From the IMG/VR virus record IMGVR_UViG_3300037067_004901, positions 41,538-105,537 of that record: a DNA stretch of 64,000 nucleotides; one strand, written 5' to 3'. The stretch is from a virus. Taxonomy: Duplodnaviria; Caudoviricetes. How positions within the stretch are numbered: position 1 is the stretch's first letter; each line of letters starts with the position of its first letter. The notes beneath the pieces were generated by a model that saw only the letters and a program-made list of their open reading frames with translations, did no database searches and was not told the origin of the DNA. Shown here piece by piece: positions 1-64,000 of the stretch. The position numbers and the translations under genes are program-made.

Positions 1-14
1 TAATAGCCACCTAT

Positions 15-392
15 CTATGCGAGTTTCGTATAACACATTACTTTTTCGCTTCTGTAATAATATAATCGTATTTCTACGTTGTTAGGCTTTCGACTTGCAA
101 CTTTGCTCAAAGCAAGTCGCTCACGTGGTTCTATATAGCCGTTCTTCTTACACGTTATCCACAACTGTCGCTTATTCTTCATCTGAACTACTATATCAAT
201 AGCACTATGCGAGCCTGCACTTCGAATAGCGAATAAAACGTCGTTTCTGTTCTTAAATGAGCGCAGTATTCGAAACTCCATCGCTTCACCTAATTTTCTA
301 TTGTTTCGACCGCGTTCTGCGTTCTGTTCATAAATCATTCGCAGGACTGTCTTATCTTCTTTTGCACAGCTTCGCACTTGCGTTCCACTCAT
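15..392 (-). CDS. Hjc-like Holliday junction resolvase / PD-(D/E)xK nuclease
   Basis: G..E..I...F and RSAGSHSAIDIV match the Hjc pattern; the E-x-K motif appears as ITCK. Confidence 0.65.
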   Translation of the reverse strand: MSGTQVRSCAKEDKTVLRMIYEQNAERGRNNRKLGEAMEFRILRSFKNRNDVLFAIRSAGSHSAIDIVVQMKNKRQLWITCKKNGYIEPRERLALSKVASRKPNNVEIRLYYYRSEKVMCYTKLA

Positions 393-796
393 ATGGCTCT
401 CGCTTTCTTTTGTGTTTCTGTATAGTAGAAGTATATCACGAGCGCACAGAAAGTCAATGCTAAATGTTGCCCATCATCACTACAATTACATTTAAGAATA
501 TAAAAAGTTACTTTCTGGGCAATGCGTGAGATAAGCTGATAAATAGGCTTTAAAAAGCGCAGAGAAAAGAGTATAGTATATCTACAACTAAAATGACGTG
601 ATTTGGGTCTCGGGTCTCGTGAGCGAGCCCTTCTCGGATTTTGTCTCAAAAATCAGGTAAAAACCGTTTTACTCGCAAGTCGTTTGTCTTTAGTTCGACA
701 CCCGAGTATCAATTCTCGCAACTCGCAGCCACGTATCGACATACGAATATCGCAACTCGACATTCACCAATCGACATTCACTACATATCTCTCAAC

Positions 797-1432
797 TCTT
801 AACAGTAGATTGGTATAATCCGTTCAACTGTCAAGAGTAGAAAACTGGCTTTCGAGACTTAACTTTCGAGAACTGGCTTTTAATAGTTGGATTTCGACAT
901 TCTATTCTCAACTATATAGAAAGTTAGTTTCTTAACGGAATAGCGGCTATAGTAAGTTCTTAACAGAATGAACTGTAAATATGATACTCGCGTCTCGGCA
1001 ATAGATAAAATCGCTTAAAAACGCTTACATTTTACGCCATTTGCTCTACTTTCTATAGGAACTAACTTTTGTTTACACAAAAAACTCGAAACTCGGATGA
1101 GCTAGTTTCACACTCAAAAGCCAGTTATTTCGCTCGGCAAAAGTTAGAAACTGGCTTTTTGTTAAGAGAATTTTTTAGTTGGTGATGTCCTAGTCTAATT
1201 ACACCCGAGTGCTTTTTTCGGGTGCAGGAAAATACACTGCAAAAACACACAACAAACTACGTGAAAGTGACCAACGGTTACAAAAAAAACGACCTTCCAT
1301 ATGGGTGCCTGTAGGAGTCGTGGAAAATGCTAACCAAAAAAATATCTAACTTTTTATATAAATATATATATTCTTAACAGGAAACTTGTGCTGGTTTTGT
1401 TTAACAGATTTTTATACTTTTAACTGTTAAGA
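797..1432. repeat. Dispersed short motifs AACTGGCTTT (x4) and TCTTAACAG-like (x6), both orientations
   Basis: AACTGGCTTT at 843, 871, 1149 and reverse at 1117; TCTTAAC[AG][AG] at 797, 930, 958, 1372 and reverse at 1159, 1424. Confidence 0.6.
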
Positions 1433-1600
1433 GAATTTGTGTGATTTCCAATTATATAGACATATATCAACATAGTGCTTTTTTTCGTAACTATTGGTCA
1501 CATTCGAGCGTCAAAGTGAAGTTTTTTAAATATCCATTTTTTTTACAAAATAGCTGTTTTTCTTCATTAAAACGATTTTATTTTGCAGGTTAAGATAATG

Positions 1601-1629
1601 TTGACAAGTGTATAGTATTATGATATACT
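1601..1629 (+). promoter_or_regulatory. Consensus sigma70 promoter with extended -10
   Basis: TTGACA-17 bp-TATACT with TG upstream of -10. Confidence 0.8.
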
Positions 1630-1635
1630 TCTATA

Positions 1636-1946
1636 TGTAAGCAGAGAGTTTTGCGACTTCTCTTGTTTACTCATGGTTATCGGTTGTGTTGATTACGAAA
1701 AGTAGGATAATAGTGTAAACTATGTAATTATGAGCGTAAAATTCTACATTGAACGGCGTAGTTGCTCGTAACGTGCTTACCAACACAACTCGTGTTTCGC
1801 GCAGAGTGGACATCGTGTTCACTCGCTTTCGAAGAAGAAGAAGCTGAGAATAGAAAGTGTTGAAGTTGATTCCTCCTTCACGAGTATATTTTCAGTTTCT
1901 TCTTCTTTTTTTCTGGTCAACCTTTTACATTAACCGATATAGCCAC
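1636..1946 (+). ncRNA. Candidate structured ncRNA (~300 nt)
   Basis: Directly follows the promoter, no ORF on the track, many complementary stems including a long-range closing helix. Confidence 0.5.
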
Positions 1947-2061
1947 AATTCGATTAAAATGTAATTATTTTTTTGCGAAAATTGATTGGAAGGATCCTAA
2001 ATTAAGAGAATTGAAAAGTTAGCCACGGTTTGTAGTAGGCTGAGAAAAATGCTCGTTTAAA

Positions 2062-2090
2062 TTGACTTTTAGTTGTATATGTGATAAACT
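2062..2090 (+). promoter_or_regulatory. sigma70 promoter
   Basis: TTGACT-17 bp-TAAACT with extended TG. Confidence 0.65.
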
Positions 2091-2125
2091 ATAAATAAAG
2101 AAAGAAAGTTAAAAATAAAGAAAGG

Positions 2126-2368
2126 ATGGGTTGTTATATGAATAAGATAATGTTAGTTATTAGTATAGCATTAGTTATGCTGTTTGCAAATGAAGCGTCT
2201 GCGCTAAATGTAATGCGTGTCAACGGGTCTGTTACGCATAGAAGTATAAATCGAAAAGAAATGCGTAATATAACAAATCAAGATAGGGTGAATTCATCAC
2301 GTTATATCTTTATAAATAACAAAAAGAGAGGGGGTGAACAAGATGAAGAAAAGGATAAAGCTGAATAA
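2126..2368 (+). CDS. Hypothetical protein with signal peptide
   Basis: MNKIMLVISIALVMLFANEASA resembles a signal peptide. Confidence 0.5.
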   Translation: MGCYMNKIMLVISIALVMLFANEASALNVMRVNGSVTHRSINRKEMRNITNQDRVNSSRYIFINNKKRGGEQDEEKDKAE

Positions 2369-2657
2369 ATATGTCGTGAACACGACTAAGGCTGGAGGGC
2401 TCGTATTTACAGCTTTGAAGACGCTCGCTAATAATAAAAAGCGAACTGACAAAGCAACGTTATCGAGAAGTGAAGTCAATGAATTGAAGAGGGCGAAATC
2501 GAAAGACGCCTTCTTTTCACTTGTTGATAAATATATCGTAGATAGAGCTAAGATTGGCTCTGCGGCAAAACGCGCGGGTCAGACACTAAATACCGGTTAT
2601 GACGCGGCTCATTATCGAGTTGCGAAAGAATTGGGTTTAGCGAAGATAGTAGCGTAA
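2334..2657 (+). CDS. Basic hypothetical protein, paralog of 4169..4588
   Basis: SD GGGGGTG before the ATG at 2343; shares motif TxNTxYDxxHxxxAKxL. Confidence 0.7.
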   Translation: MNKMKKRIKLNKYVVNTTKAGGLVFTALKTLANNKKRTDKATLSRSEVNELKRAKSKDAFFSLVDKYIVDRAKIGSAAKRAGQTLNTGYDAAHYRVAKELGLAKIVA

Positions 2658-2665
2658 CGAGAAAA

Positions 2666-2702
2666 GAGGGGCGAGCGTAGAAATGCGCTCGTCTCTTTTT
2701 TT
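2666..2702 (+). terminator. Rho-independent terminator
   Basis: GC-rich stem with GAAA loop followed by T7. Confidence 0.8.
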
Positions 2703-2784
2703 GGCTTGTGAAATACAGTTGGACGCGCGCTCGTCCAATGACTTTTGCATATTTTGCTCGGTGAAGTTATAGTTAGCCGAGTGC

Positions 2785-2812
2785 TTGACTTGCGCTTTGC
2801 ATAGTGTATACT
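2785..2812 (+). promoter_or_regulatory. sigma70 promoter
   Basis: TTGACT-16 bp-TATACT. Confidence 0.55.
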
Positions 2813-2862
2813 TATAGTAGAAAGCGAGAGAGAAACGAACACAAAAGAAAGCGAGTTGAAAA

Positions 2863-3006
2863 ATGCCAAAATGTAAAGAATGCAAGAAAAGCGACAAAGT
2901 AGTTATTGCGAGTTATAAGTTAAGAAACGGTAAAAAAGATAAGTATTTTGAATGTGAACGCTGTAACTGTGTTGTTAAAAGAATAAGTAAATTTAAAATA
3001 GACTAA
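2863..3006 (+). CDS. Small Zn-ribbon protein (47 aa, not in ORF track)
   Basis: MPKCKECK...FECERCN, two CxxC pairs. Confidence 0.55.
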   Translation: MPKCKECKKSDKVVIASYKLRNGKKDKYFECERCNCVVKRISKFKID

Positions 3007-3016
3007 TAGAAAGGAG

Positions 3017-3211
3017 ATGAGTAAAATGTTTACACAAATACATTATGTAGAAGTAGCAAAAGTTATTAACAAGAATATACAGAAAGCAGATAAAGTTGGT
3101 ATATTCTCGAAACAAGCTGTTGTAAGCGTTGCTGTGGATTTCGCAAAATTGTTTGCAAAAGATAATGCGAAATTTGATGTTATGAAATTTAAGTCAGCGT
3201 GCGGTATATAA
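3017..3211 (+). CDS. Hypothetical phage protein
   Basis: SD AAGGAG; ORF track. Confidence 0.6.
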   Translation: MSKMFTQIHYVEVAKVINKNIQKADKVGIFSKQAVVSVAVDFAKLFAKDNAKFDVMKFKSACGI

Positions 3212-3235
3212 AAATAATCGAAAGCGAGGCGCGAA

Positions 3236-3358
3236 ATGACCGAATTATTAAGATTTGTCTATAAGTTAGAAGCTGAAAGACAGAAGCGAGAGATTAAAGC
3301 GGCGCTCATTAAGTTATTAAAGACAAAACGAGCGAGAAAGGCGGTGGCTAATGTCTAA
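3236..3358 (+). CDS. Small basic protein (40 aa)
   Basis: Fills the gap in the operon; overlaps the next start. Confidence 0.45.
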   Translation: MTELLRFVYKLEAERQKREIKAALIKLLKTKRARKAVANV

Positions 3359-3941
3359 TATGTCGAGATTAGCGCAGGGTATCGAAGAAGCGTGCAATGC
3401 GTGTCAAGATATGAAATGCGAGGGTTGCAAAATTGTTGTAGACATTGGCGACAAAGTAGTTACTGTCAACGGTAAGACGCACGACATTTTGAGCGTCAAG
3501 CTTAAAGAAGAAGTAAAAAAAGAAAAAGTGAAAGAAGCTTGTATGAATTATTCGAAAGGCAAGTGGAATTTCTCGAAGTTAGCACGTTTTTTGAAACACG
3601 TTGCGTGCGTTGTGTTATTGTTGTTAATAACGCACAATGCGTTTGCAGTTGAAATAAATATTGAGAAATTGGCAGACGCAATATACAAAGCAGAGGGCGG
3701 TAGTAAGACTTCGCATCCTTACGGAATATTGAAGCATTACAAGTATACAACTGCAAGACAAGCCTGCATCAACACTATAAAGCACGCATTAAAAGATTTT
3801 AATGAGCAAGGTGACTTTATAGAGTTTTTAGGAAGTCGTTATTGCCCAACACATTGGGAAAATACATATCAAGCTACAAGAGAAGAATATCTATTGAATA
3901 GATATTGGGTAAAGAACGTCAAATACTTCTATAATCAATAA
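3351..3941 (+). CDS. Membrane-anchored lysozyme-like domain protein (putative)
   Basis: Hydrophobic segment followed by AIYKAE...RYCP...WVKNV. Confidence 0.45.
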   Translation: MSNMSRLAQGIEEACNACQDMKCEGCKIVVDIGDKVVTVNGKTHDILSVKLKEEVKKEKVKEACMNYSKGKWNFSKLARFLKHVACVVLLLLITHNAFAVEINIEKLADAIYKAEGGSKTSHPYGILKHYKYTTARQACINTIKHALKDFNEQGDFIEFLGSRYCPTHWENTYQATREEYLLNRYWVKNVKYFYNQ

Positions 3942-4168
3942 AATAAAATAATTTTGGGCAACTAAAAAAAATAACCGATATATTCCTATTACGGTTTGGA
4001 GAAAATATAAACAGGTTATCAACATTTTATCAACAGGAAATCCACATTTAAAAAGTTTTTAAAAAGAAGTTTAAAAAAGAACTTAGGAAGGTTCCTAAAA
4101 AAATAAGCAAAAAAAATTCGAGAAGTAAAAGACAATTTGCGCTTTGTGTTTTGTGTGTGTTTTTATTT

Positions 4169-4588
4169 TTACTTCTTTGCTTTTGCTTTCGTTGTTGTCT
4201 TTGATGTCTTCTTGACTTTCGACATCTTGACAAGCGACGCTTTGACTTCTTTCTTACGTCTATCGTTTGACGCTGTAAAAGCGTCTTTGTTTAAGAGCTT
4301 CGCTATCGACGTATGAACTTTGTCATAGTGCGTGTTTTTCGTTAACATCGCTTTGCGTGCTTGTGCGTCGAGATGCTCGACTAACAAGAACTTGTTAGCG
4401 ACGCTTGTAAACTCTTTGAACGTGCGCGCGCTTTTTAGCTTTGCGCTGTCTTGCGCGTCGAACACATAAGCACGCTTTTCGCTTGTGTTGTCGCTGTATA
4501 AGCGAACATAAGAGAGAGCGACTTTATTTTTTATCTGCGACGCTGTTAAATTCAGCACTTTCAAAATCATCTTTTTGAGTTTTGACAT
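4169..4588 (-). CDS. Basic protein lacking Gly/Pro/Trp/Cys, in GG/CC-free tract
   Basis: Own promoter, Lys-rich tail, paralog of 2334..2657. Confidence 0.75.
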   Translation of the reverse strand: MSKLKKMILKVLNLTASQIKNKVALSYVRLYSDNTSEKRAYVFDAQDSAKLKSARTFKEFTSVANKFLLVEHLDAQARKAMLTKNTHYDKVHTSIAKLLNKDAFTASNDRRKKEVKASLVKMSKVKKTSKTTTKAKAKK

Positions 4589-4748
4589 TGTGTATCTCGC
4601 TTTCTTGCGCTTTGTCTTTTACTTCTCGAACTTTACTTTTTAAATGTTTACTTACTCGACGCTATGCTTTCGCATTAGTTTATAACGTTTTACGTTCAGC
4701 ATTTAAATTTCATTATTTGTTAATGAGCGTTTAACTTCTTATGTATAT

Positions 4749-4776
4749 AGTATATCATATTATATACTAAATGCAA
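4749..4776 (-). promoter_or_regulatory. sigma70 promoter (leftward)
   Basis: TTGCAT-16 bp-TATACT with extended TG on minus strand. Confidence 0.55.
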
Positions 4777-5032
4777 GAATTATTTTATATTTTTTCGTTT
4801 TTATTTTTATGCTAATAAGCACGAAAAGATATAACATACCCCCCAGTTATTTCTCGTCGAGAAAAAAAGTTGAAAAATAAAAATCGATGTCTACTGTATC
4901 TTACACTGAAGGTCCGCATTTTTTGTAATTGTAGTATAGAATATCACCAACTAAATATAATATGTCATATATGTTATTTTTATTATCGAAACTTCACTTT
5001 TATTTCAAAATATATATTTTTTTATTTTTCCC

Positions 5033-5061
5033 TTGACAAAAACGATTTTATATGATATACT
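5033..5061 (+). promoter_or_regulatory. Consensus sigma70 promoter
   Basis: TTGACA-17 bp-TATACT with TG. Confidence 0.8.
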
Positions 5062-5092
5062 TTACACGAAAATAAAAGAAAGGAGTTTATGA

Positions 5093-5398
5093 ATGCATAG
5101 AGATTATGTTTATTATGGACACGATGCACAGATAGATGTGTCAAATGGGGTTTTTCAAAATCCTTTTTCAGTAGAAAGTGAAATTGTACATATACACGAC
5201 AATCCAGATAACATGCGCGCGAGAAGCAAGTATCAAAAAACAAGTAACATAGCAAAATTCTCATCTACAGCAACACTTACAATTGCTGATTTAGAAGAAG
5301 CAAAACGACGCATATCATCTGTTGAATCATCAGAAATTCCAATTGCACCAATACGTTTTATTAATTCTTATTCTATTACAGGCGGTGCTAGCTCATGA
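5093..5398 (+). CDS. Hypothetical protein
   Basis: SD AAGGAG; follows promoter. Confidence 0.6.
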   Translation: MHRDYVYYGHDAQIDVSNGVFQNPFSVESEIVHIHDNPDNMRARSKYQKTSNIAKFSSTATLTIADLEEAKRRISSVESSEIPIAPIRFINSYSITGGASS

Positions 5399-5455
5399 GT
5401 TCTAGCGTCATATCATATATATATTATATTTCGCGCTAGAAAGCATCGCCTTTTT
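5380..5455 (+). terminator. Long hairpin with T-tract
   Basis: AGGCGGTGCT/AGCATCGCCT and TTCTAGCG/CGCTAGAA stems followed by a T run. Confidence 0.45.
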
Positions 5456-5462
5456 AAATTAT

Positions 5463-5538
5463 TGCGGGATGGACAAGTGGTTAAGTCGATTGGCTCATAA
5501 CCAATATATCATGGGTTCAAATCCCATTCCCGCTACCA
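5463..5538 (+). tRNA. tRNA-Met(CAT), initiator-like 1:72 mismatch
   Basis: Cloverleaf, anticodon arm ATTGG-CTCATAA-CCAAT, TTCAAAT T-loop, CCA. Confidence 0.9.
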
Positions 5539-5540
5539 AT

Positions 5541-5816
5541 TTGTCGCTGTGTGTCACGCACTAGAACGCACGATGTTTTTGCTACTCATCGTAGTTATAA
5601 ATCATAGACCCAATGATACATATGTTTAATCATGTAGATGTGTATATCTGAAGCACAGACTTGAAGATATCTAGAGCGACGATTATTTGGGTGCGACAAC
5701 TTTGCCCAGCTATTTAGTTGTTGTATGTATGATTATCTCGATAAGAGCATATACCCGTCAAATAGCTATGGTATACGCGCGGCGGCGTGGAATCGCGTTG
5801 AGCATTGAGACACGCA
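5541..5816 (+). ncRNA. Candidate structured RNA between tRNA-Met and groEL
   Basis: Multiple nested stems and a possible 5'/3' pseudoknot. Confidence 0.45.
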
Positions 5817-5844
5817 TTTTAAAAATAAGAAAGGAGATTTTTGA

Positions 5845-7473
<1,629 letters not shown>

Positions 7474-7504
7474 AATTTTTTTATAGATAAGGAGACTTTT
7501 TTTA

Positions 7505-8332
7505 ATGCAAGTCGTTGATTTATCAAAAAAACAAGAATTAGAAAAATTTGATGTTAAAGTAAGCGAAGAACTTATTGTAGCGATAAGTCAATACAAGAGT
7601 ATTGATTATACAAAATCGGCTATAGAAGCATTAAAGAAAGAGGGCGTTAAGTTTACAACGCTCATTTTGTTTGATGGTAGTTCTGATGAAGATTATGAGA
7701 AAATTCAGAATCTTGCTGATATAAGCATTCGAATAAAGAAACGGATAAATAGCTTACCACAAATATGGAACATCATGTTTGGCGCAGCCAAGCTCACCGC
7801 GGCTAAATATTTGTATTGGCAAGGTTCTGATATGTTATTAAACGAGCATGGTTTAGAAAATATGCTCATGACTATGAAGTTAGGTTATGACGCAGTAAGT
7901 CCAATTAAAATTGATAATGATGTTGAAAGATTTAAAAATTATAAAAGAGTTTATAATCGCGTAATGCGATGTGCTGGTATAAATGATAGCGCATGTCTAT
8001 TTCGTTTAGATAAGCTAGACTTTTTTTGTTTTGATGAAATGTATGCGCCGTATCAATTCGAGACAAGCGCGTTGGGTTATGCGCTGTTTCGTAAAAAATG
8101 CAGAATGTGCATAGATGATAACGCTGTCATATTACATTATTGCAGTAAAGATATAGAGCATAGCCCAAAAGAGCGTGAAATCGGAAGTAAAACTTGGGAT
8201 ATGAAGCGCGATTATTTTTTAAAAGACGCAAGTGAAGATAAGAGATGGTTCTTTGAAAAATCTATAATGAACAGCGAAATCGTAAAAGATATTGGGTTCC
8301 CAGCGCATATTTATTTAGGAGACCCAAAATGA
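7505..8332 (+). CDS. Glycosyltransferase, GT2-like
   Basis: ILFDGSSD and YWQGSDML resemble GT-A motifs. Confidence 0.55.
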   Translation: MQVVDLSKKQELEKFDVKVSEELIVAISQYKSIDYTKSAIEALKKEGVKFTTLILFDGSSDEDYEKIQNLADISIRIKKRINSLPQIWNIMFGAAKLTAAKYLYWQGSDMLLNEHGLENMLMTMKLGYDAVSPIKIDNDVERFKNYKRVYNRVMRCAGINDSACLFRLDKLDFFCFDEMYAPYQFETSALGYALFRKKCRMCIDDNAVILHYCSKDIEHSPKEREIGSKTWDMKRDYFLKDASEDKRWFFEKSIMNSEIVKDIGFPAHIYLGDPK

Positions 8333-9387
8333 ACATACTAGTTTGTGTCGGAGCAAGTGAACCGAGTTATACGAGTAGCAAGAGTTTTATTAGAGCGTTA
8401 AAACGCGCTGGGTATGATGTCAGAACGTGTGGTGCATATTATAAATACGATAGAGAACGCACAGAACAAGTCGATTTTGAATTAGAAGACAAATGTTTTC
8501 CAGAATTATATACATATGAAGAAGTATTAAAAAGCACTAAAGATTTTAAAGCAGATATTATATTACAAATAGAACCACATTTTTATTTATGTGGGGAAAA
8601 ACCAAAAGATATAAAAAGTTATTATTGGATTCTAGACCCACATCGAGGTGGTTATGCATACAGAAATCTTGCTAAACAAGGTGATTTTAATGCATTGTTT
8701 ATGTCGCAAACTTATTTTTCTGATAGTTATTTAGAATTTGCAAAAAAAATTTATTTCTTTCCACAAGCAGTAGATATAGATAGAATTAAATATGATGAAA
8801 ACATTAAAGCAGAATGCGACATCGCGTTTATCGGTGAAACAGGCATTGCAGATAGATGCATGAGATACGACAAACGAGATGCAGATAATTATGAATATAC
8901 GAATTTAATTAATGATAATTATATATTAGATTCAGAAATATATAAAGATTACGCAGAAAGAGCGAAATTGTTAATGTTGTTATCTCGTGGCTTTGATGTT
9001 CGTATATATAAAAAGAATTTTAATACAGATTATTCTAAAATAATACAAAAAGGTAAAATTGCTTTTCATCGTAGTTTATTTAAAGATATAACATTGCGAA
9101 ATTTTGAATCTTTAGCTTTAAAGCGTGCGCTTGTATGCGATTACGTACCGAATCTAGAAAAGTTGATGATAAACTATAAGCATTGTCTTATGTATAAAGC
9201 TTTTGGATTCAATACAGAACTTGAAAACTTTAAACTTGATTATGAACAGGCGAAAGAAGCTGTTGACATTTTGCTAAAAGATGATAAAATGAGAAATGAT
9301 ATTGCAGAGAATGCGTATCAACATGTTATGAAATATCATACTTTTGATAATCGCGTTAAAGAAATGATGAGCGTTATTACGGGATAG
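8329..9387 (+). CDS. Glycosyltransferase (CgeB/DUF3880-like GT-B)
   Basis: DIAFIGE, RNFESLA, IAENAYQHVMKYHTFDNRV. Confidence 0.75.
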   Translation: MNILVCVGASEPSYTSSKSFIRALKRAGYDVRTCGAYYKYDRERTEQVDFELEDKCFPELYTYEEVLKSTKDFKADIILQIEPHFYLCGEKPKDIKSYYWILDPHRGGYAYRNLAKQGDFNALFMSQTYFSDSYLEFAKKIYFFPQAVDIDRIKYDENIKAECDIAFIGETGIADRCMRYDKRDADNYEYTNLINDNYILDSEIYKDYAERAKLLMLLSRGFDVRIYKKNFNTDYSKIIQKGKIAFHRSLFKDITLRNFESLALKRALVCDYVPNLEKLMINYKHCLMYKAFGFNTELENFKLDYEQAKEAVDILLKDDKMRNDIAENAYQHVMKYHTFDNRVKEMMSVITG

Positions 9388-9468
9388 GGTAATTGGTAGC
9401 CCAGCAGACTTTGAATCTGCCAGAACAAAATAGTTCGCGTGGAAGTTCGAATCTTTCTCCCGTAACCA
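9378..9468 (+). tRNA. tRNA-Gln(TTG) with long variable arm
   Basis: TACGGGA/TCCCGTA acceptor, GCAGA-CTTTGAA-TCTGC, ~20-nt variable region, TTCGAAT, CCA. Confidence 0.85.
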
Positions 9469-9652
9469 AAAAAGATAGGAGAGAATGATATGTATAAAGT
9501 AACAATAAAACTAAAGAACGTTGATTCTGTAGTTTATGATGATGTAGAAGATTATGATATTGACGAAGTTACTATAGATTTAAGCATTGGTGAAAATAGG
9601 AAAATAATTTTTCCTCTTATTAATGTAGAATCAGTAGATATAGCAAAGTTAG

Positions 9653-9916
9653 ATGAATCTTAAAAAAATGAAGATTATTTTAAGAAACGAGAATATAGAA
9701 CAGATGAGAAAGCGTCACGAAAAAGAAATCGAGACGCTTCAGAAGAAATGTAAACATAAAGAAATTAGTGACTGGATGGAGTATCATTTTGCAATTGGTC
9801 ACTTTTCGCATTATGTAAAAGTTTGTAAATATTGTGGTAAAATTATAAAAGAAGATAAACCGAAATTCGTAACACATAATATAGGATTTGAAAAAGCAGT
9901 TAAATTGGGGGATTAG
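9653..9916 (+). CDS. Hypothetical Cys/His-rich protein
   Basis: CKH...CKYCG. Confidence 0.55.
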   Translation: MNLKKMKIILRNENIEQMRKRHEKEIETLQKKCKHKEISDWMEYHFAIGHFSHYVKVCKYCGKIIKEDKPKFVTHNIGFEKAVKLGD

Positions 9917-9983
9917 TAGCTAACTGGGAAAACATGTGCTTTGCAAGCATGAATTATCGGTTCGAATCCGATATCCTCCACCA
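9907..9983 (+). tRNA. tRNA-Ala(TGC)
   Basis: G3:U70 identity pair, TGC anticodon, CCA. Confidence 0.92.
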
Positions 9984-10171
9984 AAAAAAGGAGTGAAAGA
10001 AAGTGAAAAAAGCAAATAAGACGATACGACGCGAAAAAATAGCAGTAATCAATGCATGGATGAATAAATTCCCATGTAAAAATTATTTTAAATATCAAGA
10101 TGGCGGTTGTATTCATGACCGTATTAATGCACGCGAAATATATAATTTTATAGAAGCAAAATTTAGATAAT

Positions 10172-10248
10172 CAGGACGTGGGCTAGTTTGGTAAGTCACT
10201 CGGCCTGGGACCGAGTAATCGCTGGTTCAAATCCAGCCGTCCTGACCA
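10172..10248 (+). tRNA. tRNA-Pro(TGG)
   Basis: CAGGACG/CGTCCTG, CTCGG-CCTGGGA-CCGAG, CCA. Confidence 0.88.
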
Positions 10249-10339
10249 ATTTTAATAGAGATAATATGATTGAAATATGCGAGTTGTGTAAAGAATGTCC
10301 ATATAAGAATATTTGTACTGAAACAGATAAATATGTGGA

Positions 10340-10681
10340 GTGTATATGACAGATGAAGAAATATTACAAAAAGTAATCATCAAAGCAGAGAAGAATGGGT
10401 ATAAAGGTCATATGCAGTATCTTCCCATGTTTCTCAAACGAGACCCAAGTAAAAAGAAAAAACTTTCTAAAAAAGATTTCATGAAGTTTATGTCTCGTAT
10501 TTGGTTTATTCATAAGAACGATATAATTTACTCACACGAATTTGCAAAAGCGTTTTTTGGTGAAAAAAAACATATGGAGTGTTGTGGGTCATTAGGTAAT
10601 AATTTAAAAGAATATCAATATTACTTAATGTGGTTAGTTAAAATTCCACACCCTATAATAGAACTGGAAAAATTTTTATGA
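10340..10681 (+). CDS. Hypothetical phage protein
   Basis: ORF track; IIYSHEFAKAFFG. Confidence 0.6.
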   Translation: MYMTDEEILQKVIIKAEKNGYKGHMQYLPMFLKRDPSKKKKLSKKDFMKFMSRIWFIHKNDIIYSHEFAKAFFGEKKHMECCGSLGNNLKEYQYYLMWLVKIPHPIIELEKFL

Positions 10682-10785
10682 CAATAAAAACTGTAATAAA
10701 GAATGGTAAAATTGTAATTAAAGATAAACATATCACACATAGACCAAAAAAATCACCGTGTGGTCAAAGAGTTAAAAAAATATGA

Positions 10786-10862
10786 GCGCGGTTTGTGTTA
10801 ATGTTCGAGCATGTCAGTCTTCCAAACTGAAGGGGAGAGTTAAAGTCTCTCACCGCGCACCA
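10786..10862 (+). tRNA. tRNA-Gly(TCC), atypical D/T loops
   Basis: GCGCGGT/ACCGCGC, TCAGT-CTTCCAA-ACTGA, CCA. Confidence 0.85.
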
Positions 10863-10867
10863 AAATT

Positions 10868-11143
10868 ATGAAACTATTAACATTATTTTCTATATCTATA
10901 ACATTAATTAGTTTTCAGTTCGGATTTTTCTTTATCCAACAGCAACACAATGAATATAAGATGAATGATATTTTGAATTATTGTGAAAAAGTTAAGGATA
11001 AACTTGATATCAGTATTATAGATGAGCAAATTACAAGAAAAGAAGCTCAAATTTATATTAAATCAATACAAAAAGATATAGAACGTAATAGTGTAATAAA
11101 AAAACGCCCGCATAGCTTAGTTGGTAAAGCAGTAGTTTTGTAA
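10868..11143 (+). CDS. Hypothetical membrane protein
   Basis: N-terminal hydrophobic helix. Confidence 0.5.
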   Translation: MKLLTLFSISITLISFQFGFFFIQQQHNEYKMNDILNYCEKVKDKLDISIIDEQITRKEAQIYIKSIQKDIERNSVIKKRPHSLVGKAVVL

Positions 11144-11180
11144 ACTTCAGACAGCCGTTCGATTCGACTTGTGGGCTCCA
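11106..11180 (+). tRNA. tRNA-Thr(TGT)
   Basis: GCCCGCA/TGTGGGC, TGT anticodon, TTCGATT, CCA. Confidence 0.85.
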
Positions 11181-11377
11181 ATAAAATGAGAAAAAATGCA
11201 TATAAAAACTGAAAAAGGTCTTGAAATCGAATTAAATGTTGAAGAAATAAGGCATTTTAAAATAAACAATGCAAAATCACTTAAAACTTTTGTTTCAGAG
11301 CTTGTTGAGAACGAGAAGAAGATTGGGTTTCACGCGCATAAAGACGAACCAACGAAAAAGTAAAGGAAAAATTAAAA

Positions 11378-11719
11378 ATGCACGAAGAAATAGTAAAAAA
11401 ACCATGGGGCGAAGAATCAATTCTGCATATAACAGATAAAACGAAGTTAAAATATATATCTGTTAAGAAAGATGAAGCATTAAGTTTACAATATCATGAG
11501 AAAAAAAGAGAATTTATCGTTTGTATTAGCGGTGAAGTTCTTATACAAGTAGAAAATGATGTATTTAAGTGCAAAGAAAACGATAATTTTTTTGTAGATG
11601 TAAATAAAAAACATAGAATCGTAGCAATTACTGATGTAGAAATAGTTGAACTATCTGTTGGTGATGATAGTGATATTATACGAATAGAAGATAAGTATGG
11701 ACGCACAACAAAAGTATAA
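11378..11719 (+). CDS. Cupin, mannose-6-phosphate isomerase type II-like
   Basis: KPWG...LSLQYHEKKRE...HRI...DIIRIEDKYGR. Confidence 0.8.
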   Translation: MHEEIVKKPWGEESILHITDKTKLKYISVKKDEALSLQYHEKKREFIVCISGEVLIQVENDVFKCKENDNFFVDVNKKHRIVAITDVEIVELSVGDDSDIIRIEDKYGRTTKV

Positions 11720-11885
11720 AATACTGAACAAACTAGCGTATAATTGCGCAGAAATATATAAATATTTTCACACACCAAAATCAAATGACTTTAATTGGAA
11801 GAAAGCAGAAGAAGCACTTGAATTAGATAAAAGAATAAATGGCGAAGATTTTTTATTATGTATGTTAGAGGAGACTAATGGCTAA
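11697..11885 (+). CDS. Hypothetical protein
   Basis: ORF track, operon packing. Confidence 0.45.
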   Translation: MDAQQKYKILNKLAYNCAEIYKYFHTPKSNDFNWKKAEEALELDKRINGEDFLLCMLEETNG

Positions 11886-12048
11886 AATTAAAGTTTTAAT
11901 CAATAAAAAGAACGCAGAAGGTTGTGATACAGGTGATAGAATAACAGTCGAAGCAGATTTTTTAAAAGATAATGCTACGAACATTCTAGTGAAATTACCA
12001 GATGGTAATATAGTCACCAGAAAAAAGAAACGCGATATAATAATGTAA
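11878..12048 (+). CDS. Hypothetical protein (56 aa)
   Basis: SD GAGGAG before ATG. Confidence 0.5.
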   Translation: MAKIKVLINKKNAEGCDTGDRITVEADFLKDNATNILVKLPDGNIVTRKKKRDIIM

Positions 12049-12088
12049 TTAAGGAAATAGCAGTTTAATAAAAATTTTAAAAAAATAC

Positions 12089-12117
12089 TTGACAAAATCA
12101 CATTTATGTGTTATACT
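12089..12117 (+). promoter_or_regulatory. Consensus sigma70 promoter for the Zn-ribbon/Y-RNA/TROVE unit
   Basis: TTGACA-17 bp-TATACT with TG. Confidence 0.8.
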
Positions 12118-12166
12118 TACTATAATAGAAAAGAAAACGTAAGATTATTTAAAAATCGGGGATAAA

Positions 12167-12403
12167 ATGGCAGAAAATGAAAAGGATTTTAAAGTTAATA
12201 TAAAATGTCCATCTTGTCAAACTATAAATAAAGTAGACTATTCTACTTTTAAGATGGCAATGCTTGCAAACCATTTTTATAGATATACATGTGATAATGA
12301 TAAATGTAAATCAAGATTTTTAGTTACTTATAAAATGATGTTTGTACCAATCAAAAGCAATCAGCTCCCTGAACAAGCTTTTGAATCTTTGATAATCGAA
12401 TAA
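12167..12403 (+). CDS. Zn-ribbon protein
   Basis: CPSC...CDNDKC. Confidence 0.65.
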   Translation: MAENEKDFKVNIKCPSCQTINKVDYSTFKMAMLANHFYRYTCDNDKCKSRFLVTYKMMFVPIKSNQLPEQAFESLIIE

Positions 12404-12407
12404 GATT

Positions 12408-12491
12408 TTGGGTGGCGTAGATGAGACTTACTTCGTATGATACACGCATGTGGCGTCGAGCCACAGTCTGTTTCATCGCTTGTTCCCCCAA
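12408..12491 (+). ncRNA. Y-RNA-like unit 1
   Basis: GGTGGCGTAG...TTACTTC...CGCTTGTTCCC, paired ends, upstream of TROVE. Confidence 0.75.
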
Positions 12492-12498
12492 TTCATTT

Positions 12499-12587
12499 TA
12501 AGGTGGCGTAGATTAGGGTTACTTCATACTCAGAGAGTTCGGGCAATTTCCCGGACATAAAAAGTCCCTTATCGTTTGTTCCCCTTA
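12499..12587 (+). ncRNA. Y-RNA-like unit 2
   Basis: GGTGGCGTAG...TTACTTC...CGTTTGTTCCC. Confidence 0.75.
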
Positions 12588-12594
12588 TTAAAAT

Positions 12595-12655
12595 TGCGGT
12601 GACGTAGGCAAGACATACTTCGGCTATGAAAAAGTCTTGTCGCTTGATTCCCGCA
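12595..12655 (+). ncRNA. Y-RNA-like unit 3 (minimal)
   Basis: GGTGACGTAG...ATACTTC...CGCTTGATTCCC. Confidence 0.7.
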
Positions 12656-12667
12656 TCGTTCTTTTAA

Positions 12668-13005
12668 AACTGTATTGGGTGCCGTAGAATACGTGATACT
12701 TCGTATACTGACAAGTAATGTAAGCGCATAATAAATGAGATATAAGCGCGCTTGATATTTAATGATATAAGAATAGACTTACAAAGTTGAAAACTTGTAT
12801 CATTATGTAAGCAAAGCATTCTTCTACATGTCTTGCATGCGACATTGCTTTTATAGAATGTGTAACAATAAGATGTGACGGTAAACCGCGTTATAAATTG
12901 TCATGTGAACGCCTAGCGTGAGCATAGACAACTTACTATAACAGTTAAGGTTCCCAGCCGTTAAATGGACCAAGCTCACTGTTCGCTTGTTGCCCCTATA
13001 TAGTT
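12668..13005 (+). ncRNA. Y-RNA-like unit 4 with ~280-nt insert
   Basis: GGTGCCGTAG...ATACTTC...CGCTTGTTGCCC with an extended terminal stem. Confidence 0.65.
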
Positions 13006-13029
13006 CTAAAATAAAAAAAGGAGATAAAA

Positions 13030-14553
13030 ATGTCAAGATTTAATCAATCTACAAAAACTGTAAAATCTTCTAAAACTGTAAATGCAGAAGGTGCAGAAGC
13101 ATACACTTTAACACCAAAGTTAGAGTTGTATTCGCTTGCTTGTACTTTTCTTGGACAGGATAAATTTTATGAGAAAGCAGATAAGCAATTAAAAAGGCTT
13201 GTAGAACTGATTAAAAAGAATGACCCGGAATTTGTCGCGAAATTGGCTGTATATGTTCGCGAGAAAATGTATTTGAGAACATTACCACTTGTATTGTCTG
13301 TTGAATTAGCCAAAGTACATAGTGGTGACAATCTAGTATCTCGTGCTGTTGAGCGCGTTATACAACGTGTTGATGAATTAACAGAGATACTTGCATATTA
13401 TCAATTTTCAAACAACAGAAAGGATGTAAAAAAACTTTCTAAACTTTCCAAACAAATCAGATTAGGTATTGCAAATGCTTTTAATAAATTTGATTCTTAT
13501 CAATTCTCTAAATATAATCGAGATAATGAGATTAAACTAAAAGACGCTTTATTTATTTCGCATCCGTTTCCAAAAGATAACAAACAAGAAAATATTTTTA
13601 AAAAGATAGTAGATGATACTTTAGAAGTTCCATATACTTGGGAAGTAGAGCTATCGCGTTTAGGTCAACAAAAGTTCGATACAGAAGAAGCGAAAGCAGA
13701 AGCAGTTTCTAAGAAATGGGAAGAACTGATAGCTAGCAATAAACTTGGTTATATGGCTACTCTAAGAAATTTAAGAAATATCTTGGATGCTAAAGTCTCT
13801 ACTATTTATATAGAGAAAGTCTGTCAGTATTTATCGAATGCAAAAGCTGTAAGAAATTCCAAACAGTTACCTTTTAGATTTTTCTCTGCATATAGAGAAT
13901 TAGAAGGGAATGCTTCGAAACATACTGACAAAATACTTTTTGCTTTAGAAGAAGCAGTTAAGATAAGCATAGAGAACATACCAACCCTTAATGGTGATGT
14001 TCTGATTGCTTGTGATGTGTCTGGGTCTATGCAAACTCCTATCTCTGCTAAATCTAAAGTTGAACGTTACGATATTGGGTTATTGTTAGGACAGTTGTTA
14101 AGATTGAAATGTGAAAACAATATACTTGGTATCTTTGGAGATACGTTTAAAGTAAAAAGAACAACTAGCAAAGAACTACTATCGAATACAATGAGACTTC
14201 ACGATATTGAAGGCGAAGTAGGGTATTCTACTAATGGTTATCTAGTGATAGATTGGTTGATAAAAAACAAAGTAGTGATGGATAAAGTAATAATGTTCAC
14301 TGATTGTCAGATGTGGGATAGTAGATATGGGAACACTCAAAACTTCGCTGATTATTGGAGAACATATAAACAGATTGCACCAAAAGCAAAACTTATTCTC
14401 TTTGATATGGCTGGATATGGAAATACTCCTATAGACACAAAAACAAATGATGTGTATTTGATAGCAGGATGGAGTGATAAAATATTCGATATGATAGAAG
14501 CATATGAAAATAAAGAAAGTGCTGTCAAAGAAATAGAAGCGATGGAGATATGA
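13030..14553 (+). CDS. TROVE-domain RNA-binding protein (Ro60/Rsr ortholog)
   Basis: N-terminal NAEGAEAY, LGYMATLRNLRN, PFRFFSAY, vWA MIDAS DVSGSM, FTDCQ, IAGWSD. Confidence 0.93.
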   Translation: MSRFNQSTKTVKSSKTVNAEGAEAYTLTPKLELYSLACTFLGQDKFYEKADKQLKRLVELIKKNDPEFVAKLAVYVREKMYLRTLPLVLSVELAKVHSGDNLVSRAVERVIQRVDELTEILAYYQFSNNRKDVKKLSKLSKQIRLGIANAFNKFDSYQFSKYNRDNEIKLKDALFISHPFPKDNKQENIFKKIVDDTLEVPYTWEVELSRLGQQKFDTEEAKAEAVSKKWEELIASNKLGYMATLRNLRNILDAKVSTIYIEKVCQYLSNAKAVRNSKQLPFRFFSAYRELEGNASKHTDKILFALEEAVKISIENIPTLNGDVLIACDVSGSMQTPISAKSKVERYDIGLLLGQLLRLKCENNILGIFGDTFKVKRTTSKELLSNTMRLHDIEGEVGYSTNGYLVIDWLIKNKVVMDKVIMFTDCQMWDSRYGNTQNFADYWRTYKQIAPKAKLILFDMAGYGNTPIDTKTNDVYLIAGWSDKIFDMIEAYENKESAVKEIEAMEI

Positions 14554-14972
14554 TTGAACAGTTTTCAAAAGAATATATAAATTTTTTAGAAAAGAATAAA
14601 CTATTGCCACTGGATGAAACTGCAAAATATCTAAATATACACCCCGCAACGTTACGTACATTAGTTAAAAGAAACGAAATAAAAAGTGTAAAAATAGGTA
14701 AAAGATATTATTTTAATTTAGAAGATATTAAAAATAATAACAGTAAAGTTGTGTATCCAAGTGGCATAAGTGTTAGTAATGGATATCTGAAAGTTCTTGT
14801 TGGAAAAGATTTCCCAAACGCTGATTTAGATGGATATATTGCTTTACATAAATTAATATTAGAAGCTTCTTTATTAAGACGATTATTACCAACAGAAGAA
14901 ATACTTCATAATGATGGTAATACTATGAATAATTTATTAAGTAATTTATTAATAAAGATAGTAAATTCGTGA
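14550..14972 (+). CDS. Excisionase-type HTH fused to degenerate HNH domain
   Basis: ETAKYLNIHPATLR...KIGKRY; GYIALHKLI...EEILHNDGN...NLL. Confidence 0.65.
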   Translation: MIEQFSKEYINFLEKNKLLPLDETAKYLNIHPATLRTLVKRNEIKSVKIGKRYYFNLEDIKNNNSKVVYPSGISVSNGYLKVLVGKDFPNADLDGYIALHKLILEASLLRRLLPTEEILHNDGNTMNNLLSNLLIKIVNS

Positions 14973-15160
14973 TTAAAGAAAATATAAAAAATAATTTTTA
15001 CAATAAAAAATGTTGTTTTATATGTAAAAAAATATTTACAAAAAGAGATAAAATAGAAAATAATATAATCGAAGTTTTTGATACATCATTTGGTTGTGCC
15101 GTTAAAATACATAAACAGCACAACAATTTTTTTGTAGGAGGTATGGATAATGCCATATAG
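14969..15160 (+). CDS. Hypothetical protein
   Basis: ORF track, overlapping starts/stops. Confidence 0.45.
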   Translation: MIKENIKNNFYNKKCCFICKKIFTKRDKIENNIIEVFDTSFGCAVKIHKQHNNFFVGGMDNAI

Positions 15161-15404
15161 TTCTATTAATGAAATACCTGATTATGTAAAAAAGAAAACA
15201 AAAAATTCTAAAAAACGTAGACAATGGATGCAAGTTTTTAATAGTGTATATAGACAAACGAGAAGCGAAGCACGAGCTTTCGCGGCAGCTAATGCAGTAA
15301 TGAGTAGAAAGAAAGAATATACAAAAGAAGAAGTAAATAGTATTATCAAAGATTATATAAATTGTAATAGAAAAGGTAAGTTTATAGAAGAAGATGAAAT
15401 ATAA
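15150..15404 (+). CDS. ChaB-like protein
   Basis: MPYSSINEIPDYVK...WMQVFNSVY...EARAFAAA. Confidence 0.65.
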   Translation: MPYSSINEIPDYVKKKTKNSKKRRQWMQVFNSVYRQTRSEARAFAAANAVMSRKKEYTKEEVNSIIKDYINCNRKGKFIEEDEI

Positions 15405-16309
15405 TGGCCGTAGAAAAAAGAAAAGAATCTGTTGATTTTTCTGATAAAGAAAAAGATAATATCAATACTGAATCAGAACAAAACAAAGATAATATTGTTA
15501 TTGCAGTAGAGCCATTGGTATCACACAAAAGAAATGCTTTAAAATTTGATAGTGGTAAAATATCTGATTTAAAATATCTAGAAGATATATTTTCTTCAGA
15601 TTACGATAAATTTCATTCATTAGATTTTTTAAAAAAAATTCATGCCGAATTACTCTCACAAGGATATCCACAAACCCCAGCATTAAACGAATATTTATTT
15701 TGGACAACCATTTCTAGAAGAATGCAGATTATCTATCAAGAAAATCATAAAAAAGAAATGGGAGAATTAGAAGAAGGTGAATCCTTAAAAGGTATTGAAG
15801 ATTTAAAATTCTTAGATTCATTACAAAGTGTAGCTGAACATGTTACGGCATTGCAAAAAGTTATAGATGTTTCTTTAGAGACAGCTAAACAAGTTAAAGA
15901 TGTTGTAGATTTACATAAAGAAACATGTGAACGAGCAGAAAAGTTTTTAGCGGCACATTTTGGGGAATATGTAAAGAGACATTCAGCTAGTGGTAAAATA
16001 ACAGATATCATAGATAAAGCTTATTGGGCTTTTATACAGGATGTTATTTATAAAGAAGATGGTATAGAAAACGTAGATTATGTTTGGTCTGAAGAATTAA
16101 AATTTTTAATTGATAAAAAAATAATACCAGTAGAAATTATGGCTTTTATATTGCGTACTAGTATAGAATCATTGTATAATACTGCAAAGATTAGAAAAGA
16201 TGAAATGATAGAAATTGACAAAGAAAAAGCTGAAAAAAATCTAAAAGAACTTATGTTAGAATTTGAATTATTACGTGATGCAAAAGATAGAGAAATATTA
16301 GAGAAATGA
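15404..16309 (+). CDS. Hypothetical protein (possible terminase small subunit)
   Basis: Immediately upstream of TerL; position only. Confidence 0.4.
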   Translation: MAVEKRKESVDFSDKEKDNINTESEQNKDNIVIAVEPLVSHKRNALKFDSGKISDLKYLEDIFSSDYDKFHSLDFLKKIHAELLSQGYPQTPALNEYLFWTTISRRMQIIYQENHKKEMGELEEGESLKGIEDLKFLDSLQSVAEHVTALQKVIDVSLETAKQVKDVVDLHKETCERAEKFLAAHFGEYVKRHSASGKITDIIDKAYWAFIQDVIYKEDGIENVDYVWSEELKFLIDKKIIPVEIMAFILRTSIESLYNTAKIRKDEMIEIDKEKAEKNLKELMLEFELLRDAKDREILEK

Positions 16310-17934
16310 AATTAGACCCAGAAATAAAACGTGCATTAGCATATTATATAGTAATGAAGCATCAAATAGAGTTTGAAAACTTTTTTGGTCCTATTGCATG
16401 GCAAAAACCATTTAAAGTTCGTTATTATCAATATGGATATACCATTGCAGATGATTGTGTTGTTTATGGTGGTCGTTCTTTTGGAAAATCTATTACACTA
16501 GAATTTAATATGGCGCAAAATGCTATTAATATATATAACGAAGAAAGTTTATTAACTACTTTTAGACGTATGCATATAAAAGATAGATTTGAGAAAGTCA
16601 TATCTTATTTTACTAGAATCCCTTACTTCAGAAAATTTTTAAAAGGTGCTGGTGATAAATCCACAAAAGAATCTATAACGAGAACACCGTTTTATGATAT
16701 ACACTTGCGTAATGGGCACTCTCTTAAAGGTATTAGTGTTGGTGACGACCCATTAGCTGTAGCTATACAAGGTACTCACCCAGTAAGAAGATATATAGAC
16801 GAAACACAAATGTTTCCAAGAGAAGCTTGGGTAAAGTTTCAATCTACAAGAGACCCAAAAGGTAGCAATGATAAATACTTTGGATGTTGTGATGGAAGAA
16901 TCACTACTCCATATTATGAACTAGAAAAATCTAGAAAGTTTAAAAATAAAAGATTTCATGTACCAAGATTATACGAACCATATTTTAATCAAGAAGATAA
17001 ATTTAATTTAATACAAACACTAGGTTCTGAAAATAGTAATGAATATTTACAACAAGTGCTTGCATTGCATGGAGAACCAGAATGGGCTGTATGGCCAGAA
17101 GAATCAATAAGAGCTTGTATCGATAAGACAGAAGTTAAAGTGGGAACCGGGATATTGTCTCATCATATTGATTTTATAACTATATCTGCAAAAGATTATA
17201 AAGATTCTGGTAATCCAATGTTATTTTTACAATCATTAAAAATACCAAAAGGTGTTACAGAAACAATATTAGCTATAGATGCTGGATATTCAGAACCGAC
17301 AGTAGTATTACCTTTTATGAGAATTAATCATAAGTGGCACTTATATACTATTATAGAATTAATTGATAGAATGATACCGGATGACCAAACAGAAATTATA
17401 GATTATATTGCAAATTTTTATAATGCAATGATAATACCGATAGATTGTACATCTGCTGATGGGCGCGCAGTAGCATCATCATTACAAAATCCAAAACGGG
17501 AAGAATATAAAAATAAGAATTATGACAAGAGAGTTATTTGGGTAGAATTTAATAAATATTTTGAAGTAGGCAAAAGAATAAATGAAAAAACACAAGAAGA
17601 AGAACCAATTAAAGAAAAGGTTAAAGATAAGACAACGACTGTATTAAGACAAATGTTTGCGAATCAAGATTTTTTTATGTATTATTCTGAAGAATTACTT
17701 GTACAATTTAATGCAGAAAGTCAACGAAGAACAAGTGCTGGTAGAATTGAAATTAAAACTCCTGATTGGGTGCATATTCCAGAAGCGTTTCGTTGTTTTG
17801 CGGCTGCATATTACGAAAAATATATGAATGTTAAACCAGAAATAGAAGAAGATGAGTATGGTGAAATGGCGCATGCAGAAAATATTGAATTAAATTTTAC
17901 AATTTTTTCTGATAATAAGGATAGATATGAATAA
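16306..17934 (+). CDS. terL: Terminase large subunit
   Basis: Walker A GGRSFGKS, Walker B YIDE, nuclease LAIDAG. Confidence 0.85.
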   Translation: MKLDPEIKRALAYYIVMKHQIEFENFFGPIAWQKPFKVRYYQYGYTIADDCVVYGGRSFGKSITLEFNMAQNAINIYNEESLLTTFRRMHIKDRFEKVISYFTRIPYFRKFLKGAGDKSTKESITRTPFYDIHLRNGHSLKGISVGDDPLAVAIQGTHPVRRYIDETQMFPREAWVKFQSTRDPKGSNDKYFGCCDGRITTPYYELEKSRKFKNKRFHVPRLYEPYFNQEDKFNLIQTLGSENSNEYLQQVLALHGEPEWAVWPEESIRACIDKTEVKVGTGILSHHIDFITISAKDYKDSGNPMLFLQSLKIPKGVTETILAIDAGYSEPTVVLPFMRINHKWHLYTIIELIDRMIPDDQTEIIDYIANFYNAMIIPIDCTSADGRAVASSLQNPKREEYKNKNYDKRVIWVEFNKYFEVGKRINEKTQEEEPIKEKVKDKTTTVLRQMFANQDFFMYYSEELLVQFNAESQRRTSAGRIEIKTPDWVHIPEAFRCFAAAYYEKYMNVKPEIEEDEYGEMAHAENIELNFTIFSDNKDRYE

Positions 17935-18199
17935 TAGTGAGATTCCTGTAGGTGTATTAATAATTACTAAAATAGTAAAAAAGGGTGCAAGAATATATCA
18001 AACTGGTAGTAAACGCCCTATTGCTATAGCAGAAGAAAATTTTTTAGTTGGTGATATGGGGATTCTTGATTACTCTACATCATATCCAATAGATGTCAGA
18101 AATAAATTATTAATATTACCTGGTCTAAAAAAAAATGCAAATCTAGAGAAATACATAAAAAACTTAGTGGAGAAAAAATGTCCGAACAAGAAAAAATAA
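17927..18199 (+). CDS. Hypothetical protein
   Basis: ORF track. Confidence 0.5.
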   Translation: MNNSEIPVGVLIITKIVKKGARIYQTGSKRPIAIAEENFLVGDMGILDYSTSYPIDVRNKLLILPGLKKNANLEKYIKNLVEKKCPNKKK

Positions 18200-18429
18200 T
18201 AACACAAGAAGAAAGAATTAAACAATTATTATCTAAATATGCTTCTTTTATAAATCAATCACACGAAGAAAAAATAAAAATTGTAAGATTATGTGGTATA
18301 CTTTCATATTTAGAGGCATTAAAATCACAAAATATGAATATAGATGGCGCTATAAAGCAATTAGAAAATTTTTTAGATAAAATCATATTACCTTATATAG
18401 GAGGTGATACAAATGGCAAAAAAACCTAA
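18178..18429 (+). CDS. Hypothetical protein
   Basis: ORF track. Confidence 0.5.
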   Translation: MSEQEKIITQEERIKQLLSKYASFINQSHEEKIKIVRLCGILSYLEALKSQNMNIDGAIKQLENFLDKIILPYIGGDTNGKKT

Positions 18430-18472
18430 TGGTGGCAAAAAAAGTGGAAAGGGTGGTGGGTGTGGACGTTAA
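18413..18472 (+). CDS. Lys/Gly-rich micropeptide MAKKPNGGKKSGKGGGCGR
   Basis: Strong SD GGAGGTG before the ATG at 18413. Confidence 0.5.
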   Translation: MAKKPNGGKKSGKGGGCGR

Positions 18473-19001
18473 AGATTATTTAAAAAAATATTTAAATGAA
18501 AATTTAAAAGAAAAAGTATTATTAATGTATGATGCCATACAAGAAGATTTTTCGCATTGGCCTGCTAGTATTAAATACCATCATAATTATGAAGGTGGTC
18601 TTTACAAACACACACAAGAAGTTATTGAATCTGGTTTAAAACTATATAAAACATTTGAAGAAGACTTTAAAAAGAAATTAATTACAGAATCAGATATAGT
18701 TTTTGTATGCTTTATACATGATTTGGAAAAACTTACAAAATATAATGATAATAAAAAATTTGATTCTGAAAACTGGCAGGCCAATGTATATGAATTTGAA
18801 TTTAATAATAATAAATTAGATTGTCATGATAGCGCGAAAGTTGTTAATATTTGTGCAAAGTATGGAATTTTTTTATCCGATAAACAACTTAACGCAGTTT
18901 CTTATCATCATGGTGGCTGGACTAAAGATGGAGGAAAAATGCATGCATTAGCTGTATTATTGCATATGTCAGATTTAATGAGTGCAAATGTCAAATCATA
19001 A
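18429..19001 (+). CDS. HD-domain phosphohydrolase (YhaM-like)
   Basis: PASIKYHHNYEGGLYKHT, IHDLEK, YHHG, HMSD. Confidence 0.85.
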   Translation: MVAKKVERVVGVDVKDYLKKYLNENLKEKVLLMYDAIQEDFSHWPASIKYHHNYEGGLYKHTQEVIESGLKLYKTFEEDFKKKLITESDIVFVCFIHDLEKLTKYNDNKKFDSENWQANVYEFEFNNNKLDCHDSAKVVNICAKYGIFLSDKQLNAVSYHHGGWTKDGGKMHALAVLLHMSDLMSANVKS

Positions 19002-19137
19002 GGAGATGTTATGGCAAATTATTGTATTAATTTAGAAAAATCTGAAAACTGTAAATTTTTATTTAGAGGTGTTGTTATTGGCACTGATAAAAAATTATGT
19101 AATATTTTATCAGGTGTAAAACCATGTCTTACGGAAT

Positions 19138-19812
19138 GTGTTTGCGTGGAAAACTGCAAATGTGAAAAAAATAATCAAAATGGCTAATATAGACAAAAGA
19201 ATCGATGTTTTAATACTATCTGCTGGAAAAGGCAGTAGAATTAAATCGCAATTTGGGAACACACCAAAAGCATTAATAGAACATAATGGGGAAGTTGCTT
19301 TAAATAAAGTATTACATCCATTTACTAAAAGTGTAGATGATTTTAAAATATCTATTAATGTTAGAAAAGATGAAGTTGATGTATTTAAAAATTTAGGTTT
19401 TGATTTATTGATTGAAGATTTTCCATTAGGCAATGCTGGCGCGATTAAATTATTTGGTGCTAATTTATCTGACCCATTTATTGTTAGTCATAATGATGTA
19501 GATTTACGAGATATCAATGCAATCGATTTTTATATGGAACATTTACAAAATGATAGTTTTGTAACGATGTCTGTTTTTAATACTGCGCATGAAAAAGAAC
19601 GTGGTATAATAGTTAAAAAATATAACAAAGTATTAAACTTTACGCGTGAGCGTTGGGTAAACTGTGGTTTTTATTGTGTAAGTCATAAAACTTTTGATAT
19701 TCTTGATGATGGTTTTCAGGATATTGACGAACATATGTTACCAAGATTATCTTCTATACATCAATTATCTTGTTATGAGTATAAAGGATTTTATGAAGAT
19801 TGGGGTAGATAA
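19138..19812 (+). CDS. Sugar-phosphate nucleotidyltransferase (HddC-like); likely start 19180
   Basis: LSAGKGSR...PKAL, PLGNAGAI, HND, NCGFY, EDWG. Confidence 0.85.
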   Translation: MFAWKTANVKKIIKMANIDKRIDVLILSAGKGSRIKSQFGNTPKALIEHNGEVALNKVLHPFTKSVDDFKISINVRKDEVDVFKNLGFDLLIEDFPLGNAGAIKLFGANLSDPFIVSHNDVDLRDINAIDFYMEHLQNDSFVTMSVFNTAHEKERGIIVKKYNKVLNFTRERWVNCGFYCVSHKTFDILDDGFQDIDEHMLPRLSSIHQLSCYEYKGFYEDWGR

Positions 19813-20399
19813 TGAATTATAATGAATTAGTAAAAGAAGCACTAGAAAAGTATAGTGTGAATGGTTTGGGTGGTTGGATGTCTGTTATAGATAGAGATTG
19901 GATATCACAATTTTTAACTACTAAATTTGATAGAAATGTTACAATAGAGATAGCTGAAGTAGGTGTATTTCAGGGTGGTTCGTCATTAATTTATTTAGTT
20001 GCGCTTCCTAATTGTAAATTTCACGCAATAGACAATTGGCTTGGTGGACCAGCTTCACCTGGTTTTGAAACAATTAAAGAAGGATTTATTTATTTTACAA
20101 AACAATTTGAAGATAGAATAGTAATGCATAGTGGTGATTCTACAGAAATTGGAAAACAATGGAATATAGAATTAGACTTATGTATGGTAGATGCAAATCA
20201 TGATTTACATTTTCCAAGAGAAGATATATTCTATTATAGTAAATGGATTAAGAAAAATGGTTATTTGTTAATTGATGATTATGATATGCCAAACGTAAAA
20301 CAAGCTGTAGACTTTATGATACTTAATCATCCTAATTGGAAATTTATACATAATACTGTGCCAGATGGTGGCAAAGTAATAACATTTCAGAGGATGTAA
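19812..20399 (+). CDS. Class I SAM methyltransferase (Methyltransf_24-like)
   Basis: EVGVFQGGS, VDANH, IDDY. Confidence 0.8.
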   Translation: MNYNELVKEALEKYSVNGLGGWMSVIDRDWISQFLTTKFDRNVTIEIAEVGVFQGGSSLIYLVALPNCKFHAIDNWLGGPASPGFETIKEGFIYFTKQFEDRIVMHSGDSTEIGKQWNIELDLCMVDANHDLHFPREDIFYYSKWIKKNGYLLIDDYDMPNVKQAVDFMILNHPNWKFIHNTVPDGGKVITFQRM

Positions 20400-21016
20400 T
20401 GTTAAATATAAAACAACAATTTTTAAATAAATGGCATAAATATCTAGAATCAGAAAAATGGAATAAACATGGTGGAGATGGATTCAAAACATGGGGTCAT
20501 GGAAATTTTCCATTTGTTGCATCATTAGTTCCAGATAGTGCAAAAAAAGTTTTAGAAATAGGTTGCGCAGATGGATATTTATCACATCTTTTAATACAAA
20601 AAGGACATGATGTTATAGGTTTAACATATGCAGAAAATGAACAACGTAATTGTATAAAAAATGGTGTTAATGCTATATTATCAGATATGCATGACTTACC
20701 ATTTTTAGATGATACATTTGATGCTATTGTATCAAGACAAACATTAGAACATGCTTTATCTCCATTAGTAGTTTTATTTGAATGTAATAGAGTATTAAAA
20801 CATAATGGTTATTTAATAATACATATTCCATATAGTTTAGACGGGACAGATTATTCATTAGATTATCATCACTCTCCCTTCACACCAATACAATGGAGAT
20901 TTTATTTATATAAATCTGGTTTTAGAGAAATACTTAAAGAAGATAGAGATATAGAACAAAACTCATATTACTTTATAGTAAGAAAAACAGAAGTATTGAC
21001 TTGGGAGATTTCGTAG
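20399..21016 (+). CDS. Class I SAM methyltransferase
   Basis: VLEIGCADG, DMHDLPF, LEH, RVLKHNG. Confidence 0.85.
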   Translation: MLNIKQQFLNKWHKYLESEKWNKHGGDGFKTWGHGNFPFVASLVPDSAKKVLEIGCADGYLSHLLIQKGHDVIGLTYAENEQRNCIKNGVNAILSDMHDLPFLDDTFDAIVSRQTLEHALSPLVVLFECNRVLKHNGYLIIHIPYSLDGTDYSLDYHHSPFTPIQWRFYLYKSGFREILKEDRDIEQNSYYFIVRKTEVLTWEIS

Positions 21017-21606
21017 TGAACATTGATGAAATATTAAGAACAGTTGATAAAATACCTGGTACTGGTGGCAGAATGGATTATGCTATGAATTTACATAAAA
21101 TTGCAATGAAATTACCGGATAATGCGATTATTGTAGAGATTGGAACTCAAAATGGTGGTTCAGCCGCAACATTTGCATTAACGTTAAAAGAACGTGGTGT
21201 TAAAATATATTGCATAGACCCTTGTTTTATCAAAGAAGAAGATAGACCAGCATCATATAGTCAATATGCTATTGGGGCATACACTATGAAAGGTATTGTA
21301 GAAAAATTTACTGAATTGAATATTTTAAATAACTTTATATTTTTAGCTGGTACAAGTCAAGAGGTGTTACCTAGATATAATGGTGAAAAATTTGACATGT
21401 TATATATTGATGGGTCTCATACATATGAAGAAGTAAAAATTGATATATCTTGGTTAAAACATGCAAAAGATAAATGTATATTAATGCTTGATGATTGGAT
21501 AAAACCCGTTGAACAAGCTTGTAATGAAGAAATAATAAAATTTAAAAACTTTACACAACGTACAGATAATAATTTTTGGCCTATGTATTTTACTAGAGGA
21601 TATTAA
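21001..21606 (+). CDS. Class I SAM methyltransferase (Methyltransf_24-like)
   Basis: VEIGTQNGGS, YIDGSHTYE. Confidence 0.8.
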   Translation: MGDFVVNIDEILRTVDKIPGTGGRMDYAMNLHKIAMKLPDNAIIVEIGTQNGGSAATFALTLKERGVKIYCIDPCFIKEEDRPASYSQYAIGAYTMKGIVEKFTELNILNNFIFLAGTSQEVLPRYNGEKFDMLYIDGSHTYEEVKIDISWLKHAKDKCILMLDDWIKPVEQACNEEIIKFKNFTQRTDNNFWPMYFTRGY

Positions 21607-22541
21607 TGAAAATTTTTATACCATATAGACCATCTCGCGGTGGTTTAGATAGTATTGGAAATAATCCAATGCAACTAGATGATTATTCTTTTCAAGCAGA
21701 TAATAATAACAATAGAAGACATCCTGATGATGATATACATAGATGTTTAAAATCTATAGCTAAAAATTCAAGATATAGACACGAAGCAGTGGTTTGCATT
21801 GATGAAGATTTACAAATATGCGATGATTGGCTTAAACATTTAAATATACAAGATAGACTTGATATTACTATCTTTCGATGTAAAAATAAAGGCATAACAG
21901 ATGCACATAATAGATTACCAGAATCTTTAAAACAAGCAATATTATCGCTAGCTACAGATAAAGATATTATTGCATATGATTTAATAGCAGATGCTATAGT
22001 TTGTAAAAACTGGGATGTACAGATTATAAATTGTGTGAAAGAATTTGGAGAAAAATATTATTATGCATCAATGTTTGTTGAACCAAGAACAGAGCAATCT
22101 AGAGCATTAGTAAGTGATATATCAAGACAAGATGTAATTGAGGATATAAAGAAATGTTCTCCACAAACTGTAAATAATATATGGAATTTATGGAGAAAAT
22201 CTATTTGTTGTCATTCATTAACAATGATACCAAAATTAGATAGAAATTATGCTATTGAATCTGATTTCGATGAATATATATCTATAGCAAACCAATTTGA
22301 TAAAGAATATATAATAGAAAATGCAGGAGAAAGAACTTATGGATATTGGGCTCCATTAATATCTACGGGTAGAATATTCAAAGAATTATTACAAAAAATG
22401 GTGTGTATCTCTGGTTCTGATTTATGGTTAGATAATAATTTCCCAATGCAAAAAATGGTATTATGTCGTTCTTATGTGTTTCATATGCACTATAAAACTA
22501 TTTTAGATGATAAAAAAGTGGAGTATGTAAATGAAAATTGA
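21606..22541 (+). CDS. Possible GT-A glycosyltransferase
   Basis: CLKSIAKNS, IADAIVCKNWD; island context. Confidence 0.4.
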   Translation: MKIFIPYRPSRGGLDSIGNNPMQLDDYSFQADNNNNRRHPDDDIHRCLKSIAKNSRYRHEAVVCIDEDLQICDDWLKHLNIQDRLDITIFRCKNKGITDAHNRLPESLKQAILSLATDKDIIAYDLIADAIVCKNWDVQIINCVKEFGEKYYYASMFVEPRTEQSRALVSDISRQDVIEDIKKCSPQTVNNIWNLWRKSICCHSLTMIPKLDRNYAIESDFDEYISIANQFDKEYIIENAGERTYGYWAPLISTGRIFKELLQKMVCISGSDLWLDNNFPMQKMVLCRSYVFHMHYKTILDDKKVEYVNEN

Positions 22542-23988
22542 TGTATTATTTATACATCCAGGTAATCATAAACAAACATATCAAGAATTATCTAAAAAAT
22601 ATACAGCGATAGCTCCGCCAGTATGGACATCATTGCTTGCTAATTATGTACGTAATAAAGGTTATTCTGTTGCTATACACGACACCAATTTATACGGATT
22701 TGATATATATAGGGAAATGAAAAATTATTATGCGAAGTTAATTGTTTTAATGGTATATGGACATCATCCTTCAGCTTCTACACAAACCATGCCGAGTGCA
22801 TCTGTGATTATAAATAAAATAAAAGATTTTGACAAATCTATACCAATTGCTATTGGTGGTACACATCCGTCTGCAATACCAAAAAGAACGTTATATGAAG
22901 AAAAGGCAGACTTTGTTATTGTCGGAGAGGGTGCATATCAAATTGTTAGTTTATTAGATTATTTAAATGGAAATATTAAATTAAACGATGTGCAGGGTGT
23001 AGTTTATCAAAATGATGTTTTTATATCAATTACTAATACACCATCTCCATTGATTAAAGATTTAGATAAAGAATTAAATGATTATGCATTTGATTTATTA
23101 CCTAATTTAAATAAATATAGAGCACATGCACATCATGTATTTGGGTATAATAGTGCTTCCCCATATGTTACATTAAATACATCATTAGGTTGTCCATATA
23201 ATTGTGAATTCTGTTGTATAAATTCTGTTTTTAATAAACCAGGTATAAGATATTGGAATATTGATACTGTGTTATCTTGGATAGATAAACTAGTAAAAAA
23301 ATATCATATACAGCATATTAGATTCGATGATGAATTATTTGTGTTAGATAAAAAACGTTTAGAAGAATTTTGCGATAAATTAATACAAAGAAATTATAAT
23401 TTAAATATATGGGTATATGCGCGCGTGGATACTATACCAGAAAAATTATTAAATAAGATGAGAAAAGCTGGTATTAATTGGATATGTCTTGGTATTGAAT
23501 CTGCTAATAACATAGTTAGAACTAATGTTAAAAAAAATATTAATAAAGACATAGAACATATTGTTAAAAGTATAAAAGATAACGACATTAATATTATAGG
23601 AAATTATATGTTTGGTTTACCAGACGATACAATAGAAACCATGCAAGAAACATTAGACCTAGCAATAAAACTAAATTGTGAATATGCTAATTTTTATTGT
23701 ACTATGGCATATCCCGGTTCTGCATTGTATAATAATTTTGGTGACAATCATTGTGTTATCCCAAAAACATGGGAAGCGTTTTCACAACATTCATATGAAA
23801 CACAACCGTTACCTACTAAATATATTTCAGCTAAAGACGTATTACAATTTAGAGATAAAGCATTTTATAATTATTTTTCAAACCCAAAATATTTAAATAT
23901 GATACAAAAAAAATTTGGTGAAAAAGTTAAATTAGACATAGAAGATATGCTAAAAATAAAAATAAAACGGAGATTATTAAATGATTGA
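22531..23988 (+). CDS. Cobalamin-dependent radical SAM enzyme
   Basis: B12-binding N-terminus (GGTHPS, GEG), GCPYNCEFC, GIES. Confidence 0.9.
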   Translation: MKIDVLFIHPGNHKQTYQELSKKYTAIAPPVWTSLLANYVRNKGYSVAIHDTNLYGFDIYREMKNYYAKLIVLMVYGHHPSASTQTMPSASVIINKIKDFDKSIPIAIGGTHPSAIPKRTLYEEKADFVIVGEGAYQIVSLLDYLNGNIKLNDVQGVVYQNDVFISITNTPSPLIKDLDKELNDYAFDLLPNLNKYRAHAHHVFGYNSASPYVTLNTSLGCPYNCEFCCINSVFNKPGIRYWNIDTVLSWIDKLVKKYHIQHIRFDDELFVLDKKRLEEFCDKLIQRNYNLNIWVYARVDTIPEKLLNKMRKAGINWICLGIESANNIVRTNVKKNINKDIEHIVKSIKDNDINIIGNYMFGLPDDTIETMQETLDLAIKLNCEYANFYCTMAYPGSALYNNFGDNHCVIPKTWEAFSQHSYETQPLPTKYISAKDVLQFRDKAFYNYFSNPKYLNMIQKKFGEKVKLDIEDMLKIKIKRRLLND

Positions 23989-24805
23989 TATGACAGACTT
24001 ATTACTAAAATCACATCAAATGCGGGAATTATTATATGAGGTATGTGTAAACGCTAAAACAGGGCATTTAACTTCTTCTTTATCGTGCACTGAAATACTA
24101 GTAGCTTTATATTATTCTGGAGTAATGAGACATGACCCAAAAAATCCAAAATGGGAAGGAAGAGATAGATTTATTTTGAGCAAAGGTCAGGCTAGTCCAA
24201 TATTGTACGCTATTTTAGCAGATTTAGGATATTATAATAAAAAAGAATTAAAAAAATTTGCGCAACTTGATGGTATCTTTGGGGTACATTTACAAAAAAG
24301 TGTGCCCGGTGTAGAAATTACTGCTGGTTCTTTAGGACACGGATTTAATATTGCAACTGGAATGGCGTTAGTTTCAAAAAAAGATAGAACTTACAATATG
24401 GTGTTTACTTTACTTGGAGATGGAGAATGTTATGAAGGTTCTATTTGGGAAGCCGCTATGTTCGCTGGTCATAATAATTTGAATAATTTAGTTGCAATTA
24501 TGGACAGAAATTTTATGTGCGCTACTGACTTTACTGAAGAATGCTTATCATTAGAACCATTAGAGGATAAATTTAAATCATTTAATTGGGAAGTGCAGAG
24601 AATAAATGGTAATAATATTTGGGAAGTTGTTAATGCTTTAAAATATGTACGTTCAAGACGTTCTGTGAAACCCAAATTGATTATTGCTGATACTGTAAAA
24701 GGGTCAGGTATAAAAAGCACTTGTGATGAAACATTATGGCACTCCAGAACACCACTAAAGAAAGAAGATATTGATAAATGTAGGAAGGAGTTGAAAGATG
24801 AATAA
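23981..24805 (+). CDS. Transketolase, N-terminal TPP-binding subunit
   Basis: RDRFILSKG, GSLGHG, LGDGECYEGSIWEA. Confidence 0.92.
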   Translation: MIDMTDLLLKSHQMRELLYEVCVNAKTGHLTSSLSCTEILVALYYSGVMRHDPKNPKWEGRDRFILSKGQASPILYAILADLGYYNKKELKKFAQLDGIFGVHLQKSVPGVEITAGSLGHGFNIATGMALVSKKDRTYNMVFTLLGDGECYEGSIWEAAMFAGHNNLNNLVAIMDRNFMCATDFTEECLSLEPLEDKFKSFNWEVQRINGNNIWEVVNALKYVRSRRSVKPKLIIADTVKGSGIKSTCDETLWHSRTPLKKEDIDKCRKELKDE

Positions 24806-25715
24806 TACACAGCAAAGAGATGCATTTTTTAATACACTTTATGAAATAGCAAAAAATGATAAAAATGTTTATTTAGTTAGTGCAGATATGTCTGCCCCAT
24901 CTTTAGATAAATTTAGAAAAGACTTAGCACATCAGTATGTAAATGTAGGTATAGCTGAACAGAATGCAATTAGCATAGCTTCTGGAATGGCACTCGAAGG
25001 TAAGAAAGTGTTTGTATATGGTATAGCATCTTTCATATCTACTAGATGTTTAGAACAAATAAGAATTAGTTGTGGTCTTATGAAAATACCATTAACAATA
25101 GTTGCTATAGGGTCTGGTTTTAGTTATGAAGAATCTGGACCAACACATCATATTTTTGAAGATATATCATTAATACGTGCTATACCAAATGTTATAATAA
25201 ATAATTGCACAGATTCAATTATGGCGTCTCAATTAGCATATTCATCGTATGGTTGTAATGTTGCTAATTATGTTAGATTAGATAGAAAAAAAACAGATAA
25301 TATATATTATACAAACTCTGTATATTATAGTGGATATAATGTACTTCAAGATGGGAAAAGATATATCTTATCTACAGGTATTATGACACATACCGCACTA
25401 AAGATAGCACATACCATGCAGGATGTTGGGGTGATAGATGTACATACATTCCCATTTAGTTATGCACTATATGATGTTTTAAAACATTGTGATAAGATAA
25501 TAACAATGGAAGAACATATATTAAATGGTGGGATGGGAAGTGCTGTGCTTGAATTTTTAAGCGATTGTAACAGTAATATACCAGTTTTAAGAATAGGTAT
25601 AAAAAATGCAGATGGATATTGTTATAAATACGGTGGTAGAGAGAGCGTAATATGGAAATATTATGGAATAGATGAAGCAACATCAACCAATAAAATTAAG
25701 GAGTTTTTATCTTGA
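24798..25715 (+). CDS. Transketolase, C-terminal subunit
   Basis: NVGIAEQN, GPTHH, EEHILNGGMGS. Confidence 0.92.
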   Translation: MNNTQQRDAFFNTLYEIAKNDKNVYLVSADMSAPSLDKFRKDLAHQYVNVGIAEQNAISIASGMALEGKKVFVYGIASFISTRCLEQIRISCGLMKIPLTIVAIGSGFSYEESGPTHHIFEDISLIRAIPNVIINNCTDSIMASQLAYSSYGCNVANYVRLDRKKTDNIYYTNSVYYSGYNVLQDGKRYILSTGIMTHTALKIAHTMQDVGVIDVHTFPFSYALYDVLKHCDKIITMEEHILNGGMGSAVLEFLSDCNSNIPVLRIGIKNADGYCYKYGGRESVIWKYYGIDEATSTNKIKEFLS

Positions 25716-26239
25716 GAAGTTCATTTGAATATGTAATAGAACACATACATCCCAAAATAGTGGCTGAAATAGGTGTAGCATCTGGAGACAATGCATTTGA
25801 TATGTTATTTAATTATCCTTTAGAATACATGTTACTTGTAGATAGTTATATACCATATCGTGATAATGCAAATCATGGTATAATAAATTTAGAACAACAA
25901 AATAATAATTTTATGAATGTGTTAAGTAAGTTTATACCAAGACAACTTTTTGGAAAAGTAATTTTTTCATGTATGCCATCAGAAAAAATAGTGAAATATT
26001 ATCCAGATAATTTTTTTGATTATGTATATATCGATGCTAATCATGAATATGAAAATGTAAAACCAGATATAGAACTGTGGTTTCCAAAAGTAAAAAACAA
26101 GTGTTTTTTAGCTGGACATGATTATGAAGGATATTATCCAGATGTAACAAGAGCAGTTAATGAATTTAAAGACAATCATAAAGATACTATAGAATTTATT
26201 AAATGTTCTGAATATGATTGGTTGTTTTATAAAAAATAA
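25712..26239 (+). CDS. Class I SAM methyltransferase
   Basis: EIGVASG, YIDANHEYE, AGHDY. Confidence 0.8.
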   Translation: MRSSFEYVIEHIHPKIVAEIGVASGDNAFDMLFNYPLEYMLLVDSYIPYRDNANHGIINLEQQNNNFMNVLSKFIPRQLFGKVIFSCMPSEKIVKYYPDNFFDYVYIDANHEYENVKPDIELWFPKVKNKCFLAGHDYEGYYPDVTRAVNEFKDNHKDTIEFIKCSEYDWLFYKK

Positions 26240-26254
26240 ACAATAGGATAAAAA

Positions 26255-26968
26255 ATGCCTTGTTGGTTAGATAAATGCGCTGTTGAACAAACATTAAAAT
26301 TAAGAGACGAATTCGATATAAATGTTTTTGTAGAAACTGGTACATTTAAAGGTTGTGGTGCAGAATTATATTCAAATTATTTTGGATATGTTGTGACATG
26401 TGATATTAATGAAGACTATTGCAATATTGCACGGGAACGTTTAAAAAATAAAAATAATGTCAGTATTGTACATGATAATAGTTTTAATGTTATATCTAGA
26501 ATAGTAAATGCACATAAAGAAGATGATTTTAAAGAACATATATTTTTATTTTTAGATGCTCATATCTATAATAAAGATGCTAAAACAGATGATGAGAAGT
26601 GGGTAATTATAAAAGAATTGCAAGCATTAAAAGATTTTAAATATTCCATAATAGCAATACATGATTTTGATTGTAGTAATCTTGGTCATATTAAATATAA
26701 TGGAGAATCATTTAATTGGAGCGTAGTTGGAAAATATTTACAAGAAGTAAATCCAGACTTCAGTTATTATTGTAATACAAAAGAATTTTGTGACCCAAGA
26801 AATTATGATAGAGTTAAAGAAATACCAGTAACTATGAATGAGGATACAATAGATATGATTCAACATGCTAATAGCGCAGATGAGAAGAAATATCGTGGTA
26901 TATTATATGCTATACCTAAAGAACTTGACTTATCTAAATATAAATTGGTAAAATTTCAACATGTTTAA
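26255..26968 (+). CDS. Methyltransferase-like protein
   Basis: FVETGTFKG, FLDAH, IHDF. Confidence 0.7.
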   Translation: MPCWLDKCAVEQTLKLRDEFDINVFVETGTFKGCGAELYSNYFGYVVTCDINEDYCNIARERLKNKNNVSIVHDNSFNVISRIVNAHKEDDFKEHIFLFLDAHIYNKDAKTDDEKWVIIKELQALKDFKYSIIAIHDFDCSNLGHIKYNGESFNWSVVGKYLQEVNPDFSYYCNTKEFCDPRNYDRVKEIPVTMNEDTIDMIQHANSADEKKYRGILYAIPKELDLSKYKLVKFQHV

Positions 26969-28279
26969 AACAGCTATAATTATACCAACATTACACTTTT
27001 GGAGAAATCCAAATAAACAACAACCGATTAATGAGTTATATTTTGCTACAGTATTAGATGAAAGATGCGATACTGCAATTGATATTATCGACTTACGAGA
27101 ATTGAGAAAAGAAGATTGTCAATATACACTTGATAATGTAGCAGATTTTATTGAAGAACGTGATTTATATATTCACTGGATAGATAGAACCGCGAACTTT
27201 GCTGAAATTATTAATGTAACGAAACAGTTACGTGTAAAATATCCAAATTCAAAACATGTTGCTGGCGGGTTTCATGTTGCAAACTTACAAAAAGAATGTC
27301 TAGAAATATTTGATTCTATTGTTATTGGTCCAGGCGAAGAATCTTTTATACGAATAGTTAATGATTGTATAAACAATAATTTAAAAAACATTTATAAAGA
27401 TGATTGGAAAGATGTTCCATTTTATCAATATCCTTTTCCAAGAAGACACTATTTACGTAAAGAACTTATATTAGATAAAGAATTATTTCAAGATTATAAT
27501 GTTAATGAAGGGACGTGTGCAATCTTCTCGCGAGGTTGCCCATATACATGCGCATACTGCTGTTATAATTATCCTAATATGGCATGTCAATTAAGACGTA
27601 TAGAATCTATAGAACAAGAAATAAAATATCTTAAAAAAGAATATCATGTTAAGGGTATCACACTACGAGATGAATTATGTATACCAGTACAGACAAATAG
27701 TGCAATAGCGCAACTAGAAGCTATTGACGTAATAATATCATATGGCGTGGTCAGGGTCGTGTATGTGTAAGCAAAGATTTACTTTTTATAGCTAAACAAA
27801 GTGGGCTAGTTGAAATATCAATAGGTGTTGAAAGCGTATCACAAAAAGTTTTAGATATCGTTAATAAACGTCAAACAATAGTAGAAGTTAAGGAATTTAT
27901 AGAACTATGCAAGAAATTAAACATTAAAGTAAAAGTTGGATTAATATTTGGACTACCCGGAGAAGAAAAAGATATAGTTAAACAAACATGTAATTTCATT
28001 AAAGAAACTCAACCAGAATATGTAAATATATCTGGATTTTGTCCTTATCCAGGTTCACCAATATATCAAAATGCAGAGTATTATGGTATTGATTATATCG
28101 ATAAAAATTGGAATAATTATGGACATTTAATATCTAATTATGATGATACAAATGATGATTTTGGTTTACCATTTAGATATAAAAAAACAACACGATTTGG
28201 AGATTCTTTTACTAGAGAAGAAATATTAAATAATATTATTACATTTAAAGAATTTTTAAAGGAACAAAAAAATGATTAA
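26961..28279 (+). pseudogene. Second B12-dependent radical SAM gene, frameshifted near 27726
   Basis: GCPYTCAYC in 26961..27770; the C-terminal half (IGVESVSQKVL, FGLPGE, PYPGSP) continues open in another frame to TAA at 28279. Confidence 0.8.
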
Positions 28280-28817
28280 AAAAATAGAAGACACAAAATT
28301 GCCAGAAGTTGTTTTAATAAAAAAAGATTATTTTGAAGATTTTCGTGGTAAATATATAGAAATATACAATGGGTTAGAGTTTAACAACATTTTTGCAGAT
28401 AAGTGTATTGATTTTGTAGAAGATGATATATCTATTACAGAACATCATTGTTTAAAAGGAATACATTGTGATACAGAAGCTTGGAAGTTAATATCTTGTT
28501 TATATGGTAAATTCTATTTAGTAATTTTAAATCTAGATAAGAACTCGAAATATTATGGTAAGTGGGAATCATTTACATTGTCAGATTCTACGTTTAAACA
28601 AGTGCTAGTTCCACCGATGCATGGGGTTGGACATTTATGTTTAAGCGACAAAAGCATATTTCACTATAAACAAAGTAAACAATATAATATAGCTAGACAA
28701 TCAACTATTGTATATAATGATAAACGATTTAATATATTTTGGCCAATAAATAATCCGATAGTATCGTTGCGCGATAAAACAGGTGACAAATCTTTTGTGA
28801 TAAAAAATGATAATTAA
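28272..28817 (+). CDS. rfbC: dTDP-4-dehydrorhamnose 3,5-epimerase family (RmlC/RfbC)
   Basis: FEDFRG, LKGIH, KLISCLYG, VPPMHGVGH, IFWP. Confidence 0.85.
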   Translation: MIKKIEDTKLPEVVLIKKDYFEDFRGKYIEIYNGLEFNNIFADKCIDFVEDDISITEHHCLKGIHCDTEAWKLISCLYGKFYLVILNLDKNSKYYGKWESFTLSDSTFKQVLVPPMHGVGHLCLSDKSIFHYKQSKQYNIARQSTIVYNDKRFNIFWPINNPIVSLRDKTGDKSFVIKNDN

Positions 28818-29799
28818 TAGAACTCCATTCAGAATAAGTTTTTTTGGAGGTGGTACGGATTATCAATCATGGTGTGATGATAATGTTGGCGCAGTATTAA
28901 ATACTACTATAAATAAATATTGTTATATTATGACGCGTTATTTACCACCATTCTTAAAATATAAATATAATATTCGATACAGGAAAACAGAGAGAAAAAA
29001 TAAATTAAATAATATTCTACATCCTACAGTTAGAGAATGTATTAAATATATGCACATAAATGATGGTATTGAAATGGTACATACAGCAGATTTGCCAGCA
29101 GGTTCTGGTATAGGTTCTAGTTCATCATTTACTGTTGGTTTTTTGCAATCACTTAATGCATTACAAGGTAAGATGATTACAAAACGTAATTTAGCTAAAG
29201 ATGCGATTCACATTGAACAAGACTTGATTAACGAAAATATTGGTTCGCAGGACCAAGTTGCGGCATCTTTTGGTGGTTTTAATAAAGTTATATTTAGTAA
29301 AAATGATTTTGTGGTAGAAAAAATAATATTAAATGATAATACATTACAAAAATTACAAGATAATTTATTAATGGTGTTTACTGGATATACAAGAACTTCT
29401 TCTGAAATAGCGGGTAAATATATTAATACATTACAAAAAAAGAAAAACAAAGAATTAAAGATTATGTATCATATGGTAGACATATCAATTGATATGTTAA
29501 AAAATAACAATATTGATGATTTTGGAAAATTATTAAATGAGAGTTGGTGTTTAAAGAAAAGTTTCTCTGATGTTATTTCTAATAAAAATATTGATGATAT
29601 GTATGCATGTGCTAGACATAATGGTGCTTTAGGTGGTAAATTATGTGGTTCTGGCGGGGGTGGGTTTTTTATATTATATGTTCCACAAGAAAAACAATAT
29701 GCGGTAAAAAAAGCACTTAAAAAAATGTTATTTGTTCCAATAAAATTTGAAAATTTAGGTAGTCAAATAATAATGTATAATATACAGGATTTTCATTAA
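28807..29799 (+). CDS. hddA: GHMP kinase, HddA-like heptose-7-phosphate kinase
   Basis: RTPFRISFFGGGTD, PAGSGIGSSS, GSQDQ, GGKLCGSGGGG. Confidence 0.88.
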   Translation: MIINRTPFRISFFGGGTDYQSWCDDNVGAVLNTTINKYCYIMTRYLPPFLKYKYNIRYRKTERKNKLNNILHPTVRECIKYMHINDGIEMVHTADLPAGSGIGSSSSFTVGFLQSLNALQGKMITKRNLAKDAIHIEQDLINENIGSQDQVAASFGGFNKVIFSKNDFVVEKIILNDNTLQKLQDNLLMVFTGYTRTSSEIAGKYINTLQKKKNKELKIMYHMVDISIDMLKNNNIDDFGKLLNESWCLKKSFSDVISNKNIDDMYACARHNGALGGKLCGSGGGGFFILYVPQEKQYAVKKALKKMLFVPIKFENLGSQIIMYNIQDFH

Positions 29800-30767
29800 T
29801 GATATATAAAAACATTGGAAGTGACAAAATATCTGCAATAGGGTATGGAAGTTATGGTATTTATAACAAAAAACATATAGATTCTATAAAATACGCACTA
29901 GATTGTGGCATTAATTTTATTGATACAGCAGAAAGTTATAATAATGGTGATTCAGAAATAATGATAGGTCGTGCTATCAAAGATGTGCGTAAAAAAGTTT
30001 TTTTAGCGACTAAAGTTTCTGCTGAAAATTTAAGTTATAATGATGTATTGAATTCGTGTTATTTAAGTTTAATGCGCTTGAATACAAATTATATAGACTT
30101 GTATCAAATACATTGGCCAAATTCTAATATACCATTACTATCTACTTTAGAAGCTATGCGAACATTATTAAAAAGTGGTCATATACGTTATGTCGGGGTT
30201 AGTAATTTTACATATAAACAGTTAGAAAAAGCTTATGAATTTTTAGGTAATTCATTAGTGTCTATACAGAATGAATATAATCCAATAGAGCGTACTGTAG
30301 AAGATGAAATTTTACCATTTTGTGAAAAAAATGGTATCATATTAATTTCATATAGTCCATATAAATTTTCAAGTTATATTGATTTAAAAAATTCTACATT
30401 TATATTATCTTGGATTATAAGTCACAGTAATGTTGTAACGCTTGTTAAATCATTAAATAAAAAACATATTAAAATGAATTGTAATGAATTAGAATACATA
30501 GAATATGACGGTGACGATTTTATAAACGCAAAGAAATGTATATATCTTCCAATTAAATATATTTATAATGTAAATAAAGAATGTGATTACATACCAACTC
30601 CGTTAGATTTATCTAAAGATATAATTAACTATGGTATTTTAAAACCAATAAAAGTTAAAGAAATACATAAAAATCGATATGAAATTTTAGAAGGAAAATT
30701 GAGATTTTTAGCATGGTGCATTGCTAATCCCAATAAAGATATACCAGTAATAATTTTAAATCGTTAG
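29799..30767 (+). CDS. Aldo/keto reductase with C-terminal ParB/Srx-like domain
   Basis: IDTAESY, LATKV, IDLYQIHWP, GVSNF; C-terminal GILKPIKV...YEILEGKLRF. Confidence 0.8.
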   Translation: MIYKNIGSDKISAIGYGSYGIYNKKHIDSIKYALDCGINFIDTAESYNNGDSEIMIGRAIKDVRKKVFLATKVSAENLSYNDVLNSCYLSLMRLNTNYIDLYQIHWPNSNIPLLSTLEAMRTLLKSGHIRYVGVSNFTYKQLEKAYEFLGNSLVSIQNEYNPIERTVEDEILPFCEKNGIILISYSPYKFSSYIDLKNSTFILSWIISHSNVVTLVKSLNKKHIKMNCNELEYIEYDGDDFINAKKCIYLPIKYIYNVNKECDYIPTPLDLSKDIINYGILKPIKVKEIHKNRYEILEGKLRFLAWCIANPNKDIPVIILNR

Positions 30768-31697
30768 TTCCCCAAAAATCTAGCGAGAGACGTTGATAAA
30801 AATAAAATAACGCGCTTGGCAACGTCGGCGTAAGGAGGTAGTAAATATGTATAAAAATGGGTTCGTGGTTGCAGTAAAAATCAATGATAAGAGTGTTGAA
30901 GAAAAAGACAATAAGGTTATATTGCCTTTTGACTCTGAATATACTCTTATGTTGAAGAATAAAAACGATAGAAAGGCTGTCGCACGCGTCTTCATAGATG
31001 ATGAAGAAGCAACGGAAAAAGGTAGACTTATTATAGATGCTAATGGAGTTGTAAATCTAGAACGTTTTATAGATGATATTAATAAAGGTAAACGTTTTAA
31101 GTTTGTACCTATTTCTAATAATGCAGTAAAAGATAAAGGTAGTTCAGAGAAAGGTTTTATAGAAGTTCATTTTCAACTTGTAAAACCTGTTGTAAATAAC
31201 GTGGTTATACATGAACATCATTATCGTAGATATCGTCCATTTGATTTCTATTATAGTGATGGTCCGTTTTATGTAGATTATGATTTTCCAGTTTTTGGAA
31301 GTAGCAAGTTTTTATGTTCAAATTCTGGTGGTGGCACGGGAATGTCTATGTCTGCTGGTAGTAAGAATTTTACATTAAATTCTTACGAAACAAGCGAATT
31401 AAAAACTACTAATGAAGCATTTATACAAGATAATCATTTAGTAGAAGAACGCGGTGCGACAATTAAGGGTAGCAATTCTAGTCAAAAATTTTGCTATTCA
31501 TATGTAGGTGAACTTGAAGCACAAGAAACTATTATACGTTTTCAATTAGTTGGAACGCGAGATTCGAAAATTGCAGACCAGTATTTGAAGACACATTGTA
31601 CTCAATGTGGAAAAGCATATGATATTAATGATGTTTATTGTGCTAAATGTGGAACGAAAAAATAAATAACTATCGATAGATTCTTGGGGAACTAATG
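30762..31697. repeat. 28-bp imperfect inverted repeats (30762-30789, 31670-31697) flanking one gene
   Basis: CGTTAGTTCCCCAAAAATCTAGCGAGAG vs reverse complement CATTAGTTCCCCAAGAATCTATCGATAG (24/28). Confidence 0.8.
30847..31665 (+). CDS. Hypothetical protein with C-terminal Zn ribbon
   Basis: SD AAGGAGGT; CTQCG...YCAKCGTK. Confidence 0.75.
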   Translation: MYKNGFVVAVKINDKSVEEKDNKVILPFDSEYTLMLKNKNDRKAVARVFIDDEEATEKGRLIIDANGVVNLERFIDDINKGKRFKFVPISNNAVKDKGSSEKGFIEVHFQLVKPVVNNVVIHEHHYRRYRPFDFYYSDGPFYVDYDFPVFGSSKFLCSNSGGGTGMSMSAGSKNFTLNSYETSELKTTNEAFIQDNHLVEERGATIKGSNSSQKFCYSYVGELEAQETIIRFQLVGTRDSKIADQYLKTHCTQCGKAYDINDVYCAKCGTKK

Positions 31698-31883
31698 ATT
31701 AAAATAATACAGTATAAAGTCGGAATAAGTCCTAAATTAATGATACAAAAAATTGTTGATATGATGAATATCGATAATGGACAAATAGTTATAAAGGTAC
31801 AAAACAAAAAATTTGTTCATATTTCGTTACAACCTTCATTTAAACCCGACGAGATTGATGCTACAGAAATAAATAATGAATAA
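31695..31883 (+). CDS. Small hypothetical protein
   Basis: ORF track. Confidence 0.5.
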   Translation: MIKIIQYKVGISPKLMIQKIVDMMNIDNGQIVIKVQNKKFVHISLQPSFKPDEIDATEINNE

Positions 31884-31899
31884 AATATATAAAAAATAC

Positions 31900-31928
31900 T
31901 TGACAAAACCGTATTTATGTGATATACT
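31900..31928 (+). promoter_or_regulatory. Consensus sigma70 promoter for the structural operon
   Basis: TTGACA-17 bp-TATACT with TG. Confidence 0.8.
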
Positions 31929-32023
31929 TATAGTGTATTATAGAGATATTATAAACAGATAGTGGCGGTGAAGGCCGAGCTATGTCTTATGACATATTAG
32001 GCCTTTTTTTATGGAGGAATTTT

Positions 32024-32314
32024 ATGAGTGTATTAAAATATATAACGTATACGTCTAATGGAGTTGTAGTACAATCTGGTTCTGGCGTATCGGGTAAAGT
32101 ATTTGTAGAACGTGCAAAGTTAATCGGCACCGGTAATTCTACACTCACGATTTATGATGGTGCTGATGCTACAAACGGTAGAATTATAGCATTATTAGCT
32201 TGTGTTGCGAATGGGGCAGATGAATCTTTTATTAATGAGCCGTGTATCGGTGGTGTGTTTCAAGTATTAACTACTGGTTCTGGATTAGCACAAGCTTTAA
32301 TTTACGATAGATAA
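32024..32314 (+). CDS. Small putative virion protein
   Basis: SD GGAGG before the ATG at 32024; first gene of the structural operon. Confidence 0.55.
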   Translation: MSVLKYITYTSNGVVVQSGSGVSGKVFVERAKLIGTGNSTLTIYDGADATNGRIIALLACVANGADESFINEPCIGGVFQVLTTGSGLAQALIYDR

Positions 32315-32316
32315 TA

Positions 32317-34056
32317 ATGGCAAAAAAAATAATTAAAAAAAATGACTTAGAAGGTAATAGAGAAGTATTTGTTGATTTTGGGCATCGTGTTAAATATGGG
32401 TTAATGGATGCTCAAGAAGAACAACGATATGTTAAAGGCACTTTTTCTAAGTCTAATCGTTCTGATTATGCTAGAGTAATTGATATTCGCATACCACAAG
32501 GTTATCATGCGCAAGTCAAAAAAAGCTGGGAGATGTATGAACTCGACCGGCTTTTTCGTTATCTAATAGATAGACAAGTTGATTTTGCAGCCAATGGTTT
32601 TGAGTGGGAGTTAGCTTATCCAAAAGAACAAAAACAAGGTTGGTGGGATTTTGTTCAAAGTATTATTGGTGGTAAAAATAAAATTGTAGAACAAATAGAA
32701 AATGAAAAATTATTTTGGGATGCTTGGTCTGCCACTATAAATAAAGATGTTCCGAATGTTCTACCTGGATTAGATGAAGTTATAAAATGGATTTTTAAAT
32801 CATTTAAATTAAATGCCATGGCTCCTATAAACTGGGAGTGGGGCACAATAGAAGTTGATAAAGTTACATACGAAGTTCCGATTAGAATGACTTTACAAAA
32901 TGCATTATCTACTGTTTTAGTAAGAAAAACATCAAATTTTGTAGATGAACAATTTTGGTTAAAAATATCTTCGCAAGAAAACGTAACTGAATATAATAAA
33001 AATTCTACAGCAATTGCTAATAGTTTGTCTGAAACACCTACAGAAGAAAATCAGTATTGGCATAGAATACCAATATTAAATGCTAGTGGTGAAGAAGATT
33101 CACCAGAACAAGGTTTTGTTTTAAAATATCAATGGTCTCCATCTGACAACACCGCTTTAAATCAAGGAAGAAACACTACAATTGGACAAGGACTATACCC
33201 AACCCCACCATATGTTGCACTATACGACGTTTTGATGCTTCGTCGTTCATTATCTGCTTCTGATTTAGCAATTCTTGATGGTGTTATACATTATATACTT
33301 GATTGGAGTATTGGTGATGATACGGCAGATAAACAAGGTAGACTTGTTAATCAACCGCGTATAGCAAGAAAAGATGCAAGTGGAAATATAACTGAAAAAT
33401 CATCGATACAACTTGCAAAAGAAGCTATTACTAATGATAATCGTGGACCTGTAATGCAAATATTTCATCCTTATTATTACAAATTAGAAATTAAAGTTCC
33501 AGATGTTAAGTCATTGGTATCAGTCGAAAAATACACACACTCTACTTCTGAACTATATTCTTCATTTGGAATTCTTATTGGACCAGTAAGTGCAAATAAT
33601 AATTTTGATTCAATTAATATACAAAATTTTGAAGAAGAAATTGATGGTATGCGTAGATATGTTAAAAGATTTTTTGAATCTTTGTGTAGTGAAATAGTAA
33701 GAAGAAATGAAAAAAAACTTACTGTATTACCAAATATGATTTTTAATGTATTAAATACTAAATTAGAAGCATTTAGAGAATCATTAATAAATCTTATGAA
33801 GATAGGGAAGGTGTCAACAAAGACATTATTACAAGCACATGATTTAGATGATAAAGTAGAAATCATGCGTATAGGCAAAGAACTTGCTTCAGGTGAAAAA
33901 GAATTAACTGATAAAAATGTACCAATAAGTTATAAACAAGTAGCTGTTGGTCCAGATGGAGAAATTGTTGAAAGTACAGTTTCTTCTGGGGCACAAGGTG
34001 GACGTCCAACAGGAAAGACTGGAAAAAATAAAACAAAGAAAGAATTGGAGGAATAA
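32317..34056 (+). CDS. Portal protein (putative)
   Basis: 579 aa, upstream of prohead protease, GGRP C-terminal tail. Confidence 0.65.
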   Translation: MAKKIIKKNDLEGNREVFVDFGHRVKYGLMDAQEEQRYVKGTFSKSNRSDYARVIDIRIPQGYHAQVKKSWEMYELDRLFRYLIDRQVDFAANGFEWELAYPKEQKQGWWDFVQSIIGGKNKIVEQIENEKLFWDAWSATINKDVPNVLPGLDEVIKWIFKSFKLNAMAPINWEWGTIEVDKVTYEVPIRMTLQNALSTVLVRKTSNFVDEQFWLKISSQENVTEYNKNSTAIANSLSETPTEENQYWHRIPILNASGEEDSPEQGFVLKYQWSPSDNTALNQGRNTTIGQGLYPTPPYVALYDVLMLRRSLSASDLAILDGVIHYILDWSIGDDTADKQGRLVNQPRIARKDASGNITEKSSIQLAKEAITNDNRGPVMQIFHPYYYKLEIKVPDVKSLVSVEKYTHSTSELYSSFGILIGPVSANNNFDSINIQNFEEEIDGMRRYVKRFFESLCSEIVRRNEKKLTVLPNMIFNVLNTKLEAFRESLINLMKIGKVSTKTLLQAHDLDDKVEIMRIGKELASGEKELTDKNVPISYKQVAVGPDGEIVESTVSSGAQGGRPTGKTGKNKTKKELEE

Positions 34057-34274
34057 TGGACGAGTTAAAAGTTACAGTTAAAATAACATCAGAAGAATTA
34101 AATGCATTGCAATTAAGAGAAGATATATTATTTAAAAAAGATTTAGAAAAAAAATTATTGCAAAATGAAAGAGATATGTATTGGATAACTTTGATAAAAA
34201 AATACAATCTAGATGAGAAGAAAACTTATTCTATTGATAAAGATGGGAACGTGATAGAGAAAAAAGATAAATAG
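34056..34274 (+). CDS. Hypothetical protein
   Basis: SD GGAGG. Confidence 0.55.
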   Translation: MDELKVTVKITSEELNALQLREDILFKKDLEKKLLQNERDMYWITLIKKYNLDEKKTYSIDKDGNVIEKKDK

Positions 34275-34317
34275 CATAATAATTTTTTCTGTCTATAAAA
34301 TATAGGTATATAATATT

Positions 34318-34674
34318 ATGGCAAAAAATGGTAATAATAGTTCAAGTAGTAACAACAGTTCAGGAGGGTTGATATTTAGACTAGCAACTACATTAATTGG
34401 GTCATTATTAACTATTATAACAACATTAAGTTTATTTATTACGACCGGTATAAAAAGTGATGTTAAAGATATAGATGCAAAATTATTTTCACATTTGACA
34501 AATCATGATTTACATAGAATAGATGTAGTTTCAATGTCAGAATATAAAGTACAATTAGAAGCTAATCGAATTACACAAAATGAATTTGCTCAATGTATAA
34601 AGGAATTGAGAGCAACAACTTTAAAAGATAAAGAAATATTAAATGAATTACGTGTTAAGCAAGGTAAAGAATAA
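34318..34674 (+). CDS. Membrane protein with coiled coil
   Basis: One hydrophobic helix. Confidence 0.55.
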   Translation: MAKNGNNSSSSNNSSGGLIFRLATTLIGSLLTIITTLSLFITTGIKSDVKDIDAKLFSHLTNHDLHRIDVVSMSEYKVQLEANRITQNEFAQCIKELRATTLKDKEILNELRVKQGKE

Positions 34675-34676
34675 TA

Positions 34677-36053
34677 TTGGGGGCGAATAACTTGACTATT
34701 GAAAAATATAAAATACCATTTGATGCACAATTAGATATTGCTAAAACATATGAGGATGCTGGTCAACAGTATGTAGAGGGTTATGCCGCTACGACAGATT
34801 ATGACGACCAAGGCGACATAATTACTCCAGAAGCACTTAAACAATCAGAAGGTGATTTATTAGAACGTTCTACTGTATTGTTTAATCATGATAAAGAAAG
34901 ACCGATTGGTAAAGTAGAAAAAGCAACGGGGGATAATAAAGGGCTTAAAATAAAAGTTCTAATCTCTAAAGCTGAACCAGATATATGGCAAAAAATAAAG
35001 GAAGGAGTTATTAATAAATTTTCTATTCGTGGTGCTATTTTAGAAGCAAATAAAGAAAAAGTAAAACAATCTGGTAAAGAAATTTGGGCGAATATTATTA
35101 AAGCCATGAAACTTATAGAAGTTAGTATGGTATCTGTGCCGGCTAATTCTGAAGCAAAAGCATTGTCTTGGTATATGTCTAAAGCTATAGAAGAAAGCAC
35201 AAATAATGCAAATGATAAAGAAAATTTATTAAAAGAAATAGAAGATTATAAGAAAAAAATAGAAGTATTAGACAATATTATAAAAGAATTGAAAGGTTAT
35301 AGTGTAGTCAATGGAGTTATGCAACCTACGTCTAGACTGCGTGCCTATGCTACACATATACTAGGACTGAAAGATTGTAAACTTGGGCAGAATATTAATA
35401 TAAGTGCAAGTGGTTCTATAAAATCTCTAGAATCTGATGAATATTATGGGGATACTTGTCTTATAGATATTAATAAAGGTGAATTAACGGAGGTGCAAAA
35501 AACAATGGCAGATATTAAGAAAAAAGATGGTACTGTATATACGCAAGAAGAAATAGATGCGTTAGAATCAAAATTGGTTTCTACAGCTAAAGAACTTGAA
35601 ACTGCGAAAGCGGCTGATGCTACTGCGAAAGCAGAAATTGAATCAGCAAAAGTTGAAGCAAAGAAAAGTTTAGACGTTGTTGTTGCTGAAAAATCTAGCG
35701 CAGAAACTAAACTTGCTGATTTACAGAAAAAATTTGATGATGTCACGAAAGAACTTAATGATGCAAAAGCTAAACAAGCTGATGAAGATGTGAATAAGAA
35801 AGTTGATGTTAAATGGGCGGAATTAGAAGGAAAAGCTTATAAAAAAGAAGATTCTTCTATTATTAAACCTATTTTAAAGAAAGGATTTTTAAGTCAAGCA
35901 CTTACTCCTGAAGAAACTGATTCTTTAATCAGTAAAAAAATTCAAGGTAGTGTATTGAAACTTGGTTTCGAAGCAGTAGTTACAAAATCTATGTCGAAAG
36001 AACGTCATGATGAAATCGTAAAATATGCAGGAATCAAAGTAAAAAAACAATAG
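34677..36053 (+). CDS. HK97-family prohead protease with C-terminal scaffold
   Basis: VEGYA..DYDDQGDII, LFNHD...PIGK, FSIRG, EVSMVSVPAN; coiled-coil C-terminus. Confidence 0.88.
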   Translation: MGANNLTIEKYKIPFDAQLDIAKTYEDAGQQYVEGYAATTDYDDQGDIITPEALKQSEGDLLERSTVLFNHDKERPIGKVEKATGDNKGLKIKVLISKAEPDIWQKIKEGVINKFSIRGAILEANKEKVKQSGKEIWANIIKAMKLIEVSMVSVPANSEAKALSWYMSKAIEESTNNANDKENLLKEIEDYKKKIEVLDNIIKELKGYSVVNGVMQPTSRLRAYATHILGLKDCKLGQNINISASGSIKSLESDEYYGDTCLIDINKGELTEVQKTMADIKKKDGTVYTQEEIDALESKLVSTAKELETAKAADATAKAEIESAKVEAKKSLDVVVAEKSSAETKLADLQKKFDDVTKELNDAKAKQADEDVNKKVDVKWAELEGKAYKKEDSSIIKPILKKGFLSQALTPEETDSLISKKIQGSVLKLGFEAVVTKSMSKERHDEIVKYAGIKVKKQ

Positions 36054-36073
36054 ATTTTAGGAGGTGTTAACAA

Positions 36074-36445
36074 ATGTCTGATATAAATAGTTTAGAAAGA
36101 AGTTTTGGTGCGAAGATAGCTACTGGGGAATACACATCACCAGGTTGTTTACTTCACATCAATAGTGGTGCTGGTACAGTTCAACCTGCTCTATCTCCTG
36201 GTCTGTGGGCACATGGAGTTGCAGTAGTTTCTGGTGCTGGTACTAAAACTGGTGGTATATCACAATATGCTACGCTTGTAAGATGTGCCAGAGTAGTCAA
36301 CTCTGATTGGAGTTGGTCGAAAGGTTCTCCAGTTTATTTGAGTACAACTGCTGGGCTGATTGCTCAAACTGGAACACAAAAAGTAGGTTTTGCTTTGGAT
36401 TCTGATGAAGTATTCATTGATTTAGACTTACAAACAATAACATAA
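36074..36445 (+). CDS. Capsid cement/decoration protein (putative)
   Basis: Lies between scaffold and MCP; GSPVYLSTTAG...QKVGFA. Confidence 0.65.
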   Translation: MSDINSLERSFGAKIATGEYTSPGCLLHINSGAGTVQPALSPGLWAHGVAVVSGAGTKTGGISQYATLVRCARVVNSDWSWSKGSPVYLSTTAGLIAQTGTQKVGFALDSDEVFIDLDLQTIT

Positions 36446-36471
36446 TATTATATATAATGGAGGTGAATTAA

Positions 36472-37506
36472 ATGGCTGTTGAAAATAGAGGTTTCACAAC
36501 TACTGATGGGATAGATATAAATGAAGTATATTACAACACAGTTCTACCTATCATCGACATATATAATGCAGAAGAAGTATTAGATATTCGTACGATGGTT
36601 TGTATAGACGGTGATGAATCATATTATAAATTTCCTGTCAATACTGCGAAATGGAAATTCCAAAAACTAGGTGAAGTTGAAAAACCAACTTCTCATAAAT
36701 TAGTTTGGGGGAAAAGACAAAAAGATACCGAAAAATATGGTCTTGGTATAACTTATACTTTTGATTGGTTAATGAGCGAACAAGCAAGTTCTGACCAGAT
36801 AGCAAGAATGGCTGCAAAAGCTGTTGCTACTGATAGAGACTTACAAACCGCTGTTATCATAGAAAATTGCTTAAAAAGCGCAAGTTCGGATGGATTTTAC
36901 GCTGGTGCAAGTTATTATGATACCAATGAAAAACAAGATAGACCTCAACCATATGGTAATAATGTCTTCTTGACTACACATACTCACTATAATGCGACTG
37001 GCTCTGCAACGTTAAGAGTTTCTGACTTAACTGCGGCAAAAGAACATTTGAAAGAGCATGGATGGGGTGCACCATTTGTAGGATTCTGTAATGCAGATTT
37101 CATAAAAAAGCTAGAAGATTTAATTGGTCTGTTCATTACAACTACTGCAAATTATGCAAGTTTGGGTCAAGCAATACCTGACCAAACAATGAGAGAAGGT
37201 TTCAAAGGTAGTCTACTTGGAATAAACTGGGTTGAAACAGAATGGATGCCCGATGATTATTTCTTAATCATAGCATCGAAAGCTGGAGAAGACAAACCAG
37301 TAAGATTTATCCAAAAAAAGAATCCATCTGCACAAGGATTGATTCTTGTTCCTGGTAGTTATAATGTGCAATATCCATTAATCGAAGCATCTTATTTAAG
37401 ATGGTTCACAACACAAGTATTATACAGAGCCGCTGGATACGTAGGTTATATTACTGCGAGTTCATATTCTGACCCTGATTTAATATCTAATGTTGTAGAC
37501 ACTTAA
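36472..37506 (+). CDS. Major capsid protein
   Basis: 344 aa, position, strong SD, followed by hairpin; GSLLGINWVETEWMP resembles the HK97-fold C-terminus. Confidence 0.78.
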   Translation: MAVENRGFTTTDGIDINEVYYNTVLPIIDIYNAEEVLDIRTMVCIDGDESYYKFPVNTAKWKFQKLGEVEKPTSHKLVWGKRQKDTEKYGLGITYTFDWLMSEQASSDQIARMAAKAVATDRDLQTAVIIENCLKSASSDGFYAGASYYDTNEKQDRPQPYGNNVFLTTHTHYNATGSATLRVSDLTAAKEHLKEHGWGAPFVGFCNADFIKKLEDLIGLFITTTANYASLGQAIPDQTMREGFKGSLLGINWVETEWMPDDYFLIIASKAGEDKPVRFIQKKNPSAQGLILVPGSYNVQYPLIEASYLRWFTTQVLYRAAGYVGYITASSYSDPDLISNVVDT

Positions 37507-37537
37507 TTAAGTTGAATAGATTGTAAGATATAAAAAT

Positions 37538-37577
37538 TATACCGGGTACGGGATAAAATCTCGTCCCGGTATACTTT
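37538..37577 (+). terminator. Hairpin after MCP
   Basis: TATACCGGG.ACGGGAT/ATCTCGT.CCCGGTATA. Confidence 0.6.
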
Positions 37578-37591
37578 AAAAGATAGGGGGA

Positions 37592-37990
37592 TTGAAAATG
37601 GCTAAAAAATATAGAATAATTTCGGGTTTCACTTATAAGGGTGAAGATGGTAAAGCAAAACAAGAAAAATGGGTTAGAATAGGTCCCGGTGAAGAGGTAC
37701 CAAAATTAAATAGTGATGAATTAAATAAATTTATTTCACAAGAAAAAATAGCAGAAATTAGCGCAGAAACTGGTGAAGTTATACAAACAAAAAAAGTTAC
37801 TACTCTTAATGATATAGAAATGGAAAGATTTATTAGAAAAAGTACACCATCTATTTTAGCGGCGTTACAAACTGATGAATTCTCTATTGAAACATTAGGT
37901 AAAATGATTATTATAGCTGAAAGAGAAAAATTAGATAATAGAATTAAAACAGCATTAGAAGAAAAACTAAATAAAAAAGTTTCTGCTTAA
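37592..37990 (+). CDS. Hypothetical protein
   Basis: ORF track. Confidence 0.6.
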   Translation: MKMAKKYRIISGFTYKGEDGKAKQEKWVRIGPGEEVPKLNSDELNKFISQEKIAEISAETGEVIQTKKVTTLNDIEMERFIRKSTPSILAALQTDEFSIETLGKMIIIAEREKLDNRIKTALEEKLNKKVSA

Positions 37991-38025
37991 TATAAAATTT
38001 TTAGATAGAAAGAAGGAGAGTATAT

Positions 38026-40278
38026 ATGAGTAAAAAAAAGTTATTGATTATTTCTGATTCTCCAACATTGACAACAGGTTTAGGTAGAATTTGTAGAGAA
38101 ATAGCAACTCGGCTCTTTGACAAATATGATTTAGCTGTGGCTGGTTGGCATCAGCAACCAGTAAAACATCAATTTCCATTTTTTATTTATCCATTTACTA
38201 AAACATTAGCATTTGAAACTGAAAATCAATTACGTTCTATTGTGCAGGATTTTTCACCAGATATAGTGCTTTGCATAGGAGATATTTGGGATTTTATACC
38301 AGCGAGTAGAGTATTTGCGCAATGTAGAGATGTTAATGAAAATTTTAAAGCTATTCTATGGGTAACAGTAGATGGTGAGTGGATAGAGCTAAGTTGGAGT
38401 GATATATTAAGACAATTTGATTCTGTTGCATCTATGTCTCAATTTGGTGTAAAAGAAATAAAAAAAATATCACCGCGTTTTAAAGATATTGTTATTTATC
38501 CTGGATTAGATAAAAATACATTCAAATCATTAAATGCTAATTTAAATGTAAAAGAAATTAATTTAGATATTAACAATACTTTTACAATACTAAATATTGG
38601 TCAAAATTGCGATAGAAAAAACATTCCAGCTACAATAGATGCTTTTGCGGAATTTCAAAAAAATAAAAAAGATACTTTTTTATTTTTAGGAACAGACCCA
38701 GAATCATCAACAGGTCACAATTTATGGGCTATTATCAAACGTAATAAATTAGAACGTAATGTTACTGTAGTTAAAAATATTAAACCTATACAAGGTATAG
38801 AAGATAATAGATTAAATTTACTTTATAATATATGTAAAGTAAATATTAATTCTTCTATAGGTGAAGGACTTTGTTTACCAATTTTAGAAGGCATGTCGTC
38901 AGGATGTATACCTATTGTAACAGATTATGCGGCCACACCAGAGTTAGTTGAAAAATGCGGTTTAAAAATCAAAGTTTCAGAATTTATATATGGTGCATAT
39001 GGTGTAGTTAGAGCTGTAATATCAAAAAAAGACTTAATAGAAAAACTTGAAATTTTATATTCTGACTGGAAAAAATATAAAGATTTACCAAATAAAGAAG
39101 ATAGTTTATATTTTTCTCTAAAAGATAAATGTAAAAAAGAAGTTTCAAAATATACATGGGAAGAAACAGTAAAACAAATTTCAGAGTTAATAGAAGACAC
39201 ATGCGAAAACAAAAAGAATAGAGAGTTTTTAAAATCTTCGATTAAAATAGAAGACTTAAAACTTTTAATGGTTATACCATCATGGGGAAAAAATTGTGGT
39301 ATAGCTGAATATACTAAGCAACTTGGTGAAAGTATGGAAAAAAATGGAACAAAAGTTTCCATTTATAGTAACAATAATTTAAAAGATTTAATACCGCACT
39401 TGAGTAAATTCAATTGCATTTATATACAACATGAATATTCGTTCTTTCAAAACAGAACAGATTTAGAAGAATTTTTAGATAAGGCACGAGAATCGAAAGT
39501 CAAAACAGTAATATTAATGCACACGTTTGCACCACTATACCCATATTTAAACATGGTAATAGATAAAGCAGATGCTGTAATATTTCATAATGAGACATTC
39601 AAAAAATTTGCTATGAAACAGCGTATTGATGCAAAAAATGTGCATGTCGTATCGATGGGTTGTTATGCTAAATTTATAGAAGATAACACAGAAATAAAAA
39701 ATAAATTAAATATTTCTGATAAATACCCAATAATTGGTTCTTTCGGATTTTTACGTGACCAAAAGGGATATAACGAACTTGTCTTAGCTGTAAAAGCTAT
39801 GAAAGAAAAATATCCTAATATTCTTTGTCTAATAGTTGCTCCACCGCATGAGTTTGGTAGCAAGTCATATGATGAGACGTTCTTTAGATTTATCGAAGAT
39901 GAGCAAATGCAGAGTAATGTTTTATTAATAAGAGAGTATCTTGATGATGCAAAATTATTAAAAACATTAAACGCGTGTGACTTATTCGTATTGAATTATA
40001 AAGATAACCCAACAATGGGTGGAAATTCTGCGGCTTGTAAGACATTATTGAGATTATGTAAACCAATAATAGTACCAAATGGTATAGCATTTCTTGATAT
40101 GCAAGATGAAGTTTATAAAGTTAATAATTTAAATAAACAACTCATTATACAAAGCGTAGATAAAATATTAGAAAATAAAGAATTACAAAATAAGATTTCC
40201 CAAAACGCTGAGGCGTTTTTAAATAAGAATGATTGGTTGAATGTTGCAAAATCGCATTTAGCGATTTGCAAAGAATAA
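38026..40278 (+). CDS. Tandem two-module GT4 glycosyltransferase
   Basis: SDSPTLTTGLG, RKNIP, EGLCLPILEG; second module CGIAEYT, QHEYS, FGFLRDQKG. Confidence 0.88.
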   Translation: MSKKKLLIISDSPTLTTGLGRICREIATRLFDKYDLAVAGWHQQPVKHQFPFFIYPFTKTLAFETENQLRSIVQDFSPDIVLCIGDIWDFIPASRVFAQCRDVNENFKAILWVTVDGEWIELSWSDILRQFDSVASMSQFGVKEIKKISPRFKDIVIYPGLDKNTFKSLNANLNVKEINLDINNTFTILNIGQNCDRKNIPATIDAFAEFQKNKKDTFLFLGTDPESSTGHNLWAIIKRNKLERNVTVVKNIKPIQGIEDNRLNLLYNICKVNINSSIGEGLCLPILEGMSSGCIPIVTDYAATPELVEKCGLKIKVSEFIYGAYGVVRAVISKKDLIEKLEILYSDWKKYKDLPNKEDSLYFSLKDKCKKEVSKYTWEETVKQISELIEDTCENKKNREFLKSSIKIEDLKLLMVIPSWGKNCGIAEYTKQLGESMEKNGTKVSIYSNNNLKDLIPHLSKFNCIYIQHEYSFFQNRTDLEEFLDKARESKVKTVILMHTFAPLYPYLNMVIDKADAVIFHNETFKKFAMKQRIDAKNVHVVSMGCYAKFIEDNTEIKNKLNISDKYPIIGSFGFLRDQKGYNELVLAVKAMKEKYPNILCLIVAPPHEFGSKSYDETFFRFIEDEQMQSNVLLIREYLDDAKLLKTLNACDLFVLNYKDNPTMGGNSAACKTLLRLCKPIIVPNGIAFLDMQDEVYKVNNLNKQLIIQSVDKILENKELQNKISQNAEAFLNKNDWLNVAKSHLAICKE

Positions 40279-40300
40279 AGACAGATAGGAGGTTTATTTT

Positions 40301-41269
40301 ATGGAACATAAAATTTCCATAGGTGTGCCAACCTACAATGACTTTATGCGAGTTAACAATTTGTTAACGAGTATCTTCTTATTTACTCCTACCAAATTTA
40401 ACTTCAAAGTCGTCGTATTAGATGATGGAACACCAGATAAAGAATGTGTACAAAAACTAAAAGAAGTATGCGATTCATTTGGTGTGCATTTCATAGAGCA
40501 TGAATCAAATAAAGGCATACCTGTAAGTTGGAATGATTTAACAAAGACATACGATGATTGTGATATACAAATATTATTTAATGATGATATTTGTATTAAT
40601 GATAAGAATTGGTTAGATTCTGTCATTTATTTCTTTGACAATAACGAAAATGTTGGTAGTATTGGTTGGAATCTAATACAAATAGACCCAAATACAAGCT
40701 CACCAAATAAGAATTATAGTTTACCAAACTATGATGTTCCACCAGGTAGGGTGGGTAGCCCTGTTGGTTGTTGCTTTGCTTTTTTACGAGAACACTGGAA
40801 ACAAGTAACATATCCTGATGGGTCATATGGATTCCCAGAGTTAATACGAAGTTTTTATGAAGAAACTTGGTTTAACTTCGAACAATGGAAACGTGGGTGG
40901 TGGTCTTTTCACGTACCTTATCCAGCTCAAGAACACTGGGGTTCGCAGACATTTGGGAAAAATGCGATTCTTGCTGTAACTGAATTTAATGATTATCTTA
41001 AAAAAGAAGAATATATAAATATTATTAAAAATTGTCCTAGCAAGATGTCTTTGACAATAGAACAGCATGTCGAATTAGCTGAAAAACACAACTTAGCTTA
41101 TCGCATGGATTATTCACGCGCTATATTTGCTAAATATTGGGGTGTAGAAGATTTTTGGCATGTACCACAAGTAAAAGTGCATGATGAGATATTAAAAATT
41201 AATGATTTTGCAAGACGTAAAATAAAATATCTTGATAAGAATATGAAAGAATGTGAGGTCGATGCATGA
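40301..41269 (+). CDS. GT2 glycosyltransferase
   Basis: IGVPTYN, VLDDGT, NKG...WN, FNDD. Confidence 0.85.
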   Translation: MEHKISIGVPTYNDFMRVNNLLTSIFLFTPTKFNFKVVVLDDGTPDKECVQKLKEVCDSFGVHFIEHESNKGIPVSWNDLTKTYDDCDIQILFNDDICINDKNWLDSVIYFFDNNENVGSIGWNLIQIDPNTSSPNKNYSLPNYDVPPGRVGSPVGCCFAFLREHWKQVTYPDGSYGFPELIRSFYEETWFNFEQWKRGWWSFHVPYPAQEHWGSQTFGKNAILAVTEFNDYLKKEEYINIIKNCPSKMSLTIEQHVELAEKHNLAYRMDYSRAIFAKYWGVEDFWHVPQVKVHDEILKINDFARRKIKYLDKNMKECEVDA

Positions 41270-42285
41270 AGATATTATATTTAGTTGACCCACAACAAGA
41301 TTATTTAACATCAATGATTTTTGATGGTTTGTGTTCTTTGATAAAAGAAGAAAATGTGTATGTATATCCAATGTTAAAACGTTGGAAATATGGTACTACT
41401 GACGATTGGTATATTTTACCAGATGGCAAAAAAGGTTGGACAGGTAAATCTGATTATGAACCAATACGAGCAAATTTGCCAGAATTGACTTTAGATGAAA
41501 TATGTGCACATATTGAAGAATTCGACTACATTATACTTTGTAGCCCAAGAGAATATGTAATTAAATCTTTTCGATATATTCGTGATAAATTAGGAATATT
41601 AACCAATAAGGTCGCATTTTTAGATGGAGAAGATGGTAATAATATACACACAGAATTGATTGATATATTTCAACCGAATTATTTATTCAAGAGAGAAATA
41701 TTTTATGATGCTCAATATAAAAATAAAAAAATATATCCGTTACCATTTTCATCGTTTGCTTTAAATTTATATATAAATAGTGATAGTATAAAAACATTAA
41801 ATGTCTTTGGAGTATTTGGCAATACAAATTATTTAAGAGTGAGATTAGTAGAAGAATTTCATAGATTAAATATTGATAAAAGTATTGTTGATATAGATTC
41901 GGGGGCTACTATAGACAGCGATAAAGCTAGATATGGTAAAATGTCATATAATGATTATATGCAAAAGATTGCTTCTTCAAAAATAGGGCTCTCGTGCATA
42001 GGACATGGAAAAGATTGTGTTCGTTATTGGGAGATACCATCATATAGAACGATGATGATGTGCGTTAATCCTAAAATTGTTATACCTTTTCCATTTAAAG
42101 ATAGAGAGACGGCAGTATTTATTAAAGAAGATTTATCAAATTTACGAGAACTTTTAGAATACTATTTGTCTCATGATGATGAACGCAAAGCAATAGCGCA
42201 AGCAGGACATGAACATCTAATGAAATATCATACTAATAAAAAAAGAGTGCAATATATGCTAGATATTATGGAGGCAAATGCATGA
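41266..42285 (+). CDS. Glycosyltransferase (GT-B, CgeB-like)
   Basis: RYWEIP, ERKAIAQAGHEHLMKYHT. Confidence 0.75.
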   Translation: MKILYLVDPQQDYLTSMIFDGLCSLIKEENVYVYPMLKRWKYGTTDDWYILPDGKKGWTGKSDYEPIRANLPELTLDEICAHIEEFDYIILCSPREYVIKSFRYIRDKLGILTNKVAFLDGEDGNNIHTELIDIFQPNYLFKREIFYDAQYKNKKIYPLPFSSFALNLYINSDSIKTLNVFGVFGNTNYLRVRLVEEFHRLNIDKSIVDIDSGATIDSDKARYGKMSYNDYMQKIASSKIGLSCIGHGKDCVRYWEIPSYRTMMMCVNPKIVIPFPFKDRETAVFIKEDLSNLRELLEYYLSHDDERKAIAQAGHEHLMKYHTNKKRVQYMLDIMEANA

Positions 42286-42926
42286 AAGTTATAAATTTTG
42301 ATAGATGTGAATTGGCAGATACTTTACAAAAACGAAGCGAAGAAGATAGACAACGTATTCAAAAAATAATAAAAAAAATAGATGAAACTCGTAATATTGG
42401 ATGGTGGGATTCAACAGAAGTTTATGAGTTTGTTAATAGAAATATAATATCTCGTGCTCAACGTGATACAATGGCCTATATGGTACAAGCATTATGCAAA
42501 CATCTAGGTGTCGGTATTGGTGTTGGTGGAACACCAATTGCAAACGTATTGAGTGTCAACACAAAAGAATGTGACGTTATAGTAACAGATTATCATTTAC
42601 CATTTGAAGATGAAAGTGTTGGATATATTATAAGTAATCATACATTAGAACATATACCAGAAACAGATGAAACGTTACAAGAATGGGCACGAGTATTGAA
42701 AACAGATGGTTTAATATCGATTACAATGCCAGATAAAAGATATTTTTTACATCAAAACGAAGAAGGAATTAGCAAATATGATTATGCATATTGTGAGATG
42801 GATCCAAGTGAATTAAAGATACATTTAGAAAAAATATCAGATAAATTAGAATTGTTACTTTTTAATACAAATAATAATAATTTTGATATGAATGTATTGT
42901 TAAGAAAGAAAGGAGTAACAAAATGA
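42282..42926 (+). CDS. SAM methyltransferase
   Basis: LPFEDES, HTLEH, EWARVLK. Confidence 0.8.
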   Translation: MKVINFDRCELADTLQKRSEEDRQRIQKIIKKIDETRNIGWWDSTEVYEFVNRNIISRAQRDTMAYMVQALCKHLGVGIGVGGTPIANVLSVNTKECDVIVTDYHLPFEDESVGYIISNHTLEHIPETDETLQEWARVLKTDGLISITMPDKRYFLHQNEEGISKYDYAYCEMDPSELKIHLEKISDKLELLLFNTNNNNFDMNVLLRKKGVTK

Positions 42927-43927
42927 AAATATTAGTTACTGGCAGTGCGGGTCTTATAGGGAGTTATATAGCAGATGAACTTACGAAAATTGGGTATGAT
43001 GTTGTTGGTGTTGATAATTTGTCTGGTGGGTATATACGCAATACTAGAAATCATAAATTCCATCTCTGTGATTTACGTGATAAATTCGCTACAGAAGTTA
43101 TAGTAAAAGCAATACAACCAACACATGTATTTCATTGCGCGGCAAGTGCAAGAGAAATAGGTTCACTTTTTGAACCTTTAAAAAGTACGGAAGATAATTA
43201 TTTATCTTATATGAATTTACTCAATGCTTGTATAAAAGTAAAATTTAAAAAAATGATTTTATTTAGTACGATGGCTACATATGGTGCACAACAACCACCG
43301 TTTAATGAAGATATGCAGTGTATGCCTGAAGATGTGTATGCAATAAATAAAACAGCAATGGAATTATCTACTAAATGTTTATCAGAGATACATGATTTTA
43401 AATATACTATTGTTAAACCACACAATGTATTTGGAATACGTCAAGCATTTGATTTATATCGTAATGTTTTTGCCATATGGATGAATCGCATAATGCATAA
43501 AGAAAAACAGATATATGTATTTGGAGATGGTGAACAAAAGCGTGCTTTCTCATATATTACATTTTCATTACCATGTTATATTAAATGTCTAGAAGATTTT
43601 ACGAATAGCAAGACCTATAATATAGGTGGAATAAAAGCTATTACATTAAATGAAGCGGCAGAATTAACATTACAAGCTATGGATGTTTGTGGAAAAGTTT
43701 GTATTGAACATTTGCCAAGTAGACCAAGAGAAGTTAAAATGGCGTTTTCTACGTATCAAAAAAGTATCGATGAACTTGGTTATAAAGAAGATATAGAGTT
43801 ATTAGATTGTTTGAAAGAAATGGCGTTATGGTGTAAATCATTAGGTCCACAGCAATTTTTAAATGAACCATTAGAACTTGAAAATGAAAAAACACCAATT
43901 GTATGGAGGAGTAAAAAGAATGAATGA
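42923..43927 (+). CDS. NAD-dependent epimerase/dehydratase
   Basis: VTGSAGLIGS, YAINK, FGDGEQKRAF. Confidence 0.9.
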   Translation: MKILVTGSAGLIGSYIADELTKIGYDVVGVDNLSGGYIRNTRNHKFHLCDLRDKFATEVIVKAIQPTHVFHCAASAREIGSLFEPLKSTEDNYLSYMNLLNACIKVKFKKMILFSTMATYGAQQPPFNEDMQCMPEDVYAINKTAMELSTKCLSEIHDFKYTIVKPHNVFGIRQAFDLYRNVFAIWMNRIMHKEKQIYVFGDGEQKRAFSYITFSLPCYIKCLEDFTNSKTYNIGGIKAITLNEAAELTLQAMDVCGKVCIEHLPSRPREVKMAFSTYQKSIDELGYKEDIELLDCLKEMALWCKSLGPQQFLNEPLELENEKTPIVWRSKKNE

Positions 43928-44789
43928 AGATAAAGTTAATATTGGAATATGGGGAAAAGGTATAGTTGGAAGTGCAACTGGTATGCTATTTGAAGAATCA
44001 GATAAAACAAAAGTTTACTATTATGATAAATATAAAAATATAGGTTCTAAAATAGATGTTGTAGATAGTTGTGATTTCATCTTTCTATGTTTACCGACAC
44101 CAATGAAAGTAAATGGAGAAATTTGTCTTGATTATTTAGAAACAACAATTGCTGAAATAGATAAACTTACAGAAAAGAAAAAAATTATTATTATACGCAG
44201 TACAGCCGTATCTGGTAGTACAGATAAATTCGCAGATAAATATACAAAGTTCGATTTTGTATTCTGTCCAGAGTTTTTGACAGAAAAGAATGCAGAAGAA
44301 GATATGAAACTTGCTGGACGTATTGTTATTGGGGCTAATTCAGACACTACTTTTGAAGCGGTAAAATCTATATTTAAATATGCTTATAATGATAAAGTAA
44401 CATATATAAGATTAACTAGAAAAGAAGCTGAAACATTAAAATATATCAGTAATATATTTTTAGCAGGTCAAGTAATGCTTGCTAATGAATTATATTTTAT
44501 ATGTGATAAGCTTAATGTGAATTATAATAAATTACGCGAACAATTAAAATATGATGGTAGAATTGGTTCACATACACAAGTTCCTGGTCCAGATGGAGAT
44601 TATGGTATTGGTGGAAAGTGTTTCCCAAAAGATGTTTCGGCTTTTATTTATTTATCGAAACAAAATGGGATAGAACCACGAATACTAGAAGAAATGATGA
44701 GATTAAACGAGAAAGTTCGTATTAATAAAGATTGGTTAGACATAGCGGGTGCATGCGAATCTAACAAAAAATTTAAAACAGGAGATTAA
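43878..44789 (+). CDS. UDP-glucose/GDP-mannose dehydrogenase family (likely start 43920)
   Basis: GKGIVG, CLPTP, PEFL, GGKCFPKD. Confidence 0.88.
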   Translation: MKMKKHQLYGGVKRMNEDKVNIGIWGKGIVGSATGMLFEESDKTKVYYYDKYKNIGSKIDVVDSCDFIFLCLPTPMKVNGEICLDYLETTIAEIDKLTEKKKIIIIRSTAVSGSTDKFADKYTKFDFVFCPEFLTEKNAEEDMKLAGRIVIGANSDTTFEAVKSIFKYAYNDKVTYIRLTRKEAETLKYISNIFLAGQVMLANELYFICDKLNVNYNKLREQLKYDGRIGSHTQVPGPDGDYGIGGKCFPKDVSAFIYLSKQNGIEPRILEEMMRLNEKVRINKDWLDIAGACESNKKFKTGD

Positions 44790-45804
44790 AAGAATGAAAG
44801 CATTAATAACTGGAATTAATGGTCAAGATGGAAGTTATCTTGCAGAATTATTATTAAGTAAAGGTTATGAAGTTCATGGCATTGTTCGTCGTGTTGCTAT
44901 AGAAGACATGGAGCATCGTCTTTCTAGAATTATGCATATACTTGATAAAATTACTTTACATTCTGCAAGTTTAGAATCTTATCCTAGTTTATGTAAAGTA
45001 GTTGAAAAAGTTAAGCCTGACGAATGCTATCATTTAGCCGCACAAAGTTTTGTTAGTTATTCATTTGAAGATGAGTTTTCTACAATGAATACAAATATAA
45101 ATGGAACGCATTATATGCTTTCTGCTATAAAACAATATGCTCCAAAATGCAAGTTTTATTTTGCCGCTTCAAGTGAAATGTTTGGGAAAGTACATGAAGT
45201 TCCACAAAATGAGAACACTATATTTCACCCACGTTCTACATATGGAATATCTAAGGTTGCAGGGTATGATTTAACGCGTAATTATAGAGAAGCTTATAAT
45301 CTTTTTGCATGTAGTGGAATTTTATCTAATCATGAATCACCTCGTAGAGGTTTTGAATTTGTTACTAGAAAAATAACAAACGCTGTAGCAAAAATAAAAT
45401 ATGGTAAATTAGATAAACTATATTTAGGTGACTTAACAGCGAAACGTGATTGGGGTTTTTCTGGAGATTATGTTAACGCAATGTGGTTAATGTTGCAACA
45501 AAACATACCCGATGATTATGTAATTGCTACAAACGAAACACACACAGTGCAAGAGTTTGTAACTTTAGCTTTCGCTCGTGCTGGGTTAGATTATCATGAC
45601 TATATTGCTATTGATGCAAGATATATGAGACCATCAGATGTGAATCTTTTAATTGGAGATTATTCTAAAGCGAAAGCAATATTAAAATGGGAACCAAAAA
45701 TAAAATTTAATGATTTAGTAAATATGATGGTAGACTATGATTTAACATTAGAGGGTGTAGGTAATGTCAATAAGCAATTCACTTTATCCAAGTTATCCGG
45801 GTAA
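44749..45804 (+). CDS. gmd: GDP-mannose 4,6-dehydratase (likely start 44794)
   Basis: ITGINGQDGSYLAE, LAAQSFV, NHESPRRG, KRDWG. Confidence 0.93.
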   Translation: MHANLTKNLKQEIKRMKALITGINGQDGSYLAELLLSKGYEVHGIVRRVAIEDMEHRLSRIMHILDKITLHSASLESYPSLCKVVEKVKPDECYHLAAQSFVSYSFEDEFSTMNTNINGTHYMLSAIKQYAPKCKFYFAASSEMFGKVHEVPQNENTIFHPRSTYGISKVAGYDLTRNYREAYNLFACSGILSNHESPRRGFEFVTRKITNAVAKIKYGKLDKLYLGDLTAKRDWGFSGDYVNAMWLMLQQNIPDDYVIATNETHTVQEFVTLAFARAGLDYHDYIAIDARYMRPSDVNLLIGDYSKAKAILKWEPKIKFNDLVNMMVDYDLTLEGVGNVNKQFTLSKLSG

Positions 45805-48334
45805 CCCACAAAGACTAGACCCAGCTTATACTGAAGGCGATGATACTGTCGCTGGAGCTACTGATTATAATAAACATGATGATGAAATATTAAAACATCA
45901 AGATTTAATAAAAAATCTTAATACGATATCTGGTGCTGGTGGCGGTACTGGTGTTTCAGACCATGCATTGTTATCAAACTTATCATATGCATCCGCAAAT
46001 CATACTGGGTTTCAAGCTTCTCTAATTACAGGAGCTGGCATAGCTATAGTTGGTACTGTTATAAATGGTACGCAAGACCAGAATTTGTTTAATGTTATTG
46101 ATGTAGAAAACATTGACGTAGTGGCTAATAGTTTAACTACTGAATTAAAAATTAGAACTGGTGCTGGTATTTCAGTTGTCGCAGACAATGACACTAAAAC
46201 TATAACTTTTTCTGCTGGTGCTGGAACTACAAATCATTCTGAATTATTAGAACTTGATTACGATTCATCAGCTCATACTGGTTTTCAAGCATCTCTGACT
46301 ACTGGTGCTGATGGTATAATTATTTTTAATGACGGTATAAAAACTGGTATTGATGGTTATATATATACTAACCGTATTGCTAATATTAATGGAACGTATA
46401 TTATATCATTAGCCAGTGGTAATGTGGGAATAAAAGGTGACTTTACCCCATTTGTTAATAGTTCACAAGATATTGGAACATCTATATATTCTCAATGGAA
46501 AGATATATATTGTCAAGTTCTTCGACCTAGTAGTAGACGTATTATTACAAGTTCTAATTTGATATCTAATGGAAGTTTTGCATCAGCGGCTGATTGGACT
46601 TGGGGGGCGAACGGTGAATGGGTCCCAGCAGGTTCCTATTATACGTGGGCCCAATATACATATGATTTGACGAATATAGATTATTTGTCTCAACAAATTG
46701 CTACGACTGCGGGTAAAACATATCGTATAGAACTTCAAGTTCCTTTTTATGGAGATTGGGATGATACAACTCTATTAAGAATAAAATTGGGTGAAAGTGG
46801 AGAAGCTGATGCAGAAGCAACAGTTGTTCCACTTGCGGGAGGTACTCCAAGTTGTACAGTCGAATTAGTATCTTATGGTACTAATGAGACACTATATTTT
46901 ATACCAGTTCACGATGAAGACAGCGAAGTTCATACAATTAATTTTTCATCGGTATTTGTATATGAAACAGAAATGATGTCAATATATGATAATTCAGGTG
47001 GTTTTTGGTATGCGGGAACTTCTAGAATTGCGACTAATGGAAATATTACAGCTGATACATTAACAGTAAGTGGTGCTTCTTCAATAGGTGGCAATCTAAA
47101 TTTATTTTTAGATTATCTAAAAGGAGTTGGAGAAGATGGCAATGCAATTTATATAAATAGAAGATGGGGTCCTGGACAGTGGACAACAATGCAAATATAT
47201 ATTGACCACGATAATAATTATTGTTGGGTTGGTACTGACCCCGGAACTTTTATTATAAATGCGGCAACTTCTCTTGGTAGTTCTGTTATTATAGGTGGTT
47301 CAAAAGGTGGTCAATCATGGGTTGGTCCTGGTGGTGATGTTACCATATATGGTGGTGATGGTGGCGGTGGATTTCCTTTAGGACAAGCGGCAGATGGTGG
47401 CGATGTTACTATATATGGTGGTGCGCAACAGGGTGCAGGTACAGCTGGGTCAGTTCTTATTACAGGTAAATTTAATCCTTCTGGTATTACAGGAAACATA
47501 GATTGGGGTATGAATAATCATACTACTAGTGGTTCAGGTACTTTTAGTTCACTTCGCATACCTCAAATTGGTGGTACAGCAGGGAAATACTCTATCTTTC
47601 AGGGGGGAGCGAATACCGTAGATTTGAACTATACTTTACCATCGGCATACCCAGTAACTTTATCAGGTAATCTTCGTAGCACAACTTCGGGAATATTATC
47701 TTTTGACGAGACTGTTTATGCACCGATTGATGCGCCTACATTTACAGGTGTTCCTAGTGCCCCAACAGCTATTGCAGGAACAAATACTACACAAATTGCG
47801 ACTACCGCATTTGTAAATGCTATTGATAACAATGCTCGTTATACAACAGTTCAAATGGCTCATAGTTCTCACACAGATGGTAAAGTTGCAGGAAAATATA
47901 TTTTTGCCGCAGGTCAAGGAGCGGCAGCAGTAAGCGGGACTGGGACATTATATCCTCAAAAGGTTTTCTATTTAACTGGGGTAGACTTTCCGACTATAAA
48001 TGGTAAGGCAACAGTATTACGAATTAAGGGTAGTGTCTTTTGCAATGATGTTGCCCCGTTTGTAGGAACATTTACCTTTGGACTGTATCCAGTTACACGA
48101 CCTGCAACATCGGGTGGAGCTGGTTTATGTATTTATACAGCAGGAACTGTTGTAAGCGGTTCAAATGGTGCGGTAGTAACAAATCCGGCTGCGGATTCAA
48201 GCAATAACGCTATTGGTTCGGATTTTGCAATACCAGCTGATGGTTGGTATGCTTTAGCTTTTGTAACAACTGCTACAGTAGCAACAAATGCTCATACCCA
48301 CGTTAATTGTGAATTACAAATGAGAAATGCTTAA
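45764..48334 (+). CDS. Fiber/adhesin-like virion protein
   Basis: Gly/Thr/Ser-rich, internal repeats, phage-fiber motif APTFTGVPSAPT...TTQIATTAFV. Confidence 0.7.
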   Translation: MSISNSLYPSYPGNPQRLDPAYTEGDDTVAGATDYNKHDDEILKHQDLIKNLNTISGAGGGTGVSDHALLSNLSYASANHTGFQASLITGAGIAIVGTVINGTQDQNLFNVIDVENIDVVANSLTTELKIRTGAGISVVADNDTKTITFSAGAGTTNHSELLELDYDSSAHTGFQASLTTGADGIIIFNDGIKTGIDGYIYTNRIANINGTYIISLASGNVGIKGDFTPFVNSSQDIGTSIYSQWKDIYCQVLRPSSRRIITSSNLISNGSFASAADWTWGANGEWVPAGSYYTWAQYTYDLTNIDYLSQQIATTAGKTYRIELQVPFYGDWDDTTLLRIKLGESGEADAEATVVPLAGGTPSCTVELVSYGTNETLYFIPVHDEDSEVHTINFSSVFVYETEMMSIYDNSGGFWYAGTSRIATNGNITADTLTVSGASSIGGNLNLFLDYLKGVGEDGNAIYINRRWGPGQWTTMQIYIDHDNNYCWVGTDPGTFIINAATSLGSSVIIGGSKGGQSWVGPGGDVTIYGGDGGGGFPLGQAADGGDVTIYGGAQQGAGTAGSVLITGKFNPSGITGNIDWGMNNHTTSGSGTFSSLRIPQIGGTAGKYSIFQGGANTVDLNYTLPSAYPVTLSGNLRSTTSGILSFDETVYAPIDAPTFTGVPSAPTAIAGTNTTQIATTAFVNAIDNNARYTTVQMAHSSHTDGKVAGKYIFAAGQGAAAVSGTGTLYPQKVFYLTGVDFPTINGKATVLRIKGSVFCNDVAPFVGTFTFGLYPVTRPATSGGAGLCIYTAGTVVSGSNGAVVTNPAADSSNNAIGSDFAIPADGWYALAFVTTATVATNAHTHVNCELQMRNA

Positions 48335-48349
48335 AAAATATAATAATAT

Positions 48350-48640
48350 ATGAAATGGGGCAGTAAGTGGGGATTAAGATGGGGTTTATATACAGATAAT
48401 AGAATTAAGTCTGTTTCTGATTTAAATAGAATAGATGTGGTATCAGATATAAATCGTGTTTTAACAGTTTCTGATACCGATAGAATAAGTTCAATTACTT
48501 CGGATTTAAATAGAATAGATGTGGTATCAGATATAAATCGTGTTTTAACAGTTTCTGATACCGATAGAATAAGTTCAATTACTTATTATGAAGATTTGCT
48601 AAAAATAGCGTCTGATATGATAAGATTAAAACAAATGTAA
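48350..48640 (+). CDS. Small repeat-containing protein
   Basis: WG repeats followed by a duplicated 28-aa unit. Confidence 0.55.
   Translation: MKWGSKWGLRWGLYTDNRIKSVSDLNRIDVVSDINRVLTVSDTDRISSITSDLNRIDVVSDINRVLTVSDTDRISSITYYEDLLKIASDMIRLKQM
48419..48584 (+). repeat. Perfect 82-bp direct repeat, period 84
   Basis: 48419-48500 identical to 48503-48584. Confidence 0.9.
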
Positions 48641-48654
48641 TAGGTGATAATAAA

Positions 48655-49182
48655 ATGTCAATATATGAAAAAGATTTGATTCCAGCATTAGCAAGAGAAA
48701 TGGGTGATACCGATTCTTCGTCTTATTTTTATACAACAAATCAATTATTTTCTGCAATAAATGACGGTTACGCAGAATTAAATAGACGTGGATATAAAAC
48801 AATATTCTCTGTAACAGGTTCTGGTGATGTAGCATATTTTTCCCCTGAACCATCAAAGGATGAACAACGTGCTATTGTATTATGTTCTGCATTAGTTTTA
48901 ACAGAAGGTGAGATACAGAAATCTGCACGTAATTCTATCATACATCAGAATGTAGCTGGTAGGACAGATTTAACGCAAATTGCGAATTTTTTGTTACAGA
49001 TTAGAGATAGACTTGAAGAACAGATTAATGATTTTATTGATTCTACCGCTCGTACTACTGATTCTACTACTGAAGATGGTGAAACATTAATAGAAGGACA
49101 TGAATTAAAATCAACACAAACACCAAAAGCAGATAATTATTCTGAAGGTCTTGTAAGAACAGAAATTATTACGGGTATATAA
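48655..49182 (+). CDS. Head-tail adaptor (putative)
   Basis: REMGDTD...YTTNQL pattern; position. Confidence 0.55.
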   Translation: MSIYEKDLIPALAREMGDTDSSSYFYTTNQLFSAINDGYAELNRRGYKTIFSVTGSGDVAYFSPEPSKDEQRAIVLCSALVLTEGEIQKSARNSIIHQNVAGRTDLTQIANFLLQIRDRLEEQINDFIDSTARTTDSTTEDGETLIEGHELKSTQTPKADNYSEGLVRTEIITGI

Positions 49183-49183
49183 A

Positions 49184-49561
49184 ATGTTAAATCAGTCTCA
49201 AAAAAATAAATTAAAAAATGTACGTTCTTTATTTAGAACAATCCCATGTACATTATGGACTATAACAAAAAACACAATATCTTCAAATGATTTTTATAGA
49301 CGTCCAACAACCATTACTAGCGGTTCGCATTTATTTTCTGGTTCTGTTGCATGGTCTAATGTAATTTATCGTACAGATTCAGCAGGGGGATTTTATAAAA
49401 CCAGTGAAGTTGCAATAGTTACTAGTTATGATGAAAAAGATTATTTAGATTCAGAAAATTCTTATTTAGTTTGTGAAGGCGTGCCACTTCGTATGAAAAA
49501 TATGGCACAAGCAACAGATACTAATGAACTCGTTATCTATTGCGAAAGATTAAATGAGTGA
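49184..49561 (+). CDS. Head closure protein (putative)
   Basis: Size and position. Confidence 0.45.
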   Translation: MLNQSQKNKLKNVRSLFRTIPCTLWTITKNTISSNDFYRRPTTITSGSHLFSGSVAWSNVIYRTDSAGGFYKTSEVAIVTSYDEKDYLDSENSYLVCEGVPLRMKNMAQATDTNELVIYCERLNE

Positions 49562-49884
49562 TAAAAAATAGGAGAATAATATTTATGGAAAATAAAAAAG
49601 ATATTTGGTCTGAAGGTATTAAAGCTATTTTTGGTTCTTCAAAGCGTTCATTATTGGATTTTATTGATATGATACCAACAAGTACAAGTCGCGAAAAAGA
49701 AATTATCGGTTCGATTAAAGGTCGTATTCATAATGATTTATCTTCTGCTTGTTTAAGCGTTGGCGCAATGATGGCTGCATTTAGAGCTGGTGGGGATATA
49801 ACTCCTTTTGAAGACACTATTATAAAAAAAGAAAATAATGCTAGAACAAGAGCAGATAACATTTTAGGTGGCGGAAAAAAATAA
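49558..49884 (+). CDS. Hypothetical protein
   Basis: ORF track. Confidence 0.5.
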   Translation: MIKNRRIIFMENKKDIWSEGIKAIFGSSKRSLLDFIDMIPTSTSREKEIIGSIKGRIHNDLSSACLSVGAMMAAFRAGGDITPFEDTIIKKENNARTRADNILGGGKK

Positions 49885-49886
49885 TA

Positions 49887-50606
49887 ATGATAAGTGCTAC
49901 TTTTAAAATCAATTCTGTGCAACTTACAAATATGCTTCGTAATCATTTTAATAGTCGCGTAGCACCAGTAATAGTTAAAGAAGCGAAAGAGGTTATTAAA
50001 GATACTATAAGATATAGTGTAAATAAACATATGAAGAATGAGGTTATAAAATATGCGCCATCTCCTACAATAGAAAAACTTGCTTTAACAAGTGGTATTG
50101 ATGATAAAAGTCGATTTGTTGGTTATCCATCTACTTCATCTACGTTTATGAAAGAACCAGAATTTTTATATTTAGTAGATGCGATAGCGCGAGATGCGAA
50201 ATTCGCGATACAAGAAATAGATTCAAAAAATATGTATACTTTATTATTTTCACTTTCTGAAGAAAGTAGAAAAAAAATAAACAATGAAATTGGTTTTGCA
50301 TGGATGAAGAAAATTGGGAATAATATGTTAGAACGTCGCTCTACATTAGATATGAATGCATATCATCCTACATGGGATAAATTACTTGATATGTGGGAAT
50401 ATGGTGCTTCTAATCCAACATTTACTGTAAGAGCAAGAGATATAAATTCAAAATTACATGCAGGTCCTGATAAACGTATTGCATCTAGCTCTATTATAAA
50501 AACAATTACGCCTCATCGCATGTTTTATTTAGGTATGAAAAGTGCGAAAGATAAAATTATAGAAGATATTCAAATAAAATTAAAAGCGAGATTTTCTAAA
50601 AAATGA
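49887..50606 (+). CDS. Neck/tail completion protein (putative)
   Basis: Position; WEYG motif. Confidence 0.45.
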   Translation: MISATFKINSVQLTNMLRNHFNSRVAPVIVKEAKEVIKDTIRYSVNKHMKNEVIKYAPSPTIEKLALTSGIDDKSRFVGYPSTSSTFMKEPEFLYLVDAIARDAKFAIQEIDSKNMYTLLFSLSEESRKKINNEIGFAWMKKIGNNMLERRSTLDMNAYHPTWDKLLDMWEYGASNPTFTVRARDINSKLHAGPDKRIASSSIIKTITPHRMFYLGMKSAKDKIIEDIQIKLKARFSKK

Positions 50607-51112
50607 TAACAGGCAGTGGATATATACAAAAAACATTACAATCATTATTTTATTATTTGCGTACTACACAATATGATAAAAGTGGTACAACAAAAACATT
50701 ACTAACTGCATTTGATAATTTAGAAATATTACCAAATTATCCTGATTCGTTGGAAAAATTGAATTTACCAACAATAGCGATTATGATGAATCCTGTTGGA
50801 CAACAAGAAGTTACATATCATTCGTCTACAAAATCTGTACCATTATCATTTTCTATTTATGGATTTTGTGGTGGTAAACAGACAGATGGAGATAATCAAG
50901 CATTACGTGATGAACTATGCAGTGATGTACGCGAAATATTAGAAGATACGGATTATATAAATTTATATGAATATCCTAATTTTTCTAATCAAATGGGAGA
51001 CATGAGTGTAGAATCTGTAGTTTCGCGTTTTATAGAACCAATTGGAACATTGAGTGCTGAAAAATATAGATTTGTAATTGATATAGAATGTGAATATTTG
51101 AAAAGTGTTTGA
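50603..51112 (+). CDS. Tail terminator (putative)
   Basis: LPTIAI motif; precedes major tail gene. Confidence 0.5.
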   Translation: MITGSGYIQKTLQSLFYYLRTTQYDKSGTTKTLLTAFDNLEILPNYPDSLEKLNLPTIAIMMNPVGQQEVTYHSSTKSVPLSFSIYGFCGGKQTDGDNQALRDELCSDVREILEDTDYINLYEYPNFSNQMGDMSVESVVSRFIEPIGTLSAEKYRFVIDIECEYLKSV

Positions 51113-51165
51113 TAGATAGATTTCAAAAATAATATTAAAATAAAAAATAAGTGAGGTGAAACAAA

Positions 51166-51978
51166 ATGGCAAATATTTTAGCTTCTGATTTAGTAAAACG
51201 TAAAAAAGAACATGTGTTTGTAGAAGGTTATAATATAGATTGCGCTACAGAGTTAACAGGTAGTGTTGACGCAACAGCAGACGTTATGCATGTATATGGT
51301 CAAGACGACGCTATTAAAGATATCACTATTAATAGTGGTACATTGTCTTTAACTGTATATGATAAGAAAACAAATAACGTTCTATTAGATGCATTGCAAA
51401 AAGTTGACCCAGATGATACTGCACTTCGTGCATATAATTGGAACAATATTTATAATTCATCTGTATGGGCAAATAGATTCAATGCTGATAATAGTCAATA
51501 TACTCGTAGTGTATTTTATGGTAGATGGCTACCTACGCCTGGCATGACAGCTGGAGATACAAACGCAAAAGGTACTCGTACATTTGCTGGTAATTGCGAC
51601 GTTCCAAAAGAATATACACAACCTATTCTTGGGGAAAAAGTAAAAATCACAACTGGTGCTACTGGAACTACTGGTTGGACTGCAACATTAACTAATACAC
51701 CATTACAAGTTAATCCTGGACAAACTCCAGCTTTATATGCAATACGTGTTGTTGCTGTTAATGAGCAAAGAAGTGGCACTACTATTAAATCGATTGACCA
51801 AGAAGATTTGACAATTGATTCTACAATGGTAGTTGCTAATAAAACAGTCACGCTTGATTTAGCTGATTGTGCTTCAAATAGTTGGATAACACACGTTTAT
51901 GTAAATTATCTATATGATAAAACATTAGGTGTGTCTCCTACTATCGCGAATATTGGAATGTATAAGCTTGTAGCTTAA
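51166..51978 (+). CDS. Major tail protein (putative)
   Basis: Strong SD, Thr-rich, precedes chaperones and tape measure. Confidence 0.65.
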   Translation: MANILASDLVKRKKEHVFVEGYNIDCATELTGSVDATADVMHVYGQDDAIKDITINSGTLSLTVYDKKTNNVLLDALQKVDPDDTALRAYNWNNIYNSSVWANRFNADNSQYTRSVFYGRWLPTPGMTAGDTNAKGTRTFAGNCDVPKEYTQPILGEKVKITTGATGTTGWTATLTNTPLQVNPGQTPALYAIRVVAVNEQRSGTTIKSIDQEDLTIDSTMVVANKTVTLDLADCASNSWITHVYVNYLYDKTLGVSPTIANIGMYKLVA

Positions 51979-52009
51979 AGATAGTGATTATATGGGTGCA
52001 TACAAGTAA

Positions 52010-52741
52010 TTGTATGCATCCATACAATTAAGAGAGGTGAGCAAAATGTCTGAAAAAAAGAAAGTTGATATATTTTCTTTATATGAAAGAGAGAAAAAAT
52101 TAACATTAAGTGATAACGAAAATACTGTTGATGTATTATTTGTAAAAATGACGCAAGGTGAACTTGATAATGCATTAGAAATATATAATAAAATAGTACG
52201 CGAAGAACGAGAAAAAATTAAAAATGATACTACGATTCTTCAGGAAATAAAAGATTTAATAGATTCTTTTACAAAAGATGAGATTATAGAAGCATTGACT
52301 AGTGCGGCAAAATTTTATAGAGAATCTGAGTTAGATAAATTTCCAATTGACGATGAGAATGTAAAGACAGAGGAAGATAAGAAATTATATAGAGAAAAAC
52401 TTTTAAAAGATTGGGAAATAACTTATCGTGAAGAACTGAAAAAAGAAGAAAAAGAGACATTATCAAAACGTTTGGTTAATCTTCGTATTGAAAGTTTAAT
52501 TATGATGCGCGCTGTTTCTTGTATGAATAATTATTCATTAAGTGTTATGGTACGAGATGTGGATACAAAAGAAAGAATCTTTAAAAACGTAGAAGATGTT
52601 TTAAAAATAAAAGATAGACGCGTAATGGATAAATTATTAACAACGTTGAATGAATTTACTAGAAGTGTGAATGAAAAGACTGTTCGAGAGGTCAGTCAAT
52701 CTACAAATTTTACACCAGCTGGTCAGTCGCTAGAAAAATAA
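52010..52741 (+). CDS. Tail assembly chaperone (gpG-like; likely start 52036)
   Basis: Upstream of TMP; slippery site near the 3' end. Confidence 0.7.
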   Translation: MYASIQLREVSKMSEKKKVDIFSLYEREKKLTLSDNENTVDVLFVKMTQGELDNALEIYNKIVREEREKIKNDTTILQEIKDLIDSFTKDEIIEALTSAAKFYRESELDKFPIDDENVKTEEDKKLYREKLLKDWEITYREELKKEEKETLSKRLVNLRIESLIMMRAVSCMNNYSLSVMVRDVDTKERIFKNVEDVLKIKDRRVMDKLLTTLNEFTRSVNEKTVREVSQSTNFTPAGQSLEK

Positions 52742-53097
52742 ATAAATTACCTTGTTATAATAATATAGACATAGTAAGACTACCAGCAGATTTTTTTAAG
52801 GTTATTGAATTTAGATTATATCTTGATAATGTTGAAGAAATCATTGTATTACATTCTAGAGTTACACGTCCACCACAATATGTTATATTGACACCATATC
52901 TTTTTAATATTTGGGAAGAATGGGCGCAAACTTATGAAGATGAGAAAAATTCCACAGATATGATATTAGATAAACAAAATAATACGAATATTAGACCAAT
53001 TGGAGAAACAATTTCTCCTAATTGGATGAAATATGAATTTCAAAACTTTGAAGAATTCTATCAATACTATATGCAACTATTAGGAATTGGTGATTAA
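52705..53097 (+). CDS. -1 frameshift extension (gpGT-like)
   Basis: A AAT TTT heptamer at 52705-52711; -1 frame open to 53097. Confidence 0.75.
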   Translation, partial: KFYTSWSVARKINKLPCYNNIDIVRLPADFFKVIEFRLYLDNVEEIIVLHSRVTRPPQYVILTPYLFNIWEEWAQTYEDEKNSTDMILDKQNNTNIRPIGETISPNWMKYEFQNFEEFYQYYMQLLGIGD

Positions 53098-53099
53098 TT

Positions 53100-56060
53100 A
53101 TGCCAGCAAATAATAATTTTAAAGTAGAAACTACATTAATTTTAAAACCAGAAGTCAATACTGCTGATTTAAAATCTGCTGTAGGTCAAATAAATAGTTT
53201 AATTGATAGAATGGGTGTACGAGGTGGTGCATATCGCACTACGCAAGGTAATCTTGCAATTCAATTAGGAAGTGGTGTTTCTCCACAACAACGTGGTGCT
53301 ATTACTAAACTTAGCAATGAATTACTTGGTCTTAAAAACGCACAAGATAAAGTCAATGAATCACAAGATAATTTTTATGGTAAATCAAAACGTAATATAG
53401 GAACAATTTTACTTTGGGCCGCAGGTTGGCAAGTAGCTTATGGTGCAATTAATACGGTTAAACAAGCTATTTCTACTACGCTAAAAGATTTTGGTGATTT
53501 AGAAATGGCTTTTATTCGTATTAAACAAGCTTCTGGTGAATCGGGTGCTTCTTTTTCTAAATTTTCAGATAGTGCATTTAAAGTAGCTCGTATCACTGGT
53601 ACATCTGTTACGGATATAGCGCAAGCTTCTAAAATATGGGCACAACAAGGTAAAAGTATTGCTGAATCTTTAAAATTAACAGAGACAGCTACTATTGCTG
53701 TTAATTTAACCGGTCAGACAACACAAGAAACAATCAGTGAGCTTACAGGTGTTATGAATGCTTGGGGTTTTACAGCAGAACAAACGTCTTTTGCACTTGA
53801 TAAATTCGCTAAAGTTGCTGATAAAGAAGCTGTTGAAGTTAAAGACTTAATGGAAGGATTTTTAAATGTTGGTCTTACAGCTAAAACAGCGGGTGTATCT
53901 TTCGAAGAATTAACTGGTCTTTTAACAGCAGTTGTTACTGTAACTCGTAAAGCTGGAAGAGAAGTTGGTGATGCTTTCAGAACAATGTTTACACGTTTTA
54001 TGCGTGCTGATACATTAAGTACAATACAAACTTTATCAAAAGTCGCTGTTTATGTAGATGAATTTGGTAATGCTACATATGCTAATACAGGTCGTATTAG
54101 AAACTTTACAGCAGTTTATCAAGATTTAGTAAAAGTTATGCCGCAACTTGCAGAAACAACACAAGCTAAAATTCTTGAACAATTAACTGGTGCAAGACGT
54201 AGTGAAATTGGACGTGCTATGTTTGCAGGTGAAGGTATTGTTAATCGTACTATGATAGAACAAGCTAATGCGTTTGGTTATTCTGCTCAAAAAAATACAG
54301 AGATAATGGATTCATGGAATAAAAAAGTTGCAGTGCTTGGTATATCTTTTCAACAACTTGGACAATCAATAGCACAAAGTGGATTAATGGATGCACTTAA
54401 AAATATAGTCGATTCTCTTACATCTTTTTTAGATATTCTTAGTGAATCAAAAGAATCACTATACGCTTTTTATAGAATATTTATAGTTATTGCTGGCACT
54501 GCATTATTTACAAAATTAATATTTAATCTCGACGCTGTTGCTATTTCATTTAAAACCGCTACTGTAGCGGCAACTAATTTTAAGTTTGCACTAGGTATTA
54601 TTGGTCTTGCTGGTGGTTTTGCATTAATGGCATTAATAGATGCTATTCATAAGACAAATGAAGCTTTAGATAAAGAAGCTGAGGCAATCAAAGATTTATA
54701 TCAAGTACCAGATGCTATGAAAAATAAACTTGCTTCTATGACGCAAGAGCAACGAGATGCAAGACGCGTGAATTTGCTTGCGAAAATGCGCGAAGAACTT
54801 AAAAAAGGTAATCTTGAAGTAGCATATCGTTTAGCAAATGAAATAAAAGCAACAGATATAACATCTAAAGGCGCTAAAACTATAGCAGAAGCGAAGAAAA
54901 ATGGATTAAAAGTTGAAGAGGATGCAGAATTAACTCAGAAAAAACAAACAGAAAATTTAAGACATCAACTCGCAATACAACAAACTCTCGGTACGAATAC
55001 AATAGCTTTAAAACAATATGAACTTGAACAATGGGAAAAAATTAACGATACTCAATTAGATAGTGTAGAACATTTAAAACTTCAAAATGAACTTATAGAA
55101 GAATATGTAAAAGAAGTTTATTCGTTAGCTAGTACATATCAAACAATCGTTTCAGATGGACTTGACAAGATGATTACAGGTACTGGAACATTAAATGATA
55201 TGACGAAAGATTTAGTTGATACAATGAGAAAAACTTTAATATCTGATTTAGTAGATATCGTTGGTGAGCAGACAGGAGTATTTAATTTTATGTCTGCATT
55301 AACTAAAAATCCAATAGCACAAGCACATATAAATGGACTTACAACCGGTTCTAAATTGATTGTTCAAGCTCATATTGCAGGTATACAAGCAGGCATGTCT
55401 GGGCAGACTTCAGCACAAGCTATGGCAAATATACAAGGTGGTGGGGGTTCACTTGCATCAAATACTAATAAAAAAAGTTTCATGTCTTCTTTATTTGGTG
55501 GTGCCGATTGGACTCAAAATGTAAATCAAAATATACCATCGGGTGCTTATTCCACATATACGCCAGGTCAAACAGGACCGAATGCAGGTACTTATGGCGC
55601 TGGCATGAATAAAAAAACACAATTCTGGGGTTCTGCGGCAGCAGGAGCATTGACTGGATATCAAGCATATCAATCTGCTGTTAGTGGTGGTGCTAATCAA
55701 TGGGCGGCTGCTGGTGGTGGTATACTAAGTGGTATTGGAATGATGGGTCTTATGTCTGGTAATCCAGTGACTATGCTTGGTGGTGCTGTGTTAATGGGCA
55801 TAGGTTCTTTAGTATCAAGTATGGGTGGTAACAAAAAAACTACAACAGAAGTTAAAGAACAGACAAATCAAGTTACTTCTAGACTAAATGTTACGAATAA
55901 ACAATTAGAGATAGTAAATAGAAATTTAGTTTCATTAAGAAAAGGTTTTGAAGGATTCGTAATGCAAGAAAGTTTTTATCTTCGTTCACGTAGTAGAAAT
56001 GGTGTAAATGCACAAGTTACATCAGAATTTGCATTAAATTCTAGAAGAGGATATCAGTAG
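53100..56060 (+). CDS. Tape measure protein (TP901-like)
   Basis: 986 aa, helical, AKTAGVSFEELTG...GREVGDAFRT, Gly-rich C-terminus. Confidence 0.9.
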   Translation: MPANNNFKVETTLILKPEVNTADLKSAVGQINSLIDRMGVRGGAYRTTQGNLAIQLGSGVSPQQRGAITKLSNELLGLKNAQDKVNESQDNFYGKSKRNIGTILLWAAGWQVAYGAINTVKQAISTTLKDFGDLEMAFIRIKQASGESGASFSKFSDSAFKVARITGTSVTDIAQASKIWAQQGKSIAESLKLTETATIAVNLTGQTTQETISELTGVMNAWGFTAEQTSFALDKFAKVADKEAVEVKDLMEGFLNVGLTAKTAGVSFEELTGLLTAVVTVTRKAGREVGDAFRTMFTRFMRADTLSTIQTLSKVAVYVDEFGNATYANTGRIRNFTAVYQDLVKVMPQLAETTQAKILEQLTGARRSEIGRAMFAGEGIVNRTMIEQANAFGYSAQKNTEIMDSWNKKVAVLGISFQQLGQSIAQSGLMDALKNIVDSLTSFLDILSESKESLYAFYRIFIVIAGTALFTKLIFNLDAVAISFKTATVAATNFKFALGIIGLAGGFALMALIDAIHKTNEALDKEAEAIKDLYQVPDAMKNKLASMTQEQRDARRVNLLAKMREELKKGNLEVAYRLANEIKATDITSKGAKTIAEAKKNGLKVEEDAELTQKKQTENLRHQLAIQQTLGTNTIALKQYELEQWEKINDTQLDSVEHLKLQNELIEEYVKEVYSLASTYQTIVSDGLDKMITGTGTLNDMTKDLVDTMRKTLISDLVDIVGEQTGVFNFMSALTKNPIAQAHINGLTTGSKLIVQAHIAGIQAGMSGQTSAQAMANIQGGGGSLASNTNKKSFMSSLFGGADWTQNVNQNIPSGAYSTYTPGQTGPNAGTYGAGMNKKTQFWGSAAAGALTGYQAYQSAVSGGANQWAAAGGGILSGIGMMGLMSGNPVTMLGGAVLMGIGSLVSSMGGNKKTTTEVKEQTNQVTSRLNVTNKQLEIVNRNLVSLRKGFEGFVMQESFYLRSRSRNGVNAQVTSEFALNSRRGYQ

Positions 56061-56061
56061 A

Positions 56062-56493
56062 ATGAATACATATTACAATGTTCAAAAATGGTCTGTACAA
56101 ACATACAATACTGGAACTTCATTATGGAATACTGTTACATCTTGGCCTCGTGGTTCTAGTTCAACATTCTCTAAACGATATGAATCTAATTCACAAATAA
56201 TAGAATTAGCTGATGGTTCAGAAGGTATGTTCACGCCACAAAATCATTATAAAAACATGCCAATAACATTTACTTGGAATCATCGCATAGTAACATCAAC
56301 ATTTAAAAACAATTTAGAGACATATCGTACTGACCATACAGGAATAAAAATTACATTACATGATAATATCACGATACAAGGGTATTTAATGTCAGTCGAA
56401 GAAATTTATCCTTTTACAGGTGCGACACAACAATATGAAATTGTAGCAGAATTCAAACCGTTTAGTATTGATGGTAATGCAATAGAGTCATAA
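56062..56493 (+). CDS. Distal tail protein (putative)
   Basis: Immediately after TMP; IELADGS motif. Confidence 0.5.
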   Translation: MNTYYNVQKWSVQTYNTGTSLWNTVTSWPRGSSSTFSKRYESNSQIIELADGSEGMFTPQNHYKNMPITFTWNHRIVTSTFKNNLETYRTDHTGIKITLHDNITIQGYLMSVEEIYPFTGATQQYEIVAEFKPFSIDGNAIES

Positions 56494-56496
56494 AAT

Positions 56497-59400
56497 ATGT
56501 CAAAAGAATTATCAACTCAAGCAACTAATCAATTAGATAGAAACGATATACTGTATGATTATGCAGTAACTATCGATTCTATAAAATGTAACGATGTTAT
56601 TTCTTATACAAATGATTTTAATAGAGATTTTGGGTGCGCTTCTCTACAATTAAGTTTAAATAATGATAATGGAAAGTATTCATTAAGTGGTACAAATGAA
56701 ATAAACTTACGTGATGAAATTATATTAATCGAGAAATTTGCAGGTGCAACAGATACTTTTAATGCTTTTCGTGGTTTTATTACACAGCGTAATATAGCAA
56801 AAGAAGTTGCTAGTAATAATATTAATATTACATGTCTTGATTATATTGTTAAATTACAAGATACGGATATTGACAAAAATTTTGAGGCTACAAAATATCT
56901 AGTAGAAGATGAAGTTTTAACACCTAACTATCTTACATCACCTAATGATATGTATGCTTCTATTTTTGATTTTGCAAATACTAATATTGCAGATGAACCG
57001 CCAGTTAGTATAAGAATTAGAAATAAAACAACGCAACTTGAAGACCCACAATGGAATGGATTTGAGATTCAAAATGAATCTGGTCAGGTCACACTTGGTG
57101 CAGTTTTAAATGCTCGCGACAATTTTGAAATAATCGCTACATATTATTTTTATCCAAAAGGACTTTATGCTGAAGATATTATAGAATCAATTCTTACAGA
57201 AAAAGATGGATATGGTAATTATTTATTTAACGAGACATCAACCCAAAATGTTATTGATAATCATCTTACGGAAACATTTTTTAATGTTGAAGCTAAAGTA
57301 TATGATACATTAACGTGTAATACAGAACCTACAACAGTAGACATTGAAACAACATTAGTTAGCGCATGTGTTAGTGGAACAAATTCAATTATTGTAAACG
57401 ATGCTACTGGTTATCCTAATACAAATAATGATACTTTATTTTCTGTAAATGGAGATATGGCAACATATAAATGCATAACTGGTTCTACATTATATGGTAT
57501 TCCATCGAGTGGAAATTATGCATTAAAAGCTCATCCAGTTGGGTCTTACGTTACATATACTGCTACTTTTCCAATAAATCAGATATGGTATTTATCTTAT
57601 GATAATTTAGTTTCTACTATGAGTGGTTCACAGTTTACGTTACCAGTTGGTAGTACAATACGATATATAGATAAAAGATATGGTAGTATTCTATTAGATG
57701 CTCCAGTAGTATCAAGTTCTGATGTGCGTTGTAACTATAATTATTCATTTAAAACACTTCAAGCTTCTGGGGTAGAAATTACTGGAATTAAGTTTAATGA
57801 GAAAAACGAGAAGACAAGATTCGATGCTCTTGTAAAACTTCGTAATCTTCTAGCACCAAATTATGTTATTCGAACTATAGGCGATAATAAGATATGGGCA
57901 TCTTATTTGAATCAAAAAGATACGGCTGATTATGAATTAAAATCTATCAAGTCTATTAATTATGGCGAAGATATAGATTTATATACTCGTACTGTTTTTT
58001 TCGGTAAAAATTCCAATCCACACAATGTTCTTTTTGATACTGGTGTTGCATTTATGGATACTGGTGAAACATATACTGCTACAACTACAAACACAGAATT
58101 ATCATACTCTGCTGATGATGGTGCGTTTAAAGTCTACACTAGTGGTCTTCAAGCTGGTAAGATTTTGACAGATACAATTGTTCCAATTGTTTATATCAAT
58201 AATGTTCCAATAGACAATAATGTGCATGAGATTGTACAATCTGATATATTATTATCTACAAAAATTACGACTACAACAGAAACGCGTGATGGTGGTTGGA
58301 GTAGCGACCCACAAACGACAGTTAATACTGATTATTTATATAAAGTTTATTTTAGCCATCGTGGACTTGTGGCAAGTCAAGTTGTAACCATATATGGACC
58401 AACTGGTAGTATATTATATACTTTAGGTCCTAATGATTCTAATATAGATTATGAAAATGGTATTTGGGTAGTACCTGGTAGTAACCAAAATTCAACAACA
58501 GAACAAAGTTCAACGGCTTCTTATTGGATAATGTATTCTACCGATGATTTACAAATAGATTATTCACAGGCTACATTTAAAATTAATCATAGATTGATAC
58601 CAGTTCCATCTGAATCATTAGTTACTGCTACGTTTGAATATAGCACAGTATCAACACCAATCGAAAATGCTACAGCATGTTTTGATGGTCGCTGGGACAC
58701 TCAAACACAAACTACATTTTATGCAAAACCTCCACAAGGTTTTGTTTATGCTGTACTTGATTTGGGCGAAATTAAAAATATACAACTTATAGATATTATT
58801 GCTGGGTTTTTTAAACCTGATGTAGATGGAAGACGTAAATTTGAAATGACAAATTATATTACATTGCAATATTCTTATGATAATAATATTTATTATGATA
58901 TAGCTTCAGATACGACGAATTTTGCATTAACCAGTGGTAAGACGAAAACGTTCGATGAATCTGTGCTGGGCGAAGATTTTAAGACACGTTATTTTAAACT
59001 TGTTATAGAAGATTTAGAAAAAATAGATTATGGTGATAATGGTATTTATGCGTTATCTCTCGTCGAAATTTCAGCTTATAATGACGTTGTATTACGTGGA
59101 GAATGCAAATTAATTCCAACTACAGAATTGACGCAAGTTTATAATGGTGAAAGTACGATGTTTGTAAAAAACACTGTATCGTTTCCATCTGGAGCTGGAT
59201 TTGCATATCTTAATTCAGGTAGTGGAATATCAAATTCTGCTTTTTGGTATTCTGGAAAAACATCAACATCATTTACTGGCGTTACGGGTTCTGGAATAGG
59301 AACATATGCAATTGCTAATAAAGTATATGATTATGAAGAAACGAGCACAAGTCTTTATGATAGTGATTATCTTTTAGATAAGTTACAAGATGTTGTTTAT

Positions 59401-59649
59401 AAGAACACAACTGTTAATGAATATTTGAATACACAAACTAAAGTGAATGAGCGTGCAAAAAATTGGCTTAAAGAATCTGTTAAAAATCATACTACACTCG
59501 ATGTTGAATTGATGTATGCTCCACATCTATTGGTTGGTAATACTGTGTCATTGAATGACCAATATAACAGAATTAATCAAAATTATTTTATAGAGAAAAA
59601 AAATTCTGGTAATAATGGAACTCAGATTACAATTGCGCGCTATCCATAA
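56497..59649 (+). CDS. Tail tip/hub protein with discoidin-like insert
   Basis: 1050 aa; CFDGRWDT...LDLGE...RYFKLVI...EISAY. Confidence 0.65.
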   Translation: MSKELSTQATNQLDRNDILYDYAVTIDSIKCNDVISYTNDFNRDFGCASLQLSLNNDNGKYSLSGTNEINLRDEIILIEKFAGATDTFNAFRGFITQRNIAKEVASNNINITCLDYIVKLQDTDIDKNFEATKYLVEDEVLTPNYLTSPNDMYASIFDFANTNIADEPPVSIRIRNKTTQLEDPQWNGFEIQNESGQVTLGAVLNARDNFEIIATYYFYPKGLYAEDIIESILTEKDGYGNYLFNETSTQNVIDNHLTETFFNVEAKVYDTLTCNTEPTTVDIETTLVSACVSGTNSIIVNDATGYPNTNNDTLFSVNGDMATYKCITGSTLYGIPSSGNYALKAHPVGSYVTYTATFPINQIWYLSYDNLVSTMSGSQFTLPVGSTIRYIDKRYGSILLDAPVVSSSDVRCNYNYSFKTLQASGVEITGIKFNEKNEKTRFDALVKLRNLLAPNYVIRTIGDNKIWASYLNQKDTADYELKSIKSINYGEDIDLYTRTVFFGKNSNPHNVLFDTGVAFMDTGETYTATTTNTELSYSADDGAFKVYTSGLQAGKILTDTIVPIVYINNVPIDNNVHEIVQSDILLSTKITTTTETRDGGWSSDPQTTVNTDYLYKVYFSHRGLVASQVVTIYGPTGSILYTLGPNDSNIDYENGIWVVPGSNQNSTTEQSSTASYWIMYSTDDLQIDYSQATFKINHRLIPVPSESLVTATFEYSTVSTPIENATACFDGRWDTQTQTTFYAKPPQGFVYAVLDLGEIKNIQLIDIIAGFFKPDVDGRRKFEMTNYITLQYSYDNNIYYDIASDTTNFALTSGKTKTFDESVLGEDFKTRYFKLVIEDLEKIDYGDNGIYALSLVEISAYNDVVLRGECKLIPTTELTQVYNGESTMFVKNTVSFPSGAGFAYLNSGSGISNSAFWYSGKTSTSFTGVTGSGIGTYAIANKVYDYEETSTSLYDSDYLLDKLQDVVYKNTTVNEYLNTQTKVNERAKNWLKESVKNHTTLDVELMYAPHLLVGNTVSLNDQYNRINQNYFIEKKNSGNNGTQITIARYP

Positions 59650-59671
59650 ATAAATACGTGAGGATGAACAT

Positions 59672-60148
59672 ATGAATGTTCCGTTAAGGAAATTTTCAGA
59701 TGAACTTCGAGATAAGATAAAATTATATAGTAAAAAACACATTGATATTAAAGACTTAATTAATGGTTATGATATAAGCAATGAAAACTTATCTTATTCT
59801 CATATATCTGAATTGAATTTATCTGAACGCGATATATCGAATTGTAATTTTTCACATAGTACAATTAAACTTATTGTTAATAATGGTGTTGCACGTAATT
59901 GTAATTTTTCATATGTTACATTCTTAACTAGTTCATCTTTTAGAGCAACTGATTTACGTAATAGTAATTTTGATGGATGTAATGCTACGAACATTGATTT
60001 TGCATACTCTAATTTACGCGACATTACTTATTGCAATGCTACATTTACAATGTTTAGTAAATATTTTTATAAAGCTAAATTTTCAAAGAAATTTTTAGAA
60101 CTTATGCATAAGTTTTTGGATATAGAGGGATTAAGTGAAATCATATAA
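59672..60148 (+). CDS. Pentapeptide-repeat protein
   Basis: NCNFS, TDLRNSNFD, IDFAYSNLR. Confidence 0.75.
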   Translation: MNVPLRKFSDELRDKIKLYSKKHIDIKDLINGYDISNENLSYSHISELNLSERDISNCNFSHSTIKLIVNNGVARNCNFSYVTFLTSSSFRATDLRNSNFDGCNATNIDFAYSNLRDITYCNATFTMFSKYFYKAKFSKKFLELMHKFLDIEGLSEII

Positions 60149-62675
60149 ATCTTTAGACCAACTAGCATTAGATTTAATTAGACAATATGCTACAATTAAA
60201 AAAGATAACGCGTCTATGTCTAGTCAATATTCATCTGATATATTACCATATTCAGCCAATAAAGATGTTTCTAGCGATGAGACTTCTGAGATAGTAAAAA
60301 ATTTGGTTGAAAATCTTAATAAACTTGTACAACCATATATTGATAATGGACTTGAAGTTATAGCAAGTAATCCACCAAACGAATATATTAATATTTCGAG
60401 TGGTGCCGGTGTTGTTTATGGTCATTATATTGAAATAGATGAGAGTATGAAGCTTAGAATTCCATTCGATGGTTTGACATCTGTATTTTATGTTAATTTC
60501 GATGGAACTCAAATCATGATTGAACCTCAAAAATATGATAATAAGCTTGCGCTTGCGAAAGTTGTAATACCTAAACCAGGTACTACTATTGCGATAGAAG
60601 ATGATAAACCATCAGATAATGATAATCTAAATGGTTGGATAGTTAGTGGTAAAGATGTTCTTTTTGATGGTAAGTGGACATTTGATGATGATTCTATTGC
60701 TATGCTTGGTAATAAACTTGGGTATATTTTAGCCAATAATATATATGGTGAAATTAATTTAAGTGAGAATCTTACTATAGCTAATACACAAGGTACTATG
60801 TATGCTGATTCAAAATCTTTATCATTTTACTACGAGAACGCTATAAAAGCTTCGGAATTTAATCGTAATGGTACATATTTTTATGATACATCTGGTTTTG
60901 AATTAGCAAAGTTTACTAACACAGAAGCTAGAGTTGGTAATATAGTAATATATCCAAACTCAATACAATCAAATGATTTTGTATCTGGTAATCTTGGTTC
61001 TGGTTTTCAAATAAAAGATTCTGGAGATGCAGAATTTAATAACATTAGAGCTAGAGGTAAAATATCAACGTCTATTTTTGAGAGAGATTCTGTATCTTCT
61101 ATTGGAGGAAATTTTTTAGTTTGTGATAGTGATATATTAAATTTAGATATGACAGCATTAGATTCTTCTACATTAACTATTATAGGAGATGCTGTATTTG
61201 CAGTAAGTGATATTATACGTATTAGAGATGGCACACACGATGAATGGTTAACAGTTACAGATATATCTAATGCACCTACATATACAGTTACTAGAGATAA
61301 TGCTAATATATATACTTCTAATAATAATCCTATTTGGAAAAAAGGTACCTGTGTAGTAAATTATGGTAATAGTGGTAAGGGTCTTATATTTATGACAGCA
61401 TCAGAATCTAATGCCCCATATCTAAGCATATTAACTCATAGTGGTGCCCCTTGGAATCTAACTACCACTCAACTTAGATTAGGTAATTTAAATGGATTTT
61501 TAGGTTATGTAACTAATAAATATGGTATTGCAATAGGTACTAGTAACAGTTACATGAAATATGATGATATTAATGGTCTTCAAATAAAAGGTAGTATTAC
61601 TATAACTGGTGGTAATGCATCAGTTACATTTTATCAAGATTCTGAACCAAGTAGTGGTATGAAAAATGGGGATTATTGGATTGATACTAACGACAATAAT
61701 AAATTATATACATATCAAAATAATGCTTGGATAGAAATAACTTCTGGTGGTAATGTAACTACTTTTCGACAATCAAGTATACCTGTAGCACTTAATTCGG
61801 GAGACTTATGGATAGATTCTGATAATTCTAAATTATATAGAGCAACCAATGAAGGCGATGATGAGATAAAAGCTGGAGAATGGGAGTTACAAGATGCCGC
61901 AGTTGCTACTGGATGGGCATCAACATCTGATACAACAAAAATAGATGGTGGGTATATTTATACTAATACTGTTACTGCCGATGCTATCAATGTTACAAAT
62001 TTGTCGGCTATCAATGCTGATATGGGAAGCATTACCGCTGGAAATATAACCTTAGATTCTAGTGGATATATTAAAGGTGGACAAACAGATTACACTAGTG
62101 GTGGTGGATTTTTCTTAGGATATAAAACAGATGCATATAAACTTTCTATTGGAAATTCAACAAATAGTTTAAAGTGGAATGGGAGTTCTTTAGTTATTAC
62201 TGGAGAAATTAATGCAACATCAGGTACATTTACAGGTGAAGTTAATGTTGGGACTTCTTCAAATGTTATTATTGATGGTGATAATAAAATTTTAAAAGTT
62301 TTTGGAGATACACTAACTATAACAGCAGATGTTAATGATAAATTAGATTGGATAGAAAATGGTTCAACAAAAGTTGCAACTTTAACAGCATCAACATCAT
62401 ACACACCATCTACTATAGCTAGTGAAGTACAAACAAAAATGAGAGCTACTGGAGATGCGAATACTACGTGTACTTATAATACAACAACGAGATATATTGC
62501 AATAGCAAATAATACTTTATCAACTTTAACTTTAAATTGGGCTTCTGGTGCAAATGCTTTAGTAAGTTGTGGAAAAGTATTAGGCTATAATATTAATACA
62601 AATGATACAGGTTTGTTATCTTATATTGCAGACTATCAAACAGCTTTAAGAGTTGAAATTGGAGAATTGTTATAA
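60135..62675 (+). CDS. Tail spike/fiber-like protein
   Basis: GDAEFNNIRARG, GDYWIDT/GDLWIDS repeats, NLSAINADMGSITAG. Confidence 0.7.
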   Translation: MKSYKSLDQLALDLIRQYATIKKDNASMSSQYSSDILPYSANKDVSSDETSEIVKNLVENLNKLVQPYIDNGLEVIASNPPNEYINISSGAGVVYGHYIEIDESMKLRIPFDGLTSVFYVNFDGTQIMIEPQKYDNKLALAKVVIPKPGTTIAIEDDKPSDNDNLNGWIVSGKDVLFDGKWTFDDDSIAMLGNKLGYILANNIYGEINLSENLTIANTQGTMYADSKSLSFYYENAIKASEFNRNGTYFYDTSGFELAKFTNTEARVGNIVIYPNSIQSNDFVSGNLGSGFQIKDSGDAEFNNIRARGKISTSIFERDSVSSIGGNFLVCDSDILNLDMTALDSSTLTIIGDAVFAVSDIIRIRDGTHDEWLTVTDISNAPTYTVTRDNANIYTSNNNPIWKKGTCVVNYGNSGKGLIFMTASESNAPYLSILTHSGAPWNLTTTQLRLGNLNGFLGYVTNKYGIAIGTSNSYMKYDDINGLQIKGSITITGGNASVTFYQDSEPSSGMKNGDYWIDTNDNNKLYTYQNNAWIEITSGGNVTTFRQSSIPVALNSGDLWIDSDNSKLYRATNEGDDEIKAGEWELQDAAVATGWASTSDTTKIDGGYIYTNTVTADAINVTNLSAINADMGSITAGNITLDSSGYIKGGQTDYTSGGGFFLGYKTDAYKLSIGNSTNSLKWNGSSLVITGEINATSGTFTGEVNVGTSSNVIIDGDNKILKVFGDTLTITADVNDKLDWIENGSTKVATLTASTSYTPSTIASEVQTKMRATGDANTTCTYNTTTRYIAIANNTLSTLTLNWASGANALVSCGKVLGYNINTNDTGLLSYIADYQTALRVEIGELL

Positions 62676-63238
62676 TGAGTTATGGTGTAAGATTAACTGA
62701 TATAGATGGACAAAAACTAGAATTAACCTCAAAATGTGCATCTATTATAGCTAGTGGTACAGCAAATTTATCAAATTCATTAAATGCTGATGATACATAT
62801 GGCGTAGATATAAATTTAAATAGTAGTAGTGCAATATCTGAATCTAATTTAGGGGTTATAATAAATCCAAGCCAAGATATTGTTTATTCAGTTTTGAATA
62901 GAAGATTTGAATACTCTAGTATATTATACGCTAGTAGTCAGTACATGAATTCAGCTTCAACATATTATACAAGAAATGATACAACCGGAGTAATGACTGC
63001 TTGGACTGCTGGTAATTTAACTAATGGAGATAGAAATACTTGGGATAGTGTGTTAGCGGTGTTTCCAATTGCTTTTTGGGATAAACTTGGTGCAACGTCA
63101 TTTACTTCTATTAGATTGTTCTCTGCAATGTGTTATTTAGTTTATGATACATCAGCATCATCTAAAATTATAGTTTATAGCATTGGTAGTGCTGGAATAT
63201 CTTCTATTGAATATGTTATAATCCAAAATGGGAAGTAA
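62675..63238 (+). CDS. Tail-associated protein (putative)
   Basis: MSYGVRL N-terminus; position. Confidence 0.5.
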   Translation: MSYGVRLTDIDGQKLELTSKCASIIASGTANLSNSLNADDTYGVDINLNSSSAISESNLGVIINPSQDIVYSVLNRRFEYSSILYASSQYMNSASTYYTRNDTTGVMTAWTAGNLTNGDRNTWDSVLAVFPIAFWDKLGATSFTSIRLFSAMCYLVYDTSASSKIIVYSIGSAGISSIEYVIIQNGK

Positions 63239-63247
63239 TAATAAATT

Positions 63248-64000
63248 ATGAGTATAAGTGTTTTTGGTGATGGAAGTGATGGAGATGTAACAATATCTAC
63301 TCCAACTACTTTAACGAGCGATAAACAGTATAATAGTTTAACTGTTAATGCTGTATTAAATTGTGCTGGATATAGAATAAGAGTTAAGGGTACTTTAACC
63401 AATAATAACACTATTATAAATAATAATACTTATAGTGGTGGTGCAGGTGGCGCAACTGTAGCCCCTACAGAAGATACTGGTGCAAATAGTAATATTGGTA
63501 CTTTAGGTTCTAATGGTGCTGGTTCTGGTGGAAATAGCGGTGCTAGTGGTGGTACTAATAATTCAATGTTTTTTAATGATGATGGTCCGTATTTATTAAA
63601 TGCACATGGTGGGGCTGGCGGAGCTGGTGGCGCTGGTGGAACTTCTGGTGGCGATATATTTATATATGCAAATATTTTTAATAATCAAGGCACTATAGAT
63701 AGTCGCGGAGGAAATGGTTCTAGTGGGAGCGCAGGTGGAAGCGGAGAAGAAAAAGACGTTGATGGACGTAAAATATTTGGTGGCGGTGGTGGCGGTGGTG
63801 AAGGTGGCGCTGGTGGTGACGGTGGAACAGTAGAAATAGTTTATAACACATTAACAGCAGAGGGCACTATTCTAGTTAGTAGTGGTTCTTCAGGTTCGGG
63901 TGGTGCTGGTGGTACTGTGGGAACATATAGTAGTACCGCAGTATATACTATACAATATTATGGCGGAATTGGAAGTCGTGGTGGTAGTGGCGGGGGGTTT
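63248..64000 (+). CDS. Glycine-rich tail protein (runs off window)
   Basis: MSISVFGDGSDGDVT..., GGAGG repeats, no stop seen before the end. Confidence 0.7.
   Translation, partial: MSISVFGDGSDGDVTISTPTTLTSDKQYNSLTVNAVLNCAGYRIRVKGTLTNNNTIINNNTYSGGAGGATVAPTEDTGANSNIGTLGSNGAGSGGNSGASGGTNNSMFFNDDGPYLLNAHGGAGGAGGAGGTSGGDIFIYANIFNNQGTIDSRGGNGSSGSAGGSGEEKDVDGRKIFGGGGGGGEGGAGGDGGTVEIVYNTLTAEGTILVSSGSSGSGGAGGTVGTYSSTAVYTIQYYGGIGSRGGSGGGF

Follow-up and report, generated by a model that had tools for sequence, protein, structure and literature searches.

Organization of the leftward transcription unit

The window analysed here is a 64,000-nt stretch (positions 41,538 to 105,537) of the 105,537-bp IMG/VR record IMGVR_UViG_3300037067_004901, a contig of a Caudoviricetes phage with a genome of roughly 175 kb. 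It contains a leftward transcription unit with an open reading frame of 139 codons, lying in a tract where neither GG nor CC occurs. The following features were recognized, in window coordinates:

4839–4861, minus strand: upstream boundary element, consisting of a G6 run on the gene strand (4839–4844) and the hairpin CTCGaCGAG (4853–4861)
4096–4838, no strand: GG/CC-free tract, 0 against 45 expected, the longest such gap of the contig by more than threefold
4749–4776, minus strand: sigma-70-type promoter, with −35 TTGCAT (4776–4771), a 16-nt spacer and the extended −10 TGa-TATACT (4757–4749)
4589–4742, minus strand: A-rich leader of about 154 nt containing AAAGC(A/G) repeats, its start placed from the −10 element
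4612–4656, minus strand: 5' arm(s) in the leader, just upstream of the ribosome-binding site (RBS), pairing with 4098–4135
4596–4603, minus strand: GG-free Shine-Dalgarno (SD) sequence (G)AAAGCGAG, 7 nt before the ATG, conserved in relatives
4169–4588, minus strand: open reading frame (ORF) of 139 aa without Gly, Pro or Trp, with homologs P0001–P0016 and P0019–P0025
4269–4285, plus strand: hairpin GACGCT-GTAAA-AGCGTC with a T-rich tail, antisense within the ORF, from a pattern scan only
4098–4135, minus strand: 3' arm in the 3' UTR, with a U-run after it
4084–4097, minus strand: small hairpin TAGGAACCTTCCTA flanked by T-runs, a possible terminator found by direct reading, also in L017 and L018
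4035–4056, minus strand: distal 3' segment, lying past the small hairpin and no longer in the desert, complementary to 4635–4656 (outer 5' arm)

The transcription start, 3' end, processing and timing of the unit are all deduced from the sequence. The promoter sits within the palindrome AGTATAT-N6-ATATACT, its block GTATATAATATGATATACT is nearly invariant among relatives, and like promoters are found at 1601–1629 (plus), 5033–5061 (plus) and 457–430 (minus). The leader, which folds weakly on its own (z +1.05), carries a box that relatives conserve as GTTCATTGACAG and that here follows a short insertion in the variant form CTCATTAACAA. The SD variant (G)AAAGCGAG equals AAAGGAG with an inserted C; the GG-free form occurs seven times in the window against 1.35 expected, and the copies at 399, 1822, 2848, 3221 and 4596 lie just upstream of ORF starts of the early region. 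Immediate-early genes use this SD without GG, GAAAGCGAG, which serves the present gene and three to five other genes of the early core, compared with 1 of 82 in the left arm and 3 of 53 among late genes. The boundary element lies about 60 nt upstream of the −35 hexamer and is conserved in L007, L016, L017 and L004b, and L015 and the remote homolog L021 likewise have a G6–7 run upstream. At the other end, the first GG/CC past the gene lies in the hairpin at 4084–4097, which may act as a terminator. The antisense hairpin at 4269–4285 is terminator-like toward rightward read-through.

An earlier note on this DNA had described an absence of GG and CC between the CC at 4094–4095 and the C6 run at 4839–4844, and these borders proved exact: 743 bp (window 4096–4838) contain no GG or CC on either strand. 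The resulting gap of 745 bp is followed by a runner-up of 229 bp, both in the 64-kb window and in the whole contig, and no other duplex dinucleotide step has a gap of comparable length. With 130 G and 129 C among its 743 nt (35% GC versus 31% for the genome), the tract is expected to contain 45 GG+CC and the Poisson probability of finding none is about 3e-20, which puts a figure on the few tens previously estimated. The fewest GG/CC in 20,000 mononucleotide shuffles of the tract was 24, and the longest GG/CC gap in each of 60 first-order Markov genomes was 158–292 bp. Within the ORF, no GG/CC spans a codon boundary where about 14–14.9 are expected; synonymous-codon permutations that kept the protein and its own codons fixed (20,000 runs) gave a mean of 14 and a minimum of 3, and under the codon usage of the genome the probability of zero is 0.004. 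The 323 untranslated nucleotides likewise have none against about 11 expected. The avoidance thus acts at the nucleotide level, beyond the amino-acid level. As composition-matched shuffles, codon permutations and Markov genomes all failed to reproduce tracts of similar length, a chance origin is ruled out.

The edges of the desert are those of the transcription unit: it begins before the promoter and reaches as far as the 3' hairpin, and the flanks outside the unit have GG/CC observed/expected (O/E) ratios of 2.4 and 1.3. The extent claimed originally (leftward promoter, leader, RBS and the whole 139-aa gene) was borne out, including the GG-free SD, as was the lack of Gly, Pro and Trp in the product of ORF 4169–4588(−).

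Several other sources of the tract were considered and rejected. The hexamer CGACGC is 81-fold enriched, yet its copies have no common context, which does not fit iterons. Avoidance of Rho (YC) sites is ruled out by the frequent TC on the message strand. Host-like composition fails, with GG/CC O/E near 1.0 at bacterial groEL loci versus 0.48 in the phage groEL. The phage does have tRNA-Gly, -Pro and -Trp, but also 11 other tRNAs, and a tRNA-based explanation fails because codon-level avoidance cannot account for the codon junctions and the untranslated regions.

Conservation of the desert and complementarity of the transcript ends

The GG/CC desert is kept in ten lineages of the gene family, over 450–1113 bp and down to about 30% protein identity. 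In each of them the motif is absent from the whole transcript, including untranslated regions and codon junctions. Nine close genes have accumulated 2.44 substitutions per site, about 1000 events, and of possible changes, whether random or synonymous, about 25% would produce a GG or CC; a single GG/CC survives in the 9 x 410 nt of this clade. The reading frame is uninterrupted and purifying selection acts on it: the protein is conserved and synonymous sites are saturated. The remote homologs P0021, P0022 and P0025 (about 25–35% identity) also do without Gly, Pro and Trp, and the DNA of L021 and L022 lacks GG/CC across at least 917 and 453 bp, respectively. The property extends to a second co-transcribed gene in L015 and to a second small ORF and terminator in L021. 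By contrast, the paralogs P0013–P0015 keep all invariant residues in genes with 22–25 GG/CC, and in L004 such a paralog, with 22 GG/CC, lies about 700 bp from the desert copy. The absence of GG/CC is maintained by selection. The strong selection proposed in the earlier note therefore holds over the whole leftward unit and over a long time; the desert was retained in all ten lineages through roughly 1000 substitutions, and the copies that do carry GG/CC are paralogs.

The leader and 3' UTR are complementary over 23–49 nt in all ten desert lineages, so that the RBS and the ORF are enclosed, and in L015 the arms flank an entire two-gene operon. The duplex of the present arms has a predicted dG of −44.7 kcal/mol (z −8.3, reached by 0 of 200 shuffles), and the ten lineages span −28 to −53 kcal/mol, with z between −5.4 and −11 and none of 200 shuffles reaching the real value in any lineage. 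Arm sequences vary from lineage to lineage, and 13 of 35 pairs have changed on both sides. In every one of the ten the predicted helix has at least 20 bp and exceeds chance expectation, and the two-sided changes are of the compensatory kind. The arms are imperfect (79–97%), with bulges and a second outer segment; the distal pair here (I3, 4035–4056 with 4635–4656) covers 22 nt at 82% complementarity. In two GG-containing paralogs this pairing is absent (z about 0). The absence of GG/CC is thus strictly coupled with 5'–3' complementarity; neither the pairing nor the paralog contrast figured in the earlier note.

As to the strand on which the arms act, mismatches that are G:U-compatible number 9 in the sense and 5 in the antisense orientation, and the sense duplex is the more stable one in only 6 of 10 lineages. 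Since the mismatches do not favour sense RNA, the inverted repeat could act as DNA. The full mRNA (fold z −4.6) and the ORF (z −2.6) are more structured than their shuffles, so avoidance of RNA structure is rejected as the cause of the desert.

The 139-aa protein and its phage setting

The product is a basic protein with a Lys-rich, disordered C-terminal tail, modelled by AF2 (pLDDT 75) as three strands and four helices followed by the disordered tail. An invariant polar cluster is shared by the family (D33, N34, K38, D47, K79, N85-T-H-Y-D-K90, H92 and S107-N-D109), and the protein is probably a small nucleic-acid-binding one. No Pfam match was obtained, and PHROGs gave a weak match to phrog_3790, of unknown function (E 4e-4, residues 71–137). 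Nothing usable was returned by Foldseek against PDB and BFVD (E at least 0.01), by a wide VIA-align search (best Z 4.8) or by the ESM Atlas. The family is rare, with only 8 representatives among 1.84 billion proteins; tblastn and pattern scans found no relatives in isolated phages, IMG/VR or JGI contigs, five GroEL-related bacterial genomes contained no member, and the passenger gene P0026 had no homologs. The ORF is GC3-rich in its codons (GAC, AAC, GTC, AAG, GCG, TCG/AGC), unlike the rest of the phage. This odd codon usage, together with the position in the early region, makes an immediate-early role plausible. To that extent the suggestion of a first-expressed factor stands, while the anti-defence function attached to it found no counterpart in family or fold.

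Depletion of GG/CC is not confined to this gene. It is graded by gene class and strongest in early genes, a gradient that did not figure in the earlier note, with temporal classes assigned from gene content and promoters. At codon boundaries the O/E is 0 in the 139-aa gene, 0.30 for GG and 0.43 for CC in the early-right genes (about 0.33), 0.60 and 0.49 in the replication (left) arm, and 0.81 and 0.78 in the late genes (about 0.8–1.2 overall). Among the early-right genes, that for GroEL has 8 codon-boundary GG/CC against 32.6 expected. For the window as a whole the O/E is 0.93.

The phage encodes RNA repair or surveillance functions (an RtcB ligase, a Ro60-like protein and 14 tRNA genes), one N6/N4 DNA methyltransferase and three glycosyltransferases. 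DpdA/TGT, QueC, a C5-methyltransferase and a thymidylate-synthase-like hydroxymethylase were not found in the 105 kb that represent about 60% of the genome, nor was an RNase III gene found in this contig. GroEL similarity alone suggests an uncultured host among the Omnitrophota; a spacer and host DNA search over 401 genomes of this group returned groEL similarity only.

Possible causes of the avoidance

The reading preferred here, with a probability of roughly 35%, is that the cassette is an immediate-early expression unit hardened at the message level. A strong host-type promoter would yield an mRNA of roughly 650 nt, whose leader and 3' UTR would pair in a 25–45-bp helix around the RBS and ORF, either protecting the ends or serving as a processing stem. 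Selection would have purged GG/CC from the message, that is, from the SD, the codon junctions and the Gly, Pro and Trp codons, and the purge would stop a GG/CC-reading activity, present at the start of infection, from cutting, binding or blocking it. Such a reader would most likely be a ribonuclease or RNA-binding factor, from the host or from the phage's own host shut-off, and the product would be needed before the other countermeasures of the phage exist. Speaking for this reading are the retention of the desert under heavy divergence, its confinement to the unit, its coupling with the 5'–3' complementarity, the rewritten SD, the graded depletion and the RNA repair and surveillance genes of the phage. 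That the reader acts on RNA is an inference, as are what the reader is, when the unit is expressed and what the protein does. As the message strand has neither GG nor CC, a single duplex-level reader, of DNA or of double-stranded RNA, would be simpler than an RNA reader with two specificities, and no RNase recognizing both dinucleotides is known to us. Upstream of the transcribed part, the high AT content of the desert prevents an RNA-level constraint from being told from a DNA-level one.

The same step could instead matter on the template. A GG:CC step on parental DNA, through a phage-made base modification or a host protein that binds or nicks there, would hinder the host RNA polymerase; genes read from parental DNA would avoid it, the first gene fully, and late genes would be read from new DNA or by a modified polymerase. 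This would account jointly for the symmetry between strands, the extent from promoter to terminator and the gradient from early to late genes, in which genes assigned to transcription from parental DNA are depleted and late genes are not, and the N6/N4 methyltransferase (of unassigned specificity) and three glycosyltransferases could supply a modification. Template interference is nevertheless unlikely, as it leaves the strict coupling with 5'–3' complementarity unexplained and no gene for guanine or cytosine hypermodification was seen in the 105 kb, a share of the genome (about 60%) too small to establish absence; moreover, host RNA polymerase is, to our knowledge, able to pass known modifications of phage DNA such as T4 glucosyl-hmC. 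It is also improbable, if conceivable, that the 139-aa protein is itself the reader, a takeover factor, comparable in spirit to T4 Alc, that binds or cuts GG:CC and whose own unit is written without the step, so that it never limits its own synthesis. The desert does track the protein family, including remote homologs, beyond genome position; the invariant polar cluster and Lys-rich tail would suit a nucleic-acid enzyme or binder, and the partial depletion of other early and middle genes looks as if it reduced collateral effects. Against such self-exemption, the undepleted late genes would be hit, the paralogs P0013–P0015 retain the invariant residues despite their 22–25 GG/CC, and neither fold nor family points to a nuclease or a sequence-specific binder.

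Interference with expression, at the transcript or the template, is favoured over the stealth against CRISPR or restriction put forward in the earlier note, which fits the data poorly and is a rather unlikely cause. Under it the tract would avoid CRISPR PAMs (NGG of many Cas9s, CC of type I-F, CCN of types I-A/I-B) or very short restriction or nicking sites, so that a first-entering, first-expressed anti-defence gene would be neither targeted nor used for spacer acquisition. PAMs are the best-known case in which every GG/CC on either strand counts, the avoidance is strand-symmetric and stronger in the early region than in the late one, and genome-wide depletion of CC or NGG is documented in phages (PMC12174588, PMC4246573). 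But a PAM-free island of 0.75 kb cannot protect a genome of roughly 175 kb that has 4676 GG/CC in the 105.5 kb of the contig, the immediate flanks are GG/CC-rich, and the L004 paralog lies close to its desert copy. Late genes lack depletion, and with the O/E of the window close to 1 no genome-wide PAM depletion is seen. The enrichment of GCGC (5.7-fold), TCGA (4.8-fold) and ACGT (2.7-fold) within the tract argues against general restriction avoidance, and the coupling with 5'–3' pairing finds no explanation here either. Very improbable is an inverted repeat acting as DNA, with the RBS and ORF forming an invertible or mobile cassette and the absence of GG/CC a separate matter. Inverted repeats of 23–49 nt do flank the ORF in all lineages, their mismatches do not favour sense RNA, the cassette is always oriented opposite to its neighbours, and relatives carry HNH and LAGLIDADG endonuclease genes on its flanks. 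Yet its orientation relative to the promoter is the same in all ten lineages, the imperfect, bulged arms with an outer segment are typical of RNA helices, these arms lack the sequence conservation expected of sites for a transposase or invertase, and no recombinase is adjacent, the sole integrase-like gene lying about 35 kb away. A neutral origin, or one in an assembly or sequencing artefact, is effectively refuted: APOBEC3G-type editing does remove GG/CC in retroviruses, and a CC-specific deaminase could act in a similar way through local hypermutation, but the ORF is intact under purifying selection with GC3 raised rather than lowered, the sharp edges coincide with the transcription unit, and the pattern recurs in independent assemblies from many samples.

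Partial precedents are known. Messages lacking ACA escape MazF, those lacking GCU escape MqsR, and colicin E5 reads the dinucleotide GU; here too a message would escape through a missing site of 2–3 nt, and dinucleotide-specific RNases do exist, whereas in the present unit a word and its complement are both missing and promoter DNA is included. Long-range helices are known from the RNase III stems of rRNA operons, the fbi of hok and the RNase III sites between T7 early genes. Those helices, likewise of at least 20 bp and flanking a functional RNA, govern processing, stability or translatability; the one described here, predicted from sequence alone, belongs to an early unit of a phage and encloses a protein-coding ORF together with the RBS. 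In T4, Alc blocks transcription of cytosine-containing DNA by the host RNA polymerase and RegB cuts GGAG in early-mRNA SDs, so that early proteins distinguishing templates or messages by a short feature are known and, with RegB, the GG of an SD can be a target, but the 139-aa protein has no sequence or fold similarity to Alc or RegB and the self-exemption logic is hypothetical. The first-step-transfer DNA of T5 is devoid of EcoRI sites and the leading end of T7 carries gene 0.3 (ocr); in both, the first-expressed DNA is free of host-nuclease sites and encodes protection for the rest. There, 6-bp sites are missing across kilobases at a mapped end, in contrast to a dinucleotide here, with motif-rich neighbours. 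CRISPR PAM depletion and restriction avoidance also remove a very short motif on both strands (PMC12174588; PMC4246573). These known phage cases of motif avoidance are modest and genome-wide (PMC12174588; PMC4246573), whereas here one unit is fully purged and three amino acids are banned, with late genes and flanks spared. A literature search on motif-free phage messages retrieved nothing relevant.

Motif avoidance in phages has been described as a weak genome-wide bias, and in this family it is absolute and limited to a single transcription unit, where it bans three amino acids, rewrites the SD and survives about 1000 substitutions, down to about 30% identity. The pattern implies a reader of a two-letter step beyond any described defence, takeover or modification system. 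Tentatively, an undescribed activity may read the bare GG:CC step of nucleic acid in the first minutes of infection, being either a host defence or the 139-aa protein itself as a takeover factor, and phages may answer it with dinucleotide-free, end-paired cassettes. The signature of a dinucleotide desert with flanking complementarity can be used to mine metagenomes for such cassettes and for probable first-acting proteins, and, if the reader is a dinucleotide-specific nuclease or binder, it would represent a new kind of immune or takeover tool.

Extent and conservation of the GG/CC desert

A sequence count over the window (G000:C1:41538-105537) showed that the coordinates which the earlier note had proposed for a tract free of both GG and CC, 4096-4838, are exact. 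At 35% GC (130 G, 129 C), the desert would be expected to contain 45 GG+CC, and none is seen (Poisson P ~3e-20). At 745 bp, the gap between flanking GG/CC exceeds every other one in the window and in the entire 105,537-bp contig (second-longest 229 bp), and no other duplex dinucleotide step has a comparable gap in the contig. CG and GC are ~2.7-fold enriched in the desert, and the DNA directly outside it is rich in GG/CC (observed/expected [O/E] of 2.4 and 1.3).

Features of the desert and its leftward transcription unit, the cassette (window coordinates)
4839-4844: C6 run, flanking GG/CC occurrence that bounds the desert
4776-4771, minus strand: promoter -35 element, from the alignment of upstream regions
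4754-4749, minus strand: promoter -10 element, from the same alignment
4596-4603, minus strand: Shine-Dalgarno (SD) variant GAAAGCGAG, ribosome-binding site (RBS) of the 139-aa gene
4169-4588, minus strand: the only ORF in the desert, 139 aa
4094-4095: CC, flanking occurrence that bounds the desert on the other side
4084-4097: small hairpin TAGGAACCTTCCTA, with T-runs on both sides

Since the first downstream GG/CC sits in the 3' hairpin, the desert corresponds to the extent of the predicted transcription unit. The ORF indeed lacks Gly, Pro and Trp, as had been noted earlier; amino-acid content is nevertheless not a sufficient explanation, and GG/CC is absent at the nucleotide level. The composition-matched and codon-permutation controls that the earlier note had proposed gave a minimum of 24 GG/CC among 20,000 shuffles of the desert and, with the ORF's own synonymous codons permuted and the protein kept, a mean of 14 and a minimum of 3 junction GG/CC (n=20,000). 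Recoding with the usual phage codon usage yielded zero GG/CC in only 0.4% of trials, the untranslated 323 nt of the desert would be expected to hold ~11, and the longest gap in first-order Markov copies of the genome was 158-292 bp. The codon usage of the gene differs from that of the rest of the phage, being rich in GAC, AAC, GTC, AAG, GCG, TCG and AGC.

Fifteen close homologs of the 139-aa protein (63-82% identity) were found, all metagenomic, and only eight clusters matched when 1.84 billion representatives were searched with a profile. Among the 12 loci whose DNA was read, the same desert, which the earlier note had suggested seeking in related phages, was found in nine close lineages (window included), with single exceptions in L016 and in L004b, the desert copy of locus L004. 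It extends to remote homologs of ~25-35% identity in L021 and L022; in a third, P0021, Gly, Pro and Trp are likewise absent.

Lengths of the GG/CC-free tract (bp)
Window: 745
L001: 906
L007: 783
L015: 1113
L017: 795
L020: 852
L018: at least 612
L016: 496+264, split by a single GG in the SD
L004b: 570+236, with one CC
L021 (remote): at least 917, to the contig end
L022 (remote): at least 453

The nine close genes have diverged by 2.44 substitutions/site, corresponding to ~1000 events, with synonymous sites near saturation; roughly one in four of the possible changes, synonymous ones among them, would generate GG or CC, and yet just one GG/CC is present in 9 x 410 nt. This record bears out the strong selection against GG/CC that had been proposed and indicates that the desert is upheld by purifying selection, not by chance, mutation bias or assembly artefact. 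Hypermutation or artefact as its origin is effectively excluded by conservation through so many substitutions.

Locus L004 carries two copies of the gene ~700 bp apart. The P0016 copy lies in the desert and opposes its neighbours, whereas the P0015 copy is co-oriented with them under a promoter of its own, with a short leader and an ordinary terminator, and contains 22 GG/CC as well as several Gly and Pro; P0013 (L019; 25 GG/CC) and P0014 group with P0015 in a relaxed clade. Because such paralogs exist, the protein family can tolerate GG/CC, and the constraint belongs to the particular expression cassette. In L015, a second co-transcribed gene inside the cassette, P0026 (L015:1076-1330), is likewise GG/CC-free; its acidic product of 84 aa has no Gly, Pro or Trp and no homologs among 5.8 billion proteins. 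A small second ORF and the terminator hairpin of L021 are also GG/CC-free.

The cassette of relatives is flanked by genes for an HNH-type endonuclease (P0017/P0018) and a LAGLIDADG homing endonuclease, both missing from the window.

Endonuclease genes beside the cassette
L001:5028-5444 and 6645-7061
L007:1776-2192 and 3299-3715
L016:1250-1666

Cassette anatomy, end-pairing and the encoded protein

Alignment of the upstream regions of relatives revealed a conserved layout: a small hairpin with a G6 run ~60 nt upstream of the -35 element (remote L021 likewise has an upstream G-run), an AT-rich stretch, the promoter (TTGCAT/TTGACA, 16-17-nt spacer, TGnTATACT) inside the palindrome AGTATAT-N6-ATATACT, an A-rich leader of 154-193 nt, and the RBS. 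The latter, GAAAGCGAG, is the usual phage AAAGGAG with one inserted C and thus GG-free, and could pair with the canonical anti-SD via one bulge. It occurs seven times in the window (1.35 expected) and precedes 3-5 early-core genes, versus 1/82 left-arm and 3/53 late genes, the classes being assigned from gene content and promoters.

GAAAGCGAG copies marking a small class of early-core genes
399-406, minus strand
1822-1829, minus strand
2848-2855, plus strand
3221-3228, plus strand
4596-4603, minus strand

The GG/CC-rich intergenic DNA adjoining the cassette holds repeated CCGAT-N3-5-(A/T)(A/T)CCTG motifs (window 3942-4095; L004:2800-2900 and 3790-3930), which resemble iterons or operators.

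The predicted mRNA fold (z = -4.6 for the whole message) contains a long helix between leader 4612-4649 (to 4656) and 3' UTR 4098-4135 (to 4035-4056); no other long-range inverted repeat seeded by 13 nt or more flanks a gene within the window's first 20 kb. The same arrangement recurs in all ten GG/CC-free lineages, with arm duplex energies of -28 to -53 kcal/mol and z of -5.4 to -11, matched by 0/200 shuffles per lineage. Between the end of the 5' arm and the ATG lie 17-43 nt (81 nt in L021), which would place the RBS inside the loop, and the 3' arm begins at the stop codon or just past it; in L015 the arms surround both genes. Arm sequences vary among lineages, both sides having changed in 13 of 35 pairs. 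The two GG-containing paralogs have no end-pairing (z ~0), so that desert and end-pairing, present in 10/10 deserts versus 0/2 such paralogs, go together. The repeat may act either as RNA or as DNA: mismatches compatible with G:U number 9 in sense versus 5 in antisense, and in six of ten lineages the sense duplex has the greater stability. An invertible element is argued against by the single segment orientation ever seen and the lack of an adjacent recombinase.

The AlphaFold model of the 139-aa protein (pLDDT 75, pTM 0.61) is built from three strands and four helices, with a disordered tail rich in Lys, and the invariant polar residues of the homolog alignment cluster in SDNxxEKR, NTHYDKxH and ASND. 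No fold match was obtained (Foldseek E >=0.01; VIA-align best Z 4.8), nor any in Pfam or Atlas, and phrog_3790, of unknown function, matched only weakly. A distant paralog lies at window 2334-2657. Charge alone suggests a nucleic-acid-binding role.

Genome context and the early-to-late gradient

The IMG/VR contig is estimated to be 60% complete. Its left (replication) arm, transcribed leftward, carries genes for a clamp loader, an N6/N4 DNA methyltransferase, the RNA ligase RtcB (L012:14392-15657), enzymes of NAD salvage, peptide deformylase, a T4 endonuclease V-type pyrimidine-dimer DNA glycosylase (L013:11254-11784) and eight tRNAs. The right arm, transcribed rightward, carries six tRNAs, GroEL, glycosyltransferases, a Ro60/TROVE-like protein (phrog_850; window 13030-14553), followed by the head and tail genes. 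Between the two arms, in the early region, sits the cassette, which opposes both neighbours. No close isolated phage was found, the capsid protein being 26-28% identical to actinophage capsids. The GroEL protein is 74% identical to one from a Candidatus Omnitrophota MAG (DNA 67-71% versus many genomes of the phylum), only a hint that this phylum may be the host.

At least 14 tRNA genes are present, and a reading by eye suggests that the left end of the contig may interrupt a further one; tRNA-Gln(TTG), at window 9378-9468, is unusually long (91 nt) and may contain an insertion or intron. Between the arms, window 393-2125 (~1.7 kb) has no convincing ORF, slightly higher GC (0.33-0.39), early-type promoters at 457-430 (minus strand) and 1601-1629 (plus strand), and no Rfam match; it could be an origin or non-coding RNA region.

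Codon-junction O/E by gene class
139-aa gene: GG+CC together 0 (0 versus 14.9 expected)
Seven early-right genes, window 15-9387: GG 0.30, CC 0.43
Left (replication) arm: GG 0.60, CC 0.49
Late genes: GG 0.81, CC 0.78

Avoidance changes sharply near window 14.5 kb. Only in early genes are NCC and AGG codons under-used 3-5-fold versus other codons ending in C or G; these genes also contain less Gly, Pro and Trp, and GC and CG increase in compensation. The groEL gene, one of the early-right set (window 5845-7473; 542 aa) has 51 GG/CC versus 106 expected, nearly all in obligatory Gly or Pro codons, and 8 versus 32.6 at codon junctions. As bacterial groEL loci have a GG/CC O/E of ~1, the avoidance is a phage trait and not a host signature.

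Candidate readers of GG/CC

Sequence comparison shows that selection purges an entire transcription unit of one duplex dinucleotide step out of ten, that purging scales with the earliness of the gene class, and that a predicted 5'-3' helix closes the fully purged unit in every case. We conclude that something present when infection starts probably reads GG/CC and interferes with expression. The reading we prefer, at a probability of roughly 0.35, is a reader acting on messages and an mRNA hardened against it, whose ends would be locked in a helix and whose body and SD would lack the reader's target. This fits the limits of the desert at the edges of the unit, the rewritten SD and the coupling with a predicted RNA-type structure, as well as the phage RNA-repair genes (RtcB, Ro60-like, many tRNAs). 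However, a single strand lacking both a word and its complement is more simply explained by a duplex reader, and three rivals therefore remain.

Interference at the template, with parental DNA subject to a phage modification, a host binding protein or a host nickase, would account for symmetry and gradient alike. We regard it as rather unlikely; no modification pathway was found in the contig, itself an estimated 60% of the genome. Of similar standing is self-exemption, with the 139-aa protein itself as the reader: the trait follows the protein family down to 30% identity, but undepleted late genes and GG-containing paralogs strain the idea. PAM or restriction stealth, the main idea of the earlier note, matches the dinucleotide and its symmetry and is somewhat less probable still, given the GG/CC-rich flanks, the nearby L004 paralog and the untouched late genes; a 0.75-kb island could not shield a genome with thousands of GG/CC sites, and the enrichment of GCGC, TCGA and ACGT in the desert speaks against restriction in particular.

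Known systems nearest in logic to the cassette are the T5 first-step-transfer DNA, which lacks EcoRI sites, motif-free messages resisting MazF or MqsR, the dinucleotide specificity of colicin E5, T4 RegB, which cuts GGAG in SDs, T4 Alc, and the long-range stems of rRNA precursors and hok mRNA. The nearest documented phenomena are restriction-site avoidance and the genome-wide PAM depletion of phages (PMC12174588, PMC4246573). The combination found in the cassette is matched by none of these. The desert is a genuine feature under strong selection, with a well-defined anatomy, and there is a substantial chance that a novel kind of dinucleotide-reading activity lies behind the motif avoidance.

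What the first reader, a model, noticed from the sequence alone, without database searches (positions are those of the whole stretch)
12408..14553. Phage Ro60/TROVE gene preceded by a tandem array of four Y-RNA-like scaffolds with variable payloads
Seen: four consecutive units share the layout GGTG[GAC]CGTAG - stem - [TA]TACTTC - variable - stem' - CG[CT]TTG...CC. The inner stems differ in sequence but still pair (GATGAGAC/GTTTCATC, GATTAGGG/CCCTTATC, GGCAAGAC/GTCTTGTC, GAATACGTGA/TCACTGTTC), which is covariation within one locus. Payloads are about 35, 40, 12 and 280 nt; units 1 and 2 carry T-arm-like hairpins (TGTGGC-GTCGA-GCCACA; GTTCGGG-CAATTT-CCCGGAC). The array lies between a consensus promoter with a Zn-ribbon gene and the TROVE gene. 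Known: Ro60/Rsr binds the bulged terminal helix of Y RNAs, bacterial Yrl RNAs lie beside rsr and can be tRNA-like, and they tether Ro60 to effectors such as PNPase. Inference: a modular phage RNP with a constant Ro60 handle and exchangeable cargo acting as decoy, adaptor or guide, processed from one transcript.
Basis: partly seen in the sequence, partly recalled or inferred. Interest (0 to 1): 0.88.

Follow-up and report, generated by a model that had tools for sequence, protein, structure and literature searches.

The report
Four Y-RNA-like genes before phage Ro60
A phage carries four small RNA genes in a row, all sharing the docking stem that Ro60-type ring proteins are known to bind, directly in front of its own Ro60 gene. 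This is a real but fairly ordinary example of a protein-RNA pairing already described in bacteria and phages.

Summary
Four head-to-tail units (12408-13000, + strand) share GGUGNCGUAG, an 8-10 bp stem and WUACUUC at the 5' side, and stem', CGYUUGWU-N'-CCC at the 3' side. Both helices show compensatory changes. The units fill the non-coding gap before a TROVE + vWA (Ro60) gene.

A covariance model built only from other loci finds units 1-3 at 51-58 bits and nothing else in 64 kb. Unit 4 has exact half-motifs around a 272-nt non-coding insert.

The same handle recurs on the Ro60 strand in about 69 of 80 viral Ro60 loci (188 hits, arrays up to 8). It also gave 427 hits in 80 Bacteroidota loci. 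In four whole genomes all 19 hits lie beside rsr.

Most relatives carry the permuted tRNA-like domain of YrlA (Rfam RF02553, matched below threshold). The four units here carry none and do not match RF02553.

They are therefore handle-only Y-like RNAs, comparable to YrlB or to Thermus phage phiLo Yrl1/Yrl2. That makes them a new member of a known kind. This scan has noted similar arrays on other DNA.

Ro60 binding, processing and function are inferred. The guide reading and the T-arm likeness found no support.

The parts
12089..12117 (+). sigma-70-type promoter-like site (TTGACA, 17 nt, TG-TATACT). It is the candidate start of the transcript that carries the small ORF, the four RNAs and the Ro60 gene.
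   Evidence: 11 of 12 consensus positions, the best site in 11500-15500. This is a consensus match only. No terminator-like site lies between it and the Ro60 gene except a hairpin inside unit 1.
12167..12403 (+). 78-aa ORF with CxxC...Cx4C (possible zinc ribbon). It is probably not part of the conserved system.
   Evidence: ORF. MJ0042-type zinc finger at E 0.0035, below the cut-off. No Pfam or PHROG family. tblastn found no homologue in any of the 160 other TROVE loci.
12408..12491 (+). Unit 1, a handle-only Y-like RNA of about 84 nt. Its payload holds one hairpin (stem 12449-12465).
   Evidence: Model R1, built without window sequences: 58.1 bits, E 1.5e-13, full model ends, tRNA-like middle skipped. 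Fold.
12499..12587 (+). Unit 2, a handle-only Y-like RNA of about 89 nt. Its payload holds one 7-bp hairpin.
   Evidence: R1: 56.4 bits, E 4.1e-13. Fold.
12595..12655 (+). Unit 3, a minimal Y-like RNA of about 61 nt. It consists of the handle, an internal loop (AUACUUCGG... / A-rich strand) and no further domain.
   Evidence: R1: 51.3 bits, E 9.6e-12. MFE equals centroid, z -1.95. Similar minimal units exist in L008, L014, L029, L089 and L109.
12673..13000 (+). Unit 4. The 5' handle strand is at 12678-12703 and the 3' handle strand at 12975-12996. They enclose a 272-nt AT-rich non-coding payload (12704-12975) of unknown nature.
   Evidence: Both half motifs are exact. The inner stem G12687..A12696 pairs with T12976..C12984, with one bulged C. 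N/N' is C12682-G12992. No other partner motif lies in between. The unit is too long for R1 to report. The payload has no ORF of 30 aa or more on the + strand, no Rfam match at E<=10 and no similar DNA in the other loci or in phage records.
13030..14553 (+). Ro60/Rsr-type protein (TROVE HEAT-repeat ring plus vWA domain with a DxSxS MIDAS motif). It is the presumed partner of the four RNAs.
   Evidence: Pfam PF05731 7.9e-27 and PF25045 5e-10. About 60% identical to Bacteroidota Ro60. Nearest solved structure is Thermus phage phiLo Ro60, 9KOP/9L5Y, E 1e-26 over residues 16-500. D329, S331 and S333 are invariant in alignment A1.
14550..14972 (+). HTH plus HNH endonuclease-like ORF that overlaps the Ro60 stop codon by 4 nt. 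It is a neighbour, not shown to belong to the system.
   Evidence: Pfam HTH_17 5.2e-11. PHROG HNH endonuclease families at 1e-7 to 6e-4.

Best explanation
The 626-nt gap before the phage Ro60 gene encodes four small non-coding RNAs of the bacterial/phage Y-RNA (Yrl) kind. Each closes its 5' and 3' ends into the same handle. The handle is a terminal helix GG-(bulged U)-G-N paired with N'-C-CC, then an internal loop carrying CGUAG on one strand and CGYUUGWU on the other, then an 8-10 bp stem, then WUACUUCG. This is the non-tRNA half of YrlA-type RNAs: the published Rsr motif GNCGAAN0-1G appears here as GNCGUAG, and YUAY appears as UUAC or AUAC. I infer that the handle is the docking site for the phage's own Ro60 ring. 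I also infer that the RNAs are made with the Ro60 mRNA from the promoter at 12089 and cut or trimmed into separate RNAs of about 61 to 325 nt. The middles differ: two single hairpins, one minimal loop and one 272-nt domain. None is tRNA-like. By analogy with Deinococcus Yrn1 and Thermus phage phiLo Yrl1/2, the variable ends would gate Ro60 or tether it to host partners such as PNPase, re-aiming host RNA decay or surveillance during infection. What is shown: the motif, covariation, linkage to Ro60 genes and absence of a tRNA-like domain. What is inferred: expression, processing, Ro60 binding and the partner.
For: The four units and their exclusivity in the record are shown. Model R1 was built from 56 units of other loci only. 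It scores units 1-3 at 58.1, 56.4 and 51.3 bits with filters off; the next hit in 64 kb scores 16 bits and is a real tRNA. The handle is tied to Ro60. There are 188 hits in 80 viral TROVE loci, 187 of them on the TROVE strand, in about 69 loci and mostly abutting the gene. There are 427 hits in 80 Bacteroidota rsr loci. In four whole genomes of 3.7-8.4 Mb all 19 hits sit in one cluster within about 1.3 kb of rsr. Covariation was counted on 109 hits from loci not used to build the model. There, 96.8% of cells pair against 43-51% when the partners are slid, and all 24 pairs show double changes. Flank, T and D helices that I did not select on also covary. The motif agrees with Chen et al. 2014 (PMC4201824). 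tRNA-bearing relatives match Rfam YrlA RF02553 at 49 and 39 bits. The protein is a full Ro60 whose nearest solved relative is phiLo Ro60. That protein binds two phage Yrl RNAs and forms a complex with host PNPase (PMC12135203).
Against: The units do not match Rfam YrlA or Y_RNA even at E<=10. R1 does not match the published phiLo Yrl1/Yrl2 region, so the link to experimentally bound RNAs rests on a short motif and on genomic linkage. Single-sequence folds are only mildly better than shuffles (z -0.7 to -2.0). Unit 4 is inferred from its two halves, not from a model hit. The PNPase partner is pure analogy. The units here lack the T-arm end implicated in PNPase contact in Deinococcus.
Confidence: 0.8

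Rival explanations
1. The four elements are not separate RNAs. They are cis-acting Ro60-binding sites in the 5' leader of the Ro60 mRNA, giving autoregulation of translation or stability.
For: They lie between the promoter-like site and the Ro60 start with no convincing terminator. Unit 4 ends about 20 nt before the Shine-Dalgarno sequence.
Against: Position relative to the gene is not conserved. In Bacteroidota the arrays lie downstream of rsr, and in phages L001, L007 and L008 they also lie downstream. That fits trans-acting RNAs. Relatives with the same handle carry complete tRNA-like domains of the YrlA type, which are known stable RNAs (PMC4201824).
Confidence: 0.07
2. They are decaying remnants of YrlA genes that have lost their tRNA-like domain and no longer function.
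For: Only 6 of 49 independent loci with hits, including this one, lack any unit with a T or D arm. The hairpins of units 1 and 2 sit where relatives have a T arm.
Against: All four handles are intact and match the family consensus at every invariant position. Their stems differ by compensatory changes rather than random decay. Handle-only units make up 29 of 109 independent hits and recur as a class of minimal units.
Confidence: 0.05
3. The handle is recognised by some other factor, such as an RNA-processing or tRNA-related enzyme, and merely travels with Ro60 genes.
For: Binding was not tested. R1 does not recognise the phiLo RNAs that were shown to bind Ro60.
Against: Genome-wide the handle occurs only beside rsr. 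No second protein is conserved with it: neither the Zn-ribbon ORF nor the HNH ORF recurs in the other 160 loci. The 5' motif corresponds to the published Rsr contact motif.
Confidence: 0.05

Closest known systems
YrlA-type bacterial and phage Y RNAs (Chen et al. 2014, PMC4201824; Rfam RF02553)
   Same: They are encoded next to and on the strand of a Ro60/Rsr gene. A 5' motif GNCG(A/U)AG is followed by a stem and YUAY, and the 5' and 3' ends pair. Several can occur per locus. Relatives carrying exactly this handle contain the T / closed-acceptor / D permuted tRNA-like domain and hit RF02553 at 39-49 bits.
   Different: The four units here have no tRNA-like domain and no RF02553 match at E<=10. 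The motif has U where YrlA has A. The 3' strand (CGYUUGUU-N'-CCC) is conserved too, whereas Chen et al. state that only the 5' strand is recognisable in the Salmonella and M. smegmatis RNAs.
Thermus phage phiLo Yrl1/Yrl2 with phiRo60 (PMC12135203; PDB 9KOP, 9L5Y)
   Same: It is a phage-encoded Ro60 with tandem Y-like RNAs that are simple stem-bulge-stem RNAs without a tRNA mimic. The protein is the nearest solved relative (E 1e-26). Ro60 binding and a ternary complex with host PNPase are shown experimentally.
   Different: phiLo has two RNAs defined by CGAA motifs, and the R1 handle model does not detect that region. The proteins share only about 26% identity.
Salmonella YrlB, Deinococcus Yrn1/Yrn2 and metazoan Y RNAs (RF00019)
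   Same: The logic is modular: a Ro60-binding bulged terminal helix plus a variable effector module. YrlB is a short Y RNA without a tRNA-like domain. Like Yrn1 and animal Y RNAs, both strands of the handle helix are conserved and one pyrimidine is bulged.
   Different: No sequence-level or covariance-model match was found. Per Chen et al., YrlB orthologues were found only in other S. enterica serovars. The array size and the 272-nt payload have no counterpart there.

Membership tests
Y RNA in the broad sense (Ro60-associated non-coding RNA) | Encoded beside a Ro60/TROVE gene on the same strand (the rule in bacteria and phages) | tested here: met
   The units at 12408-13000 abut the TROVE gene at 13030. 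The handle family is restricted to rsr neighbourhoods in 4 whole genomes, and 187 of 188 viral hits lie on the TROVE strand.
Y RNA in the broad sense (Ro60-associated non-coding RNA) | 5' and 3' ends pair into a helix that carries the conserved Ro60-contact motif (GGUCCGA in animals; GNCGAAN0-1G in bacteria) | tested here: met
   GNCGUAG is present in all four units, one substitution away from the published motif. The terminal helix with a bulged U covaries.
Y RNA in the broad sense (Ro60-associated non-coding RNA) | Physically bound by Ro60 | not testable with these tools
   This needs pull-down or EMSA with the window's protein.
Y RNA in the broad sense (Ro60-associated non-coding RNA) | Accumulates as a discrete small RNA | not tested
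YrlA (Rfam RF02553) | Permuted tRNA-like domain (T arm, closed acceptor-like stem, D arm) | tested here: not met
   R1 aligns units 1-3 only by skipping 54-66 model positions that include the T and D stems. ARAGORN and Rfam find no tRNA in 12400-13030.
YrlA (Rfam RF02553) | Score at or above the family's gathering threshold (69 bits) | tested here: not met
   There is no RF02553 match at E<=10 in 12050-13100. The best in the whole record is 17 bits, elsewhere. Relatives with tRNA-like units reach only 39-49 bits.
Ro60/Rsr protein | TROVE HEAT-repeat ring followed by a vWA domain with a MIDAS motif | tested here: met
   Pfam PF05731 and PF25045 both score above their cut-offs. DxSxS is invariant. 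PDB relatives are 9KOP, 1YVP and 2NVO. The NCBIfam Rsr equivalog is far below its cut-off (43 versus 900 bits), so this is a Ro60-family member, not an Rsr equivalog.

The most novel reading that the evidence does not exclude
The handle-plus-cargo arrays are an expandable adaptor library for Ro60 that the literature has under-counted. They average about 5 units per Bacteroidota rsr locus and reach 8 in phages, and no Rfam family recognises handle-only units. In this phage the library has dropped tRNA mimicry altogether. It has instead acquired a 272-nt cargo that is a new structured RNA domain recruiting a different host factor, so the phage Ro60 particle works by a route other than the tRNA-like / PNPase one.
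Probability: 0.15. Interest if true: 0.65.

Novelty: new member of a known kind. Interest (0 to 1): 0.38.

Why it matters
Ro60 and Y RNAs are a long-studied particle whose bacterial and phage roles are still poorly defined. This locus adds a clean case in which the Ro60 docking handle is kept while the tRNA-like part is absent from every unit. That separates the two modules naturally.

The by-product may be more useful than the locus itself. It is a handle model that finds hundreds of units exclusively beside Ro60 genes, most of them missed by the curated YrlA family. It gives a defined consensus with both helix strands for binding and structural work, and it shows that multi-unit arrays are the rule in Bacteroidota and their phage relatives.

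For phage biology the locus points to reprogramming of host RNA decay or surveillance. That idea is testable with the phiLo system as a template.

Tried and rejected
- **Rfam on the window.** Searches at gathering score and at E<=10 gave no Y_RNA, YrlA, intron or other family in the array.
- **Similar DNA in phage records.** Near and distant DNA searches of the locus against 50,697 phage records gave no match.
- **Unit 4 payload.** It has no homologue in 165 loci or in the window, no ORF of 30 aa or more on the + strand and no tRNA-like piece. Its nature is left open.
- **Guide reading.** The payloads have no complementarity to the rest of the window beyond chance, so this reading was rejected for lack of support. 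Host RNAs could not be tested because the host is unknown.
- **T-arm likeness of units 1 and 2.** Neither hairpin has a 7-nt T-loop consensus, and the model does not align them to the T arm.
- **Zn-ribbon ORF and HNH ORF as system parts.** Neither recurs in the other TROVE loci.
- **phiLo link.** R1 does not hit the published upstream Yrl region and gives only two weak downstream hits.
- **Host.** GroEL and a 542-aa ORF gave no informative phage relatives.
- **Literature.** One search on arrays in Bacteroidetes returned only off-topic papers. The supplements of Chen et al. 2014 and two reviews are not held, so I could not check how many units per Bacteroidota genome were already tabulated.

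Full report
**What is there**

The window comes from a 105.5-kb IMG/VR virus record estimated to be 60% complete. The stretch 12404-13029 is non-coding on the + strand. It lies between a 78-aa ORF with CxxC...Cx4C (12167-12403) and a 507-aa gene (13030-14553). That gene has a TROVE domain (7.9e-27) and a Ro60-type vWA domain (5e-10).

The gap holds four units. The 5' motif GGTGNCGTAG occurs at 12411, 12502, 12598 and 12678 and nowhere else in the whole record. The 3' motif CGYTTGWTNCCC occurs exactly at 12477, 12573, 12641 and 12984. With one mismatch allowed there were 5 matches against 1.29 expected, and 0 of 100 shuffles reached 5. WTACTTC follows each 5' stem.

**Anatomy read from the sequence**

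- The terminal helix is 2-4 flank pairs, then G-C, G-C, a bulged U, G-C and N-N'.
- N-N' is G-C, G-C, A-U and C-G in units 1 to 4.
- An internal loop follows, with CGUA on the 5' strand and GYUUGWU on the 3' strand.
- Next comes an inner stem of 8-10 bp whose sequence differs in every unit but still pairs. Unit 4 needs one bulged C.
- Then comes WUACUUCG and a variable middle of about 32, 38, 12 and 272 nt.

Single-sequence folds recover these helices but are only modestly better than shuffles, with z from -0.7 to -2.0. The case therefore rests on comparison, not on energy.

**Independent test**

The Ro60 protein is about 60% identical to Bacteroidota Ro60 proteins. I fetched 80 viral and 80 bacterial loci that encode relatives.

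A plain regex already showed the same 5' motif in several copies on the Ro60 strand near the gene. I aligned 56 non-redundant units taken only from other loci (A2) and built covariance model R1.

One caveat applies. My parser required inner-stem and N/N' pairing, so those two helices are biased in A2. The flank pairs, the T stem and the D stem were not selected on, and they covary as well.

With filters off, R1 finds unit 1 at 58.1 bits (E 1.5e-13), unit 2 at 56.4 bits and unit 3 at 51.3 bits. All three matches reach both model ends. The next hit in 64 kb scores 16 bits and lies on a true tRNA-Pro.

Unit 4 is about 325 nt and is not reported; no R1 hit listed exceeds 231 nt. Its two halves are exact consensus and pair with each other, and no alternative partner motif lies between them.

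**Linkage to Ro60**

- In the 80 viral loci R1 gives 188 hits at E<=1e-3. Of these, 187 lie on the TROVE strand, in about 69 loci by my count from the table. They usually abut the gene and form arrays of up to 7-8, as in L027, L051 and L077.
- In the 80 Bacteroidota loci R1 gives 427 hits at E<=1e-4, mostly just downstream of rsr, with 8 or more in some loci.
- In four whole genomes of 3.7-8.4 Mb, all 19 hits fall in a single cluster within about 1.3 kb of rsr. Only 150 first-look candidates per genome were scored.
- On 109 hits from loci that did not contribute to the model, 96.8% of cells pair, against 43-51% with slid partners. All 24 pairs show double changes. That alignment is fitted to the model, so the slid control is the fair comparison.

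**What kind of RNA this is**

Most relatives carry, inside the same handle, a T arm, a closed acceptor-like stem and a D arm. That is the YrlA architecture of Chen et al. 2014. The paper also describes the 5' motif GNCGAAN0-1G as the likely Rsr contact and YUAY at the start of the variable loop. Here these appear as GNCGUAG and UUAC or AUAC.

Rfam holds YrlA as RF02553. The lead to that accession came from earlier notes of this scan. tRNA-bearing relatives match it at 49 and 39 bits, below the 69-bit threshold and mainly through the tRNA-like part.

The four window units do not match RF02553 at all. In the R1 alignment their T and D columns are empty. They are therefore 'YrlA minus the tRNA mimic'.

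Handle-only units are common: 29 of 109 independent hits. An array with no tRNA-like unit at all is rarer: 6 of 49 loci with hits. Chen et al. reported at least one tRNA-like Y RNA in each species. This 60%-complete record shows none.

**Mechanism**

The protein is a complete Ro60 with an invariant MIDAS DxSxS motif. Its nearest solved relative is Thermus phage phiLo Ro60 (E 1e-26). That protein binds two phage-encoded Yrl RNAs lying next to its gene and forms a ternary complex with host PNPase (PMC12135203).

From this I infer the following. The four RNAs are transcribed with the Ro60 mRNA from the near-consensus promoter at 12089-12117 and separated by host nucleases. Each docks on the phage Ro60 through the handle. 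The different distal parts gate the ring or tether it to host partners.

The 'guide' variant has no support, because the payloads show no significant complementarity to the phage window. The host is unknown. The cis-leader rival is unlikely because arrays sit on either side of the gene in relatives.

**Novelty**

Y-like RNAs beside Ro60 in more than 250 bacteria and 22 phages, sometimes several per locus, have been in print since 2014. Tandem phage Yrl RNAs that bind a phage Ro60 were published in 2025. A Listeria phage paper even speculates along these lines.

This scan has also noted handle-sharing RNA arrays beside Ro60-like genes on other DNA many times. The locus is therefore a new member of a known kind.

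These points may be under-described:
- the size and ubiquity of the arrays;
- conservation of both handle strands, where Chen et al. saw only the 5' strand in the Salmonella and M. smegmatis RNAs;
- the lack of any curated family for handle-only units;
- the 272-nt payload of unit 4.

I could not check the 2014 supplementary tables or the 2020 review.

**Limits**

The nearest Ro60 relatives are only 60-64% identical, so conservation of the payloads could not be tested.

Noticed in passing
L006:4640-4770: In a related viral contig (Ro60 60% identical) an Rfam tRNA hit of 47 bits spans the end of one unit and the start of the next. It has an acceptor stem and D arm, then the 3' handle strand, a 4-nt loop and the 5' handle strand, then a T arm. 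This looks like a tRNA whose anticodon arm is replaced by the Ro60 handle, a circular permutation of the YrlA layout.
   Followed up: partly
L029:1783-3970 and L030:355-2542: The closest viral Ro60 match (64% identity in the best segment) spans 2188 nt for 507 residues. That implies an insertion of about 660 nt inside the Ro60 gene (intron, intein or endonuclease). Its upstream array has four units, one of them tRNA-like.
   Followed up: no
L169:4015-4079 and 4206-4284 (Thermus phage phiLo, MH673673.1): The handle model gives two weak hits (14 and 7 bits, both with GGGUACUUC) just downstream of phiRo60, overlapping the annotated CDS phiLo_25. The published Yrl1/Yrl2 were defined by CGAA motifs upstream. 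These may be further candidate Yrl RNAs, or chance.
   Followed up: partly
window 1-64000: 64% of ORFs of 100 aa or more have a Shine-Dalgarno-like 4-mer at -18..-4, against 7% at random positions. GC content is 31%, and the promoter at 12089 is of sigma-70 type. Because Bacteroidia mostly do not use SD pairing (cf. PMC9976891 abstract), the host may not be a Bacteroidia, although the Ro60 is closest to Bacteroidota proteins.
   Followed up: partly
window 5463-11180 and 5845-7473: Six tRNA genes (Met, Gln, Ala, Pro, Gly, Thr) and a phage GroEL chaperonin (PHROG 5725, 3e-169) lie just upstream of the array. The Ro60 module thus sits at the end of a translation and RNA auxiliary region.
   Followed up: no
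window 14550-14972: An HTH plus HNH endonuclease-like ORF overlaps the Ro60 stop codon by 4 nt. An HNH endonuclease is also annotated next to the Ro60 homologue of uncultured phage cr112_1.
   Followed up: no
L086-L165 (Bacteroidota rsr loci): Arrays of YrlA-like units downstream of rsr average more than 5 per locus, with 8 or more in L125, L156 and L164. This is well above the 1.3 per genome implied by the 355 RNAs in 276 genomes of Chen et al. 2014.
   Followed up: partly

What the first reader, a model, noticed from the sequence alone, without database searches (positions are those of the whole stretch)
12668..13005. Oversized (~338 nt) Y-like RNA carrying a large folded domain
Seen: unit 4 has the same 5' and 3' handles and a longer closing stem (AACTGTATTGGG/CCCTATATAGTT). 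It encloses ~280 nt with no + strand ORF on the track and several helices: AAGCGC/GCGCTT, CTTACA/TGTAAG, and AAAGCA..ATGTC/GACAT..TGCTTT. Known Y RNAs are about 100 nt. Inference: an unrecognised RNA domain (ribozyme, aptamer or scaffold) grafted onto a Ro60-binding handle.
Basis: partly seen in the sequence, partly recalled or inferred. Interest (0 to 1): 0.75.

Follow-up and report, generated by a model that had tools for sequence, protein, structure and literature searches.

The report
Giant Y RNA beside phage Ro60
Just upstream of this uncultured phage's Ro60 gene lies a fourth Y-type RNA gene with an intact Ro60-docking stem wrapped around about 275 bases of folded sequence that matches no known RNA family, and I could not test whether that interior is conserved because no related phage could be reached.

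Summary
Window 12668-13005 has one 5' and one 3' Y-RNA handle, which pair with each other across about 275 nt that has no ORF over 27 aa.

The handle belongs to a widespread Ro60-linked Y-RNA family (GGUGNCGUAG ... UACUUC ... CGYUUGUUSCCC). I confirmed its structure by covariation on 26 units from many loci: 94% of cells paired, and 14 of 17 pairs show compensatory changes. Unit 4 keeps 16 of those 17 pairs and adds seven more closing pairs.

The interior matches nothing in Rfam: no tRNA, YrlA, intron or ribozyme model. It contains no decayed internal handles and has no second copy in the genome. It folds into a strand-specific 5' domain (z -3.3) and a GC-enriched long hairpin.

Conservation and covariation of the interior could not be tested.

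Large non-tRNA interiors of 160-304 nt do recur next to other Ro60 genes. Each is lineage-specific, and unit 4 is the largest I saw.

Earlier notes of this scan report about 320-nt Y RNAs upstream of Ro60 in other phage genomes. I could not link them to this one.

My best reading is a real, enlarged Y RNA that acts as a Ro60 tether or scaffold, which makes it a new variant of a known kind. The ribozyme or aptamer idea remains untested.

The parts
12089..12117 (+). sigma-70-like promoter TTGACA-17-TATACT with TG before the -10; the likely start of the operon (78-aa ORF, four Y RNAs, rsr)
   Evidence: 11 of 12 matches, the best site in 11700-15200. This is a consensus match only; function is inferred.
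12167..12403 (+). 78-aa ORF with CxxC...CxxxxC (zinc-ribbon-like); it ends 1 nt before unit 1
   Evidence: No Pfam or PHROG family matches.
12405..12492 (+). Y RNA unit 1 (short, with a T-arm-like hairpin)
   Evidence: Handle model R1 scores 66.8 bits (this unit was in the training set). The independent 5' handle HMM gives E 4e-6.
12496..12588 (+). Y RNA unit 2
   Evidence: R1 scores 71.8 bits. The independent 5' HMM gives E 1e-6.
12592..12656 (+). Y RNA unit 3 (handle plus an 18-nt loop)
   Evidence: R1 scores 63.8 bits. The independent 5' HMM gives E 3e-5.
12668..13005 (+). Y RNA unit 4, the oversized unit (338 nt including the extended closing stem)
12668..12679 (+). 5' strand of the closing stem; it pairs with 12994-13005 in 11 of 12 positions, with one U.U mismatch
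   Evidence: Pair probabilities are about 0.9.
12677..12687 (+). 5' Ro60-type handle GGGUGCCGUAG
   Evidence: E 3e-4. The pairs G12681-C12993, C12682-G12992, C12683-G12989, G12684-U12988 and G12687-C12984 match the family consensus.
12688..12696 (+). upper stem AAUA(C)GUGA, which pairs with UCACUGUU at 12976-12983 (8 pairs and one bulged C)
   Evidence: Read from the sequence. With this stem enforced the fold costs only 2.4 kcal/mol more than the free optimum.
12697..12702 (+). UACUUC motif, four positions invariant and two nearly invariant in the 26 aligned units of this handle family
   Evidence: T25 and C27-C30 are invariant, and A26 is nearly invariant.
12713..12850 (+). interior domain 1: a 9-bp helix (12713-21 with 12842-50) enclosing three hairpins
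   Evidence: z is -3.3 on the + strand (0 of 200 shuffles) against -0.6 on the - strand. Helices are listed. GC is 0.31.
12760..12805 (+). long hairpin: a 12-bp stem, an internal loop, then a 5-bp stem with a 3-nt loop
   Evidence: probability 0.98. It is kept in both the free and the constrained fold.
12877..12962 (+). interior domain 2: an irregular long hairpin with GC 0.44, similar to units 1-3
   Evidence: unchanged by the constraint. Its own z is only -1.3.
12984..12996 (+). 3' handle CGCUUGUUGCCCC
   Evidence: E 0.09, the second-best 3' hit in the window.
13030..14553 (+). rsr, the Ro60 ortholog (507 aa, TROVE + Ro60 vWA); the AAGGAG ribosome-binding site is at 13019-13024
   Evidence: Pfam PF05731 at 8e-27 and PF25045 at 5e-10. 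PHROG 850 at 4.5e-60. PDB matches are 9L5Y/9KOP at 1e-26, 1YVP and 2NVO.
14550..14972 (+). HTH + HNH-endonuclease-like ORF that overlaps the rsr stop by 4 nt
   Evidence: Pfam HTH_17 and PHROG HNH endonuclease families.

Best explanation
Unit 4 is a genuine member of the bacterial and phage Y-RNA handle family that travels with Ro60. It is most likely transcribed from the promoter at 12089-12117 in one precursor with the 78-aa ORF, units 1-3 and rsr, and then cut out, as the Y RNAs upstream of rsr in M. smegmatis are. Its paired ends form the bulged helix that Ro60 docks on. Its interior has grown from the usual 20-110 nt to about 275 nt, made of two folded domains. By analogy with the Deinococcus, Salmonella and Thermus phage phiLo Ro60/Y-RNA/PNPase particles, the interior would act as a tether or decoy that brings an unknown host or phage partner to the Ro60 ring.

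Shown here: the handle, its pairing, the absence of coding, the absence of any known family, and that large interiors recur at other Ro60 loci. Inferred: expression as one RNA, Ro60 binding, and any partner.
For: Ro60 is intact and lies 24 nt downstream.

The handle structure is supported by covariation on 26 units from about 15 loci. 94.3% of cells are paired against 67.7% in shuffles. 14 of 17 pairs have double changes, and the score is 0.716 against at most 0.153 for slid partners. The N:S pair is paired in 26 of 26 units, as GC, CG, AU, UA, UG or GU.

Unit 4 keeps 16 of the 17 pairs and has C:G at the covarying pair.

Independent HMMs find its two handles and none inside the interior. The closing stem is lengthened to 11 of 12 pairs (chance about 5e-4). 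The canonical Y fold is only 2.4 kcal/mol above the optimum.

Domain 1 is structured on the + strand only. Domain 2 has the raised GC of units 1-3.

Large non-tRNA interiors occur beside other Ro60 genes. One of about 200 nt is conserved across three Flavobacteriales genomes.

Published precedent: Y RNAs are processed from a precursor upstream of rsr and tether PNPase (PMC4201824). Phage phiLo Ro60 binds two Yrl RNAs and host PNPase (PMC12135203).
Against: There is no homolog of the interior, so I have no conservation or covariation evidence for it.

Domain 2 alone and the whole interior are only weakly better than shuffles (z -1.3 and -2.0). Domain 1 has plain genomic GC.

In the unconstrained fold, local hairpins (12689-93 with 12702-06, and 12971-75 with 12985-89) replace the upper Y stem. 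The upper stem carries a bulge and a G.U pair.

There is no expression evidence of any kind.
Confidence: 0.55

Rival explanations
1. The interior is a selfish or accidental insertion into a once-small Y RNA. It could be an ORF-less self-splicing intron or another mobile or duplicated piece. It would then be either spliced out to leave a unit-3-like RNA with a loop of about 20 nt, or merely tolerated.
For: Homing endonucleases demonstrably invade phage rsr loci. In L200 an HNH gene splits Ro60 between residues 162 and 167, and in L214 a GIY-YIG gene follows rsr with a duplicated C-terminal 23 residues. An HTH-HNH ORF abuts rsr in this window.

The interior is flanked by CAAG repeats (ACAAG|U ... 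CCAAG|C). This would allow an exon ending in U and an intron ending in G, and removal would leave a normal small Y RNA.

In L184 a tRNA-like Y RNA carries an extra block of about 170 nt closed by a 12-bp inverted repeat.
Against: No group I, group II or ribozyme model matches, even at E up to 10 with relaxed filters on 283 nt. There is no endonuclease ORF inside. There is no second copy in the 105.5-kb record. There are no terminal inverted repeats at the ends of the interior. I could not assign a P3/P7 core. The lengthened closing stem suggests adaptation to a large interior.
Confidence: 0.15
2. Unit 4 is a decaying or non-functional Y gene. Its interior would be ordinary spacer that may hold regulatory DNA or mRNA-leader elements for rsr, such as the 12-bp inverted repeat acting as an operator or processing site, and not a folded RNA domain with its own partner.
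For: Domain 1 has genomic GC of 0.31. Weak promoter-like sites lie at 12752-12779 and 12774-12803. The 12-bp inverted repeat could be read as a DNA site. The largest unit also lies next to the rsr start in L195 and L196, which would fit a leader role. The upper stem is imperfect, and the free fold prefers local hairpins.
Against: Both handles remain recognisable to independent HMMs and still pair with each other in 24 positions. The closing stem is longer than in units 1-3, not decayed. The promoter-like sites are no more frequent than in shuffles (20 found against 18.2 expected). Domain 1 structure is strand-specific, as expected for RNA rather than for a DNA site.
Confidence: 0.2
3. The interior is the remnant of several former Y units, a collapsed array nested between the outer halves of two units.
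For: Short resemblances exist. CGCTTGAT at 12749 resembles the 3' handle of unit 3, and AGAATAGACTTAC at 12770 resembles GTAGATGAGACTTAC of unit 1.
Against: The handle HMMs give no hit anywhere in 12704-12976, even at E 100. The outer 5' and 3' stems are complementary to each other, so they belong to one unit.
Confidence: 0.04

Closest known systems
Bacterial and phage Y RNAs bound by Rsr/Ro60 (Yrn1/Yrn2 of Deinococcus, YrlA/YrlB of Salmonella and M. smegmatis; Chen et al. 2014, PMC4201824)
   Same: The gene lies next to rsr, upstream of it and on the same strand, as in M. smegmatis. Its 5' and 3' ends pair into a bulged helix with a short conserved 5' motif. Several Y RNAs occur per locus, each with a different effector module.
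   Different: The motif here is GNCGUAG, not GNCGAA(N)G. There is no tRNA-like domain. The RNA is about 320-340 nt, against roughly 70-130 nt for the known ones (sizes from my own knowledge of these papers).
Rfam YrlA, RF02553
   Same: In related loci, units that carry this same handle have a tRNA-like core that RF02553 recognises. L001 5051-5114 scores 35.7 bits on model positions 24-84. L200 and L214 units score about 44 bits.
   Different: All those hits are below the gathering score of 69. In L001 only the tRNA-like core aligns, not the handle. None of the four window units gives any RF02553 hit at E up to 10.
Thermus phage phiLo Ro60 with Yrl1 and Yrl2 (PMC12135203)
   Same: It is a phage-encoded Ro60 with Y-like RNAs just upstream. 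It has been shown to bind them and host PNPase, which is the best functional analogy for a phage.
   Different: The phiLo RNAs are small stem-bulge-stem RNAs with a CGAA motif. The window Ro60 is only distantly related to the solved TROVE protein 9L5Y/9KOP (E 1e-26); that this entry is the phiLo protein is my assumption.
Other large, lineage-specific Y interiors seen here
   Same: They share the handle family, sit beside Ro60 and have non-tRNA interiors. Examples: L354/L364/L357 at about 200-215 nt, L371 group at 214, L154 group at 201, L195 at about 200 and 240, L196 at about 225, L214 at 231 and L184 at 304.
   Different: nhmmer finds no sequence similarity between any of them and unit 4, or among the groups. 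No k-mer motif is shared beyond UACUUC. Unit 4 is the largest.

Membership tests
Ro60-associated Y RNA, GGUGNCGUAG/UACUUC handle family | Encoded next to a Ro60 (TROVE) gene | tested here: met
   rsr starts 24 nt after the unit, on the same strand.
Ro60-associated Y RNA, GGUGNCGUAG/UACUUC handle family | 5' handle plus UACUUC motif | tested here: met
   An HMM built from 23 units of other loci hits 12674-12703 with E 3e-4. Only four hits in the window are below E 1.
Ro60-associated Y RNA, GGUGNCGUAG/UACUUC handle family | 3' handle CGYUUGUUSCCC | tested here: met
   12977-12998 has E 0.09. This is weak because the motif is short, but it is the second-best 3' hit and is in the right place. Repeat family D2 also includes it.
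Ro60-associated Y RNA, GGUGNCGUAG/UACUUC handle family | The 17 consensus base pairs of closing stem, bulged handle helix and upper stem | tested here: met
   The consensus is supported by covariation. Unit 4 forms 16 of the 17 pairs, with a U.U at 12676/12997, and adds seven more closing pairs.
Ro60-associated Y RNA, GGUGNCGUAG/UACUUC handle family | Size and interior typical of the family (roughly 55-130 nt, up to about 300) | tested here: not met
   The unit is 338 nt. The covariance model R1 cannot span it. The largest other real unit seen is 304 nt, in L184.
Ro60-associated Y RNA, GGUGNCGUAG/UACUUC handle family | Accumulates as a stable RNA and is bound by Ro60 | not testable with these tools
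There are no RNA data.
Rfam YrlA (RF02553) | Covariance-model score at or above the gathering score of 69 bits | tested here: not met
   There is no hit at all in 12300-13100 at E up to 10.
Rfam YrlA (RF02553) | tRNA-like domain (T arm, D arm, closed acceptor) | tested here: not met
   There is no tRNA or YrlA hit, and ARAGORN finds nothing there.
Group I or group II self-splicing intron | Match to the intron core models | tested here: not met
   No Rfam intron family matches at E up to 10 on 283 nt with relaxed filters.
Group I or group II self-splicing intron | Splice-site signatures and an insert-free allele | tested here: inconclusive
   A U-ending exon and a G-ending insert are possible at the CAAG repeats. 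That is weak evidence. No kin sequence or reads were available to look for an insert-free form.
Metazoan Y RNA / sbRNA (RF00019, RF01656) | Covariance-model match | tested here: not met
   There is no hit at E up to 10.

The most novel reading that the evidence does not exclude
The 275-nt interior is a new, self-contained functional RNA domain carried on a Ro60-docking handle. It could be a scaffold that recruits a specific nuclease, repair enzyme or defence protein, a structured decoy, or even a catalytic RNA. If so, phage Y RNAs would be a general delivery platform on which large new RNA modules evolve.
Probability: 0.35. Interest if true: 0.75.

Novelty: new variant of a known kind. Interest (0 to 1): 0.55.

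Why it matters
Y RNAs are understood as small adaptors: one end docks on Ro60 and the other chooses the partner. A phage Y RNA with an interior three times the usual size, matching no described RNA, would mean the adaptor end can grow into a large structured domain.

It gives a concrete, clonable object: promoter, three small Y RNAs, one giant Y RNA and Ro60, all within 2.5 kb. With it one can ask what phage Ro60 particles bind during infection, which is still an open question.

Tried and rejected
Searches for homologs of the interior all came back empty:
- blastn (distant mode) of 12100-13100 against GenBank phages.
- nhmmer and sensitive blastn of the unit and its interior against about 390 fetched loci.
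- IMG/VR patterns for giant units with this handle. The single hit, L264, is an ordinary four-unit array.
- The junction pattern CGTAG..TACTTCG(N)ATACTGA, which found only the L195 contig.

Searches for kin of the phage also failed:
- TerL in IMG/VR and in five large Ro60-bearing records found none.
- GroEL returned 80 loci, none with Ro60, TerL or other window proteins apart from one weak cupin match in L268 (29.6% identity over 81 residues, E 2.6e-6).
- Ro60 itself returned 1 + 80 viral, 60 metagenome and 49 genome loci at 28-64% identity. Their Y arrays were inspected by script and by eye.

My regex and duplex scans for long units were noisy. Most 'long' hits were coding sequence or pairings across neighbouring units, and I did not use them as evidence.

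L225/L227 looked like a Y-type RNA of about 285 nt upstream of Ro60, but it folds no better than shuffles (z +0.37) and the two loci are identical. I dropped it.

Other ideas considered and rejected:
- A collapsed array of decayed units.
- Antisense or - strand coding: the 51-aa and 61-aa ORFs have no credible family match (one below-threshold Pfam hit, E 0.097).
- Complementarity or a repeat elsewhere in the phage genome: only chance 11-12-mers.
- An internal promoter: such sites are no more frequent than chance.

Earlier notes of this scan on about 320-nt Y RNAs in other genomes could not be tied to this sequence. Look-ups by sequence and by relatives found no look-alike.

Full report
**What is there.** The window comes from an uncultured phage record of 105.5 kb. 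At 13030-14553 it encodes a 507-aa Ro60 ortholog. The evidence is Pfam TROVE at 8e-27 and the Ro60 vWA domain at 5e-10, PHROG 850 at 4.5e-60, and PDB matches to 9L5Y/9KOP, 1YVP and 2NVO. Its nearest relatives, at 53-62% identity, are all from Bacteroidota, so a Bacteroidota host is a reasonable inference.

Between a strong sigma-70-like promoter (12089-12117), a 78-aa zinc-ribbon-like ORF (12167-12403) and rsr lie four tightly packed units. They share 5' GGUGNCGUAG, an 8-9-nt stem and UACUUC, then a 3' complementary stem followed by CG(C/U)UUG(U/A)U(C/G)CCC. These four are the only such units in the whole record.

**The handle family is real, and unit 4 belongs to it.** The same handle occurs beside Ro60 genes in many phage, metagenome and Bacteroidota loci. 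I aligned 26 short units from about 15 loci and counted a 17-pair structure.
- 94.3% of cells pair, against 67.7% in shuffles.
- 14 of 17 pairs show changes on both sides.
- The covariation score is 0.716, against 0.204 for shuffles and at most 0.153 for slid partners.
- The variable N of GGUGNCG pairs with the S of UUSCCC in 26 of 26 units, as GC, CG, AU, UA, UG or GU.

Unit 4 forms 16 of these 17 pairs (C12682:G12992 at the covarying position). It extends the closing stem to 11 of 12 pairs. HMMs built without any window sequence find the 5' handle four times in 64 kb, once per unit, with unit 4 at E 3e-4 and the next hit at E 3.2. They rank the unit 4 3' handle second. Enforcing the canonical Y fold costs 2.4 kcal/mol relative to the free optimum, which is within the error of the energy model.

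**The interior (about 12703-12975).**
- It has no + strand ORF over 27 aa, and the two short - strand ORFs have no credible family match (one below-threshold Pfam hit, E 0.097).
- No Rfam family matches, at gathering thresholds over the whole window or at E up to 10 with relaxed filters over 801 and 283 nt. That excludes recognisable tRNA, YrlA, metazoan Y RNA, tmRNA, RNase P, group I or II introns and the small ribozymes.
- It contains no internal handle remnants and has no other copy or long complement in the genome.
- Two elements survive both free and constrained folding: the 12760-12805 hairpin (12-bp stem, probability 0.98) and the 12877-12962 long hairpin.
- The 5' domain 12713-12850 is much more stable than shuffles on the + strand (z -3.3, 0 of 200) but not on the - strand (z -0.6). 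The 3' domain is not distinctive by energy (z -1.3), but it has GC 0.44, like units 1-3 (0.43-0.52) and unlike the genome (0.31).

**What could not be tested.** I found no kin of this phage through TerL, GroEL or Ro60. I found no sequence similar to the interior.

**Context from other Ro60 loci.** Interiors of 160-304 nt that are not tRNA-like recur:
- L195: about 200 nt and about 240 nt, the latter directly upstream of rsr.
- L196: about 225 nt, directly upstream of rsr.
- L247: about 200 nt.
- L197 and L198: 160-180 nt.
- L214: 231 nt.
- L184: 304 nt, a tRNA-like unit plus a block of about 170 nt closed by a 12-bp inverted repeat.
- The L154 group: 201 nt, in 6 loci.
- The L371 group: 214 nt.
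- L354, L364 and L357 in Flavobacteriales: 200-215 nt.

Each group is recognisable only among close relatives, and they share no motif beyond UACUUC. Their folds have z of -1.2 to -4.8. The Flavobacteriales RNA is strongly conserved over three genomes. So enlarged, lineage-specific effector modules are a recurrent feature of this Y family, and unit 4 is its extreme.

Rfam's YrlA model sees only the tRNA-like core of such units (positions 24-84, 35.7 bits in L001) and not this handle.

**Mechanism.** The best-supported reading (0.55) is an enlarged Y RNA. Ro60 docks on the terminal bulged helix, and the interior tethers or sequesters a partner. This follows the Ro60/Y-RNA/PNPase particles of Deinococcus and Salmonella (PMC4201824) and of Thermus phage phiLo (PMC12135203). 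Expression, processing, binding and the partner are all inferred.

The rivals are:
- A mobile or intron-like insertion (0.15). Homing endonucleases at rsr loci make this plausible, but it has no model match and no internal ORF.
- A decaying unit whose interior is spacer or an rsr leader (0.20).
- A collapsed array (0.04), which disfavours.

**Relation to earlier notes of this scan.** Notes on other genomes describe about 300-320-nt Y RNAs just upstream of phage Ro60 genes, and one claims a family of at least 30. I could not reproduce a link. Look-ups by sequence and by relatives found nothing, and none of my loci held a homolog.

**Verdict.** It is a new variant of a known kind and is of moderate interest.

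Noticed in passing
window 14550-14972; L200 2262-2939; L214 4000-4761: Homing endonucleases cluster at phage rsr genes. In the window an HTH+HNH ORF overlaps the rsr stop. In L200 an HNH gene splits Ro60 between residues 162 and 167, with the two halves in different frames. In L214 a GIY-YIG gene follows rsr, and after it comes a second copy of the last 23 Ro60 residues. No Rfam intron model matches in L200 or L214.
   Followed up: partly
L001 5015-5082: The Rfam tRNA model (30 bits) aligns the 5' handle GGUGGCG-UA-G of a tRNA-like Y unit as acceptor strand + U8 A9 + the start of the D stem, and aligns UUCGACAUGUAAUCGAG as the anticodon arm. The whole handle family may therefore derive from a tRNA, with the invariant UACUUC lying at the D-stem to anticodon-stem junction in that alignment.
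   Followed up: no
window 12167-12403: A 78-aa CxxC...CxxxxC ORF with no Pfam or PHROG family sits between the operon promoter and the Y array, ending 1 nt before unit 1. It may be a partner of the RNP.
   Followed up: no
window 653-2098: This is the longest stretch of the record without an ORF of 80 aa or more (1446 nt, GC 0.34). I did not examine it.
   Followed up: no
L214 1950-2480: About 530 nt upstream of another phage's Ro60 has no ORF and no Y handle, but it is visibly rich in G+C blocks. It is possibly another structured RNA.
   Followed up: no
L184 4668-4975: A 304-nt Y unit consists of a complete tRNA-like module followed by about 170 nt enclosed by the inverted repeat AGCTTGTTTAGA / TCTAAACAAGCT. 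It looks like a hairpin-closed insertion between the D arm and the 3' stem.
   Followed up: partly
L354 4096-4312, L364 4429-4646, L357 4111-4342: A non-tRNA Y RNA of about 200-215 nt is conserved in three Flavobacteriales/Chryseobacterium genomes, one of which has an extra 23-nt hairpin. It has no Rfam family.
   Followed up: partly
window 12689-12706 and 12971-12989: In unit 4 only, local hairpins (AUACG/CGUAU and CAAGC/GCUUG) can sequester the upper stem and the conserved CGCUUG of the 3' handle. They win by 2.4 kcal/mol in the free fold, so a conformational switch is possible.
   Followed up: partly
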